Assembly: GCA_026023565.1 (NCBI GenBank)
Contig: JAPETS010000016.1
Span: 248,001 to 312,000 of the forward strand
DNA length: 64,000 nt
Reading direction: 5' to 3'
Source: Cirrosporium novae-zelandiae
Lineage: Eukaryota
The first letter of the stretch is position 1. Every line of letters begins with the position of its first letter. The notes beneath the pieces are model-generated. The model did no database searches. It saw only the letters and a list, made by a program, of their open reading frames with translations, and had not been told where the DNA came from. The position numbers and the translations under genes are program-made. Shown here in pieces: positions 1 to 64,000 of the stretch.

Positions 1-1
1 T

Positions 2-811
2 GCTCCTAAGGAGGCAACACTCTTCATAATTCTAACCCTAATACCGTAAATAGACCAGCACGCCATTAACACCACCCTAATCCCAACTCCAACTTCAACT
101 CTCGGAGGACGACCCCAAGAAGACCCCCCCCCCCCACCACCACCACCACAACCCCAAACCGGAATCCGTCTAATAACCAGCTCCCCTAACAGCATCCGCA
201 CCTAGCCCAACGGTTTCGGCGCCTCAAAACTAGGCGCAAACTACGGTCCCAGCCTATCCACCCAACGCTCCGCCCATCTCTCAGGCTTCGACATCGTGCT
301 CTAGCTCCTCGGCCCCTCAAACCAAATAACCGAAGCCAGCTCCAGCAATTTCTTCCTCGTCTGGACGTCCGCCCAAACCGGGCAATTGGAACTCGTCACC
401 GCTCCATTAACTGATGGGGTGATTTTGGATGGGATTACGAGGAGGAGTGTGTTGGAACTTGCGAGGGAGAGGTTAGGGGGGGAGGGAGGTTGAGGGAGGT
501 AGGGTATGGGGAACAGAAGATACGGTAAGTAGATCACATTGCTAAACCTCTTACTTTATACCCAGCCCTTGCAATTAGCCCTCCCTCTCTTTTTTTTTTT
601 TCTTATTAATTTAGTCTATACAATCAGTATCTTCAAAAGAATATTCCATTCCATTCCATCCCCTCCTCCTCCCTAGTGAGGGTGGGAGTGATAATATTGT
701 AGAAAGGACGAGAAAAATAGTTAAGAGATATTATGGAGGGTGGGGGAGAAGCATGAATGGGGAGTTATGGTTGTGGTTGTGGAAAAGAAAGGGGAGGGGA
801 AAGGGAATTGA
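2..811 (+). pseudogene. Branched-chain amino acid aminotransferase relic (5' part outside the window)
   Basis: Frame +2 reads APKEATLFIIL...GIRLITSSPNSIRT*PNGFGASKLGANYGPSL...[26 protein letters not shown]...[30 protein letters not shown]. This matches fungal BCAT motifs (RAWPGG.G..K.GANYGPSL; LWL; EAG.SNFF; ILDG.TRRS). Stops at 47-49, 203-205 and 302-304. A C-terminal-like remnant K*LRDIMEG/EKHEWGVMV lies at about 715-811, with a frameshift. Confidence 0.85.
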
Positions 812-998
812 GCGTGAGCGTGAGCGTGAGTGTGAGTGTGGGGATCTTGACTGTAAGGGGTGGAGGGTGGAAGTAAGCAGGCCAAGGAAGATAAAAAATT
901 AACAGATCACATAGCTAAACTTTGCATCTATCTAGTTTTTTCTCTATTAATTAATTAATTAATTAAAAGATTAGAGAAGATAAAATTGGAAGGTTTTT

Positions 999-1001
<3 letters not shown>

Positions 1002-1037
<36 letters not shown>
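1002..1037. repeat. (GA)n microsatellite
   Basis: Direct reading of the sequence. Confidence 0.95.
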
Positions 1038-1041
<4 letters not shown>

Positions 1042-2442
1042 TTGTGGGAGGGTTTTATTTAGGGTTGGAGTTGGGGGTAATGGTTTACATGTTTGGGGAT
1101 GGGGAGAGGGGATGGGATAATAAGGGAGGGGGTAGGAGATAAGGTAAATAAGATCATATAATTAGTCTAGCTAAATTTTGTATCTAATTAATCCTTCTCC
1201 ATTAATTAATTAATTAATGATTCCATCATACCGTCACTGTCACTGTCACCCCCAAAAATACAAAATACAAAATCCCTACTAACATACATAACTCCTACAC
1301 TAGCTACCCCCCTACCCAAAAAGAATCCCTATCTATTATACCCCCTCCTATGACCCCTACTATCCATCCTCATCTTATATCTCATTAATTTTATATTTTA
1401 TATTTAATCTCAATTCCCCATCTTACTCACCATCCCTATCCTATCCCATCCCTCCTCCTCCTCCTCCTTTCCTTACTCTCTCCAGTCTCATATCCAGCCC
1501 TAGAATTGAGCAAAGAGAAAGGAGAAAGGAAAAAAAGGGGGGGTAAAATGTTGAGATGTTGGGGGCTTGTATATGTACGGCATTTGGTTGGAATTGGAAT
1601 TGGAATTGAGATTGGGATTTAGAATGGAGGATGGAGGATGTAGGATGGGGGTAATTAATTAGGTAGGTAGGTAAGAGAGGGAATGAGGGGATGAAGAGGT
1701 TCTTTCTCTTTCCTGATGTTCTGATGTTATTCATGTGTAGATGAGTAGTAGTATGTGAAAAGGCCGTTTAGTTTTTTTGATGGGCGGTGGGGAGTAAGTA
1801 ATTAATTGATTAACTAGTTAGGTAAGGTAGGTAGGTAGGTACCTAGATAACTTCTTTCTTTTAGGGGCTTAGGGATAATGGTTGAGGGAGGCTCTTTCCT
1901 GATGTCATGTGCAATACAATACAATACAATACAATTGTAACGAACGAACCCGAGAAGGGTGTTTGTTTACTTGTTTGGTTTTTGGTTTTTGGCTTTTTGG
2001 TGAGCGGTAGGGTATGGGGTATAGATCCGGAGGTATTTGGTAACTAGGATGGCTTAGGGGGGTGTTGGGAGCAGGGTGGCTAAAATAAGAGGAAGGAGGA
2101 GAGGAGGGGGGCTCGGAAAGGGGACTTGGGAAATGTATTGTATCTATGTGCTCAGGAGTTAGGAGTATATTGGTTTCTCGTAAAAGGGCAAAAGAGCCGA
2201 AAACTAAGTCATCTCTGTGAATCATGTCTCATTTCAATCTAGAAAGTAAAACGCTATGAAAGCTATCCAAAAAAAATAGAGGTATCTAGGAACACTTGCT
2301 CGCTGAATTACAGTACACCAATAATCAGCTAGCAAATGAAGGGAAAAAACAATTCTCCTGGTGGTATTGCCAGATCCTGGTCCAGCAGTCTGGGTTTGTG
2401 AATGAGAGTAAAAGACACACTGCGGGTGATTCTTACGCTACC

Positions 2443-3788
2443 TCAGTCGTTGTAGTTGCTCTGTCCGGATCCGTCCTTGTTGACTGGTGGCAAGCCATAA
2501 CGTGCATTAAGCTCTTCCTCTTGGGACTTTCCAGCCACATCGAGTACTGGCCGTTCGGCGTGACACGCAACTCTCACAGCGTGTCGACGGTGAGGTGCAA
2601 AGCCGTAGGTGGCAGAATGGTTCTAATTCAAGTTAGACCAGTACCAAAGATCTTGAGGCTTTTACATACTGTAATACGGTTATCCCAGAATGCAACATCA
2701 TTCTTTCCCCACAAGAATCGTACGTGGGCCTCTTGAGTCGTAGCAATCACCTCGCTGAGATAGTTGATGATGCAATCGCTTTCGGTCTTGGGAATGCCAA
2801 CTATTTTGGTGACGAAACCGGGATTGAAGAAAACCGACTTCCAACCAGTAACTGGGTGGGTTCGAATAAGTGGATGCTCAGTAACGACAGGATCCCTCCT
2901 GACTGTACGTCCAAGGGCAATAGACCCGTCAGCTTGCATCTGCGCCGAGTGAAGTGCAGTCAAGCTTTCGAGATACTTTTGCATCGGAGCCGAAAGCGCA
3001 TCGTAGGCTGCATATTGAGACGACCAGAGAGTGTCTCCACCTCCTCCACGAGGTGGTCCAGTCAACACCTTTAGTGAGGTATAAGAAGGAGGTTGAACCT
3101 CGTATGTTACCTAATCAGCGTTAGTTGTAGTTTTGTAGGGTTACTAGGGTGACACCAACATCCGAGTGCCACAAAAACTTTTGTGTAAAGAATGCTCTCT
3201 GGTCTTTGGTCTTTTCATCGGTATAGACCACATGAACATCGTCTAAACCCTGCTTCCGTGGTACGGATGTTGTGGCATGCTGAAAGATATTTTAGTATAC
3301 AACACCATAGATCACGATCACGTATGACAGACCTTGTGTAGCCGTCCGAAATATTCGCCAAGCTTGCGTTGCGCATCAATGTCAAAATCATCTTGAGCGC
3401 GGAAGAAGACGACGCCGCGAATGGAAATTAGACGAGCTAGATCGTTCTTTTGTGCGTCTGTCAATTTGGCAAGGTTGACTCCATGTATCTCGGTCCCTAT
3501 CTTCGGGTTATAATCAAAGATGTCTGTTGCTGATTCAAGAAGGTTGCGGAATTGGGAATCTCCACAAAGTCCTTTATCTTCGTATGGCACATCGGCTATG
3601 GGCTCCCACTGAATATCTGGGAAGTAGGGCCGGAGATCTTCATGTTCATATGAATCATGATTCTCAATAATCGTTCGGCCGGGTTCGTAGTCAAGTTTAT
3701 TGGATTTTAATGGAACCACTTTATGTGTCAAGGGCTCATCTTCCCAAGTTGAGGTTTGGGCAATAGTTTCCACAAAGGATGGTGCCAT
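2443..3788 (-). CDS. TauD/TfdA-family alpha-ketoglutarate-dependent (sulfonate) dioxygenase, JLP1-like; 4 exons
   Basis: Exons 3788-3333, 3279-3160, 3110-2669 and 2622-2443 with GT-AG introns. Motifs: PKIGTEIHGV, RGVVFFR, WHSDVTYE (HxD), GGDTLW, HPLIRTHPVTG, FWDNR..NHSA, RHAVRV. Confidence 0.93.
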
Positions 3789-6700
3789 GGTAAGTGGCCT
3801 TTGGAGGTTGTTATTCAAGGATAGAAGTGAAGATTATAGCTGAGAAATAATATTGAGTGGAGATTCTTAAGATGTAGAATGAAGACAAACTAGGTAGGAT
3901 CGAAAGCTTATAATAAACTTTTAATGAATAAAGAAATGGTAGAAGAAAAGGGAAGGAAATGCCGCCATATAAATAGTTTGGTTGCTAGCAGATCGACCTA
4001 GGAGCAAAACCAGCAGTAACGGCAATCGCACTATTCGCACCATTGTCGATGTTGATCACGCGAGAAGGTTAGAGGAGCAACGGCATTCCAACACTGGGCG
4101 AGATAAACTATTCCATTTACGGAAATTTTATTTCCCCCATTCTGATGCAGGATCTAAGACAAATTTCCCCGGCCGCTGCTCTTTTCTGGGTACCCAAACC
4201 TCCAGACACGCTATGTTGTAGAGAAAGTGGAGAAACAGATTTCAGCCATGGAACGGAACGTTGCATTTTCCGGCCTGGGCCATATTGGTGGACATGGAGA
4301 CCAGTGGGAGCTTCAAGAATGGTATTCGTCGGATTCAACATCCAAGCTATACACAGAGAGACGATTCGGATGGTCAGTTAGACTGGTCTCATCTTCCAGA
4401 TGTAGTTGTAGGTGCAGCTGTTGCACATCGCCATTCACATTGACCTCTGGTTGAACTTGTGGACGAGGGAGTCGATGGATTGATTTGGGATGTCGTTGAA
4501 AGAAGCTGCACAAAGCGCTTACGTTGGTCTGAGGAAACTGGCTTTGTGGGGCGTAAGAGCTTGAGCCGCAGAAAGGACCCATGCTTTGAAAAAGAGGGAT
4601 ATTTTCTTTGATTGGTTGAATGTCCCAGTCACGCAAGAACAAGCTATTCTTGCAAGCTTTCACAATGCTTTAGATTCCGATAGAGGTTTCATCTGAACAA
4701 GACCATTTATTAGCATCAATCATATATTTTATTCATCTCATGGAGAATAGAGTATAATTATTTTCAATCAACAGCGAAAGTAAAAAAAAAAGGTGGTTTG
4801 GCAGTTGGTGGAGCTAGAAGGGTGGAGGTTGAGATTGGGTGCTGGAGCATTTCTGTGGTCTGGGGTCTTGACAAGATGAGGTTGGAAGTAAGAATGCGTG
4901 ATTGGTTGGTACAGGAATGTGAACAGCAGCTAAACTGTCACCAAACCGTATCTATACTATCTAAATCGTCTAAACGGTACCTAAGCGGTACTTGAGCTGT
5001 ACCTAAACTGTAATTACTCTGTTTGGCTACTTGAAAGCTTTCCATCAAAGCTTAATTGTTTGTACTTTGTTTGTACTTTGTCTTAGTCTTAGTCTTAGTC
5101 TTAGTATTAATTAATCCGGGTCCTGATCGCCTAATCTTAGGCCTTCCCATCCCCCCCAATTCTATCTCATTATTCATGTTTGATGTCGTAATTAGTTAGA
5201 CCGAATCTGTTTTTACTACAACACTCCTATATGAAATAAATACAATTCTATCTTTTTATATTTTTTCCGCCAGTAAATTATCAAAGCACCTATCCGTGTT
5301 TTGTCCTTGAGCAACAATGGTCTCAAATCATCTCTGACAGATGATGCAGTTATTGATTAGCTGTTGAATGGTCCCGATTTCTCCTCTCGGATTAGGGTAT
5401 GTGGGGCAAATCAATCGTTACTGATCCAAAGGTAACCCGCCTCTTCGTCCACCCCTTGGCGAGTGTCTATACTCCCGATTATGGACTCCATGTCTACTTA
5501 TGATCGACTGCTCACTCCAGAACGCCTTGGCCTTGGGCCTGTTGTGTCGCCATCATCGCATCACAAAACCTGCACTGGCACCTGACCAAGTTTCACTCCC
5601 ATCGCCTCCGTGGTATAAAGTGTATATACACCCTTCTCCTTCTACCGGATCACGAAGGAATCGTTGAATACCCGTCCAAAAAAAATCAAGGGCCAAGACA
5701 CGCTCTGGCCCTTCGGGCCTGATAGGAGTTTCCCCTCTATCAACACCGCAGTTTCTTCAGAGGTTGGTCATGACCAGGGTTTCCAAACTGTTCACACCAT
5801 GACTACCAAACCCTCAATAAAGGCGGCATGTGAATCAGGCATCGTCATTCCTAACCACTGTATTTGTCCTTGAAGACTGCTTTCTTCCTTTTCCGCCCCA
5901 TTTTACTGGGCCAACATTCAATATGAATTTATTCTAATCCTTGTATGAGCCTACATCGGAAGATCTGACCCTCCAATGGTTGTGACATGGTGACATTCCC
6001 CGTCGCAAAATAATATCACCTACGGATGAGTGTATTGTATGGTCCATGATTTTATTGAACCTATATTTCGACGCTTTTGGTCGACACCCTCATTCATTAC
6101 ATGGTCATTCTACGTTGACCGTTGACCGAAATTTCCAAAAAGAAGCCAGCTCATCAGAATACGGTGGCGGCGATCACTGGCAATCCTAGCGTATGTAACA
6201 TGACTAACAATTATTTTTTTTCCTCCCTTGCGTTTGTTGTTGAGGTGTTCGATAATCATTCGTCTATCTCCTCCTTTCGTCTATCCGCCTTCGCCGTACC
6301 CTGTGTTATCGGACACGATAAGCCGAACAATATCATGATTCCACCTTTATCTACCTTCCAAGCACTAGAAGAAATCTGGTAAAACTTTCCATACCACAAG
6401 TCAATTAACCTTGAGCTTGGGCTTCTTTGGAGAAATCTCATTACAAGGCTACTAGCAAAAAGTATACGGGTGAGATAAACCTCCTAGCATAGCTGACTAA
6501 GCAGATAAGCCCCTGATATGTTTGGGCCTTGATGTTGGACGGATTCCTTTACCACAGATTGACAATCGAACAGAATGGTTGAAAACAAGCCTCCAAGCTT
6601 AGCAGCTTACTACGAAACGCTAGAAAGTTACTTTTTTAGTGAGAGTAATGTTGATATTTCCCGAAAATATGCGAGATCAAATATCTCCGTTTCGGCGGAC

Positions 6701-7149
6701 CGGCGTGCTGGCCATTTTCCATGTTTGGTAACGATATCCGGAGTTATTCCTTGAGAATTCTGGAGTGTTGTCTAAGCCACAAGACTTCCTTGAGATAAGT
6801 AACCCATTGCGGATTCGCTACCATTTTTTTTAGGTGTATGTGGGGATGAAAGATATTGGAGATGGTGATGATGCTTTTGCCACTAGAGCAGGGGAAAAAA
6901 CTCTCCAGTATTTTCCAGAGGCTAAGCTAATAAAATACAAAGAAGATGGAATATGAGAAAGCAGGGTCCAAGAAGACTTTAAAAGCAGCATGTCTATTAC
7001 AGTAACTAGGACTGTGACAATGTTCTAATACCAGCCAATATATTTCCTTTACAACGAAGCGGGCTATTCAATCCGATCACGGCGATTACGAAGCTATCCA
7101 CAACACAACTGAGCAAAGGGTGTATGTTCAGGAAGAAAAGGGCACTCAA

Positions 7150-7710
7150 GATGACCATGACTATGTTGCTGTTCTTGTTGTTAAGAGATTCCTAGGGATG
7201 ATCCATCAACTCTCATGCTGGACTGGAGACCCTCGCAGTGAAGCACTTTCGCCACTCTCAAAGTCGCAGTTTCGTCTTCATCACCATGACTATGTCGTCG
7301 TTATTGTTAAGTGGATTCTAAGGGACAATTCATCAAATCTCAAAACTGACTAGAAATCCTTGCAGTGAAGCACGTTGACCGTCGTTCCAGTACTTAGGTC
7401 CCTCCTTGGTGTTTCGTCCCTCTTTCTCTCTCCCATCAACACACATACACACATACACATACAGCCAAGGAGCCAAAGTGCAAAGGACATTTATTCAAAA
7501 TAGGTCGTTTGATTATCACCATAACCATGACTGTCTTGCTGTTAATATTAAGAGATTCATTCCTAGGGACAATCCATCAAGTTTTAAGCTGGAGTGGAAT
7601 CCTCGCGGTTTCGTCTTCATACAGTACCTACCTATCTACTTGTGTTCTTGCCTTCTTTTAGTGTTTCGTCTCTCTCTCTCTCTTTCACATACACACATAC
7701 ACGGCTAAAC
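7150..7710. repeat. Degenerate nested tandem duplication
   Basis: CATGACT(ATG/GTC)...TTAAG...(CCT/CTA)AGGGA..ATYCATCAA recurs at about 7156, 7285 and 7527. GTGTTTCGTC-CT-rich-ACATACAC blocks recur at about 7409 and 7661. Confidence 0.75.
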
Positions 7711-9118
7711 CACCCAGCTAGGATCCAGTAATTAACAAATACCAAAGACAGGCAGGCAGGCAGTGAGGACCGATCTCTCATCTCCCTCTAGGATAGAAAA
7801 CCGAAACGAAAACGACCCCCCCTTTCTCCTTTCCTCTCTCCTCTCGTAGTCACTCCCTCACTCACTGATAAGATCACAATTATAAAATCACCCATCCCAT
7901 CACCCATCCAAAGTATCCAAACATAAACCCAAACTATGAGAACTCTAACCTCCTAAAGACAGACACAGACACAGACACAGACGAACGCCAGACGAACGGA
8001 TACGAATACGACTCTTAAACACATATATACGAAAATCCCAATCCAAATCCAAATCCAATCTAACATGTAGATTTACTAATTATTTATAGATATAGAAGCT
8101 AAATGAGCCTAAGGGGGTCTGGGAGAGGGGGGGTTGTAAAAAAAAAGAGAGAAAGAGAGAGAGAGAATAGGTGGTGAGTAATAAGTGATAGAGAGTCGTG
8201 GATAGAGATTCGTGCATATGCATACACAATAGATAGGTATCCCGTATCCTCATATCCCCCCCTTCCTTCTTTTCTTCTCCTTCCCTCCCCCTTTTCTTCT
8301 TCTTCTTTCGTTCTTGGGATAAGACATGAATTTGAATTAGCAGGGCCAAGGACGGTGGCGGGATGGGATGAGACATAATAAAATGGAGAAGAATGGAGAA
8401 TAAGGATAGGGATGAAGAAGCTCCCTAGGGAGGTAGAGAGGGAGGGAGGTAAATCAATATCTGTTAGGTTAGATGTTGGATATATATATATATCATGATC
8501 TCATGATTTGGAATATTATTCTTTTTCGAAAAGTTCTTATCATTGTTTGTTATCGTTATCGTTATCGTTATTTGTTCGGATGTATGTGTGTATGTATGTA
8601 TGGAGGGATAGAGGGGGTTAGTTATTACTATATTATATAAAATTGTATAAAAAAAAACAAATTGTGTGAATAAACAGTTTGATGGGAGAACGTGATTGAA
8701 TCTAAAAGAATCCTTTCTTTTTTAAACAGGGGGGATGGTTGTTTATGATAGACTGGGGAAGTTATTATTCCTATGGTGTTTATTTCGTTAGCTAAAAATT
8801 ATTTCTTAGTACTTACTATACGCTTGGGGAAAGGAAAGGAAAGGATAGTTTTCGCATAGGATTTAATGATTGTAGTAATCTTTGTTGAATATTTATTTAT
8901 TTATCTATTAGTAGTTCATGGATTTGTGTTGTGCTGTGTTGTGTTGTGTTATGCTTCATTCTCCCCAGGCGAGGTTGCGTTCCTATTATGAATGCTGGAT
9001 GTATGAATGCAGCATGAATGGATGGGTATCGATATGGGGTATGAGTATGGGGTATCTAACCGACCCCTCCCCCATCCCCTAAAAAAAATATCATTCCTCA
9101 TACACATCCTCATAGTCT

Positions 9119-10503
9119 CTATGCCCCACCCCCCCTTCTCATTCCCCTCCTCCTTCTAGTAGGAACCGGACTACTATCATCCACAACCGAATTCCCAAAC
9201 TGATCTCTAACCCTCATCCCCCCCACATACTGTCCACTCCGTTCCATAGTCGTATTCCCAAAATCAAAACTCCCATCACTATCATCGTCATCATTGTCGT
9301 CATTGTCGTTGTCGTTGTTGAATGCGGCTTCACCACCACCCCGCGAGTCTGCTTCTGACATGGCCATGGAGACGTCCATATCGACGGGGGTTTGGAAGTA
9401 TTGGGGGTGTTGGGGTTGGAAGTTTGGTTGGTGGAGGTGGGGGGAGTTGAGGGAGGGGGTGCGGTTTTGAGAGTGGGGGTGTAGGGAGTGTGGGGAGTGA
9501 TGGTAGGAAGGGGGGGAGATGAAGGTGGGACTGGGATTGTTGGAATGTGGTTGCGGGTAGAGGGCGGATGTTTGGTAGCTTCGCGGGATGGAGTTTGTGG
9601 CTCTGGATATATCCACGTTGATTTCTGAGGAGGAGGGGGAGGAGGATTCTCGGTTTTCGTAGTGGAAGCCTTGGGGACCCCAGGCTTCGAGTTCGTGGCG
9701 TCGGGCTTCGGATTCTGTGGTTGAGGGGCGCGATTCGTCGTCTTCGGAGGAGGGATCACCCCCTTCTGAAGATGTGTCCGTGTGTTCCCATTCGTCTTCG
9801 TCCTCGGGTGGGGAGGCAATGCCTTCGGGGATATCGTCGTCGAGGTCGCGTTCTTCACCCAGGTCACCAAAGGTGTCGTCTTCGGCCTCTGGAATATCAT
9901 CGTCTAGATCTCTATCTAGCCCCTCCTCTTCGTCATCAACAAAATCGCCGTCTTCTTCTTCAGGCACCAGACCTTGCGCATCTCGATCTTCAACATCGGC
10001 ATCTAAATCTCTCTCCTCCTCGCCACCCATTCCCTGTGCTTCCGCCGCAGCCCTTGCTTCCAATTCCATTGCCAATCTCTCTTGTTCTACAGCTTCTTCT
10101 TCCCTCCTCGCCGCCTCCTCTGCTTCCTGCCGTTCTAGCCTTTCATCCTCAAGGCCTTGTAGAGTTTTAGACACCCCCGGAGGTTTCAGCCAGCCAGCAC
10201 CAAAGCGACGGATGTTATTTTTGCGGAGACGGAGGGATGCTTCATGGTGTGCTAGAGTTGTGTGAGGGGAGGGATAATGCGGGGCTTGGTGGTGGTTTGG
10301 TGGTGGACGAAAGGTGGAGTTGGGGTTAGTAGGCTGAAATTGGGAGGGCGGAGGAGGAGGAGGAGCGCGGTGGGTGGTAGTGTACCAGAGGAGATGAGAC
10401 TATGAAAAAGATTAGTTCAAATTTGTAGGAGTGGATAGGTAGAGGGTGGATTGGTAGAGGTTCATACATCGCGAGGAGCGATTGTGGGCAAGGAACAAAG
10501 CAT
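9119..10503 (-). CDS. APC15: Anaphase-promoting complex subunit Apc15/Mnd2-domain protein; 2 exons
   Basis: Exon 1 is 10503-10468 (MLCSLPTIAPRD), followed by an intron GTATGA...TAG. Exon 2 is 10399-9119, in frame with the ORF track, and contains RKNNIRRFGAGWLKPPGVSKTLQ (Apc15p signature) and acidic RDLDDDIPE repeats. Confidence 0.85.
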
Positions 10504-10632
10504 GCTGAAGGCAGCTGTATTTATAGTAAAGTAGTGGATTCTATTCGCTCCTATCACGATATATTTGAATTGGTGGTGAAATCTATCATATAATTAATGC
10601 CATCTGAGAATCGCATTTACACCTATGAGGAT

Positions 10633-10644
10633 TTCACGCGTGAA
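10633..10644. promoter_or_regulatory. Perfect 12-bp palindrome containing an MCB-like element (ACGCGT)
   Basis: TTCACGCGTGAA lies about 130 bp upstream of the APC15 ATG. Confidence 0.4.
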
Positions 10645-11179
10645 GGAGTGACCAAATTGATGACGGAATTTCATTGTAGATAGATTTCCTCTTGGGGTTA
10701 GTGCATACTCTCATGGTCGGATTGGTTCTCATCGTTGTCCGAAAAACAGGACAGGCGGTAAAGAACCTCTTCACCGACCATCACTTTTAGTCCATGGCAC
10801 ATTGCACATGACTACATGTATATGGACTCAAAATACAATTCAAAATTCAACCGAAATGAAAAAAAAAAAAACAGTTACTAAATTGTATGGAAATGTATGT
10901 CCATCTAGATTTGTCCTGTGTAACCATTGATAACTTTTCCCCAGCCAACCTGGTAGATACAAATCTTCATAAAGCCTTGGCCAATGCTCGCAGTTAAAAC
11001 ACATCACCGCCCCCTTCACAAAATATCGAAGGCTCCTGCCCGCCATAAATGCATGGCTCATAATATTCATATCTACTGGGCCATTTGTGGACCGATTGCC
11101 CTTCATCTGAACCGCACGGGTTCCTTCAGGCTGAGTTGGCTATCCGCATTTCAGATGGATAATTTGGGGGTGGACGAGT

Positions 11180-11675
11180 TCAGTCCTTCATTTCCTCATC
11201 CTCATCCTCGACCTTTGCCACAAAGTCATCATCGGCATCTTCGTCGTAATCGTCTTCCTCCTTCTGCTCGGCAGCTACCTTGGCAAAGTCGATATTTCGA
11301 CCACGAGTGCGTGGGCCATTGATGATGTTGTCGGGGTCAATTTCTTCGAGATTGTCTTCTTCCACTTCGGCTATGGTTATTTCCATGTTAGTGTCAAAGT
11401 TATGACTCGATTGGCACATTCAATGAGGCCAGTTGAACTTACCGCTAGGAACATGCTAAATCAATGTTAGCCATTGCCACATGAATAAATTAAATACCTT
11501 GATGCTAATGAGATATCAAATAAAAACATACATCATCAGCTTCCTCATCAGAGGTATCGTCCTCATCCATTGTGGCATCCTCCATCGGTTGATCTACAGC
11601 TTTGCCTTTTCCTTTATCCAGGGAGGCCTCGCTGGTCTGGCCGGCAGCCTTGCTAGGATCTGTAACGCCAGACAT
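11180..11675 (-). CDS. CHZ1: Histone H2A.Z chaperone Chz1; 3 exons
   Basis: Exons 11675-11532 (MSGVTDPS...DKGKGKAV...DEEADD), 11455-11443 (13 nt) and 11370-11180. CHZ motif EEDNLEEIDPDNIINGPRTRGRNIDF and an acidic tail. Confidence 0.9.
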
Positions 11676-13372
11676 GGTGATTGGATTAAATAGGTAAGTT
11701 GATGATGGAGAAGTAGATGTTCAAGTTTGGCGGATCTTTTCTGGATTGGAAGTTTGTAGGTGAAGGTGACGATAAAAAGAAAAGGATGAATTTGCGAAAG
11801 TAAGGTCTCACGGACAACCTGGACTTCTTCTGGAGAATGAAAGATGCGACTGTCAACCACGCTAAAGCACGAAACTTGAAGCTATTCTGATTTGGGGTTA
11901 GCTACTCAGTAGGGTTAATGTACTGCCATGTTAGGCAAATAGGGTTTTGGAGAAGTGTTGTATTCAGAGCTTCAATCGCTGCCTTGCTGCCTTGCTGCCT
12001 TATTGCCTTACTGCCTGGTTACCTTTCACAAATCGATGATTAACACCAGAGGGTCGGAAACTAGCATCTATTGGTCCATCTATCGGTCCATGTTACAGGA
12101 AATAAGTGGGGTATTTGTTACTCTTGCTGCGGCCGTAGTTGCTGGTAATCTCAAAATAATCCCTCCGCTAAAAGCCGATTTGACAATTGATGACGCCGTC
12201 AGGGTCAAGGTGATTATCTTGACAGGACATTTGTACTTTATCTGGTTGGAGATAAAATGAGGAGATTAAATCGAAGATCCTTCTCCGCATCTGCCAAGTT
12301 TTTTTGTTGTTCTTCTGCAGCGTGACTTGACTCGGAACCTATGAGGGCCTATGAAAGAGCCAAGATAACACAACTGTTGGATAACGAAGTATAACAAAGT
12401 ATAACAAAGTAATGCAATGTTTGACTACCGAGGTAACTATAGCTGGTGTAATTATGATTGTAAAGATATGTGTCAAATGCTTCAAATGACGTCAAACAAG
12501 GTGGTTATGCTTCCGTTCCTAACGCTTAAAAACCCTTGTCTGATGATTGACAAAAAGACCAAGCTCCAGACAGTCCCCCGACGTCCAACCTATTATCTCT
12601 CATTGACTTTCTATCTCGAAAACGGTCAACGGTCAGTGCTGTCTGTATACCTACACCCCTCACCAAACTCATAAATCAATAAAGGCAAATAAGATAAAGG
12701 TTTATGCTGTACCAGTTATTTAATATGTAAAAACCAAAGTCAGTAAAAGGAAAATAAGGACTGGAACCATGGATTTTAGTTCCTCGAGATGTCGGGGTGA
12801 TCATCCTCCTAATAGATGGAACCATCGGCATGGTATGGGTATTGGGTATCTAACAGGGCCCCCAAACCCAGACCCCCCCCCCCCCCCCCCCTTCCAACCA
12901 GATTATGCGCATTTCTTCACATTTCATACATCTCTTCTATAAAATATCTGCGGTCGCCAGCAGGTGGGGAAATGTTACCAGTTACCTTTTCTTTTGCTTT
13001 TGCTTTTGCTTTTGCTTTTTCAAGGCTGGTTCAAGCAAAGCCTGGTAGCACACTTTTCAACTTGACTCATTCCTTTAACCTATTACTCTTCAGCCTATCC
13101 TTGCTGTCCTGTTCAACCTACTGAGCTGGCGCAAATAAAATCATGAACCTGTACGTCTTTACCTACCACTAATTTTCTTTCCATTTCATGTTCGACATTA
13201 CTAATATTGTATTGGAATATAGTGTGGCCCTTGGACTCCTTATGCTACTGCAGTAGCATGTCATATAACCCTCCGAGCCTTGCGATTTAAATGGTGAATG
13301 AATGTGATTAATATCAGCAAGAGTTGGAAATCGGCTCTCTCTGTCGGTCATAATCCTCATCAAAATAGCCTG

Positions 13373-15441
13373 ATGGGGCCCAGTCGGATTATCTTCGTGC
13401 CTGGTGGACCAGATCCCGGATTGCAAGATGATAATGCAGGCAGGCTTGCTCTTGGCCAATGGTCAAATATCCTGCCATGTTCTCCTAAAGCTGACGCTAG
13501 ATGTAGCTCAAGGAATTCGTCGTCGCAAACCAGATGAGGATGCCTCATCTAAGACTGCTACACAAAACGATCTCCTTTTCATTAGGGTTGATAAACCAGG
13601 AGAAAATAATTCAAATACAAAAAGGTTGATCAGATCTCAAGCAATGCTAGAACATAGTCGCAAGCAACGAGAAAAAAGACAGAGCTTGGGGTTAAATTTT
13701 ATACCTTACCAGGGCTCACGAAAAAAGGCCCAAGTAGGTTCTCTAACCATCCATAAGCCATAGAAGCACTTTAGTAGAATTAACGCGCAAGAAATCTTCT
13801 AACTTGGACTGAAATTCAAGGGAAAGGCTACTAAACGAGTCGAGCGAGGACCTTCTTTGTTTCTAAAAGCACAACTCGATCCGTTCGCTGCCCTTCCAGA
13901 ACTCCCTCGTCTACCGCAAGACGATAGCTCTTTCAATGAACTTAAGATGTTAGGTAAAATAATCTCTACCGCTTTCTGCGTCTTGCTTGTGTTAACTGAC
14001 GCCGAGTCTAATTGACAGCAACACGATGGTATGCACAGCCTATAATGCATTCATTCATATTACCGCTCACTGTTTCGCATCCGGCAATGTTTATGGGCTT
14101 GATTTTCCAGACCAGTGCTTCTCTTGATGCTATGCGTGGACAGGGAGAGAGCAGAATGTCGACTCTACTCAAGACCGAAACAGTTCGTCTCATAAACCAA
14201 AACCTAAGTCATCCTCAAAAAGCTTTAGCGGCCGAGAATATAGCTGCTATTGCAATGGTTGGCGCTGCTACCAATGTATGTCATGGATCCTGTATAATCG
14301 TTTCTCCGATCCCTGATTCGCCCAAAGCAACTTCTATTTGCGAATGCAGACTAACGCTTGATTTTCCTAGACATATTCGGCCGGAGACTATACCGAATAT
14401 CGAATGCATAGGACCGGCATGGATAAGCTCATTGACCTCCGTGGAGGGATTCCCTCTTTCATGGTAGGAAAGTCAAGCTTCGACCAAGTTTTCTCAAAGC
14501 TGTTGATTTTACACTTCTTCATGACTACAGAAAGAAGTGGTGGCACCATCCCTCTTCGGGAGGTCTTTGAAAGTCTGTTGGACGTTGAGAAACCTGATGT
14601 TTTCGATAAACCCATGTCTTATCCTGAGTCGCCCTACTATTCGCCTAGTAATTTTGAGAATTTTCGTTCTCCCGCGTCCCGAGCGCCACGAAGACTAGCA
14701 CTACTCCGTGATATTCGCGATCTTTTCCAAACTTTGGAAAAAGAATATGCCTTTTTTTTTCCGAACAAGGACGAAATCACCGCAGAACGCGCCATTATCC
14801 GAGAAAGGATTCTCAATCTTCCTCATGTTGACCATTTGACGCCGGGCCGTAAAACCCCCGATTTCATCTTTGAAAGTTGTCGATTAGCTGCTCTTATAAT
14901 GATTCGAATGATTGACTTTTCCCAACCAGCAAGGGATGCAGTAAATGGTACGAACCTTTGCGCTCAGCTAAAGGCTGCCCTAATGAAAACGGACTTGGAA
15001 CGTCTATGGGGTGAGCTGGTTGGTGTTTTATGGTGGATCATCTTACTCGCTGTTCCTGCTGCTCATGGAAGTCCCGAATGGCCGTTTTTCTCTGCCCTCT
15101 CGACTCGGCTTATGTTCGAAATGGGATATCAGAACTTTTGTTATAAATCATGTTTCGCACCAATTGCCAAGTCTATATGGCTCCAGAAACTTTGTGCAGC
15201 CGGTCCGGAGGCGGCAGTCACATATCGCGAAAATGCATTCATCGATTTGGGATCCCCCGAGCGTGAATTGGGAAGAGTTATAGAAGAGGTAGCAGAATCC
15301 TCACCAGAAAGCATCGTCTCCGCATCATCGACGTCTACCCATACAGCCATTTCTAGTAGCGATGAGAGGTTTATTGAGGAGAAACTGCCCTATCGCCGTC
15401 CGTCTCAGACACCAACCAAACGAGTGAGTATTGACGTTTAA
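13373..15441 (+). CDS. Fungal-specific transcription-factor-domain protein (Fungal_trans_2-like, no Zn2Cys6 cluster visible); 5' end uncertain
   Basis: Spliced frames give LLFIRVDKP...KRLIRSQAMLEHSRKQR, LDPFAALP, and HRTGMDKLIDLRGG...ESCRLAALI...LWWIILL. These motifs are typical of this fungal family. Introns at about 13734-13820, 13953-14018 and 14276-14370. Confidence 0.7.
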
Positions 15442-16732
15442 TCTAAAGTGTTTAATTTAACTAAGGCTTCTTTAGGTACAGGATAAGATACCATGATAGC
15501 TTTTGGACCTTTGCTCTATTTATCTATGGAAAAGTCGCGGCTATTTGGTAAGCCATCTCGACGAGCATAAAGATGTCTGCAGAATCTCCATAGAATGATG
15601 CTTTCAATCCTGACAACTTGCATAGGTTAGATTAGAAAGACTTTCGGAATAAGCCCTGCGCAACCCAGTCAACTTGTTATCCATTGGGGCTACCCGCCTG
15701 CACAATCGAGGGAGAGAAATTCAATTCCATGTGTATTCGCAACACTTTTTATTAGGACTAAGAGTGAAGCCAAAACGTGATGCTACAGTACATGGTACAG
15801 ACAGGTTTCAACAACCAAAAATACCAATTCATCTTGGGGGGTGATTCAAACCAGTTTTCAATGAAAACCGATTTTGTTCTTCGAATTTTAGGGTGGTCGC
15901 CAAGCAAAGGGGTCACTGATGTGGATTGTATGAAACACAAGTCTACTATCACTTTTGATCCCACCCTCGGATAAGCTCTCCTCCCCAGAAGCGCCCGCTA
16001 AACGCTAAGAACGGGAATCACTCCAAACCACCACGTTGATCTATATGGAGCTCCACAGGGTACCGAACTCTCATATAAATATTCTAGTAAAGGTGACCGA
16101 AGAATTGTTCGCCATGACCCCCTGAAATAAAGGCTATTGGGTGGTATCTACAACAAAGGTCTTATCAATTAGTATAGCCAATCGTTCGAAAACTCCCTCA
16201 TACGTCATAGCCTTGGCTGACAGCATTGGCAGCTGCCCTGTTAATATGAAGAAATTCTTATAGGGGTTATCCTCATGGCTACTGAAATAGTTATCATAAT
16301 TTTCCTATCTGCCATATCGGTTTAATCAGGAAGTTTCAGGAGGCCCCAACATCGTCATGTATTGTGAAGATCAGATTAGATACCAGATATATAGCCCTAA
16401 GCTATATTAGGGGAAATCACAGCCCATGGTTTAAAAAAGAACATGATTGCGAACATATAAACTAATGGTAGAAGTTAATAATGCCAGAGTAACAAGCATC
16501 AAGATACTAAGAGTAACTAGATCGAGTGAAATTAAGGCCTTGGAGTACCCCGCATGGAGTCGAGGGGTTACTAAGGTTCTCCGTACCAACTCGAAAGCTT
16601 CTCAACACCACACCTCCCAGTCAATTGACCTCTTTTCTGTTGCTTGATTGACTAGAGCGCCTGTTACTTTGTTTACTGGAATGATTCTTTTTCGAGTAAT
16701 TAAGAGCAAGCACTCGCCTTTCCATCAGCACT

Positions 16733-18028
16733 ATAAGCTTCGCCTCTCCAATTAGTCGTGGAAACTGGCACTACAATGGTGACCTCTACGTTGAAGTCGG
16801 ACCTCTCAATCGCCATAAACGTGCTAGTGTTTCCGAACTGACTCAACTTCTCCGACCCAAAGCCTCGAAATCCAAGTCCACTACTCCAACGCCCGCCGAC
16901 CAAGTCGGTCATTGGTACGAAGCCCAGCTCCTACAGTATGGCCTACAACCTTCGAAAACGAAAGCTGTGGCAAAGGTCAGGTTGCTAGAATCCATAAATG
17001 CTGGAAATTTGAAGGTTCCGGCGGATATTCAGAAGTTGGAGCGGGGAATGAAGAAAGAATTTGGGGTCAAGGAGAAGGAGGCTAAAGCAAAGTACAAGGC
17101 TGGGATGGGAGCATCTGAAAAAGACCAGAGTACTACGACTGGTGCTGGAAGGAAGAGAAAGCAATCTGAAGGAGTCAGTGTTAACGTGAATCTCAGTTCT
17201 AGTTATGCCGACTTTAAGGGTAGAGGCGATGACGTTGGAATTGCAATGCCGGTGAAGAAGGTTAGGACTTTAAAGAATACGGCTGTGGAAACATCTTTGG
17301 CTTCCAGGTCTACGGGTGAAATGACAAGACTGGGTACTGGGAATGCTGCCTCTACCAGGCCAAAACAGACGGCGAGGAGGATCGGAACACCAATAGGCAC
17401 CCAACCGTCGTCGAAAAAGCGGAAAGAGAGTAAGCCTCCTTTACTGAAATATTCCTATTCCATCCACCAGATCATTCAATCTAACAAGAGTCACAGCTAT
17501 CAAAAATGAGCCTGGGGTGAGAGAAGAACCCGCTATTAAAAAAAACGCAGTACTACAAAAGAACCTCCCATCAAACCAGACCCTGACACCAATTTCAACA
17601 CCCTCCCTTTCGGCCCCTTGGGTCTCCTCAATGGCACCTACACCCTCAGCCCCCCCGACTATGTCGATATCGAATGCACACTAACCATCACCCTCGCAAC
17701 ACCCTCCCTCTGGGGCGCCTTCAGCTTCGGTGACATTTCCGGTCTCTTTCTCGTTCCTACGCGCCCCTACGTCCCATCACCAGAACCCCTTTATTTCAAT
17801 TGGCGTGGCTTTGACGAAGGGAATGGGTATAACCGTGCCGGACAAGGCTGGATCACTTTTCTTGGTGGGGGGCTCATGGAAATGGGGTTTGATGTTACCG
17901 ATGAGCAGGGGTGGCAGATTAGGGGACATAGAGATCAGGGGCCGGGAAATGCGCCTTTGGATGCTAGGAACCTGAAAAGGGAGTGGAATATGAGAGGTCA
18001 GGATTTGGAGATGATGGCGCCCTCTTGA
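16733..18028 (+). pseudogene. Conserved-looking fungal hypothetical protein with a lost start codon and a frameshift
   Basis: The open frame from ATA at 16733 reads (I)SFASPISRGNWHYNGDLYVEVGPLNRHKRASVSEL...DQVGHWYEAQLLQYGLQPSKTKAVAKVRLL. There is an in-frame TAA at 16697 and no ATG before the domain. After the intron (about 17431-17497), the A8 run at 17538-17545 puts the C-terminal LGLLNGTY...FNWRG domain out of frame. Confidence 0.6.
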
Positions 18029-18200
18029 GCAGTGTATTAACAGAACAGGAACAGGAATGTCCGATTTTGGAAATACCAAACCAGATGGGGTGAGGGGAGG
18101 AGCGAGAAATTCAGTATCTAACCCCCACCTCCCTAAAAGCTACAAGAAACCGACCTATGATCAATCTCATCTCATTCATGTACAATATATACCAAAAATC

Positions 18201-18235
<35 letters not shown>

Positions 18236-18830
18236 CTCCCCAGGACTCCGGACGGATATGGATATGGAATATGGAGTTAGGAAAAAATGCACTATATATA
18301 CTATGTACAATCACATAATACTAGCCAACTAGTACCAACTTTTAAATCAAACCTCTTGACCCAAAATCCTCATCGACTCGTTTCTCTATCTAAACATACC
18401 ACACTATAAGCACATAGATAACCGTCAAAACATCCCCCATCCCCTCAGGTGGGGACCATCGATGTCAAGATCCGCTAAACCTCTCGCGATACGCATTAGC
18501 TGGAGCCAGTCGATTGATTCGAAGCTCCACTAAGCCGACTCTTCCGCCTTACCATCGGTGGAGGTGCTCCGGCCGCTTCGGTGCTCCGGCCATCTCTATC
18601 CTTTCCATTTAGCCCGTTCCGGCACTAGCTGCGGCAAGGATCCAGCTCCGTCTACAGCCAACTTCCGGAAAATCCGTGCCAGCGTCAGATACAAACCAGC
18701 ATCAATATCACAAGTGCCATCCCAAAAGTACCGACGAGATATTAAACCCACCAGCGTTTGATGCAAGAGATATCTTCATTTAGCCTCATTGAATAGCTCA
18801 CGATCCCGCCGACACAAAAGGGTAGTAAAC

Positions 18831-19794
18831 ATGGCTGCGACCACGGACCCCTCGGCACAGCAGGAGGAACTCAACCAGAAGTCAAAAATCACACTTTATT
18901 GGTATACGCCGCTCAATTGATTTTTCGACGACACCAGCGTGATGGTGTCAGCTAACAGCAACCATAGGCTCGAGCAATCTCGCTCCCAGCGTATCCTATG
19001 GCTGCTCGAGGAGCTGTCTCTGCCCTATAATCTGCAGACCTTTAAACGTGGCAGCGACATGCGGGCGCCACCCGAGCTCAAAGAGATCCACCCGCTCGGC
19101 AAGTCACCTGTCATTGCGATTGAGCCTGCCGGTGGCGGTGAAAGGATTGTGCTTGCGGAGAGTGGAAATATCGTAGAGGTGCTGTGCGAGTTCTACGGGC
19201 GCAGGTTGATGCCAACAAGGTGGAAGGCGGGTAAGGAAGGCGAGATCGACGGCGAGACAGAAGAGTGGAGACGCTACAGGTACTTTCTGCAATATGCAGA
19301 GGGAAGTTTGATGCCGTTCCTGATGATGAAAATGATTGCTGGCAGTACGTCATCCTGATGCTTCAATTCCAGACCCACCCTTTTCCGACATATTTTGCGA
19401 TTCTCCACCGGTCACAGTAGCATAATTGGATGCTAATATCTGTGCAGATATTCGCAAAGCTCCCGTCCCTTTCTTCATCAAACCTATCACCAACAGGATT
19501 GCGGGAGGCATTGAATCATCGTTTGTCGATCCCAACATAGCGACACAGCTCAGCTTCATAGAACAGCAATTGTCCACCTCCCCTAACGGTGGATCATACC
19601 TGTGCGGTGAGAAATTGACAGGCGCAGATATCTTAGTGAGCTTCCCGTTAGAAGCCTGTATCATGCGCAGTATAGCTACGCCCGACAAATACCCGAAGCT
19701 GTGCGCCTATGTGCAGAAGCTACAGGAGAGTGAGGCGTACAAGAAAGCAGTGCAGAAAATTATAGAGGTTGAGGGCGAGTATAAGACGATTTAA
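18831..19794 (+). CDS. Glutathione S-transferase (GTT1-like); 3 exons
   Basis: ITLYW|LEQSRSQRILWLLEEL, RAPPELKEIHPLGKSPVI, LAESGNIVE, YAEGSLMP, YLCGEKLTGADIL. Two GT-AG introns. Confidence 0.92.
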
Positions 19795-20546
19795 GGAACA
19801 ACAACGAAAGGATGGCGAAGGTGACGAAAGGAGGCATTCAGGAGATACGAGGTCCTTTATTCTGCAGTCGCAGGTTAATATTCTGTATACGGCAATGAAA
19901 ATGGTATTAAATACCCTGTAAACATTGTTGTAATACCCCTAAGAAGAGCCTGCCTAGTTTATTAGATGGCCTCGCTTGCTATATAGTCAGTCAGTCAGTC
20001 AGCTTACAATAGTTCAACCTAACCCTAATTAATTAATTGATAGAACTATCTTTCTTCATTAACAAACAATGCAAACACATCCATCCTTTAGTCTACGTAT
20101 GCCTGCCTGAGGTTGCCATTTACCATTTACCATTAGACTAGACTACCATCTCACAAAGCTCCTCCATCCATCCCACACCCACTCACTCACTCAACCAACC
20201 TGTTTTAATCAGAACCAACAACAGCAGCACACCCGAAATAATAGACTAAACCGTTACAATCACCCCATCAGTACAGTACAGTACAGTAATAAAAGTAATA
20301 AAACCCTCCCTCTATATCCACCACCACCACCACCACCACCACCACAAACGTTGCACGGGGGGGGCCCTAGTCTAATGACCTCATCCACTCATTAAACCAA
20401 ACTTAAAACATTTGGTTTAGTTTAGTTTGGTTGATTTGTCAGCTTGCTTACCTTGCTCGCTATTACACTCGGTCAATAAATGCGAAGAAGAAGAAGACAC
20501 GAAAGGGATGATGTTGAGACTGATTCAGATTAATAAAGCAAGGGAG

Positions 20547-20547
20547 A

Positions 20548-20586
<39 letters not shown>
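20547..20586. repeat. (GATT)n microsatellite
   Basis: Direct reading of the sequence. Confidence 0.9.
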
Positions 20587-21039
20587 AGGTGTAGGGTACT
20601 TTTATTTAATTCTATTGGTTAGAGGATTTATAATAGAAATACTGTGGTAGTATGGTAATAGTGATTGAAAGTACTTGTATTTTGTGTTTGAGTCTGTAGA
20701 ATCTCTGGGACTAACCCTGGTTGTTGTTGTTGGATAGACTAGGTTTATCAGCATATGAGGGGAGGGGGCTTGGGTTAAAATTACCACATCTATCCTATTT
20801 CAATTCCAGCCTTTTTTTTTTGTGTCTGTCTGACTTGACTATATATATATCTAGCCTGATATATTGTATCTATATCTAAATCTATAAGATTCTCGACCTC
20901 CCCGCTATTATTGTGCTTTTCCGAGCTTGATTATCTTCAATTCAACTTTCTCCCACCCTCCTCATCCTCATCACCATCACCATCATCATCACCATTCTAA
21001 CCCACACCAACCACCGAACCAGCCATTCCCCCCTTCCCA

Positions 21040-22311
21040 ATGGCCCTTCCTACCCCCTCCACCCCCCTCCCATCCACAATGCAAGAAGCCCTAATCCACA
21101 CCTCCCCCCACCTGCACTCCACAACCCACACCCACCCCCTCCCCCCCCTAACCCCCACCACCCTCCTAATCCGAGTCTCCGCCGCCTCTGCAAACGTAAA
21201 AGACTGGCTGCACCCAACCCTTCTCTCCCTCCCGCCCCTAAACTCCGGCGACGACCTCTCCGGCACCGTCGTCGCCATGGGCTCTGCCGTCGCCGCAGAA
21301 GCAGAAACAGAAACAGAAACAGAAACAGGCAGATTATTCAAAATCGGTGACAGAGTTGCGGCGATGCATCCAATGTTGGAGCAGCCTGGGGGCGCGTACG
21401 CGGAATACGCAAGGGCGCCGGCGGATACGACGTTGAGGATTCCGGGGGATGTTTCGTTTGCAGAGGGGGCGACGATTCCGCTTGTGGCGATTACGGCGGG
21501 GTTGAGTCTTTTTCGGAGGCTGGGGTTGAGGGCTCCTTGGACTTCAACTCAACCTCAAACCAAAACCACAATACCAACCCCAACACCCCTAATCGTCTAC
21601 GGCGCCAGCTCCGCTCTGGGGTGCTACGCCATCAAGCTCGCCCGCCTCTCAAACATCCACCCCATAATCGCCATCGCCGGTTCCAGCTCCGCCTACGTCT
21701 CCACCCTCCTTTCCCCCGCCAAAGGTGACAAACTCCTCGATTACCGTGTCGGTGAAACACAACTGCTCGCGGATGTCCGCGCCGCGCTGGATGGCATACC
21801 GGCCCAACATGGGATCGATTGCATCAGTAGCAATGGGACTTGGGTGCTTGTGTCGAAGATGTTGGGTAGTGATGGTGAGGAAGGAGGGGAAGGGGCACAA
21901 TTATCGGTTGTAAGCGGCGCACATAAATACGATGATGCTGGGATCAAACCTGGCGTGAGGATTATATATACCTATGTTGGCACGGCGCATTCGGGGGCCT
22001 ATAAACCGGGGATGCCGAAACAGCCTACGAAAGAAGAGGCGGCGGGGGATAGGGGGTTTGTGAGGGAGTTTGTGGGGTTTTTGGAGAGGGTTTTGGGGGA
22101 GGGGGTGGTGGAAGGTGGGGGAAAGGAGGGGGAAAGGGAGGAAGGGAAGAGGAGGAGGGCATTCGAGGGTCATCCATTTGAAATTGTCCCGGGGGGGTTG
22201 GAGGGTGTGGGGGAGGGGTTAAGGAGATTGAAGGCGGGAGAGGCGAGGGGGAGGAAATTTGTTTTTCTTATTAGGGAAGAGGAGGAGAAGAAGAAGAAGG
22301 GGGAGGAATGA
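21040..22311 (+). CDS. MDR-superfamily enoyl-reductase-like / quinone oxidoreductase
   Basis: Single 423-aa ORF with ANVKDW, NSGDDLSGTV, FKIGDRVAA, GAYAEYA, SFAEGATIPL, the Rossmann motif IVYGASSALG, and GGLEGVGEGL. Confidence 0.9.
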   Translation: MALPTPSTPLPSTMQEALIHTSPHLHSTTHTHPLPPLTPTTLLIRVSAASANVKDWLHPTLLSLPPLNSGDDLSGTVVAMGSAVAAEAETETETETGRLFKIGDRVAAMHPMLEQPGGAYAEYARAPADTTLRIPGDVSFAEGATIPLVAITAGLSLFRRLGLRAPWTSTQPQTKTTIPTPTPLIVYGASSALGCYAIKLARLSNIHPIIAIAGSSSAYVSTLLSPAKGDKLLDYRVGETQLLADVRAALDGIPAQHGIDCISSNGTWVLVSKMLGSDGEEGGEGAQLSVVSGAHKYDDAGIKPGVRIIYTYVGTAHSGAYKPGMPKQPTKEEAAGDRGFVREFVGFLERVLGEGVVEGGGKEGEREEGKRRRAFEGHPFEIVPGGLEGVGEGLRRLKAGEARGRKFVFLIREEEEKKKKGEE

Positions 22312-23273
22312 TAATTAATGATGCTGAAGGGGGGGGGGGGGAAAGGAATAGGGGAGGATGTTTGTTTGTTTGTTACGGTGCAACTAGGTTGGATATCCTA
22401 ATTAATTAATCAATACTAAGTATCCGATGTCGTTTTTTTTTTTTTTTTTGGTTTAGTTACTGTAGGTATGAGTGTTTGTTAACAAGGCTTGCCCTTCTAA
22501 CGATGGTATTTTTTTTTTTTGAGGGTTAGTCTAGTCTAGGGGATTTAAGTTAATTAGTTAATGGACTGACTATTAGATAATATATATATATATATATATA
22601 TAATAATGCCTTGCTTAGTCCTTTGGTTCCTTTTAAAAACAAACAAACAAACAAACAATCCTATAGAACTCTTATAACCCCCAAACACGCACGAGGAGAG
22701 AGAGAGGTATGAGGAAGAGAAGAAGGTGATTCGAAAAAAACATAATTAGTCTAATCCTTAAAAGAAGATATATTTATCTATCTATGAAATCATTTCTGCT
22801 TATTTCATTTCAGCCCTAGTCTACTACTTACTCAAAGTAAAAAAAAAAAAAAAAAGCTAGAGATTAGAGATTTATTTGCCCCTGATGGTTAATGGTTAGT
22901 GGTTTGGGGAAAGGGGAAAAAGGGGAAAAAAGGGAAAAGAGGTTCGTTGATTGGGGCATTGGATTGGTTTGGTTAGGCAGGGAGTGCGAAATATAGATAT
23001 GTAATTATGGTAATTATAGTAGGTGTAATGTTATAATGTGGATGGGATGGTTATGGGTTTTTTATTTATTTGGTGTGAGGGGGGTATTAGGACTAGGACT
23101 AGCATGAGGGCATATCTTACCTAGTCTATATCCTTAGCTAACCATTCATTTTGATTTGATATTGCATTTATCTGATCAAAGATCCTCGGTTTTGCCATCA
23201 CAATCATTAACACAATTGCCCCATCCTCTTCTCACATCTCATTATTCCCGTGGGCTTATCTATCCCTCACCCA

Positions 23274-24674
23274 TCACCCAATCCACCTCCCATACTTCCC
23301 AAACTCCCCATCCCCCCTCAACCTCTCCAAATCCCCATCCCTCAAACAAACCGCTACCGAAATCTCCCCATCCACCCCCCTCGGCATCAAATACAACAAG
23401 CTCTCAACGGGAACAAATTGCGGTCTCCGCACGGATTCTGGTTTTCCCAATCCGAGGTTGAAATCGAGGTTGTAGCAGTCCAGTTTTGCCCACGAGCTGA
23501 GCGCGAGGTCGGAGGATAGGTCGAGGGTTGCTGTGATGGAGATGGTGCTTTTGTCTGGGGTGCGGTGAGTCAAGGTTGCGAGGGCGCGGGTGTTGTAGGC
23601 TAGGGTTTCGGGGGACAGAGCCGAACGGAGGTGGGATGCGATGGCGCCGAGGGGTTCCGAGACTAGCTTCTGAAGTGTGTATGTATTATACGTCATGTTC
23701 TGTACAAGTCCCGGGTACGTTTCGGGGATATTCAGACAGTGCCGTACATTGACAGCGCGAGCAAATGTTGACTCGGTTGTGGGATTTAAGCGGGGGAGGC
23801 GGGCGCGGGCGATGGATTGCCAGATAAAGGCGCTAAGGGCGTCGTCGGTGGAGATGTAGCTTGAAGGGGGGGTGAGGGTTTTTGTGGCGAGTGATTTTAG
23901 AGCGGCGAGCGAGGTAGAGTTAAAGCTGAAGTAGGCCCAGGTAGATTTTGCAGGGGGAGGTGGTGCCGGGTGGTTATTGGTGTCGTTGGAGGTGGGAGGA
24001 GATGGGGCGGGCTTCACAATCTGACGAGCGAGCTCTGGGTTTTGTTTGTAGGAGTCGTCGAGTAAAGGGATGAGGTTACCGCGGGCAAGGTTGCCGGACG
24101 ACAGTTCTTCGCTTGTGAATTGTTCATTGCGGCAAGCTTTTGAGAAGAGGTGGATGATCTGGCCTTGGCCTGTCATGTCCATCACATTGTGCTCGCCGAC
24201 AAAGGTGAGTAGGAGACCGCCGGTGATGAAATTCGCTTGGAGGAGGAAGACTGGTGCTGGGTCTGACGCGGGTTCGTCAGGGCTTCCCGGGAGGGTTCTG
24301 CGAGGTGCAATGATGGATTCGTCTAGCATGCTAAAGGGGAAGCTCGCTCGCCTGAGGGCGTCCATTGTCAGTATTAAGGGGTCATTTCTAACATCTTTCA
24401 CCACCAGAGGAGGAGTCTTTTCCAATGGTTTGATCTTCAATATGCCCGAATTGCCTTCTCCTGAACCTTCGTTAACGACCTGGCCTGCGACCCATGGAAA
24501 GCTCGTCGACAATCGTTCGAGGCCATTGGTTAACGTGTTGATGATTGCTGAATGCGAGGAAGCATCGGCCACTGGGAAGCAAAAGCATATCTGAGTATAT
24601 AGCTTGAATAATATCAATTGTCCGAGAATATCTAGTTCCTCGTCCAGGTCCTCTACAGTAGTTGATCCATGCAT
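23274..24674 (-). CDS. Trichothecene 3-O-acetyltransferase-like (TRI101/AYT1 family) transferase
   Basis: 466-aa ORF with LDILGQ...YTQI, FPWVAGQV, QANFITGGLLL, catalytic HxxxD (HNVMD), STDDALSAFIWQ and DFNLGLGKP (DFGWG-equivalent). Confidence 0.9.
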   Translation of the reverse strand: MHGSTTVEDLDEELDILGQLILFKLYTQICFCFPVADASSHSAIINTLTNGLERLSTSFPWVAGQVVNEGSGEGNSGILKIKPLEKTPPLVVKDVRNDPLILTMDALRRASFPFSMLDESIIAPRRTLPGSPDEPASDPAPVFLLQANFITGGLLLTFVGEHNVMDMTGQGQIIHLFSKACRNEQFTSEELSSGNLARGNLIPLLDDSYKQNPELARQIVKPAPSPPTSNDTNNHPAPPPPAKSTWAYFSFNSTSLAALKSLATKTLTPPSSYISTDDALSAFIWQSIARARLPRLNPTTESTFARAVNVRHCLNIPETYPGLVQNMTYNTYTLQKLVSEPLGAIASHLRSALSPETLAYNTRALATLTHRTPDKSTISITATLDLSSDLALSSWAKLDCYNLDFNLGLGKPESVRRPQFVPVESLLYLMPRGVDGEISVAVCLRDGDLERLRGDGEFGKYGRWIG

Positions 24675-26579
24675 GTTGGGTAGTTGAATCTATCTAAACA
24701 CAATACCTACAGCAGTTGATGCCTCTGCTTCTGCCAGTCGTACTAAGTCACGTCCAAATTATGGAGGAGAGTCACAGAATGAGTCGCACTTGAGCGTAAA
24801 AAACTAGGAAGATTAATGAATTAATCTAGCCTATTTTGAGTCTAAAATCTGCACATGACGCAATTCAAATCTTTACCATCGTCCTTGAGCCTTGAGCGTG
24901 CTACAGATTCCAAGCGCTACTGTGCACCTGATGTGACAAGTCGCAGTATCCTGCTCTTCGCTAGCGGTCGGTTCTAAGCACATTGGCTGGCAAGATAGTC
25001 GGGTCGTACGATATTTGACTCATAGTATAATGTGGACAAAAGCCTGCAGGACGCTGCGGTGGCCGTAATCGATTGAGAGATAGACGGGACTGTGTGAGTA
25101 GAGGAGAGAATCCAATCAAGCTCCTGTATCATGTACTTGACCTGGGGTAAATAGTGTGAATAAATAGAATGAATCTAGATTTAATTTGTCGATTGGTTTC
25201 GCGTGCGGGGAGCATTTCACCGGCTTGGCGTTTCGTCGACTTAGTTGCATATCTTCATCATTTCATTCCAAGTTCGGCACCTACATAAACAGGCATAAAC
25301 AAGTTTAAGCATGCGTGAGGATTATCGTACTCGCCCTCAATTCTATAGACAATAATCCTCGTAAATTCTTTCGATGCCTACTATTCCTCTTCGTTGACGG
25401 CTGAAGTTCCTTTTGGACTTTGCTCTATTGATGATGAGGTCTTTGTTCTTCTCGGAGCCTCTCAACTTGGCCTGCTCAAAAGATTTGTGAGTTGAGCTCT
25501 AGGTCAGCATTGGAGATTGAAGGCTGTTCTAAGACTTGGTATACCCTAACATTTCACCAACAAAGAAAGTCGGTTCTGGGTGAACGAGCCCCTCATGGTT
25601 GTTGACATGAGTAGTAGTACAGCAGCAAGGCTCCTGGTGGGTTTGAAAACTATAAACTAATATTTCACGGATGTAGGGAGAGTGAAAATGAAGACGAGGA
25701 AATAGACAACATGCTCACTGCTCCAGAAGCAGGCTGGGTGATACATATTCCTAGCATCCAACCGAGACCGTACTAAGAGGGTAGACTGATAGCGTCAAAT
25801 CATTTGATCATCAGAAAGTATAGCTATCCTGAATACCCTATAGCACTTACCACGAAAGCCCTGTGAGATGAAGACATGCGTATCACGTGGCGGGCCTATC
25901 TATAGCAATGTGTCGCTGAGCCGAGGGGAAAACATGATAGTACCAACACTAACCAGTTAATTTAAAGACGAGATCGCAAAATGTTTTGGTCAAATGTGGG
26001 TCCAAATATAGCCTAATCAAATAGCAAATACAATTGTTTGCTGATCGAAATGCGCACATTCAAGAACGTCGAGTAGGCAAAGTTATCCCAGTGGGAGGAT
26101 TGAGTGTCAATGAGCGTATTTGATATGTATTAGAAAATGAAATTGAGAGCTACGATATTGATACCGTGATTCTACAGCTCACAAGCTCTGATGTTCTTAG
26201 TTCGTCACAGCCCCGAATTAGTTTGACTTGGTGAGATAGTCAGTGCCCGGGGTGCCATCCTGCGACTTCTGAGCATCGGAGGTGTAACTCGCCAAGTTCT
26301 TCGTTGGAGTCTTGGTGTTTCGTGGAAGGAATATGATCTCTATATACACCACTAGCTTCGTAGGGGAGTTTTTCGCGACGAAGTGAATGGTAAGAATAGA
26401 ATTAATGACATACGCTGGTTATGCAAAAATGGGAACATTCGCGATGCATAGGCTACTAGACAGTCGAACAAATCAAAACTTCTGACAAGCTCCAATCAAC
26501 TCATTATTTGCAGTAAGTAGTTTTTGAGATGGCCGAATGATTGATGTCGGGAAGTACTTTACTGGGTTTCGGGTACCTG

Positions 26580-26620
26580 ATACCGAATACCGAATACCGA
26601 ATACCGAATACCGAATACCG
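26580..26620. repeat. 7-bp tandem repeat (ATACCGA) x about 6
   Basis: Direct reading of the sequence. Confidence 0.9.
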
Positions 26621-27211
26621 GGGTATCGGGGGAAATATTACCAAATCACATGATCAGGATTTTCATAATTCCGTTTCGTTGTCAAAAGGATTCCAAACCC
26701 TGACGATTTCGCCTGGGACGCAAAAAAAAGAAAAGGTAAGGCAGACTCGATTTTATTTCTTTTTTGTAATGACACCTTTGCAGGGAAAGCCCATAACAAG
26801 TCGAAGGATCATTGTGCCTCGGACCATTTTGCGTCCCTCAACTTCGCTCTAATTTACAACGCCCCAGAAGCCATCCGTGAATAGCAGCAAAACCCACAGT
26901 TTTTATCCACTTCCTCAAATCCACCATGGATTTGGTTAATTTACCAAGGAATCGCCATTTGGCGGTTGTGTTGTTCCTGACAATATTTTTCGTGTTACTT
27001 TTTTATTTGTACATGTTCCCTCGCTCACCAGAGTTGTCCATCTCCTCATATCAAGAGCCCTGGAACTGGACCTTGGGTGGTGCTATTATAAACAACGCTA
27101 CCGAGTACAGTCTGTCTCCTCCTCCTCTTTCATTTCCTTGTGAATATATTTTCGTCTGTTTGTTGTTTGTCCTATTTATTGTTTTCCACCATCATATCGT
27201 CTTTACAGGTG

Positions 27212-28273
27212 ATGATGATGCTCAATATCTTCTTCTTCCTAGCAGCACTTCTGCCCCCAAGTTTGGCTGGCATCACCGGCCCCGTCATACCTCCACACTT
27301 TGCCGATCCCTCCATAATCCTCGTCGATGGCACCTATTATGCATTCAGCAGCGGTTCCGGCAGTATCAACGTCCCGGCAGCCACATCCACAGACTTTTAC
27401 ACTTGGACCGTCTTGAATGATACCGACTTGCTGCCAAGCTTGCCAAGCTGGGCGTCGGATAACGGACAGGTGTGGGCACCAGATGTTGCACAATTGGTAC
27501 GTTTCGAACATTCTCAAGCAACATATTGGGCCTAGAGAGAGTCCCTTACTAACCCACACCCCGCACAGTCCGACAGCACCTTCATCCTCTACTTCTCTGC
27601 CACCTACGCCTCAAACGGCAGCCACCACTGCCTGGGCGCCGCGACCTCCACCTCAATCCTCGGTCCCTACACCCCCGTCTCAGACACCACACCGTTCGCC
27701 TGCCCCCTCTCCCAAGGCGGCGCCATAGACGCAAACCTCTACTACGACACGCCCACGCAATCCACCTATGTAACCTACAAAATTGACGGCAACAGCATCG
27801 GCCACGGCGGAAACTGCAACAACGGCATCGAACCCATCGTCTCCACGCCCATCATGCTCCAACAAGTCTCCACCACCGACGGGCACACAAAAATCGGCAC
27901 GGCCACACAAATCCTCGATCGTAGCGATGCCGATGGCCCCCTCGTCGAGGCCCCCGCCCTCATGCGCACGGGCTCCGGCACCTACGTACTCTTCTTCAGC
28001 AGTAATTGCTATTCCGGCTCCCTATACGATCTCTCTTACGCGACCGCCGACGCGGTCACGGGTCCCTACACGAAATCCAGCGCGCCGCTGTTCGTGACGG
28101 GCACGTATGAGAATATTAGTTTGATCTCGCCGGGGAGCTGTGATGTGTGGAACAGTGGGATGGGAGAGAATGCGAGGCTGGTGTTCCATGGGGATGTGGG
28201 GGAGGTGGATGCGTCGTTGAGGGGGATGTATATTGCGGAGATTGAGGTTGATGGGACTGAGGTTAGTATATGA
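27212..28273 (+). CDS. Secreted glycoside hydrolase family 43 (arabinanase/xylosidase-like); 2 exons
   Basis: Signal-like MMMLNIFFFLAALLPPSLA, then FADPSI, VWAPDV, intron at about 27498-27568, HCLGAATS..GPY, GGAIDA, YKIDGNS, LVEAPAL, YVLFFSSNCY and SPGSCD. Confidence 0.9.
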
Positions 28274-29298
28274 TGGTTTGGGGGGGTATGTAGTTATGTA
28301 AATATGAAATATGAATATACCGCTTTTTACTTTTTACTTTTATAACTAAATCACCTACTTGAACCAATGTTTACTATGTATAAAATGTGCAGATATTGTT
28401 TAATTTGCTAGTGTAGATATGGCAGTAGTATGGTAGTACTATCTATAGATTAGCGTCTCACAAGACAAGATAGTGTTCCGGGGGGTGGCGTGGCGTGGCG
28501 TTTTTTTACTTTTTTTTCTCCATGTGTGGGTGCGTGTAAGGTGAGTTATGGATGTGTGTGTGTGTGTGTGGGGTGGACCTTTAAACGAGAGACAAGTTGG
28601 AGTTGATCAGTCCGACCTCGGTACTTTGTCGTTAAATTGTTAGAGGTTATGGGATATGTATATGTATATATACATATAGAGATAAGATGTGACTGACTAA
28701 CTAATACTAAGAGGGGGGAATAATATTTGTCTATCTGTCTATCTATCTATCTGAATGAATGAATCAGGGAGTCTTAAAGTTTATATATATATACATGCTT
28801 GTTGTAGTTAGATATATGTTAAATTTGTTACGACGCGTAGGTAAAAGGTTATATATAGCCTTAATACCTAATAATCTAAACACTCGGACATCATCCGTTC
28901 CAGTTCCACTCAAAATAAGTGGGATATTTATTTATGTATCCTAACGTCCCTTTTTTTTAGTTTAGAGTGGTTGGCTTTATTTTTTTTTAGGGGTGATTTT
29001 ATTTAGATAGATAGGTAGGTAGGTAGGTTATGCATGTATGTAAGGGGGGTATTGGATATTATTTTTTTTCTATAGTTCTATAATGGGTGTTTGGGGTTTG
29101 GGTAATTGGGACTGATGGTACGAAGAAAAGGAAAGAAGGAGGAGGAGGTGGTGGAATAGATGGGAATAGATGGGATATCTATTTAAATTGGGGGGGGGGG
29201 GAATCTACATGCTAGTATTGCTATGAAATCCCTTGACAATGGCTTTATATCATAGTTCCTATCTACCCAAGCACGTCAGAAACGCTTTAGCGAGTTGT

Positions 29299-31064
29299 TC
29301 ATGATGTTGTCTCATTATAGGAATAAACCACAGGGCACCCGAGAGTATTGCAGTAGTCTGCAAGAGCCTCCCCGGGAACAAACGTAGCGAAGGGCGTCGA
29401 CTTCCCCAATTCGCTCCCGTCAGATGCGAGTGCCTTTGCGATCACGTAGCCTTGGTATTCGCTGGAGGTATAGTTTGTTTCGAATCCCGTTCTGTTGACG
29501 GTGCCGAGGGCGGTGAAGTTGCCTGTGCGGATATCAGAACCGTAAAATGCCCATTGGGTTACTTCTGTGGCGCCGTTCCAGGAGACGCTGATGACGGTCG
29601 GCGCGGTGGTGTTATGTGCATACGCATACACGGCTGGGGTATCGGTGGGATAGCCTGTCCAGTTAAACTTATAGGCACGGTAGTTTGTCGTTTCCCCGTT
29701 GTCGAAATCGGCGTAGAACACCAGGTTTCCGTCTTTGGTATGCTCCGAAACCACAGCATTACTTCCCCATCCAATAAAAACGTTCCCACTATCTAGCATC
29801 TGCACATTCCCTTGGCTGCCAGATAGGAGGAGCTGGGTTCCATTTGAAACAGAATACTCCTGAAGAAGCGTTGCCGTCATTGTGGAATTGTTGATGGCAA
29901 TGATTTTCCCGGCTGAGTAGTCGGTGACTGTATTGTAATCGTCCGAAGCATTGTCAAAAAGAGAGATGATTGTCGTCGTTTCGTTCTCTGACAGGAAGCG
30001 CTTCCTATAGGTCAGCATTATATTTCTTTGTTTTTGTCCAATTGACTTACAGTGTCGTGTTGATAATTGAAGGTGAAATTATCAAGTGTAAAGTCTGAAT
30101 CGACACCCCCAAGTCGCCAGATGATAGAACCATCTGCTCCAGATACTTTGAAGACGGTGCTGCAATGTCTTGACGAAATAAGATAATCGCCCTCCGAATT
30201 TTTATCAATTGCATTGAGATGGCTGCAGCACGTCAGCACATATCATTTTCACCGAGCACATAGGGGCATACAAATAATCCCACCCACTCTCCGCAGCTAA
30301 ACCATCCCCCGCAAGCATACTACCACTAGAAACATTTAGTGGAGCATATGAAGCATTTGGATAGACATGGTCGATAGATCTCCATTCAAAGATTGAATCT
30401 CCAGTAGCAATATCAATTTCCTGAACAACTCCGGACAAGAGCCAACCTTGACCATTGGTTATACCATAACTTGAAAGATCGTATCTAACTGGCAGATATG
30501 CAGATACGAGAGCAGTATTCTCAGATTCGAGGACATTAAATTCATGTCCATCCGCTGGAACATGAGCTATTGATTGAACAGAGTTGACCATCCTATAGGA
30601 ATTGTCCATGATGCCTGGTTGCCCTCTGCCATAGCCTGCTTCTGAAACGCCACGGAAATAACAAAGGTTCGCGGTACCATTGATTTTGCAAACTTGGAAG
30701 TTATTGGTATTCCCTCCACCGACAGACGCGTACCCGGTCCAGACCAAGTTCTCCTACATGTCAGTAGAGTATTAAAAGAATCATGTTTAATTGCCTACCC
30801 CTTTAGTATCGTAAATGTATGGACCTGTTTGATCATTTCCAATAGGCGCAATAAATATATATCCCGACGAGACTGAGGCATCGTCGTAGACGGTGATGTT
30901 GAGGCCGGGAACAACCAGCTCCGGTCGCTGAGGATTGAATGTCAGCCAGTTTATGCCACCTGCTTTATCTCAGCCCTAATACTCACGGAAATATAAGTAC
31001 TGGTGAAATTGGCCTCGACAAGAGCGAGGATTATCACCCAGAGAAGACAACAGCTGAACATCAT
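29299..31064 (-). CDS. Secreted arylsulfotransferase (ASST, Arylsulfotran_2-like); multi-exon
   Basis: Signal MMFSCCLLWVIILALVEA, then DGHEF, QEIDIATG..FEWRS, HLNAIDK..GDYLISSRH, IIWRLGG, QHD, SLFDNAS, SQGNVQ, VFIGWG, YRAYKFNW and SWNGATEV. Confidence 0.88.
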
Positions 31065-32561
31065 GACTGGTCTACTCGCCTTCAAGTTTGAGGGTCGTCA
31101 ACAATCAAAATTGTAGCTACTTCCCCTAACAGCAAAGGACAACTTTTGGAATACAATGAACAAAGCTCTGTTCCATATGACCAAACAGGCGTTCGAGCGC
31201 GATTTAAGAAAAAAATCAATAACCGCAATCATCATGTTATCGAATGAAAACCACGTCGCTACACCGGTATAGAATGGGTAAAATATCCTATAGTCCATCT
31301 AGTAGGTCCCATTGACGATGGGGTAGTAAAATTTCCTAATTGCATTGTACAAATTGAAGATTAGTCTCGCGGCAGTTGTAAATTGTGAGTTAATTGCGTG
31401 ATGTGAAGATGCAACGTCTATGGGTGTGGTACGACATGTAGTGACTAGACTACTAAGGCTGGGGATCCCGCAATGGTATTGGGGCGAAACAACCGCTGGT
31501 GTAAACTCAATGTCGATATCCCCCTGGCTAACGGAATATGGTAACCGCTATACCAAATATCGCTTAATGGTTACCTGAAATCGTTAAATTGTCTGTGGAG
31601 CATAGGTACAGTACAGTACTGTAACAATTCATAGTAATTAATTGTACACCAGACCATTGAATTTATATAATTCGTAGACTATAAAAGAGCCCACTACTTA
31701 TTTACTAGTAATTATCCCCTAACCCATAGAGTGTTTTATATCGTAGACAACGTAATCGATCCATTTATCCATCACACCGACACTCACCACTAAAACCATA
31801 CCTTACTACTCGAGCACCTTATTAAATAATCCAATACACACAGACCTATTCCCTAGAACTCGTAATAATATGCTTAGTATGGATTACCTCAAGCAACGTG
31901 CACCTCAGGTATTCACATCTAGATTATATTACACAGCGGTAGGTAGTTAATCATTAGATATGGTTACTGGATTGACACTCTCGCTGCAGGTATAACTTAT
32001 ATTCGCATGGCCTGCTGGGAACTCTAGATCTCAATTAACATCTACATCAGTTACACCCCCAGAGTAGGTCTAAGCCATCCAATGTTTTGTCTTAGAGACC
32101 GCAATAACCTCATACGTCATAAATCATGATTGCTTTTAATGTTGTGTAACCAGCTACATCTCCTACCTGCCTGATACCCCGTCTCCAAACAATTTAATCT
32201 GGTCTGATCTGGTCTGATCGAGTCAAGCCTGATTGTCCGCAAACTGTAATGAAATGTGTGCGCGCTCATTTCTACAGGGGATTGGAGTGTGTTGGATAGA
32301 TAGCCACATAGACTGCTCCTAAAACGCTACAGCATATACGCAGTATGAATTTAAAAACAGCAAAGGTCTTCAAACGAAACCAGTTTTCATTGCAAATCGA
32401 CTTTGCTTTCATATTTCGGGTAGGTTCTTAGGCAAAATAGGTGACCGAAGTGGCGTCAAAACGGAATTAAGAAAATAGGATCATGTGATTTAACTATTTT
32501 CGCCTATCCTACAGCAATCCTATAGCATTTCTATAGCAATTATAGAGCTCTTCTATGATTT

Positions 32562-35500
32562 TTAGGCTTTGGCGGTGGGTTGATCCGCGGTCTTGTTTAG
32601 ACCCTTTAATGAGCCAAGGCTTAGGGCGAGACCTTGGGATCGACTACGTATGCGGATAAAGCCCGTGACGGGACCGTTTTCGCCTTCTTTTTCAATAGAA
32701 AGGTTGGCTAAGGCATCCTCACCTGTAAGATGTTAGTTTTGTGACACATGGAATGAATAGATCATAAATAAAGTAACGTACCAAAAACACTCCTAGCATA
32801 AAGATTTGCACTCAAAAACTGGCAATCGCCTTGTAATGCTGTCTCGGGGGTCAAGCAGCTCATATTCGTAACAGACATAAGTTGTGATAGGAACTCCCTG
32901 AGCGTCTTGGCTTTTGAATTGATATTGATTTTGTTCTCCCATTCAAACTCGGTCCACATGGTACGGAATTGTGTTTCCGTACATTGGGCCGGTTGAATGT
33001 AATCCATAATGTCGGCATGAATATCGTTGAGGATGACGACATAGCTTTCGGTGGATGATGGGCCATCGTACACAATGTTACCAAAGATGACACCTGTGTC
33101 TGTAGATGAAACCTTTACGGTTGCTTGGACGTTGAGGAAGTCATGGGGTCCGAGGTTCTGTGTTGTAGGTCGTTCAACGACCTTGAGGTCCCCAAGAGTA
33201 GCAAATTCGACAGAAAGGTTCTGTAGTGTTTCTGTGGTTTGGTTTACTAATAAAACATCCAATACAATGTCGAATTGATGTACTTTGACATAGGCCTCGG
33301 CATAGACAGGATCGGAGAAACCGGTTAACTGAACGACTTTGCTAAGTTTGGATAGATCTTCAACGGCGCTGTCTCCACCTGTAGCCTTTTCGAGGTCAAG
33401 CTCGATTTCGTTGTCACCATCACCGTTCTTCTTTGCTAATTGCCTGATGAGGACAACATCATCCACTTGGATTGCAGACTTTGCCTTTTCGGCTGCATCC
33501 TGGGCAGCACGTTCTTTGTCGTTTAGGTTTATCATCTTCCGGAGGGCCGCTCGGGTATCTTCGAGATATGCAGTCTCCAATCCTGTTCTCTGTTCAAACT
33601 CAGCCAAAGAGCGCACACAGGTCATGATACGGTCAATGGAGTCCTCGTCGATTGGTTGTTTCACAAATTGGGATTGGCCAACCCGAATGATGGAGATCAT
33701 AATGAGCATTGCCTCTGCTTTTAGGGCATTCGTTCCTGCCTCGTCCTTGGAAATTTCCGAATACCGCATGACAAGCTTCGTAAGAGTTGACGACAAGACA
33801 CTGGCAAGATAATAGTCGCCATCAAGAATCAGCTGTCGTAATGGTGGTTTCTGTGCCGATTTCACGGCCTCTAGTTTAGCAGCTTGAGATTGGCTCGTCA
33901 ACGCACTTTCGGTAGCATATGTTCCATCAGCAAGAACCTTGCGAGACCCTGTTGGTGCCGAAGGCTTAGGCTGTCCGTTTACTTGCTCCTTGGGTTCTTC
34001 ATGACCCTCTAGCTGTTCGTCAAGCAGCCGTTGCTCTGAGCTGAGAATAGGGATTTCTCCAAGACTAGCTCGAATACGCTTCCATGCAGCACGAATATCA
34101 TGGGGTTGTAGAGAATACTCTCCAACTACCCACAAAGAACCTCTGTAGACCTTGCCAGCTCGGACTTCACTGAGTGTAGACACTAGCCTTTCGACAATGG
34201 GGTGGCGTAATTTCGGGAACTTCTCTACTACTTCCTTAACAAACTGGATGACTTCCACGGCAGATGTAGAGCCGATCTCGACAATAAAGTCCATCAAAAG
34301 GTCAACTACATTCGCTGCAACTTCTGAAAATTTAACGGCAATGCTGTGAATTGTGAGAATGAGCAATTGCCGATATTCATTATTCTAAATGATACGTCAG
34401 TCTCTGTCCTACTTCGGAGAAGAATAAAAATCCGGTACTTGCCTTTTCGTATTGGTCGTCTACGGTCTTTGATATCTCCTTCTTTAGGAGCATGACCACC
34501 TCTTCAACGTTCTTGCTTGAAACCATTTCCAGTGCGATACCGAGAGCCTTCCTCCGGACGTCGAGATCAGGGCTGGATAAAACACGGAGAATTTCCATCA
34601 CCAGGTCATCGAGAATACCTTCGTTCTTCTTTCTAAGCTGATCTACTCGATCTAGAACGATCAGTTTGACGTTGTTGTCTGCCTCCTTGATGCTGAGCTC
34701 AATAAACTTAGAAGCAGCTGCCTTTACTGCTACGGGGTTTGTGGTGAGTGATGTCAGTGAGGAGGCAGCTTCGTAGACGACCGTGCTTGCTCCGGCTTCG
34801 AGAAGATCAAAGATTAGCCGTAGGTACCGTGCCTTATTCTGTGAATTCTGGACGGCATCCTTCCGTATAAACTCAAGATCGACCAATTGAATAAGTTCGT
34901 CCGCATTTTGTATACCGTCGAAAGTAGTACTCAGATATTCCAACGCCTTTTCATGACTGATGGTACTCAGGGCAGCAAATGCGTTTCTCTTGCAGGTATG
35001 ATCACTTTCCGTACCCAGGAAAGTTTGTAACAGTTCGGGCGCATCGGGTATCAGGTGTTCGGAATGCTGAAACATGGTTGAAATGGCCCAGACAGCATTC
35101 TTTCGGACGTAAGCATGACGATGTTCAAGACATGATCTCGCGGAGGAAACGAGGGGCTCGAGGAGTTCCGCCTCCCGAAGCTTGCATAGAAAGCGCAACG
35201 TGTTACCTCGAATATACTCATTGGGATGCTGGAGGTCATTTCGAATGCCATTGCTATTCTTAAAATCAGTTACTCGATATGTCTGTTAATACAGGACCAC
35301 GTACCAGACAAGAATCACTGCAGCAGCTGTTAGTAAAGATAAGAGACTAGATATATATGGAGACACATACTTTCTTGCTTCAACTTCCCATTGGAATCCA
35401 ACTTGGGGCAAATCTCATAGTAAAAGTATAGGAGCTTCTTCAACGGTTTGCTTTTTGATGGCATAACAAACCGGATTATGTGCATAAGAAGTGAGGGCAT

Positions 35501-35659
35501 GGGGTCCCCGTTGAGCATTGCAGTAAGTATTCGTTTCATGGTTTCCTGTTTTGTCTCGTCGGTCCCCTTCTCCAGCTGCATCCTGAAATCCGACAAGCTG
35601 GGTTGATCGGCGGCATTATCGAGATGAACCAGACTGTACGAGTTTTCGAGGAAAGCCAT
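32562..35659 (-). CDS. SEC26: Coatomer subunit beta; 5 exons
   Basis: [18 protein letters not shown], a 13-nt exon 35317-35305 (M-ILVC), [41 protein letters not shown]. The last exon [11 protein letters not shown]...[14 protein letters not shown] ends in TAA at 32564-32562. Confidence 0.96.
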
Positions 35660-36319
35660 GTTGGGCAAGAGGGTCGAGAGAGTAAGGGATTATAATTCGA
35701 CTTCAAATGGTATGATTGAAATGTCGCCGGGGGGCTTCAGCGCAAGTGAAGAGATGCGGCGAAGGTAGCAGAAGGTAGGAGGTGATAGCTGTCGAGATGC
35801 GGATTGACCTAAGGCTCAAGATGCGGCATGTCTTATGTCATCAAATCATTCGTAGGGCCGGTTATCGATCTTGAACACTGTAGCTTCTTACTGTTTGGTT
35901 GTTTATTCAAACTTGGTTCCCCGTACCGTGTCTTCTTCAAGGCTTCTAGGCTCTAGTTCACTACTTAGCTGTCCGAAATGTGTTCTGTCTAAGCGAACAA
36001 GGGTGGAACCAATGGGTGATAGACACTACGGGATATCAAAGGTATGCCTCCAATCCAGTCTTTGGGAGGTCTTGGAGCGAAATTAAATTATAACCTAAAT
36101 TACCAATGTATTTAATAAAACCCGACTTTCATTCCTTAAATTTTGGAGAGGTATCTAGGTGAAATGGCAACTAAAAAACAATTCCAGCCTTGGAGCCTTG
36201 AGGGTTAGCGTATAATCGGACATTCGCTCCTCCGATGCCTTGACTTGTACTTGCACTTCCACTAATCTATCAAACTCATTTTCTTAAAGCCAACCACATA
36301 ATTAACAACAGCAAAAACA

Positions 36320-37104
36320 ATGTCGAATAACGAGCAATTCTACCTTCGTTACTAGTGAGACTATACAATCCCAGGTCCAGGTGATCCCAACTGCTGACAA
36401 TGTCGCAGCTCTGGCCACTCTGGACGATTTGGACATGAATTCCTAGGTGGGTATCTATTAGTTCTTGACCGCCAGCTTTGATACTAATAAGAGTAGAATT
36501 CGATTTCAAGCTGTACCCAGATGGTCGCAGTGCCGCTGCACGCTATGCGAACAACTCCAATTATCGAAATGACTCTCTCATTCGAAAAGAGAGTATGTTT
36601 TTACTATTTCCCCATAGCCATATGAAAGGCTAAGAATGTATCAGTGTGCGTTAGCTCGCTACTCATCAACGAGATCAAGCGCATTGTCAAGCAAAGTGAG
36701 ATTATGAAGTATGTAGTTCAGCGTATCTGAGTATCCTTGATTTACTCATGCTGGGTAGGGAAGATGATGCGAAATGGCCACAGAAGAATAAGGATGGTCG
36801 CCAAGAATTAGAGATTCGGATGGGGAACGAGCATATCTCTTTCGAGGTGCGGCTCAACATCTGCCTTGACCGCTAGACGTATGAAACTAATTCCTGGGGT
36901 TTGTAGACTGCAAAGATCGGTTCCCTGGTGGATGTGACAGAATCTGCAGATCCAGAGGGTCTGCGAGTATTCTATTACCTGGTCCAAGACCTGAAGGCAT
37001 TGGTCTTCTCATTGATCGCTCTTCATTTCAAGGTATGTCTTACCAGAGAATTCCAGATCTGAGAACCACCGACTTATTGAATGATATAGATCAAGCCGAT
37101 TTGA
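36320..37104 (+). CDS. MAGOH: Mago nashi (exon junction complex core); 7 short exons, absent from the ORF track
   Basis: Spliced: [28 protein letters not shown]...[21 protein letters not shown]...[31 protein letters not shown]...[15 protein letters not shown]...[32 protein letters not shown]. Confidence 0.96.
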
Positions 37105-37987
37105 TTGAAGGAGAATGAAACGTCCATGATGAAAGTTACTCCATATGGCGTTTGCGGATGAATTGAAGTCGGTACAGGAAATTCAAGCCCTTCATGCATA
37201 CCGGGTAAATGCTTGCATGCCACACTTTGTGTCTTTAAGGTCTAGCTGGTTACGAGGAGTTGAGCGGAGTGGCGGAAAGTCGGCAGTGGAGACGTTTTTT
37301 GAATGAAATTAGCAGTGAGCACTATAACGTGCAGTATTTTCCCCCCTATAATGACCTGAATTGATTATGATAGGACTTTGAATAAAATTCATAAGTTTCC
37401 AGGAATTTTTTCAGGAATATCATGGTTATTATACATCTTATATATAGTACATAAAGTACGCATAACAAATATAAAAACTGGGGTAATGCTGCTTGCCAGA
37501 CTGAAGAAGCCTTGAATATTTCTATGGGAACCAGTAAGAAGTTGTAATGGGGGGTTGATGAATGGTCTGTGCGTGGAGTTGGGGTTCCAATTAAGGATTT
37601 CCCCGCCCGGAGAGCGCCATGAGCCCATGACCGGAGGGCTTTGGGGCTTTGGGGCTTTGGGGCTTCTTAGTAGGGCTTATTGGGGCATTTTGGGGATGAT
37701 AATGGGGCTTGCCCTCGAGATCCTTGCCTCTCGTTTCTCGTCGGTCTGGTCACTGGTCTGGTCACTGGACAATAGAAACTTTGGTACGTTGTTGATTCAA
37801 TCATCTTCTCCTTCCCTCATCTGATCCCCCCATCCCAGTCACTAAATCAAATGTATTCTCTCCTCTTTCTCGATCAACTCCACCTCGACAATTAATTCTT
37901 GTATCAATATTCCCCCGCTTTCTTCATCATTTGCGATTCATTTTGCGTATTTCCAACTTCATATGTACCCTTAATTGATTTGCATCA

Positions 37988-39138
37988 ATGCCGACCCCAA
38001 GCCCGCATGCTCTTGATGATACAATATTATCACGAACTTCGCCCCATGCCACTTGTCCCCCAGAATCCGAAAGACCGAGACTTGAACACATTCCATCTAA
38101 CATTTTTGCCCGACTGGGTAGATTAAGCGATGGTCATAGTAGTCATGTCTCTGGGGAAGCCAGGCCTCAACCGATGACGCCAGAAATAGAAGATGTGTCC
38201 AATACTCTCGGGGATGCAAACATCGGGGATGTGAATATGAAGGATGATGATAATAGCCCTAAGCCAATAGATTCCGATGACGAAACCCATACTCAATTGG
38301 AACCCATGACTCCTGAGAGTATGGCTCAAGATAGTAAGGACGTTGATCATCGCATGGACACAACACATATGGAACACCCAATTGCAACATCTCCACGTAT
38401 AGTTGATGATTATAGCCCATCAATGGATGACGAATTTTCAAATGTTAGGGTATGTATCAGATTGTCGGTGTTTACTGGACTGCCATCTAATTTTTACCAT
38501 AGCTCCTCCCGAACTCATCTTCTTCCTTCCTCCGTCCGGGAAGTAAATTCAAAGGAACCCAAGAATCAGACCGTCAAGTCTACACGGTTGAAGTTGAACT
38601 TAAACATGTTGACATGGCTGAATCATACCTCTGCGGTTATCTCCGCATCCAAGGTGCGTTCTTTCAGCTGACTCGTCTTCATCACTCTCGCTAACGCCTT
38701 ACTATTTCTGCAGGTCTCACCGAACACCATGCAACCCTTACAACCTACTTTGAAGGAGAACTTATTGGCAACAAATATAGCTTCGTTACACATCATCCAG
38801 CATGGGGCGCCACCGAGAAGACGGACTTCCAACACTGGGCAAAATTCCCCGCGTGGCGCCCTCTCCAAAAATCTGCCCGCCACAACTCCTTCACCATCAA
38901 AAACTTTGCCACCCGCGAAAATATATTCATGCGCTGGAAGGAACATTTCTTGGTTCCCGACCACCGTGTCCGGGCTATCTCCGGAGCTAGCTTCGAGGGT
39001 TTTTATTACATATGCTTTAATCAGATCGAGGGACACGTTAGTGGGATATACTACCACTCAAAAAGTGAAAAGTTCCAAAAACTGGAGCTAGAACATGTCC
39101 CCGACAAAGGTTGTTTCGGCGCCATGGAGTTTCGCTGA
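37988..39138 (+). CDS. VID24: GID/CTLH complex substrate receptor Gid4/Vid24; 3 exons
   Basis: SSSFLRPGSKFKGTQ, YLCGYLRIQGLT, LTTYFEGE, HWAKFP, IFMRWKEHFLVPD, ISGASFEGFYYIC and GIYYH. Introns at 38450-38502 and about 38654-38713. Confidence 0.92.
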
Positions 39139-40773
39139 TTTTTGGTTCTTAATGATTGCGAGGATTATATATACCTTGAGCAAGGATGCTCTCAAGAGGG
39201 GAAGGAATAATTAAAGAATTACCTCCCCTGGTTAGAAATGCTTTTTTTTCAAGGTCGTGAGGGTAGGGAGGATGATGATGATATATTTAGATGTTGACAT
39301 CTTTTCTCAAGCCGTGGCTATCCCTGGGGGCTACGATTTTCTTTCATCGTCTTTTTCTCTTTTTTTTTCGCAACTTACACCCCCAACCACTACAACACAC
39401 TACCCCTTACAAATTTAGCAAAACCTCATTAGCAAGCGACGGAGTGCAACGGCACGGTATTGGGACATGCATGTACTTGGGATTTTTTTTCTTTTTTTCT
39501 AAACATGAGAAAGAAAGAATGAATGAATGAAAGAAAAGGAAAGAAAAGAAATGAAAAACACACATATACACATACACCACCTAGCCTAATCCAGGGATTG
39601 GGATTCCCCCCCAGGTCAGGAAGGAGTAGGAAAATTGTGTTTTTTTTCTTTTCTTTTCTCTTTTCTTACAACCATGATGTCTGTCCTCTTTATTTATTAG
39701 TTTTCTCATACCTTTGGAACTTGATTTCCCCCCTTCTCCCCTTTTCTCTTATTCTCTAGACCCGTAGGGGGGTTCATATTGATTCTTTCGGAATTCCTTT
39801 CCCTTGAGGGGGGATTCTATGGAACTGGGTTTTTTTTATTATTCTTGGGAAACTTGGGAAATTCGGATAATTTCTTGGGTTTGGGTTTGGATGGGATTGG
39901 CGAAAGGAAGGGAGGGGAGGAGCGGGGAGGGAGCACATGACTCTTTATTTTTATTTTTTAGTGTACAGGTTGGGCTACAGTAGCTAGCTAATTGTGTGTG
40001 GGAGGGGGATTGGGGTTATGGCTCTCTTTCTTTGAGCGGAAAGAGAGAAAAGAGAGGGTTGATCGATAGGATGGACTGGACTGGAGGGAGGTGGGGGATA
40101 AATGGAATGGAAATGGAATATCTTAACCTTTCTTATCCTCATCCTTATTTTACATTGCTTCCCCCCCCCCCCCTTTAGGCTTCAGCTTCAGCAGCGAGTA
40201 TACATTTTCCATTTCTCCTACTCCTGCTCCCACTCCCATTCCCACTCCCGCTCCCGCTTGTAGTTACCTAGGTAGTATAAATGGATGGATCGCTTTGCCA
40301 TTGCCATGTTCTTGCCCCTCCGAGGGCATATTGCATATCTATTGTTAAGCTTCTTGGCTTCTAGGCTTCTAGGATTAGGGATGAGGATGAGGATGAGGAT
40401 TATATTGATATCAATTAATAAAGGCCCTAGATACTATCTACAATTCATTCGTTCGTTCGTTGCGGGGAAAACCAAAGTGGAAACAAAGTATAAAAAAAAT
40501 CCTGCCCCCCCCCCGTCAGATGTCCAATGTCCAAGTGTGTGTGCCCCTTGAAATGCCTTCCCTCCTAAAAGAACCCAACCCCATGCCGGTGTTTCATATT
40601 TCGTGTTGTACGTGTCGACATTTAGTATAGTTGTCCTATATCCTATATCTGGCGTTAAGATGGTGGGTGATATGAAACAGAAAATAGGGTAAGTTGGTTC
40701 ATGAGTTCAGATTCGAATTCCCTGGTTATACTGTACGCCGATCCAACCGGTACCAAATTTGGTTATGCAATGG

Positions 40774-40809
<36 letters not shown>

Positions 40810-40952
40810 GTTGATGAATTTGCGTGGCTTTGTGTGTGGGTGGGTGGGTGTCCGAGTTAGATGCAAGCAAAGGATTAAAAGTATCCGTAATCTTTTAACG
40901 GCCCCTGGTTCTCCTTGGTTTTTTCGTAGTGCGTATATATATATATGTATTA

Positions 40953-42618
40953 TCACCGTCCCCTGACTCCTCTACCCCCACTAACACCACTCCCCTGCCG
41001 ACTTCCGCCGGGACCACCAGGACCGCTATATAAGCTTTCTTGTGACCCGATGATGATCTCGGAGGGGGGAGGTGATGTAGATGGAGGAGGGAACACGAGG
41101 GCGTTGATGACATGCGAGGAGTGCCAGCCCTGTGAAGGGAGGGAATCATGGTCTTTGAGGATTTTGCCAAGGTACGCTATACGGATGCGGGTCGGAGGGT
41201 GTAACTGGTGGTGGGGTGTTAGCCCTAGGAGCACAAGAGATGAAGGGTAGAGAAATGGGTTCGATGGGAATGTTTCATGGAATATGTTCAACGAGCAATG
41301 GTAAAGCGTATATAGCCAATCAGGATGTCAACAGGGCATGACCAATAGTGTTGGTAGAGAGTAATAGTAGGAAAGTATCGACAAAGATCTAAGATTCATT
41401 GATCGAAGATTCCCAGAAAATTCCAAAGCATTGCCAACGAGACACAAATAGGACTAGGCCATTAGTATTTAGCCCCTCCCACACCTCACCTCCTAAAATA
41501 TTCCAAGGTTTCCGATCCGAAAATATTCACCAATTCACCTTGGAGAACACAAGCATAAATGCTCATAGGCGGCTAAATACCAATGACCCAGGATTATAAC
41601 AGGCAAATAAGGTAAGACTTAAGCCACGGCAGCCAATAGAATGCACCCACGGATATCATCAATTGACACGTTTGCAGGAAATTCAATATCCGAGAGAGCA
41701 ATAATGAAATGGAGAAGAAATATACAACTTACCCCCGCTTGTGCCATAATCCTCCTTGTCAACACACTAACTTTGTCATTTTCCCCCATCTCTACAACCA
41801 CATCGCTGCCACCTCTATCACTCAATCTTGCTCTTACTTTGATAATCTCACCATTTGAAAGGACAGGACCCTTCCCTTTTACCTCTTTCATTAGCTCCTC
41901 TTCCTCGTCTTCTTCTGTCTTTCCTTCATCCTCATCTGCATCCTCCGTGTCGTCTTCAGCCAGGTTCTCTGGGTCACACACCATCCACGACGGAATTTTG
42001 TACAATGCCCCTTGCTGATCGTAACATCCATCTATCATGTCTCCAGTTGGTAAAGTTACTCCAGCCGCATCCAATATCCCTTGCGCGGTTTCCAGCTCGG
42101 TATCTACTAATTCCAACGCAGCTTTCAATGCGGCCCATATTTCCGGGCGCCCAGTCACTCTCGTTTCAAAGAATGCATCTCGCTCGCGATTAAGCTGGGA
42201 GCGTGTCCATTGGCGTGGGTGTCGTCGGGACCGTCTGCGGCTACTTGAACCTGGAACATGTGGATGCAGAGGGCGATTATAGTGTTCTGAAAGTGGACGA
42301 GAATAGTGATGTCGATTGTGGGAAGAGGATCTTGTTTCAGAGGTAGAGGAACGGGTCAGATGACGAGCAGAGGAGGAGGTGGGATTGGGAGGTGCAGCCA
42401 GGTGAGTCGTAGATTGTTCGCCGGTGGGGGCATTGGCGGGCGCATCGTCGTCATACTCGGTAGGGTGAGAGCAGCAACAGCCCTACTTACAATATTAGGC
42501 TCTAACGTGCTAGGAGTACAATATGTCACAGGATGGAAGTCGAGAGAGCAGAGATCTCGAGATCTCGGTGGACACCAACATCATGTACATGTAAGAGGGG
42601 CAGTATGCAGCTTACCAT
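40953..42618 (-). CDS. Ubiquitin domain-containing protein (UBTD1/2, DC-UbP-like); 3 exons
   Basis: An ATG-only exon 42618-42616. Exon 42482-41733 reads GCCCSHP...WTRSQLNRERDAFFETRVTGRPEIWAAL...AQGILDAAGVTLPTG...GCYDQQGALYKIP. Exon 41204-40953 carries the Ub-like end RIRIAYLGKIL...VINALV. Confidence 0.85.
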
Positions 42619-43002
42619 GATTCATGATGCAATTAACAGAATACTTATCCGAAGTAGATTATATGGCAATTAACATGGAAAACATATAACAATGCAAGAG
42701 AGGATTGGGACTCGCAAAAAGCGAGAGAAAGAGTGAAATTGATGCAAGATGCCAAAGTAGAGAATGGGTGATTAAGAATGGTGGTGGTGACTTTGTGTGT
42801 TGCTGCTGCGTTCACTCAGCTGGGCTTAGTCTGATTGGGTTAATTAAGCTTTTCTGCGCAGGGGGTTTATCAATCCATCGCTTGAGGATCCTCCCGCTTA
42901 ACTATTAAGTAGGTCTATCATTGCTGAAAAGTAGCCTACTTGACCATACTAAGCTAACATGTCCACTGGCATAAGGCCAGCTATAAACCTAGATCCCTCT
43001 TG

Positions 43003-45272
43003 TCATCCTTCATCATTCCCATCTTCATCTTCATCTTCATCATCGCTGCCAAATATAGCTTTAAATACCGCCTCCCCTGGTTTTTCTGCTTCTAGGGCTT
43101 CGTTCCGTTCTGGATCAACTGCCACTTCCTTTGCTTGCTCTGTTCTTGTAACCTCATTGTGTCCCGAGTTTGATGGATTAGCATCAACCCCACTAGATTC
43201 CCGGATCAGCTCCTCAATTGCTTCCTTTGATACAAGCTCTAGCTTTGCATGCGGCAATGTCGAAGACTGGGTTTGAAAACCCCCAGATTGGAACCGATCA
43301 GAAGACCCATGAAGGCCTCCTCCCGTGCCAGGATGCTCCCCTGGATCCATCTGCACATGTGGAGGAGGCTTGACGTTGAACCTTTTACATAGCAATCGTG
43401 TAGGGTAGAACTGCTGTACCGACCGAGTCATTGGTCCATACATTCCAACTTTTGCGGCTGCTTCGGCCGGATCTTCAGGTTTTTCGGTTGGCCTGTTGAG
43501 GAGTTGTCCGCTGGCCTTGTTATCTGGTACATCGGAGGTAGATTTAGGCAAAGATGAAGATGTTGTAAATCTAGAAGCCATCATCCCTGTCATGGGTTTA
43601 AATATCTGGGCAGCATGGGCAAATTCTGAAAGTTCTTTGGCCCAGTCATCCTTAGATGCCCCAGGAGCTCGCTCAGGCAACTCTTGTCGGAATCCTGCCT
43701 GTCCCTCTAAGAAGAAACGATAACGTGCTCGTTTGCTTTCGTCTTCAGCATAGGGCATCCACCCCCCAACCCCCCGTCCCAATGCTTGAGCAGCTACCTC
43801 CTTATCCACATGTGGCACTAGTCGCCGTAACTCTTCCTGTTTCTGCTCCTCCGTCAATTCATAACCTTTAGGGGGGGCTTCTCCGAGCCCAGCAGGAAGA
43901 TTACCCTTCCCGGAGACCTTTGCCAAACGATCCCTAGCCTCGGGGGAGAGGAAATCGAAAACAGATTTTCCTGGTAATTGAGATTCTCCAAGCAGAGCGG
44001 CTCTTGATTTAGGGTCCATATTCGACGCTCTTGCGGCGTCCGCTGTTGACATGTAATGCGACGCATCTCGTGACGATGTGGACGTCTTGGACGATTTCCA
44101 GTCCTTGGGTATCTTTGGGGGTGGGTATTTTCCATCCTGATTGACGATTGATGATATTGAACCTGTATCTGTCGACAGCACGAATCCGTCCAAAGGTAGA
44201 CGACCATCATGACATTTTCGGAATCCTTTAGTGGAAGCAGCTTTTTTCGAGATGAAGACTGGTCTGTTTTTAAGCAACGGATTCGATACGCTAATAGCAC
44301 TCCTTCCATCATCGTGTTTCTTTTTCTTTTTCTTATCTCCACCGATTGTCTTGTTGTAAGATATGCTAGGCCCCATAGAATACGGGTCCTCATCATCAGA
44401 TCCATTATCATTAAGAATCCCGACTCCGAAGCCGCCTTTCCTCACATCCTTCTTCTTCTTTTTGATTTTTGAGGATCGCATAGTGAACAAATCCTCATCA
44501 TCATTATCAGACCCTTTAGATACGGGAGCCGACGTAAATGTTGAATCTGCCAGTTTTCCTTCATCCTCATATCCTAATCCTTTGTGATCATTTTTACGGG
44601 TGAAAGCAATCATAGAAGGATTTTCTGGTGCAAATAGATGCACCTTGCCATTTTGATCCTCTTGGGAGCCATCAAGCCTCGCCTTTCGTCGTACCCGAGG
44701 GCCAACACCTTGACCTTCCCGCCAGCCCATTTTTCTCAACAGCTTCGAGCCCATAGTCTCTCCTCTGGTACGGAAGAGGTCCATCAAACTACCGATACGG
44801 TTCTGGTCATGTTCAGTAGAACCTAGACCTGAAAATGTTTCATTCGTCTGTAGTTGCCTAGCTTCTTCAGCTTCCCTGAGGTCCTCTTCGTCCATGAAAT
44901 CTTCTGGGCGTTGTTGGGTGGTTTTCTTTCCATCTTTGGCTCTGTTTGTTCGCGACGAGACAAAGGATGAAGGAGTCCATCCCTCTTTGGATCCCACCGT
45001 ATTGAAGTATCTATGATTTACATCAGCATTGATTTTCTTCTAGTGGAGTAGGCTCAATCACTTTACCCGGCACTAAATCCACCTGTAAAAGCACCATGAA
45101 GGCGTTTTCGACCTCTCTCATCGGTGACTTCTTGCTTCCAAATTGGGACGTAGGAACCGTCATCGCGAATTTCTGGATCCAATGGTGGAAGAGGAGTACC
45201 GTAAAAGGCATATGGAGATTGTTGAGCTTGAAGGTCTGCCTCGAAGGCAGCACGAGATCGCTTGTAAGCCAT
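43003..45272 (-). CDS. G-patch domain protein, GPATCH1/DUF1604-like; 2 exons
   Basis: [50 protein letters not shown]-patch [17 protein letters not shown], and AAKVGMYG...[11 protein letters not shown]. Intron 45066-45011. Confidence 0.92.
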
Positions 45273-46523
45273 GAAAAGTGGAGTAAAACATGAGAATGAA
45301 TTATGAATTAGTTGCCTCGGTTTATTCGCTAAATATTCATTATTCACAAGTCAAAGTTTGGTGAGAAGATTCTGAGAGCCGGTCGGTAACGATGATTGAG
45401 GTAGAAAAAGTCCCCTAGTGGCAGAAAAGTAGATGAGATCAGACCTGGGTAGGAATGTCGATGAACGGAACCAGGGAAGAAGACGGAACTCTAAAGCATT
45501 ACATTAGACAATCAAGTTACGTTTAACGATAGATTTAATAATTATTTGCATAAAATATCATATGTAATTAGGTTTTCTTTTTTGTCTGATGAATTCTGGG
45601 GATAATCTCCACTTTTAAAAACCAAGATGCCGAAAGGACATCTGTGGGACGATTTCATGGGAATTTGGGGGGAGGGGGGGAGTTCAGGTAAAGAATTTAT
45701 GGGTGGCACAGCTGGGTTTAAGGTCCAAGGCGGACCAAAATTCAAAGCCGCAAAGCCCAAAGGTCAGCGCCCAAAAGTTTGACGCAAACATTTGGGTGTA
45801 GGTCCAGTGCTTAGGTGGTACTGGGTACAGGTACAGGTACAGATATAGTGGTACTTTATAATACTTTATGGTACTTTATGTACTCTGTGATACCCTGTGT
45901 GGCTGTGGTACTCTGTTATACGGGAATCAACATGGAATTACCTTTCCCATCAATGATATGATACCACTGATACTCTTCCTACCCCTGGGCAGCATTTATT
46001 TATTTGCTTATTCTTTCTTCGTCATATTGATTATAATTATCAACCAGTAGTAATGGACCAGTTAGTACAACCGAAGATACAGCTGAAAAAAAATAAAATA
46101 AAAATAAAAACAATCAAATAAATAAAAAGGATTTCTAAACCTGTCGTCTTGGCCTTAAACACTGCATCATTTTTTGAGCTGAACTGAATGAATTAAGTGC
46201 AAAAACCGGATCAAAGGCCATTTCTCCCATCCTAGATTATTTTGTTCATCATTCCTCAACCATCATCAAAAAAAATACTTACTACTCCACACCTTCAACT
46301 TCATACTTCAGCTGGTAATTACTTGTTTGCGCATCGACCAACTTCAAAATACTTCCCAACTATAACCATCTAGGGTCAAAGTATGTTATTTGCGCATAAT
46401 TACAATTATCAAACTTCTTCAAAATCTTTCTTGTTGTTGTCGGTGTGTGAACTCTTGGACCTTGGACCTTCTCCTCCTCATCCATTCCTCCATTGATCTT
46501 AGGAATCCCTATCGTTTCCATCT

Positions 46524-46524
<1 letters not shown>

Positions 46525-46586
<62 letters not shown>
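46525..46586 (+). repeat. C62 homopolymer upstream of KIN1
   Basis: Direct count. Confidence 0.9.
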
Positions 46587-46587
<1 letters not shown>

Positions 46588-46863
46588 CAGCCCGTAATCC
46601 CGCGACCCACCATCCACCATTCTCAAATCCCCGGAAGAGTGTAACGCTTTTGTTATCTTTTTATTGATTGAGGCTTCCCAGTCAGGAAATCAAATCAAAA
46701 AAAATTTCAACTTTAAAAAAGGCGATTGCTTTGATCTTCGTCAAAGAAGTTTGAACGATTGGAAGTATTGGAATTATTTGCTCTGACTTACTGCAAGCTA
46801 CCCAAGAACTTTTGGTGCTTCCGGTCTGAAACGCCCCCACGAAAGGGGTTAGTCTGATTCATC

Positions 46864-49800
46864 ATGTCCATGGCCTCATCTGCTCAACCTGCCGTTGTTC
46901 GAAGTCATTCAAATCGTCGCCAAAATTCTTATGCTCCTGAGGGGCCACAACGATCACGATCCACCACCACCAGAACTTCTGCTCCCTCCACCGCCCGACG
47001 TGCATCCTATGACCGGCCTCCACCTGCCCAACAAGCGACCCTCGCCAAAATAGCCCAACGAGATTATGAGACTGCGAACGTAGCTCGACCTCGTTCATCC
47101 CGTCGAAGCTCATCCCAAGACAGAAATAATTATAACCCTCCACAGACTCATTCGCAATATAATCCTGCAATGAGTGGCACAACAGCTGTTCAGCACTCGG
47201 ACACGTCAAATGGCGGTCCAGTCCCAGTTCACCCTGCAGCACCAGCTCCAGCCGGCGATCGATCCGCTCATAACAATGGCATGGTAGGAAGAAGAAGAAC
47301 TACGATAGATTCACCATCAGGACATTGGGCTTTGGGGAAAACCATTGGTGCTGGAAGCATGGGAAAGGTCAAACTGGCGAAAAGTTTAGAAACGGGAGAA
47401 CAGGTACGAATTTGATTCTTTAATGGTGATACCCATCTAGTATCTACGCTAACACTTTCCGCTTCAGGTTGCCGTCAAGATTGTCCCGAGACAATCTGCC
47501 GAAGAACATCATAACACCAGAGATGCAGAAAGGGCGGATCGGTCCAAAGAGATTCGTACGGCCAGAGAAGCTGCCATCGTTTGCTTGCTCAACCATCCCT
47601 TCATCTGCTCGATGAAAGATGTTGTGCGTACTCACTATCACTGGTATATGATTGGGGAATATGTGAATGGCGGGCAGATGCTTGATTATATAATTTCACA
47701 TGGCCGTCTTAAAGAGAAACAGGCACGCAAATTTGGTCGCCAGATTGCAAGTGCGTTGGACTACTGCCATCGCAACAGCATCGTCCACCGAGATCTAAAG
47801 ATTGAAAATATCCTCATCAGCAAGACGGGCGATATCAAAATAATCGATTTCGGGTTGAGCAATCTTTTTGCACCCCGAGGTCATCTGAAGACGTTCTGCG
47901 GTAGCTTGTACTTTGCGGCCCCAGAACTTCTACAAGCAAAACAGTATACGGGTCCTGAGGTAGACGTCTGGAGTTTTGGAATTGTGCTTTATGTACTTGT
48001 CTGCGGGAAGGTGCCTTTTGATGATCAAAGCATGCCTCAGTTGCATGCAAAAATCAAAAGAGGGGTGGTCGATTATCCACAGTGGCTATCTTCTGGTAAG
48101 TACCTGAAAAGCAATTTTGGGTATTTTATTAACAGTGGTTTGTAGAATGTCGCAACCTTATCTCGCGTATGCTTGTCACCGATCCACGCCAGCGTGCTAC
48201 CTTGCAGGAAATCATGAACCACTCGTGGATGGTCAAAGGTTTCAGTGCACCCCCAGAGAACTATCTTCCTCCGCGTGAACCCCTCGCCCTCCCTCTAGAC
48301 CCCGAAGTCATTGACAAAATGACTGGCTTTGATTTCGGATCTGCTGAGTATATCACCACTCAATTAACCAAGGTTCTTGAATCTGAAGAGTACCAACATG
48401 CCCTCCGTCTGGCGCGGGAGCAAACAAATCAGGTACCAGGGGCCGAAAAACCTCGAGGGTTTATGGGATTTTACAAACGTCGCAACTCAGCCAACAGTAA
48501 GGATATATTGACCAATAGCTCAACCGACATTCTTCAGCTAGGAAATGACCCGATCAATGCATTTCATCCATTAATATCTGTTTATTATCTCGTCCGGGAG
48601 AAGCAAGAGAGGGAAAGGGCCGAAGCAAATCCTGGAGTTGCCACGACACAATCAGGAGAACAGCCGCTAAAATTACCAGATCTTCCAGCACCAGAAGCAG
48701 CTTACACAAACATTGCAACACCCGAAATGCCAGGGGAGAAGCCAACGGGCGGCAGAACAAGAGCCCGTGCGAAGACACAAGGGGAAGATGATATAGTGGA
48801 GGGTGTGAAGAAAATACCAGGAGCCCCACCCGCGATTCTCGCTCCACCAGACCCAGCACCACCAAAGAAGGAGAGCATGGCCACCGGAATCCTACGAAGA
48901 TTCAGCACAAGGAAACACCGTGAGCCTCGTGATTTACGATCCCAGGACCAAGCTCCAGCCGTCCAGCTCCAACCACCCAATGATGCTGGGGTTCCTCTCC
49001 GCAAGAGTTTCAGTGTCCGTCGGGCACGAAACCGGGAACCTTCCCCATCAGTCACGAATCTCCCTACACAACCACAAGCCCAGGATCCTGCTATGCTTGG
49101 CCCACCAGTCGCTGAATCCGGCTGGAAGGTGAGTAAGGGTCTAGGTAGGTCTGCCAGTGTTGCCTCAGGTGAACACCGCCGGCGTCAACAGGAACGAAGA
49201 GGTGTAAGTGCAGCTGCTGCGACACCGCCTAGCCCAAGGCCTAGTGTTCCTGCTATTCCTAACGGGGTAGAAGCCTTCAAGGAAGACCTTAAATCTGATT
49301 TGCCTGTGCGCTCAGCAACATCCAGAGCAAAGTCTCTTGGTCATGCACGCCGTGAAAGCATTCAAGCACGTCGAGCACGGCGAGAAGAGGCACGCGAGGC
49401 CAACCTTCCTGAAGAACCCGAAGGAGCTGCTGTCACTGCCAAGCTCACCGAGAGCACGGAAAACATGAAGCCCGTTTATCTCAAAGGTCTTTTCTCGGTC
49501 TCTACTACCAGTAGTAAGCCTCTTGCGATTATTCGTGCGGACATTATTCGGGTTCTCAAACAACTTGGTGTCGAATTCACCGAAGTCAAAGGTGGATTCA
49601 GCTGCCGTCACTCTCCTAGCATTGATCTCAACAAATCTGAGGCCACGCCCCCCAGCCCTCCGCTCTCTGGCAGTCATCGCCGACATATCTCGTTGGGTTT
49701 CATCGGTGGTGACCGCGAACGAGAGGGGCATGATTCTCCTAAGCTTAGCAAGACGCGCTCGTCCTCTCGACGCCGGCCTGCCAATGCGGATCATAGTCTC

Positions 49801-50049
49801 AGCAACTCGGAGGACTCGGAAGAATATATGCCACGTCCAAGCATGGCACAAGACCGTGATCGTATTGCCGGGGAGACTACCACACGTGTTCAGAATGACC
49901 TTGGAGACAATATGGTACTACGGTTCGAGGTTTTTGTAGTCAAGGTACCATTGTTCAATCTGCATGGGATTCAATTCAAGAAGGTCGCGGGTGGTACGTG
50001 GCAATATAAGAATATGGCGCAACGTATCCTAGATGCATTGAGACTTTGA
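46864..50049 (+). CDS. KIN1: Kin1/Kin2 (PAR-1/MARK-family) Ser/Thr kinase with a C-terminal KA1 domain; 3 exons
   Basis: [53 protein letters not shown] and [23 protein letters not shown]. Introns 47404-47467 and 48096-48145. Confidence 0.96.
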
Positions 50050-50607
50050 GCCAGGTGATTTTTTTCGGGTACTTTCTATATCCTCATTAGGGAAGTCGAG
50101 TATCTATTTCAGGCGGCAATAATCTTGGCGTGGGTTGGACACCAACTGTGACATGAGGCCCATAATCCACCTTTTGAAAATGAGCAATAATGAGGATAGG
50201 AGTATAAACTGTTGGCATTTATGACGGTCAAGATACTTCTCTCCAAGGCAGGCTCCAGGTGAGTTATGGAGAGGACCTCGTTGAACCCTACGACCCTACG
50301 GGACGGCCAATTCAGCCTTGGGTAACTTTTCGAAGGATCCCATGTATACCACACCACACTCGCTGCCACAGAAGACTACCCGCACCAATCTATGAACAAA
50401 CAAGCAGGAGGATATCGGTTAGCAAGTGTTGCTATTGGTCCTCATCATGAACAAGAAGGGAGGATTGAAGTGTGAGGGGAGGGAGGGAAGAAATGCAAGA
50501 GAATATCAAGGACATGACTTAAACCAAGTCACTTTTTATTGTGTCATTTCCTTCGAAACAGTCTACAGTTTTACTTTTTAACAAAACCAAAATCGACCCC
50601 CAAGATA

Positions 50608-51220
50608 AATTCAACGAATTTTCCTTGTTCCTGAACTTCATATTCTCCTGAACTTTAAATCCATCTGGGCAAAAATTCTTCGTTACCTACCTACCTACCT
50701 CTTTATAGATCGTTCGTTTTTGTGGGGATGACCTTGCTTGCGAGCACAGATAATAACTATATCTATATTACTATCTACATATCTACATATATCAACTTAA
50801 CACTCCCTCCCTGTCTATCCATCCTATCCAACCAATAAATGACAACTATTTTCAAAGCTTAATTCTCTACCTTATCCTATTTGTATCTATATCTATATCA
50901 ACATTTCTATCTATATATCAACCCACCCCACCCTCTCGATCCACCACCACCCTGTCTATCCACCCTGTACACCCTCCTCTCTTTTTTTCCTTCCCTGTCT
51001 CCCTATCCATCCTAACCAACCAAAAAATATAAACATAAAATTCAACAAAGTTTTCCTTGTTCCTTGTTCCTGAACTTTAAATCCCGTCTGGGCAAATTCT
51101 CTTATACCTAGACTACCTACCTACTTACCTCTTTATAGATTTATAGATCGCTCGTTTCTTCTGGGATGGATGAATAGAATAGATGGATGAGTCCAAATCA
51201 AAATAACTACATAACTATAT
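50608..51220. repeat. Degenerate tandem duplication with a period of about 430 bp
   Basis: AAATTCAAC..TTTTCCTTGTTCCTGAACTT..AAATCC..TCTGGGCAAA..TACCTACC..CTCTTTATAGATCG occurs at about 50608 and again at about 51038. Confidence 0.8.
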
Positions 51221-52507
51221 ACTTGGGTGATTTATTTTATAAAGGATAATTTCTATTCTATCCTCTCCTATATATCTACGCATCTACATATACCTCCCCA
51301 TCACCGCCACCATCACCACCACCCCTCTCTCTCCTTATCCACCCCATCCACTCCATCCATCCACATCCCCTTCAACAGCCAAATAATTAAAACACAAACA
51401 CACAAACCTAAAAAAACTCAGCGCATCCTTATCCTATTCCATCTAGCTTTAGCTCATTCTAAGTTCATAGCTCGATTTAGTTCAACCCAGTTTGATTTAA
51501 TTTACTTCAGTTCGGTTCACCTTGACTAAAGATATATATACCCATCCCCGCTTATAACAAAACAACCCCAAAAAAAAAACAGCCAAAGCAAAAAAACCAA
51601 AGCAATAAAGAGAAAAAGAGAGAAAAAAAGGGCTATAACTATAATTATAATCACGATGATTTATTTAACCTAATTACTAAGCTACCAAGATGCCGCTACC
51701 TGGCCTAGCTATCTAAGCTACTCAGACCAACTAACCAGCTCCTCAGTTAGCCAACTCCAACTCCAACTCCAGATATGGGATATACCTATATAACAATACC
51801 CATCCAAATCCCCAAACCCACTAATCCTCAATCCCCAAAACCAAAATTCCTTAATTAATAATAATAATAATAATAATAACAAATAGCCCCCAACGCACAA
51901 CGCACAACGCCAATTCTTCTCCTTCCTTCCTTCGTATATATACGTACATATATATCCCCTTTCTCAGCCCCCGATGGTGTTTTTTTCGATGCCATGGCAA
52001 GGAAAGGAAAAGGGGGGTAAGTGTTGCGTGTTAGTAGTAGGGTAGGGCATAGGGTATAGAAGCGTGGACATTTGTTCGTTTCTGGTTTAATGGGGAATAG
52101 GGAATTTAAAAGTAGATATGGCTCTGTTTTTGAGGGTGGTGGTAGTGGGGAATGGGTATTAAAAATTTAAAAAAAAAAAAAAATGCAGGGGGTGAGGGGA
52201 TTGGGATATTTTTTATATCATTTATAATATATTATCAAGGATTGGGTTCCGATAGTTGTAGGGTAAACGGCACGGGGGTGCGTTGCTCGCGCATAACGTA
52301 GTAATTAGTATTTGAATAGTAGTAGTAGTAGTAGTTATTATCAGTATAACACAAGACTGAAAGCTGGGCTTTCCTAGCCCCCCCCTCCTTTCCCTCTATA
52401 TAAAGTCCCCTCTCTATATATAAAGTCCCCTTATTCTATGGCGACTTATCGACGCCATATTCTCGCTTACGTCCCGTAGGTCTGGAACCGAGTCCTGCTG
52501 CTCCACT

Positions 52508-52572
52508 CTATTCTATTCTATTCTATTCTATTCTATTCTATTCTATTCTATTCTATTCTATTCTATTCTATT
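52508..52572. repeat. (CTATT)13 microsatellite
   Basis: Direct reading of the sequence. Confidence 0.95.
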
Positions 52573-53994
52573 CTACTCTACTTTCCTTGCTTCCTTTGTG
52601 ACGGGGAGATGGGGAGATGGGGAGAAGAGGGAGAAGAGGGGGAGATGTGGGTATGGGATAGACGGGTGGATGTAATAGATATAATATAGGAAAAGATAGA
52701 TATGGATATGGATAAGGATGGGATCGGATCGGATAGGAGAGATGTATTTCGATTTACTTATTTGCCTGCCTGCCCAGAGGTATCTAGACACCTATCTAGA
52801 TGCCCAACTTACCTGCATTGCCTACCTGCCTTACTTGCTTTGTCTCGCTTGTTTACCTAGGTGCTTAGCACGTTACCTTACCTACCCTCCCCTTAATCTC
52901 TACTCTCTACCCTCTACCATATCCCTATAACCCTATTCCATCCCCCTATCCTCTTTTTTTTTTTTTTTTCCCTTTCCTCTGCAGCCAATTCATATTCTTC
53001 TCTCCTTCTTCTTCTTCTTCCTCTCCTTCTTTACTTTATATTCCCACCCACTCCACGACTCCAACCCCCCCCCCCAACCCCCCTCAAAAAATCAAAAAAA
53101 AACAATTTCTATATATCATGATTGGAGTTGAAGAGTTGAAGAGTAGAAGAAATACGTAACACGAAACTTCCTTCTCCCTCTTTCTTTCATTTTCATTTTC
53201 ATTTTCATTTTTTTTTTTAAAAAAAAAAGGGGGGGGGAGGGGGGGTATTGAAACTTTCAGGGGTTAAAGAAGGGGGGTATAAAGGATATATAGTGGACAC
53301 ACACACACACGTACGTATTCAGCACGAAGGCGTTAGCAGTTAATTATATCAATGAATCCCAACCCTAATCCCGATCTCGGTTTTTGGTTTTTTTTTTTGG
53401 TTTTTTTTGGAAATGGATATAGATACGAGATGTTTAGATGTCCATATCCATATCCATATCCTGAGCCTGAGTAAGGTCATTATGATTTCTTTTTTTCTTT
53501 TTTTCTTTCTCTCTTTTGCTTTTCTTATATTGTTTAATTGGGAGGAACATATATTCTCCCCTAGCTAAGCTAGGATACGTCGAGTTTTTAGGTTTGCACC
53601 TATTTGTGTCTGTGTCTGTGTCTATCTGGTGGGAATTTGGAAACATAAAGTGTGGGTATGTATGTATGTATGTATATATGTATGGAAGAAAAAATATGTA
53701 TGCCTCGAGGTGATCGAGGTGAGGAGGTTAGGAGAGGAAGAGATGGATGAATGTATTCGCTTCCTGTGAGTCTGTGAGCCCGCGAAGGGTGTACTCTACA
53801 TTTCATTCTAGGTTTTGGTTTTGGGTTTGGTTATCTAGGTGGTAAACTAAGTAAGTCGTTTAGTAATCCATCATGATATTTTGGCCTTTTCTTGTCTATA
53901 TATATATCTATATATATCACACATACCACATCCAGCTTCGTATTGATCATCATTATTTTCCATATGCTGCTGCCGTTGCCGCTACCTACTCAAC

Positions 53995-55495
53995 TCAGAC
54001 ACGTCTGAGGTTCCTCCAACCAAACGACGAGGTCTGTTTCACCACGTTCACGTCCCCGTCCCCTTTCTCAGCCTCCAGCCGTTTTAGATCCCTGACCTTC
54101 CACGCCCTGACGCACGCCACAAACAAGCCCGAAATGATGTATATGCACCCAGCAAATATCTGAGGATGCAAATACACGTCCCCGGTTTTCGATCTCATTT
54201 CCAGCGCGATGGGTTCCGAGAACGTCGTCGGCAGGACCAGGACTAGCCAGGTGAGGCTCAGACAGGCGGGAAGTTCTTTTAGGCCGACGACCTCGGCGCC
54301 CACGGGAGCAACCGCGGTCCAGTAGGTGCCGGATACGGTGCCGACGATCAAGGCAAAGAAGATGAGAACGCCGTATGACTTGGCGAAGATCCAGACGACG
54401 AGGCAGAGGAGGCCGCAGACGAAACTTGCGGCTGTGGCAATGTTGATGGGGCCGACGGCATCGCCAAACATGCCGATCAGGGGGCGGCCGATTCCCTGAC
54501 CGAGGTTGAGCAGTGCCCCGATGATGGAGCCCTGTTGTGTGCTGAGGCCGATGCTGGTGGCATACGAGGGGAGCGAGAAGAGGAGGACAACGTATCCGAG
54601 GATATAGGAGATGCCCCAGGCAAGGTAGAGGTTGAATTCGAGACGGCGGAAGAGCTTGTAAGAGAATGGAGCCGTGGACACGCCGATTGCTTTGTTGCGA
54701 TCCCGGATTAGAATGCCGGAAATGAAGTTGCAGGTGAAGGATAGGATCCCAAGTACGCGAAATGCCCACGGTAGACCAATATTTTCGATCATTGCGCCTG
54801 TGGCGAGGTTGTATACCATGGCTCCGATTCCGCTTCCGCCAGTTGCGATGCCGTTGGCAATGTTCCTGCGGGTGGTGAACCACTGTGACGGCACGGAAAT
54901 CGAACCTGTGAACAGAAAGCCCATGCCAATTCCAAAGCATGCCCCTTGGGTAAGAAATAGCTGCCAGATTTGATTTGTAAACGACGCGGCGATGAGAGCA
55001 ATCGTCTGAAAGGCCACGCCAAACATGATTGTGGTTCGGCTTCCATATTTGCCTAGGATCCAGGTGGCCACGGGAGCTGTTATAAAGGAGACTGAGATGG
55101 AGAGACCACCAACAAAGGCGTATTCAAGCGCCGTCGCTCCAGGGTAAGTGTTGGTTGATAGGTAATGGGCCAGAAATACGCCGAATGTCTGTTCGTTGAA
55201 AGAGTAAGCAGAGTAGAAAGACGAGATATACAAGATGGGCCTGCCAAACACTATTGATTCCCCACGAATTCCCATTGATCAAGCACACACAGGCAACACA
55301 AACCCACCCATAACCTCCGTTGGGGGGTTCATCCTTCACGGTCAAGATGGAAGCCTCTTCAGGCTCCCTTTTCCCTATAATAGTTGGAGGTTGTGGCTGT
55401 GGTTCCCATAAGCTCGGAACTTGTGTTTGCGTTGTGGCAGTAGAATCGTCCTTGAAATCGTCATTTTGATCTTTCTTCATCTCCATATTCCCCAT
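53995..55495 (-). CDS. MFS transporter, monocarboxylate porter (MCH-like) family; 2 exons
   Basis: EPPNGGYGWVCV...WGINS|TFGVF, GACFGIGMG, QWFTTRR..ANGIATGGSGIG, GRPLIG..GDAVG and many hydrophobic helices. Intron 55249-55189. Confidence 0.9.
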
Positions 55496-55897
55496 ATCAA
55501 ATCCAAAAGACCTTGGATGATCGATTGAATTTCTCAGTGACTCAGATTCCAGGTCATTAAATAACACAGGCCAAATGTAGTGTACCTCAGGCATCGACTC
55601 CCCAAAGCTCCACCCAAGTTCGGTAATTCGGCATATTACGTTAGATCCGGCCGACTCCTCATGGTTCCTCCCTCCAGTTCTTTCATCGTGAGTGGAGTTT
55701 TCCTCAACGCTGTAGCTCGACTTACCTACATGCTAGCCAAAAAATAAGTAGTACTTGAGTAGAATGACTTGGTTGAGTAGATGGCCGATAACGGTTGATC
55801 GGTCTTTCGGTCTTTTCGGTTTTTCGAGGCCAGTCGGGGATTTATACAACCTTTGCCCGAACAGACTGACCTACGGTACCTACTTTAAGTGTACGAG

Positions 55898-55950
55898 TGT
55901 ACTGTACCTGTACTGTACCTGTACTGTACCTGTACTGTATCTGTACTGTA
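55898..55950. repeat. 11-bp tandem repeat (TGTACTGTACC) x about 4.8
   Basis: Direct reading of the sequence. Confidence 0.85.
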
Positions 55951-56621
55951 ACTAGGCAATCAGCTATACGAATCAATTAATCAAGCAATAACCAATCCAT
56001 CCGAATAGACTTATATCTTTAATATACTTAATTCCTTAGATCTATGTCATGGATGATAGCTTCAGTTTTATTGATTTTATTATTGCACTATGATTACTTT
56101 AGTAGTAGTATTCATCCTCATGTCATTAACTAGGGGCGATGGTTTTATGTACAGCTGTGCTACCCAATCCCACCCGAGACAGATAGCCCAGTTCACCCCC
56201 CTTTTCACAACCTTCCACCTCTATCCCACCAACAACCGGACTTGATCCAGGGGAACCTCCACGTAACCTCATCAACCATAGATCAAGCAAAGGAGTGACA
56301 TATGCGATAATCCAACAAACGTAGCGGGTATAATCGCGAAAACAAAAAAACCTGTATCACAATCCTCAACTCGGACTCCAGCAGAATAGAAATATTGGCG
56401 AGCTGCGCCCGTGGCCAGTTAAACTTTTATAAACAGAAAGGAACCCAGGATAGTGCATGTGGTGGCGACGGCACGATGCACATGGGCTGGTGTATTCGTA
56501 GTGGTATAGAAAGGTGTAGCGTGTATGAGCAGTATAGCTCGTATGTGTCATTGGATCCGGTCTGTGTCGACGATCCGAAAAGAGTGTGATGTGTATGTGC
56601 TGCGATGAACACTTATTATGA

Positions 56622-59201
56622 TTATCGGTTATCTCCCAAGTTTAGCCAGCTCATATCATCTGGCCTCGGTGGTCTCGATGGCCCCGAACGCCCTTCAGTC
56701 TTAGTATCTTGTCTATCATTTCCTCCATAGTCACCCCGCTCACTCCCATAATCACTCTCATAGCTAGGCCACATCGTTCCGCCTGTGGCTCCACTATCCC
56801 TTACTCCTTGTCCTTGTCGCTCTGCAATGGCTGCAGGCATCGCCGGCATAGGGAAACTTGGTATTCGAACTGATTGGTCGCCATAGTAGCTGCTGATGTC
56901 GTACGCGCTGCTGGCCGGCCGAGCCACGCTGCTTGCACGACCAACATCCAAATCACCATCCTTCGGCAAGTCGGCATTTCTACTTAGGTCATAAGCGGAA
57001 CTTGAGGGACGGCCTTGGGTTATCCGGTTGGGATTGGCATTGGCATTATCGTCTCCTGGGAGATCCCCGTTTCGAGATAGGTCATAAGCGCTCGATGAAG
57101 GGCGTGGTTGTGCGGGTGTTTGGAGAGGCGGTTGTGGGGTGAGAGGAATCACATACTCGGTATTGCGGTTGAGGTCGTATGTGCTGCTAGAAGGGCGAGG
57201 ATCCCACCCATTTGCAGCATCAACTGGTGTCCAAGGCTCCTGAATGCTAGCTGACATTCCGGGGGAAAGGCTGTTAAAATGTCCATCGTCCGAATCCCGC
57301 GAGTGCATTGATACAGAGGAGGTTGATATCCGGGCAGTCATACCTTCGGTCAAGGCTAGCCCTGCTCCATCGATCGAAGGATGTTCGATCGTTGGAGAAG
57401 CGCTGTGCACCGAGTCAAAATGCTGGCGGCTCGCTGCCACTGCAATTTTAAGTGGTGGTATATCCGCGGATATATGATGCACTGAAGATGGAGTATAGTC
57501 TAAATACGCGGAAGTGGCTTCTGAACGTCGGGCTGCTTCGGCATTGGACGGCTCATGGGCACTCGCGGTTGAGAAATATTTACTCCAGCCGGTGTCATTG
57601 TTGCGGGGCTCGGTGCGTGCGACGCCTGTTGCTGCTGCTTTGGGTTTGCCAAGCTCAGGGTCGAATGTGACTTTGGATGCAGATGCATCTGGGTTGGCCT
57701 GTGGGCGATATGTATCGGGTTTCCCGCGACCGAATATGGAAGCAGGGCTATGGGTTCGGCCGAAGAAACTTTTTGTTTCTCGGTATCTTGGTCGGCCTGT
57801 TAGGATTGCCATTGAATCCTGAGAACTAGCAGAGTAAACTTGCCTGCGGCCAGGTGCCCCTTCGGCTTCTTTCATGTAATCGACACCGCGATCGGCAAAA
57901 TCCATCCCCTCTTTGTTTTCGATGGGGTAGCTGATTTGCCGCTTATGCAGTGCCGCATCCTTCTTTGCACGGCACCATTTTAGGAGGATAAGAAGGAAGA
58001 CGAGCATTGCGGCGATGCCAAATATAGTGCCTAAGGTGGCCCCGAGAATAGTCAGTGTTGGCAGATTTGTGGTGCTGGAGTCGGAAGTTGCAGCTGCATC
58101 GCTGGATGTCGTTGTTGACGATGACGACGACGAGGCTGCAGGGGAAGAAGAAGAAGTGGAGGAAGAGCTGGATTCGGTTGGCTTTGAGTCTGTTACAGTG
58201 GCTGAGTTTCCAAAGAAGTGGGTGGTATTTAGCCAGGTGTTGCCGGTCTGGTTGAACATTGATAGAGAATCTTCACTGTTTCCCCCTGAGATGACAATCA
58301 AACCACTAGAACTCTGCGCCATGGAAAAGTTGGTTCTCTTTGTGTCAGGGGCATATGAGTCGTTGTAGGTTGGAAAATTCGAGAGCGTCAGATCGCGCTC
58401 CGCCAGAAAACGAGAGCTGGATGACGATGAAGATCCAACATCATCACCCCAAGAGGCCACATCTCCATTGGCATCTATCAAAGCATACGTACTGACAACG
58501 TTAGGAGAAACGTCCATACTGAAGATTTCCAAGATCTTGCTGCCATCGCTTCCGTCAATAAGTGCCGTTTGCACCTTGCTTCGATTTTCCAGACTTTGTA
58601 CCACACCAACGTTAAGGTTCACCCATCCGTTCGTAGAATCAAATGTGAAAATCTCGTAGTTGGAGCTATCCCCACCCATTTCGACAGCATGGCTACTGTT
58701 AAAGGGCATTACGATGGGATTCAATCCGGGAGGTGCATCTGAGGAAAAGGATTGCACATTATACGGTGATACAGTAGAAATCAGGAATGTCGAAGATGAA
58801 AGTGTAGTATCTCCAGTCTGCGAGCCCGCATAGACGAGAATTGAGGAAGAGTCGTTCAGGAATGCCGAACCGTGGTACACTCTATCTGTGGTCACTTGAA
58901 CAAGAGGCGAAATGCTTTCCCATGACTTGTCGTTAAAAGAATAGGCCTGCAGGCCCGGGTAGTTGGCGATTGAGCTGGTCCCGCCGACAACCCAAAGGGC
59001 AGGCTTTAGGCTATTTCCATCCAAATACCCCAAATTGCACGTTGCGCCAGTCACCGAAACTCCATTAGTCAGTTTTGACCATTCCGCATCTTCTTCTAAA
59101 GGAAGCTTTAGGAAAGCTTTGGGGGAATAAACGTAAAGTGTGTTGTCGTAGATAACGGAGCAATGGTTCTCCAACGTCACAGGGGGTGATGGACTTGGCA
59201 T
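56622..59201 (-). CDS. Single-pass membrane protein: kelch/beta-propeller-like N-domain, Ser/Thr stalk, TM helix, repeat-containing tail
   Basis: 859-aa ORF with kelch-like LWVVGG, ILVYAG, VEMGG and IVISGG strands, a Ser/Thr-rich stalk, and TM ILGATLGTIFGIAAMLVFLLILL followed by KWCRAKK. Confidence 0.8.
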   Translation of the reverse strand: MPSPSPPVTLENHCSVIYDNTLYVYSPKAFLKLPLEEDAEWSKLTNGVSVTGATCNLGYLDGNSLKPALWVVGGTSSIANYPGLQAYSFNDKSWESISPLVQVTTDRVYHGSAFLNDSSSILVYAGSQTGDTTLSSSTFLISTVSPYNVQSFSSDAPPGLNPIVMPFNSSHAVEMGGDSSNYEIFTFDSTNGWVNLNVGVVQSLENRSKVQTALIDGSDGSKILEIFSMDVSPNVVSTYALIDANGDVASWGDDVGSSSSSSSRFLAERDLTLSNFPTYNDSYAPDTKRTNFSMAQSSSGLIVISGGNSEDSLSMFNQTGNTWLNTTHFFGNSATVTDSKPTESSSSSTSSSSPAASSSSSSTTTSSDAAATSDSSTTNLPTLTILGATLGTIFGIAAMLVFLLILLKWCRAKKDAALHKRQISYPIENKEGMDFADRGVDYMKEAEGAPGRRQVYSASSQDSMAILTGRPRYRETKSFFGRTHSPASIFGRGKPDTYRPQANPDASASKVTFDPELGKPKAAATGVARTEPRNNDTGWSKYFSTASAHEPSNAEAARRSEATSAYLDYTPSSVHHISADIPPLKIAVAASRQHFDSVHSASPTIEHPSIDGAGLALTEGMTARISTSSVSMHSRDSDDGHFNSLSPGMSASIQEPWTPVDAANGWDPRPSSSTYDLNRNTEYVIPLTPQPPLQTPAQPRPSSSAYDLSRNGDLPGDDNANANPNRITQGRPSSSAYDLSRNADLPKDGDLDVGRASSVARPASSAYDISSYYGDQSVRIPSFPMPAMPAAIAERQGQGVRDSGATGGTMWPSYESDYGSERGDYGGNDRQDTKTEGRSGPSRPPRPDDMSWLNLGDNR

Positions 59202-60232
59202 GTTGAAGTTCGATTAAAGTGTCGGGGGGATATTAGATGTATTGGTGTAAACGAGTGTAAGATGAGAAGGAATAAATCAGCGTTGCGGTTGTTGTTATTT
59301 GTTGTTGTTGTTGTTGAATGAATGATGAAAGGCAAGCCAGTTACTGCATGTCGATTGCGATTGAAACGAATGGAAGCAGGATATTTCTCGAAATGTCCGC
59401 GATAGTGAATGCGATCAACCAGACCTTTGTGCTGGGAGTTCCGCCACCGTTCAGAGAGACATGGAAGCGGAATGCGATATCAATATGTGCAATTCTTGAT
59501 CTTATCCAAAGATCGACAACGACAGCAAACAAAGTTCCGAAAACTGATCAACCGAGTCCTGCTCTTTCTTTCTTTCTTTCTTTCTTTCTTTCCCTTCAAG
59601 ATCTTACACGGAATAAATGGCAAAGGATCTGCGAAGATGTGCAGCGAGAGTGGATAAGGGAGGCGCGGTGGTGGTTCAGAGGGGGGTCGAATCAGGCCAC
59701 AGGCCGGTTTGTGATATGCGGATGAACAAATTTCAAAATGGAATTTGTCTCGTTTGAATTTAAAACACTTTCCGGAAGCTATGACTAGGAGTACTTTTCC
59801 GTCCCAAATATGGCCACCAAACGGGTCTGTCGAGGATGAAAAGTCGCAGAGGAACTTTTTGGTAGGAGAGAAGGACTAAAGTTTTCGCGAAAGCAGGAGG
59901 AGGAGGAGGGGTGGGAGGAGATGGGTGGATATGAGATGGGAAAGAAGTGACTTGCAGGATGGAGATGGGTGATGGGGACAAGTTTCTTACATGGATTCAG
60001 GGAGTACGTGGTAGTGGATGTGGTAGTGGATGTGGTAGTGGATGGATAGTGGGAGGTAGGAAGTTAGAGATGGAACACCAAAGCACACTATTTGGGCTAT
60101 TTTCGGGACAGATCCGAGCAGAACGTGGACAGACTGACCTTTCAGACTTTAGTTTATGACCAATCTGGCCTGAATTTGGAGGTTTTTCTCTATTTTTTGG
60201 GGGGAGTTTTTTTTTGGGGTGGTAGAAGGGAG

Positions 60233-60235
<3 letters not shown>

Positions 60236-60272
<37 letters not shown>
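60236..60272 (+). repeat. G37 homopolymer (poly-C on the sense strand of the downstream minus-strand gene)
   Basis: Direct count. Confidence 0.9.
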
Positions 60273-61373
60273 CTGGGGGCTAGGAGGAGGGGAAGAGGAA
60301 GCCGAAAGAGAGCGAGAGAGCCCGTTTTACGCGTTGGATGTTTGGATGTAACTTGTTGGAGACTGATAGATTGATTAGACCTTATTCCCAGCTTAGGTAT
60401 CATTCATCATCATTATTATTATTATTATTATCATCACTTAATTAATTCATTAGTACTGGTAATAAAACATAAAAGGATAACAGAAGAAGACTTTTAATTG
60501 ACTGTTCGTCGATGATTATCAAATTTACCTTTTATTTCATCATCACCAATCATTGTGCATTTGTTGGTGATTCTGTGATAGCATATCCGAGACTGACTTT
60601 TTAGAGGTTTGGTTGAGTTGATCAGCTGGGTCAATATACCTACCTCTGGGTATTTGTTTGGTTGATGGTTAGTTCGAGTAATGCCAAACAGTCGGGTGAA
60701 AAGGACCAGACGTACAGTATCATTCCCAAGTGGGCAATTGGGTTTCGGGTTGTTTCTTCCCTTGTTCTTTTCCCCTGCATTAGTTTCCACTTAGTCTTGT
60801 CGCACCATTCGGTCATTCAGCCCCCAACACCCCCCCCAACACCCCCCAACACCCCCCAATACACCCCTCAGACACCCCCCCCCAAACAAGGGAACCTAGG
60901 TTCCGCCCGCCTCCGTCTATACCTTTTCTCCAGATTTTCCAGGCCTTGAATTTCCTTCCACATGGATATCATCATAAGTCATCATTCATATCCTCGTAGC
61001 CTTGTCTTCAACAATCATGGGAAATTGAAATTGCCCATAAGCACCATCTGCCGTCATCGAGAAGATGCTTAAACATCATGGATCAACGTTGAAAATCTCC
61101 CGAATCAAAATGATTTCATCTTACGAACCCCCCTTGGTGTCTGCCTACCGTGTCTGCCTCGCTATCAAGGAACCATTGGAAGAGTAAACTGATCGAAAAC
61201 AGAAACCCTAAAAAAATACTAATTCATTCTAGAAGTATGCAGTCCAGCTCATAGAGGGGCCAGCCTCTTGAAGGATTGGCCCACAAACATGTAAAGAAGT
61301 GAAGGGAAACAGCAATCCATTCCCGTTCCGTCCCCTGATTGACCCTCAACCTTTTATTAACCCTCTGATGCCC

Positions 61374-63143
61374 TTATGAAGAACTGCTCACTCCCGTGGT
61401 ACTGATGATGAAACTGGCAGCTTTGTCGGCATCCTCGCCATATGACAAGTGACCTGTTCCGCTGCCAGTGCCCGTAGACCCGCAGAGCGAATCTCCGCTG
61501 GCACAGAATGATTTCACCTTGCTGTCCGCAATACTTCCCAGAGAAGAGCCGTTCTCGGGATCTCCAAACACTACAACCGCATCTACCTGATCTGCGCTGA
61601 GAGAGCCAGCTGCATTGTGGACTACCATGGCACCTTGAGAGTAGCCGGAGATGGCAATCTTAGTGTTGGGACACTGTGATAGGGCTTCCTTGACTAGTTT
61701 TACCATGACTGGACCACCGTTGGCGCCCAATTCGGCATTCCCCTGGACGTAGATAAGTTAGCATTGTATCACCTAATATTTGTCCATGTGTCGAAGAAAC
61801 AAGTAAAATCTTACCGCAATGCTAGCATCATAGTCAACTCCTTGAACGTTGACCGAGTTATCACCCAGTGACGACTTCAAAGCACTGAACATTGGAGGAC
61901 CGGCGATCGTGCCAACGTTGCCACTTTCACTAGAGCCACGAGCAAAGACGACGGTCAAAGGCTTGCAGGAGGCTTTGTTGGTGACATCGTTTTCCTCCGA
62001 GGATCCTGTTCCAGTTAGAGAACCCAGGGACAAGCTTTAAGGGTCAGCACCTCTTGCTTTAACAGTTGAGCCAGAGAGACCACTCAACCCAGATGAACTA
62101 CCAAGCGAACTCAACGACCCAAACCCAGAAGATGTACCAGAGCCCAATGATCCAAGCCCTCCAATACCGGAAGTCAGGGAACCCAATCCAGAAGAGGTGC
62201 CAGAGCCAAGACTAAGACCAGAGGTCAGAGAGCCCAGCCCAGAAGATGTTCCAGAGCCTAGGGATCCGACTCCGCTGGCAATGCCTTGACGTTTTTCCAA
62301 CCCCGTTAAATCGCCAAGTCCTGAGGAGCTCTCGGATGACCCTCCTAAAGAACTCAACGATCCAAGCCCGGAGGACGAGCCAGAGTCCAATGACCCAAGA
62401 CCAGATGTCAGAGAACCCAAACCAGACGATGTGCCTGTACCAGAGCCCAAGGAACCCAAAGACCCAAGACCACTTGCAATCCCTTGACGTTTTTCCAATC
62501 CTGTTAAATCACCGAGCCCCGAAGAGCTTTCAGATGATCCTCCTAGAGAACTCAACGACCCAAGCCCAGAAGATGAGCCAGAGTCCAATGAGCCAAGACC
62601 AGAGGACAGAGAGCCCAAGCCAGATGACGTGCCTGAACCAGAACCCAAGGAGCCTAAAGACCCAAGACCACTTGCAATCCCTTGACGTTCCTCTAAATTT
62701 ACTACGTCACTGGGTTCTGAACTTGCAGGCGACCCTCCAGCCGAACCCAATGATCCAAGCCCAGAAGATGATCCAGAACTCAAGGAACCAAGTCCCGCGG
62801 ATGCAGTTGGAATAGCAAAGCTCGATCCTATTCCACCGGGGATGCTGATACTAGGTAGCCCTGACAAACTCTCAAGACCACTAACACCCCCCAGCCCACT
62901 GAGCTGTCGCTTCTCGATTTTCCCAGCCTCTCCTGTAGGAATGCTGAGTGATGAACCTTCTGTGAGCGGAATGCCCATGCTTGGAATGCCCATACTAGGC
63001 GAGCCTGTTGGAAATGGAAAATCGCCCGATGGGATTGGGAATGGAGGAGATAGTAGGCCGGAGGCACGACGATACGGTCCGGCTGGAGCTGCGAATGCAG
63101 ATGCGGTAAAAGCCAGAATGGCTGCTGCTGTTTCAGTCTTCAT
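61374..63143 (-). CDS. Cutinase (CE5) with a long N-terminal Kex2-processed Gly/Ser/Leu repeat region
   Basis: Signal MKTETAAAILAFTASAFA and repeats ending in EKR/EER. Cutinase domain CKPLTVVFARGS, VQGVDYDA, CPNTKIAISGYSQG (GxSxG), VVFGDP, FCASGDSLC, HLSYG. Clear intron 61814-61743. Probable intron 62088-62035 removes the in-frame TAA at 62039-62037. Confidence 0.85.
62091..62684 (-). repeat. 198-nt (66-aa) coding tandem repeat: two near-identical units plus a diverged third
   Basis: The QGIASG codons start at 62684, 62486 and 62288 (period 198). Confidence 0.92.
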
Positions 63144-64000
63144 ATTGCTGGCTGGTGGGGGATAACGAGGAAAGATGGATTCTGGAAAATTAATTCAATG
63201 AAATAAAGAATGTCAAAGCTATCAAAGCTTGAAGAATGAATGAATATGCAGGACTGATGCTGATGAACAAGAAGACAGACTTGCAGAACCACTGCAGCGT
63301 CTTTATAGTAAAGGGAGGTCTAGGTAGACACACACTAGAATCAAGATGCACGTATCACGCTCAAACTCTCGAGTTCACAGTAGATGGACCGCGGCTAATG
63401 AAGCTTGATGTGCACTAAAACCGATTTAAGGAAATATGAAAGGATCGAAAACCGTCCCGTGGACCTAGGTAATGTAAAGCTAGGTACAAGGACAGAACAG
63501 ACTGTACAATAATATCAGATGCTGGGATATATGTAGGTTTAGTGGAGCCTATGAGCCACAAAAAAGCTATATGTCGTCAATTCCCTAGGCAATAGGGCTT
63601 CAAACTTCAAGATACTACCGAATTGGTCTAATTTCAAAAGGGTATGCATATATACCGAGGCGATTTTCCATTTCCCGAGTAGCAATTGTAGATAAATAGG
63701 GATAGTATAACACATTAAGGATGAACGTGGACCACTATAGAGCAAGGTCTTAAGACAGTGCTTCTGGGTGAGCAGCCCTTGGTGGTGATCATTAAACTCA
63801 GATCAGCAGAGAAGGTTATAAGAAACGTTTCGGCACATCCGAGGCAGTTTCAACGTCTTTGGAGGCTGCATGAACATCGGGTTATGTGCCGGGCGAGGAA
63901 GTATTCACAGGGTCATACAACCACAATGGAAAAAAGTAGGAATCCCCCCGTTATTTAATATAAAGACCCATTTATTTGGAAGGATTGGCACAAAGCTACT

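Follow-up and report, generated by a model that had tools for sequence, protein, structure and literature searches.

On the minus strand of the Cirrosporium novae-zelandiae DNA analysed here (the window, 64,000 nucleotides in length) lies a gene that joins an array of Gly/Ser/Leu-rich peptides to a cutinase. Its parts are listed below with the neighbouring genes and two upstream motifs; residues are numbered along the spliced product.

61374..63143, minus strand: whole gene (signal peptide, Gly/Ser/Leu peptide array and cutinase), 550 amino acids with both introns spliced
63090..63143, minus strand: probable signal peptide, residues 1-18, ending in AFA and followed by AP, as read from the sequence
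63066..63089, minus strand: short propeptide, residues 19-26, with PYRR at its end
62907..63065, minus strand: segment 1, residues 27-79, Pro-rich (10 Pro), with IEKR at its end
62685..62906, minus strand: segment 2, residues 80-153, starting with Gln, 64% Gly+Ser+Leu, ending in LEER, a non-dibasic site
62487..62684, minus strand: 66-aa unit A, residues 154-219, starting with Gln and ending in LEKR
62289..62486, minus strand: 66-aa unit B, residues 220-285, identical to unit A at 64 of 66 residues
62052..62288, minus strand: 79-aa unit C, residues 286-364, related to unit A and ending in VKAR
62006..62050, minus strand: candidate 45-nt intron with a weak donor, containing an in-frame TAA
61815..62005, minus strand: exon that encodes the N-terminal portion of the cutinase domain (Cys378, FARG)
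61743..61814, minus strand: canonical 72-nt intron (GTAAGA, GCTAAC, CAG)
61374..61742, minus strand: last exon, with Ser463 (GYSQG), Asp512, His526, Cys452, Cys508, Cys515 and the stop
63655..63660, minus strand: CCTCGG (FarA/CTF1-type motif), 512 nt upstream of the start, a weak lead
63839..63844, minus strand: second CCTCGG, 696 nt upstream of the start, a weak lead
48169-50049, plus strand: end of a KA1-domain kinase gene, an ordinary neighbour
53995-55275, minus strand: MFS transporter, an ordinary neighbour
56622-59201, minus strand: Kelch-like membrane protein, an ordinary neighbour

The N-terminus is hydrophobic, has the typical look of a signal peptide and aligns with homologues, Pro20 being invariant in 26 of them. 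Five Kex2-type sites follow: PYRR-A after residue 26, IEKR-Q after 79, LEER-Q after 153, LEKR-Q after 219 and LEKR-Q after 285. The signal-peptide-like start, these segment ends and the Gln after the last four had been predicted from the letters alone and were all recovered on the minus strand; a possible sixth site, VKAR (residue 364) directly upstream of the enzyme, was absent from that list. LEER and VKAR are non-dibasic, and KR with Gln next to it occurs at three sites only. Units A and B agree with their first description as near-identical: they share 172 of 198 nucleotides, consist of Gly, Ser and Leu to 80-83%, are free of Cys and carry Lys or Arg at the cleavage site only. Tandem Repeats Finder detected a period of 198 in the array, and a Pfam search returned no family match for the Gly/Ser/Leu tract.

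None of the three neighbouring genes matched DUF3328, and frames upstream in locus L090 look like the splicing factors Clf1 and Prp31. CCTCGG, described as a FarA/CTF1-type motif in the available part of PMC4117967, is not enriched in the window (28 matches against 26 expected). Downstream of the gene, the intergenic stretch has about 36 consecutive G at window positions 60238-60273 and, at 60823-60885, a short tandem repeat rich in C.

The cutinase and its junction with the peptide array

Pfam PF01083 was matched on the two parts of the domain with E-values of 1.5e-11 and 9.1e-30 (45 and 104 bits, against a cut-off of 25.9), and the score rose to 146 bits when the domain was read through. The motifs GYSQG, GDSLC and HLSY are present, and Ser463, Asp512 and His526 as well as Cys378, Cys452, Cys508 and Cys515 are invariant in an alignment of 26 sequences. 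AlphaFold gave a confident cutinase fold, with residues before 370 at a pLDDT near or under 50, and the best solved match was the Trichoderma reesei cutinase 4PSC (E 2e-13, probability 1.00), also the closest solved structure by sequence, for which the best stretch begins at query residue 373. The T. reesei enzyme (4PSC/4PSD/4PSE) has the same alpha/beta fold, GYSQG serine, Asp-His pair and four Cys, at 41-42% identity over about 170 residues. However, its N-terminal extension is a short lid, and known cutinases measure 20-25 kDa (PMC8577158, available part), whereas the domain here comes after 345 residues of Gly/Ser/Leu peptides that contain 5-6 processing sites. C-terminal to the enzyme, neither a GPI-like nor a binding domain was seen. 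As judged from its sequence, the gene encodes a CE5 cutinase with a full triad, predicted to hydrolyse cutin or other esters.

The original prediction of an intact cutinase in frame with the peptides held for the frame and for the three motifs but not for intactness, as three in-frame stops interrupt the reading. Two of them lie inside the canonical 72-nt intron (61814-61743), at the position of which the Penicillium-like loci L002 and L003 are also interrupted. The third is a TAA at 62039-62037, at the boundary between peptides and enzyme, and it can be removed only via the 45-nt intron 62050-62006, with donor GTGCTG, branch CTAAC and acceptor CAG. A public gene model (P0002), labelled as a hypothetical protein of C. 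novae-zelandiae, agrees with the spliced product at 550 of 550 residues and leaves out 62050-62006; being derived from the same DNA, it is a prediction and lends no independent support to splicing.

A broken or mis-assembled junction, in which the TAA is a true stop or a consensus error and only a 368-aa peptide precursor is made, would account for several features of this interval. The donor GTGCTG is poor, lacking the G that the consensus usually has at +5. The last 30 nt (10 codons) of the candidate intron read in frame like the repeats, with 165 of the 124,138 10-mers of the window scoring as high, and its final codons resemble coding segments of homologues. In addition, five genomic homologues (L002, L003, L004, L014 and L015) carry the tract and the start of the enzyme in one open frame with the junction uninterrupted, indicating that the interval is not an old intron. 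Against a broken copy, the interval has a branch site and a CAG 8-13 nt from its end, and this genome has consensus-like introns of similar size, 46-59 nt. Few codons could be covered by such an in-frame intron by chance: 17 of 5,872 in the 12 long frames of the window with introns of at most 60 nt (170 at up to 120 nt), and 47 of 2,454 in eight homologous tracts (182 at up to 120 nt). The enzyme carries no other lesion, and it is the only match found in a PF01083 search of the genome, a count that is a lower bound. Donor statistics, drawn from 20 of those Fungal_trans matches (129 in all) that contain stops, were too noisy to decide the matter. We consider that the junction intron is probably spliced in this copy, at least partially, and that a broken copy, a reading independent of what the cutinase family does, is doubtful although it carries real weight. 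The interval itself would be either coding sequence turned into a weak intron, or a nonsense change, or an assembly error.

Selection, periodicity and probable processing of the peptides

A kexin with subtilase catalytic motifs, a P domain and a membrane anchor is encoded in the genome (L082). In the available part of PMC8528282, Kex2 prefers Lys or Arg at P2 and an aliphatic residue at P4 and tolerates other P2 residues, Glu included, so that LEER and VKAR are plausible but weaker sites; one third of predicted Kex2 substrates remained uncleaved in vitro (PMC2515848, available part). Together with the Gln that follows 64 of 111 dibasic sites in the long tracts of homologues, compared with 16 of 64 in other, short-extension cutinases (counts from related and hence non-independent rows), the kexin bears out the proposed Kex2-type processing as plausible, and the precursor is very probably cleaved. 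Since KR-Q also occurs at those 16 short-extension sites, it may in part be a copy of the usual end of a propeptide. Pyroglutamyl KEP peptides are documented, and a Gln start favours a protected N-terminus (PMC9769878, in part); the N-terminal Gln of the released peptides would probably cyclise to pyroglutamate. Peptidase M28 gave nine matches in the genome, none of which could be resolved to a glutaminyl cyclase.

A gap-free comparison of units A and B revealed 24 synonymous and 2 non-synonymous differences, both Ser/Thr (dS 0.61, dN/dS 0.024, Fisher p 5.5e-13), and this synonymous excess indicates that the unit sequence is under purifying selection. Units A and C gave a dN/dS of 0.07 over 58 aligned codons, and catalytic domains of homologue pairs gave values in a comparable range (0.03-0.15). 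Other internal comparisons were looser (0.24-0.57, with 0.45 for segment 2 against unit A), and between species the tract showed 0.15-0.32, above the values of the enzyme, gapped dN/dS on such low-complexity sequence being biased and the between-species tract values biased downward.

These data bear on the possibility that the precursor is secreted mostly without cleavage, its cutinase carried on a flexible, O-glycosylated stalk whose KR-Q motifs are relics of N-terminal tandem duplication. The Ser+Thr content is 37%, the tract is disordered in both AlphaFold runs, and site-free tracts exist in Pleosporales and Diaporthe, as would be expected of a stalk. A plain stalk would nevertheless tolerate substitutions, yet LEKR-Q is unchanged between the units despite a silent-site dS of 0.6, and the sites, with an aliphatic P4 and Lys-Arg in a disordered context, fit the Kex2 motif (PMC8528282, available part). 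We regard an uncut stalk as quite improbable.

The leucines recur every 3-4 residues and not every 2. Hydrophobic residues are in excess at lag 3, with a z of about 4 for each of the 66-aa units, and avoid lags 1, 2 and 5. The depletion at lag 2 has a z of about -2 for a single unit and of -12.5 for the set of 13 Eurotiales extensions. The maximum of the hydrophobic moment lies at 110-120 degrees (z about 8), with high values still at 100 degrees (z 5.3), and at 160-180 degrees the moment falls under that of shuffled sequences. A lag-3 excess was found in all four homologue groups tested (13, 7, 5 and 4 proteins, chosen by hand). The peptides had been predicted to be amphipathic or amyloid-prone; the moment upholds the former, whereas the depleted spacing of 2 and the enriched spacing of 3 lend no support to a beta-type amyloid pattern. 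The pattern fits short amphipathic helices (alpha, 3-10 or polyproline II), with the reservations that a high Gly content disfavours helices and that AlphaFold gave the tract no structure, a single-sequence run on three units reaching a pLDDT of 38.

An ESM Atlas model of P0002 residues 108-364 looked beta-solenoid-like (ice-nucleation protein, TM up to 0.72 by query). This likeness rests on a model of low confidence (mean pLDDT 0.57), falls under the naming bar of the tool and stands against the AlphaFold disorder. No feature match for the tract was found in the ESM Atlas, where P0009 gave cutinase clusters only.

Gly/Ser/Leu tracts in homologous cutinases

Homologues were collected as 289 proteins with a catalytic domain, 29 cluster members being left out. 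In this set, which is biased because it was seeded by long proteins, 136 carry a long tract, defined as N-terminal, at least 80 aa long and at least 33% Gly+Ser. The reservation first expressed, that G/S-rich extensions might already exist in related cutinases, is therefore justified, and the array is not unique, such tracts being common in this cutinase branch. The survey of CE5 homologues for N-terminal KR-Q-type repeats that had been suggested turned up internal Kex2-type sites in 22 of the 136 long-tract proteins, this gene included (27 scored an internal site, and five mis-started or frameshifted models, P0005, P0008, P0150, P0242 and P0317, were dropped). The holders belong to Penicillium, Onygenales, Fulvia, Zasmidium, Taxawa, Meristemomyces, Neophaeotheca, Diplodia and others. 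This gene has the most internal sites, four; P0297 also has four, one of them in a mis-started lead. The full-length 419-aa multi-site member P0101, from a 1,439-base Logan contig, lacks the intron of the catalytic domain, which suggests a spliced transcript.

A rapidly built tree covered 187 catalytic domains, the yield of the first two homologue searches; with 18 multi-site rows, of which one is a mis-started model, the multi-site label needs 10 changes, at least six of them at well-supported branches. Its scatter indicates that sites were gained or lost repeatedly. A site at most 22 residues from the enzyme was found in 52 long-tract homologues, and many Eurotiales members have a single tract bounded by two sites. 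By contrast, 71 of the 136 long-tract gene models (Pleosporales, Diaporthe, Cytospora and black aspergilli) have no site past residue 40, so that release is not required, and the tract may work tethered or released.

Gene models in this family vary at the tract. Those of Aspergillus oryzae RIB40 and A. novoparasiticus (P0084 and P0085, 210 aa) lack it, whereas the A. flavus members (P0038 and P0082, 339-348 aa) of RIB40's 90% cluster have it; in the former two it seems to have been annotated away as an intron, and the tract may thus have been overlooked. Close Aspergillus and Penicillium models (P0018/P0019/P0107, P0016/P0106, P0110/P0268/P0270 and P0242/P0257) differ by short in-frame pieces at the junction, some of which contain the last KR site; these differences could reflect either alternative splicing that switches between tethered and released forms or unreliable models.

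Other extensions were seen as well. On the plus strand of L014 (372-2600) and of L015, an open frame of 714-724 aa runs ahead of the cutinase, with a Gly-rich part, an acidic Ser/Thr/Asp repeat stalk and two Gly/Ser/Leu peptides started by KR-Q. Related cutinases carry Gly/Val repeats after LEER in Aspergillus californicus (P0288, partial) and Asp/Leu/Ser repeats in Penicillium verhagenii (P0281).

The tract could be a pro-region or lid that covers or chaperones the enzyme during secretion and is discarded after the Kex2 cut with no role outside. Such a role would match the two-site single tract of many Eurotiales, which is the usual layout of a pro-domain, and the N-terminal loop over the active site of 4PSC (PMC8577158, available part). 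However, no match of the tract to that lid was reported, the best stretch starting only at residue 373, and one enzyme has no need of three near-copies held at dN/dS 0.02-0.07. Gln starts that favour a protected N-terminus (PMC9769878, in part) would be unnecessary for waste, and the 71 site-free homologues could not shed the tract via these sites. A discarded pro-region thus appears improbable.

A further explanation is that the peptides act alone, as a Rep1-like hyphal coat or as membrane-active agents, the cutinase merely sharing their promoter and secretion route. Their units are strongly conserved in sequence, and retention of the junction intron would make the gene produce peptides without enzyme. 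Their size and Kex2 spacing resemble those of the Rep1/Hum3 repeats (31-55 aa; PMC4617103, available part). On the other hand, the tract is tied to a single cutinase branch, in which many members could not cleave it off, and a weak test with a low-complexity query, on the 8,000 top-scoring candidates of 30-301 residues, gave no stand-alone tract relative. Most lytic peptides, moreover, are positively charged, and the units are not. We judge independent action of the peptides quite improbable.

A proposed role at hydrophobic surfaces

The best explanation in our view, though one we hold tentatively, is that a Kex2-processed precursor co-secretes surface-active peptides with their own cutinase. 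The signal peptide would be removed, after which a Golgi kexin would cut the KR and RR sites, and probably LEER and VKAR too, and the products would be the CE5 cutinase, a Pro-rich piece and four Gly/Ser/Leu peptides that start with Gln and measure 66-79 residues. In water the peptides would be unfolded, with clusters of 3-4 leucines, spaced by 3-4, between Gly/Ser spacers; on a wax, cutin or oil surface these clusters would form short amphipathic helices, the Ser face of which may be O-mannosylated. Wetting or coating of such a hydrophobic surface, or of the hypha, by the peptides would then ease access of the enzyme. In relatives the tract would either stay attached to the enzyme or be released, and since half of them retain an attached tract, the functional unit is probably the tract as such and not its release. 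Beyond the anatomy, selection, periodicity, family spread and kexin, all of which were observed, we see an even chance that the peptides are surface active and benefit the enzyme.

Parts of this arrangement are known from other systems. Hum3 and Rep1 of Ustilago maydis likewise have a signal peptide and amphipathic repeats separated by Kex2 motifs, the Rep1 peptides acting on hydrophobic surfaces and Hum3 ending in a folded hydrophobin domain (PMC4617103, available part). The Rep1-type trait of amphipathic Kex2-delimited peptides is present here, the moment exceeding that of shuffled sequences at 100-120 degrees. Compared by description only, they differ from this gene in having 12-17 repeats of 31-55 aa, against 3-4 of 66-79 aa here, where the C-terminal part is an enzyme and the hydrophobic period is 3-4. 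KEPs share the secreted precursor with repeats between Kex2 sites (PMC6339444 and PMC7329392, available parts). When the rules of those papers were applied by hand, cutting at KR/RR (after residues 26, 79, 219 and 285) gave five fragments, where at least four are asked for, and L082 supplies the host kexin. Strict cutting left only two like fragments before the C-terminal piece, where three or more repeats of similar sequence, each bounded by dibasic sites and no longer than 100 aa, are asked for: fragment 80-219 measures 140 aa and a dibasic end is lacking in unit C, so that three repeats are reached only if LEER and VKAR count.

Among the KEPs in Table S2 of PMC7329392 (available part), one, RDI86499.1 of Venturia inaequalis, carries a Cutinase profile. 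The word cutinase is absent from the main texts of three KEP papers, PMC7329392 and PMC6339444 among them, and gave no match in the text supplements of PMC6339444, which may contain only part of the KEP table. The available part of the CE5-wide phylogeny PMC8577158 discusses lids and does not use the word 'linker', and available passages on AN10346, Afu2g14420 and tglA could not be linked to this cutinase subfamily. In the literature searched, which lay outside subscription journals, we found no description of cutinases with Gly/Ser/Leu tracts or multiple Kex2 sites.

A precedent for an enzyme precursor is protein 365456 of Coprinopsis cinerea, a GH128 enzyme from which Kex2 releases a pyroglutamyl peptide detected by MS (PMC9769878, in part); it yields one 8-residue peptide without repeats, whereas several long amphipathic peptides accompany the cutinase here.

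A comparison can also be drawn with ALPS helices, although these are cytosolic sensors of membrane curvature while the peptides here are secreted, and the likeness is one of analogy only. In both, large hydrophobic residues are sparse and the polar side is rich in Gly/Ser and poor in charge. ALPS helices insert into membranes from unstructured loops (PMC10165475, available part).

For the recruitment of a cutinase there is precedent in Aspergillus oryzae. RolA is a surface-active partner of the cutinase CutL1, and the genome studied here gave no match to HsbA or hydrophobin in what was an uninformative search. HsbA brings CutL1 to a hydrophobic surface (PMC4117967, available part), a function that is proposed here by analogy only. 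HsbA and RolA are separate folded proteins, whereas the putative recruiting partner here would be unfolded peptides of the same precursor.

The architecture is real, selected, recurrent and built of known parts, and the subfamily seems undescribed. On the most far-reaching reading, a widespread and undescribed ascomycete branch of cutinases would carry its own surfactant module of Leu-faced Gly/Ser helices, tethered in some lineages and in others repeatedly turned into pyroglutamyl peptides set free by Kex2, that recruits or activates the enzyme on wax, cutin or polyester, and in the present gene the weak, stop-containing junction intron could set the ratio of peptide alone to peptide plus enzyme; taken as a whole, we consider this unlikely.

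Cutinases act at a solid, water-repellent surface, and reaching that surface limits both the decay of plant litter and the enzymatic recycling of polyester. The finding answers the call, made in the available part of PMC9769878, to screen Kex2 substrates with carbohydrate-active domains. If the tract is a built-in adsorption aid, it would be a natural binding module, and its secreted amphipathic peptides would form a new class; common laboratory and industrial moulds possess the tract, which makes it testable there at once.
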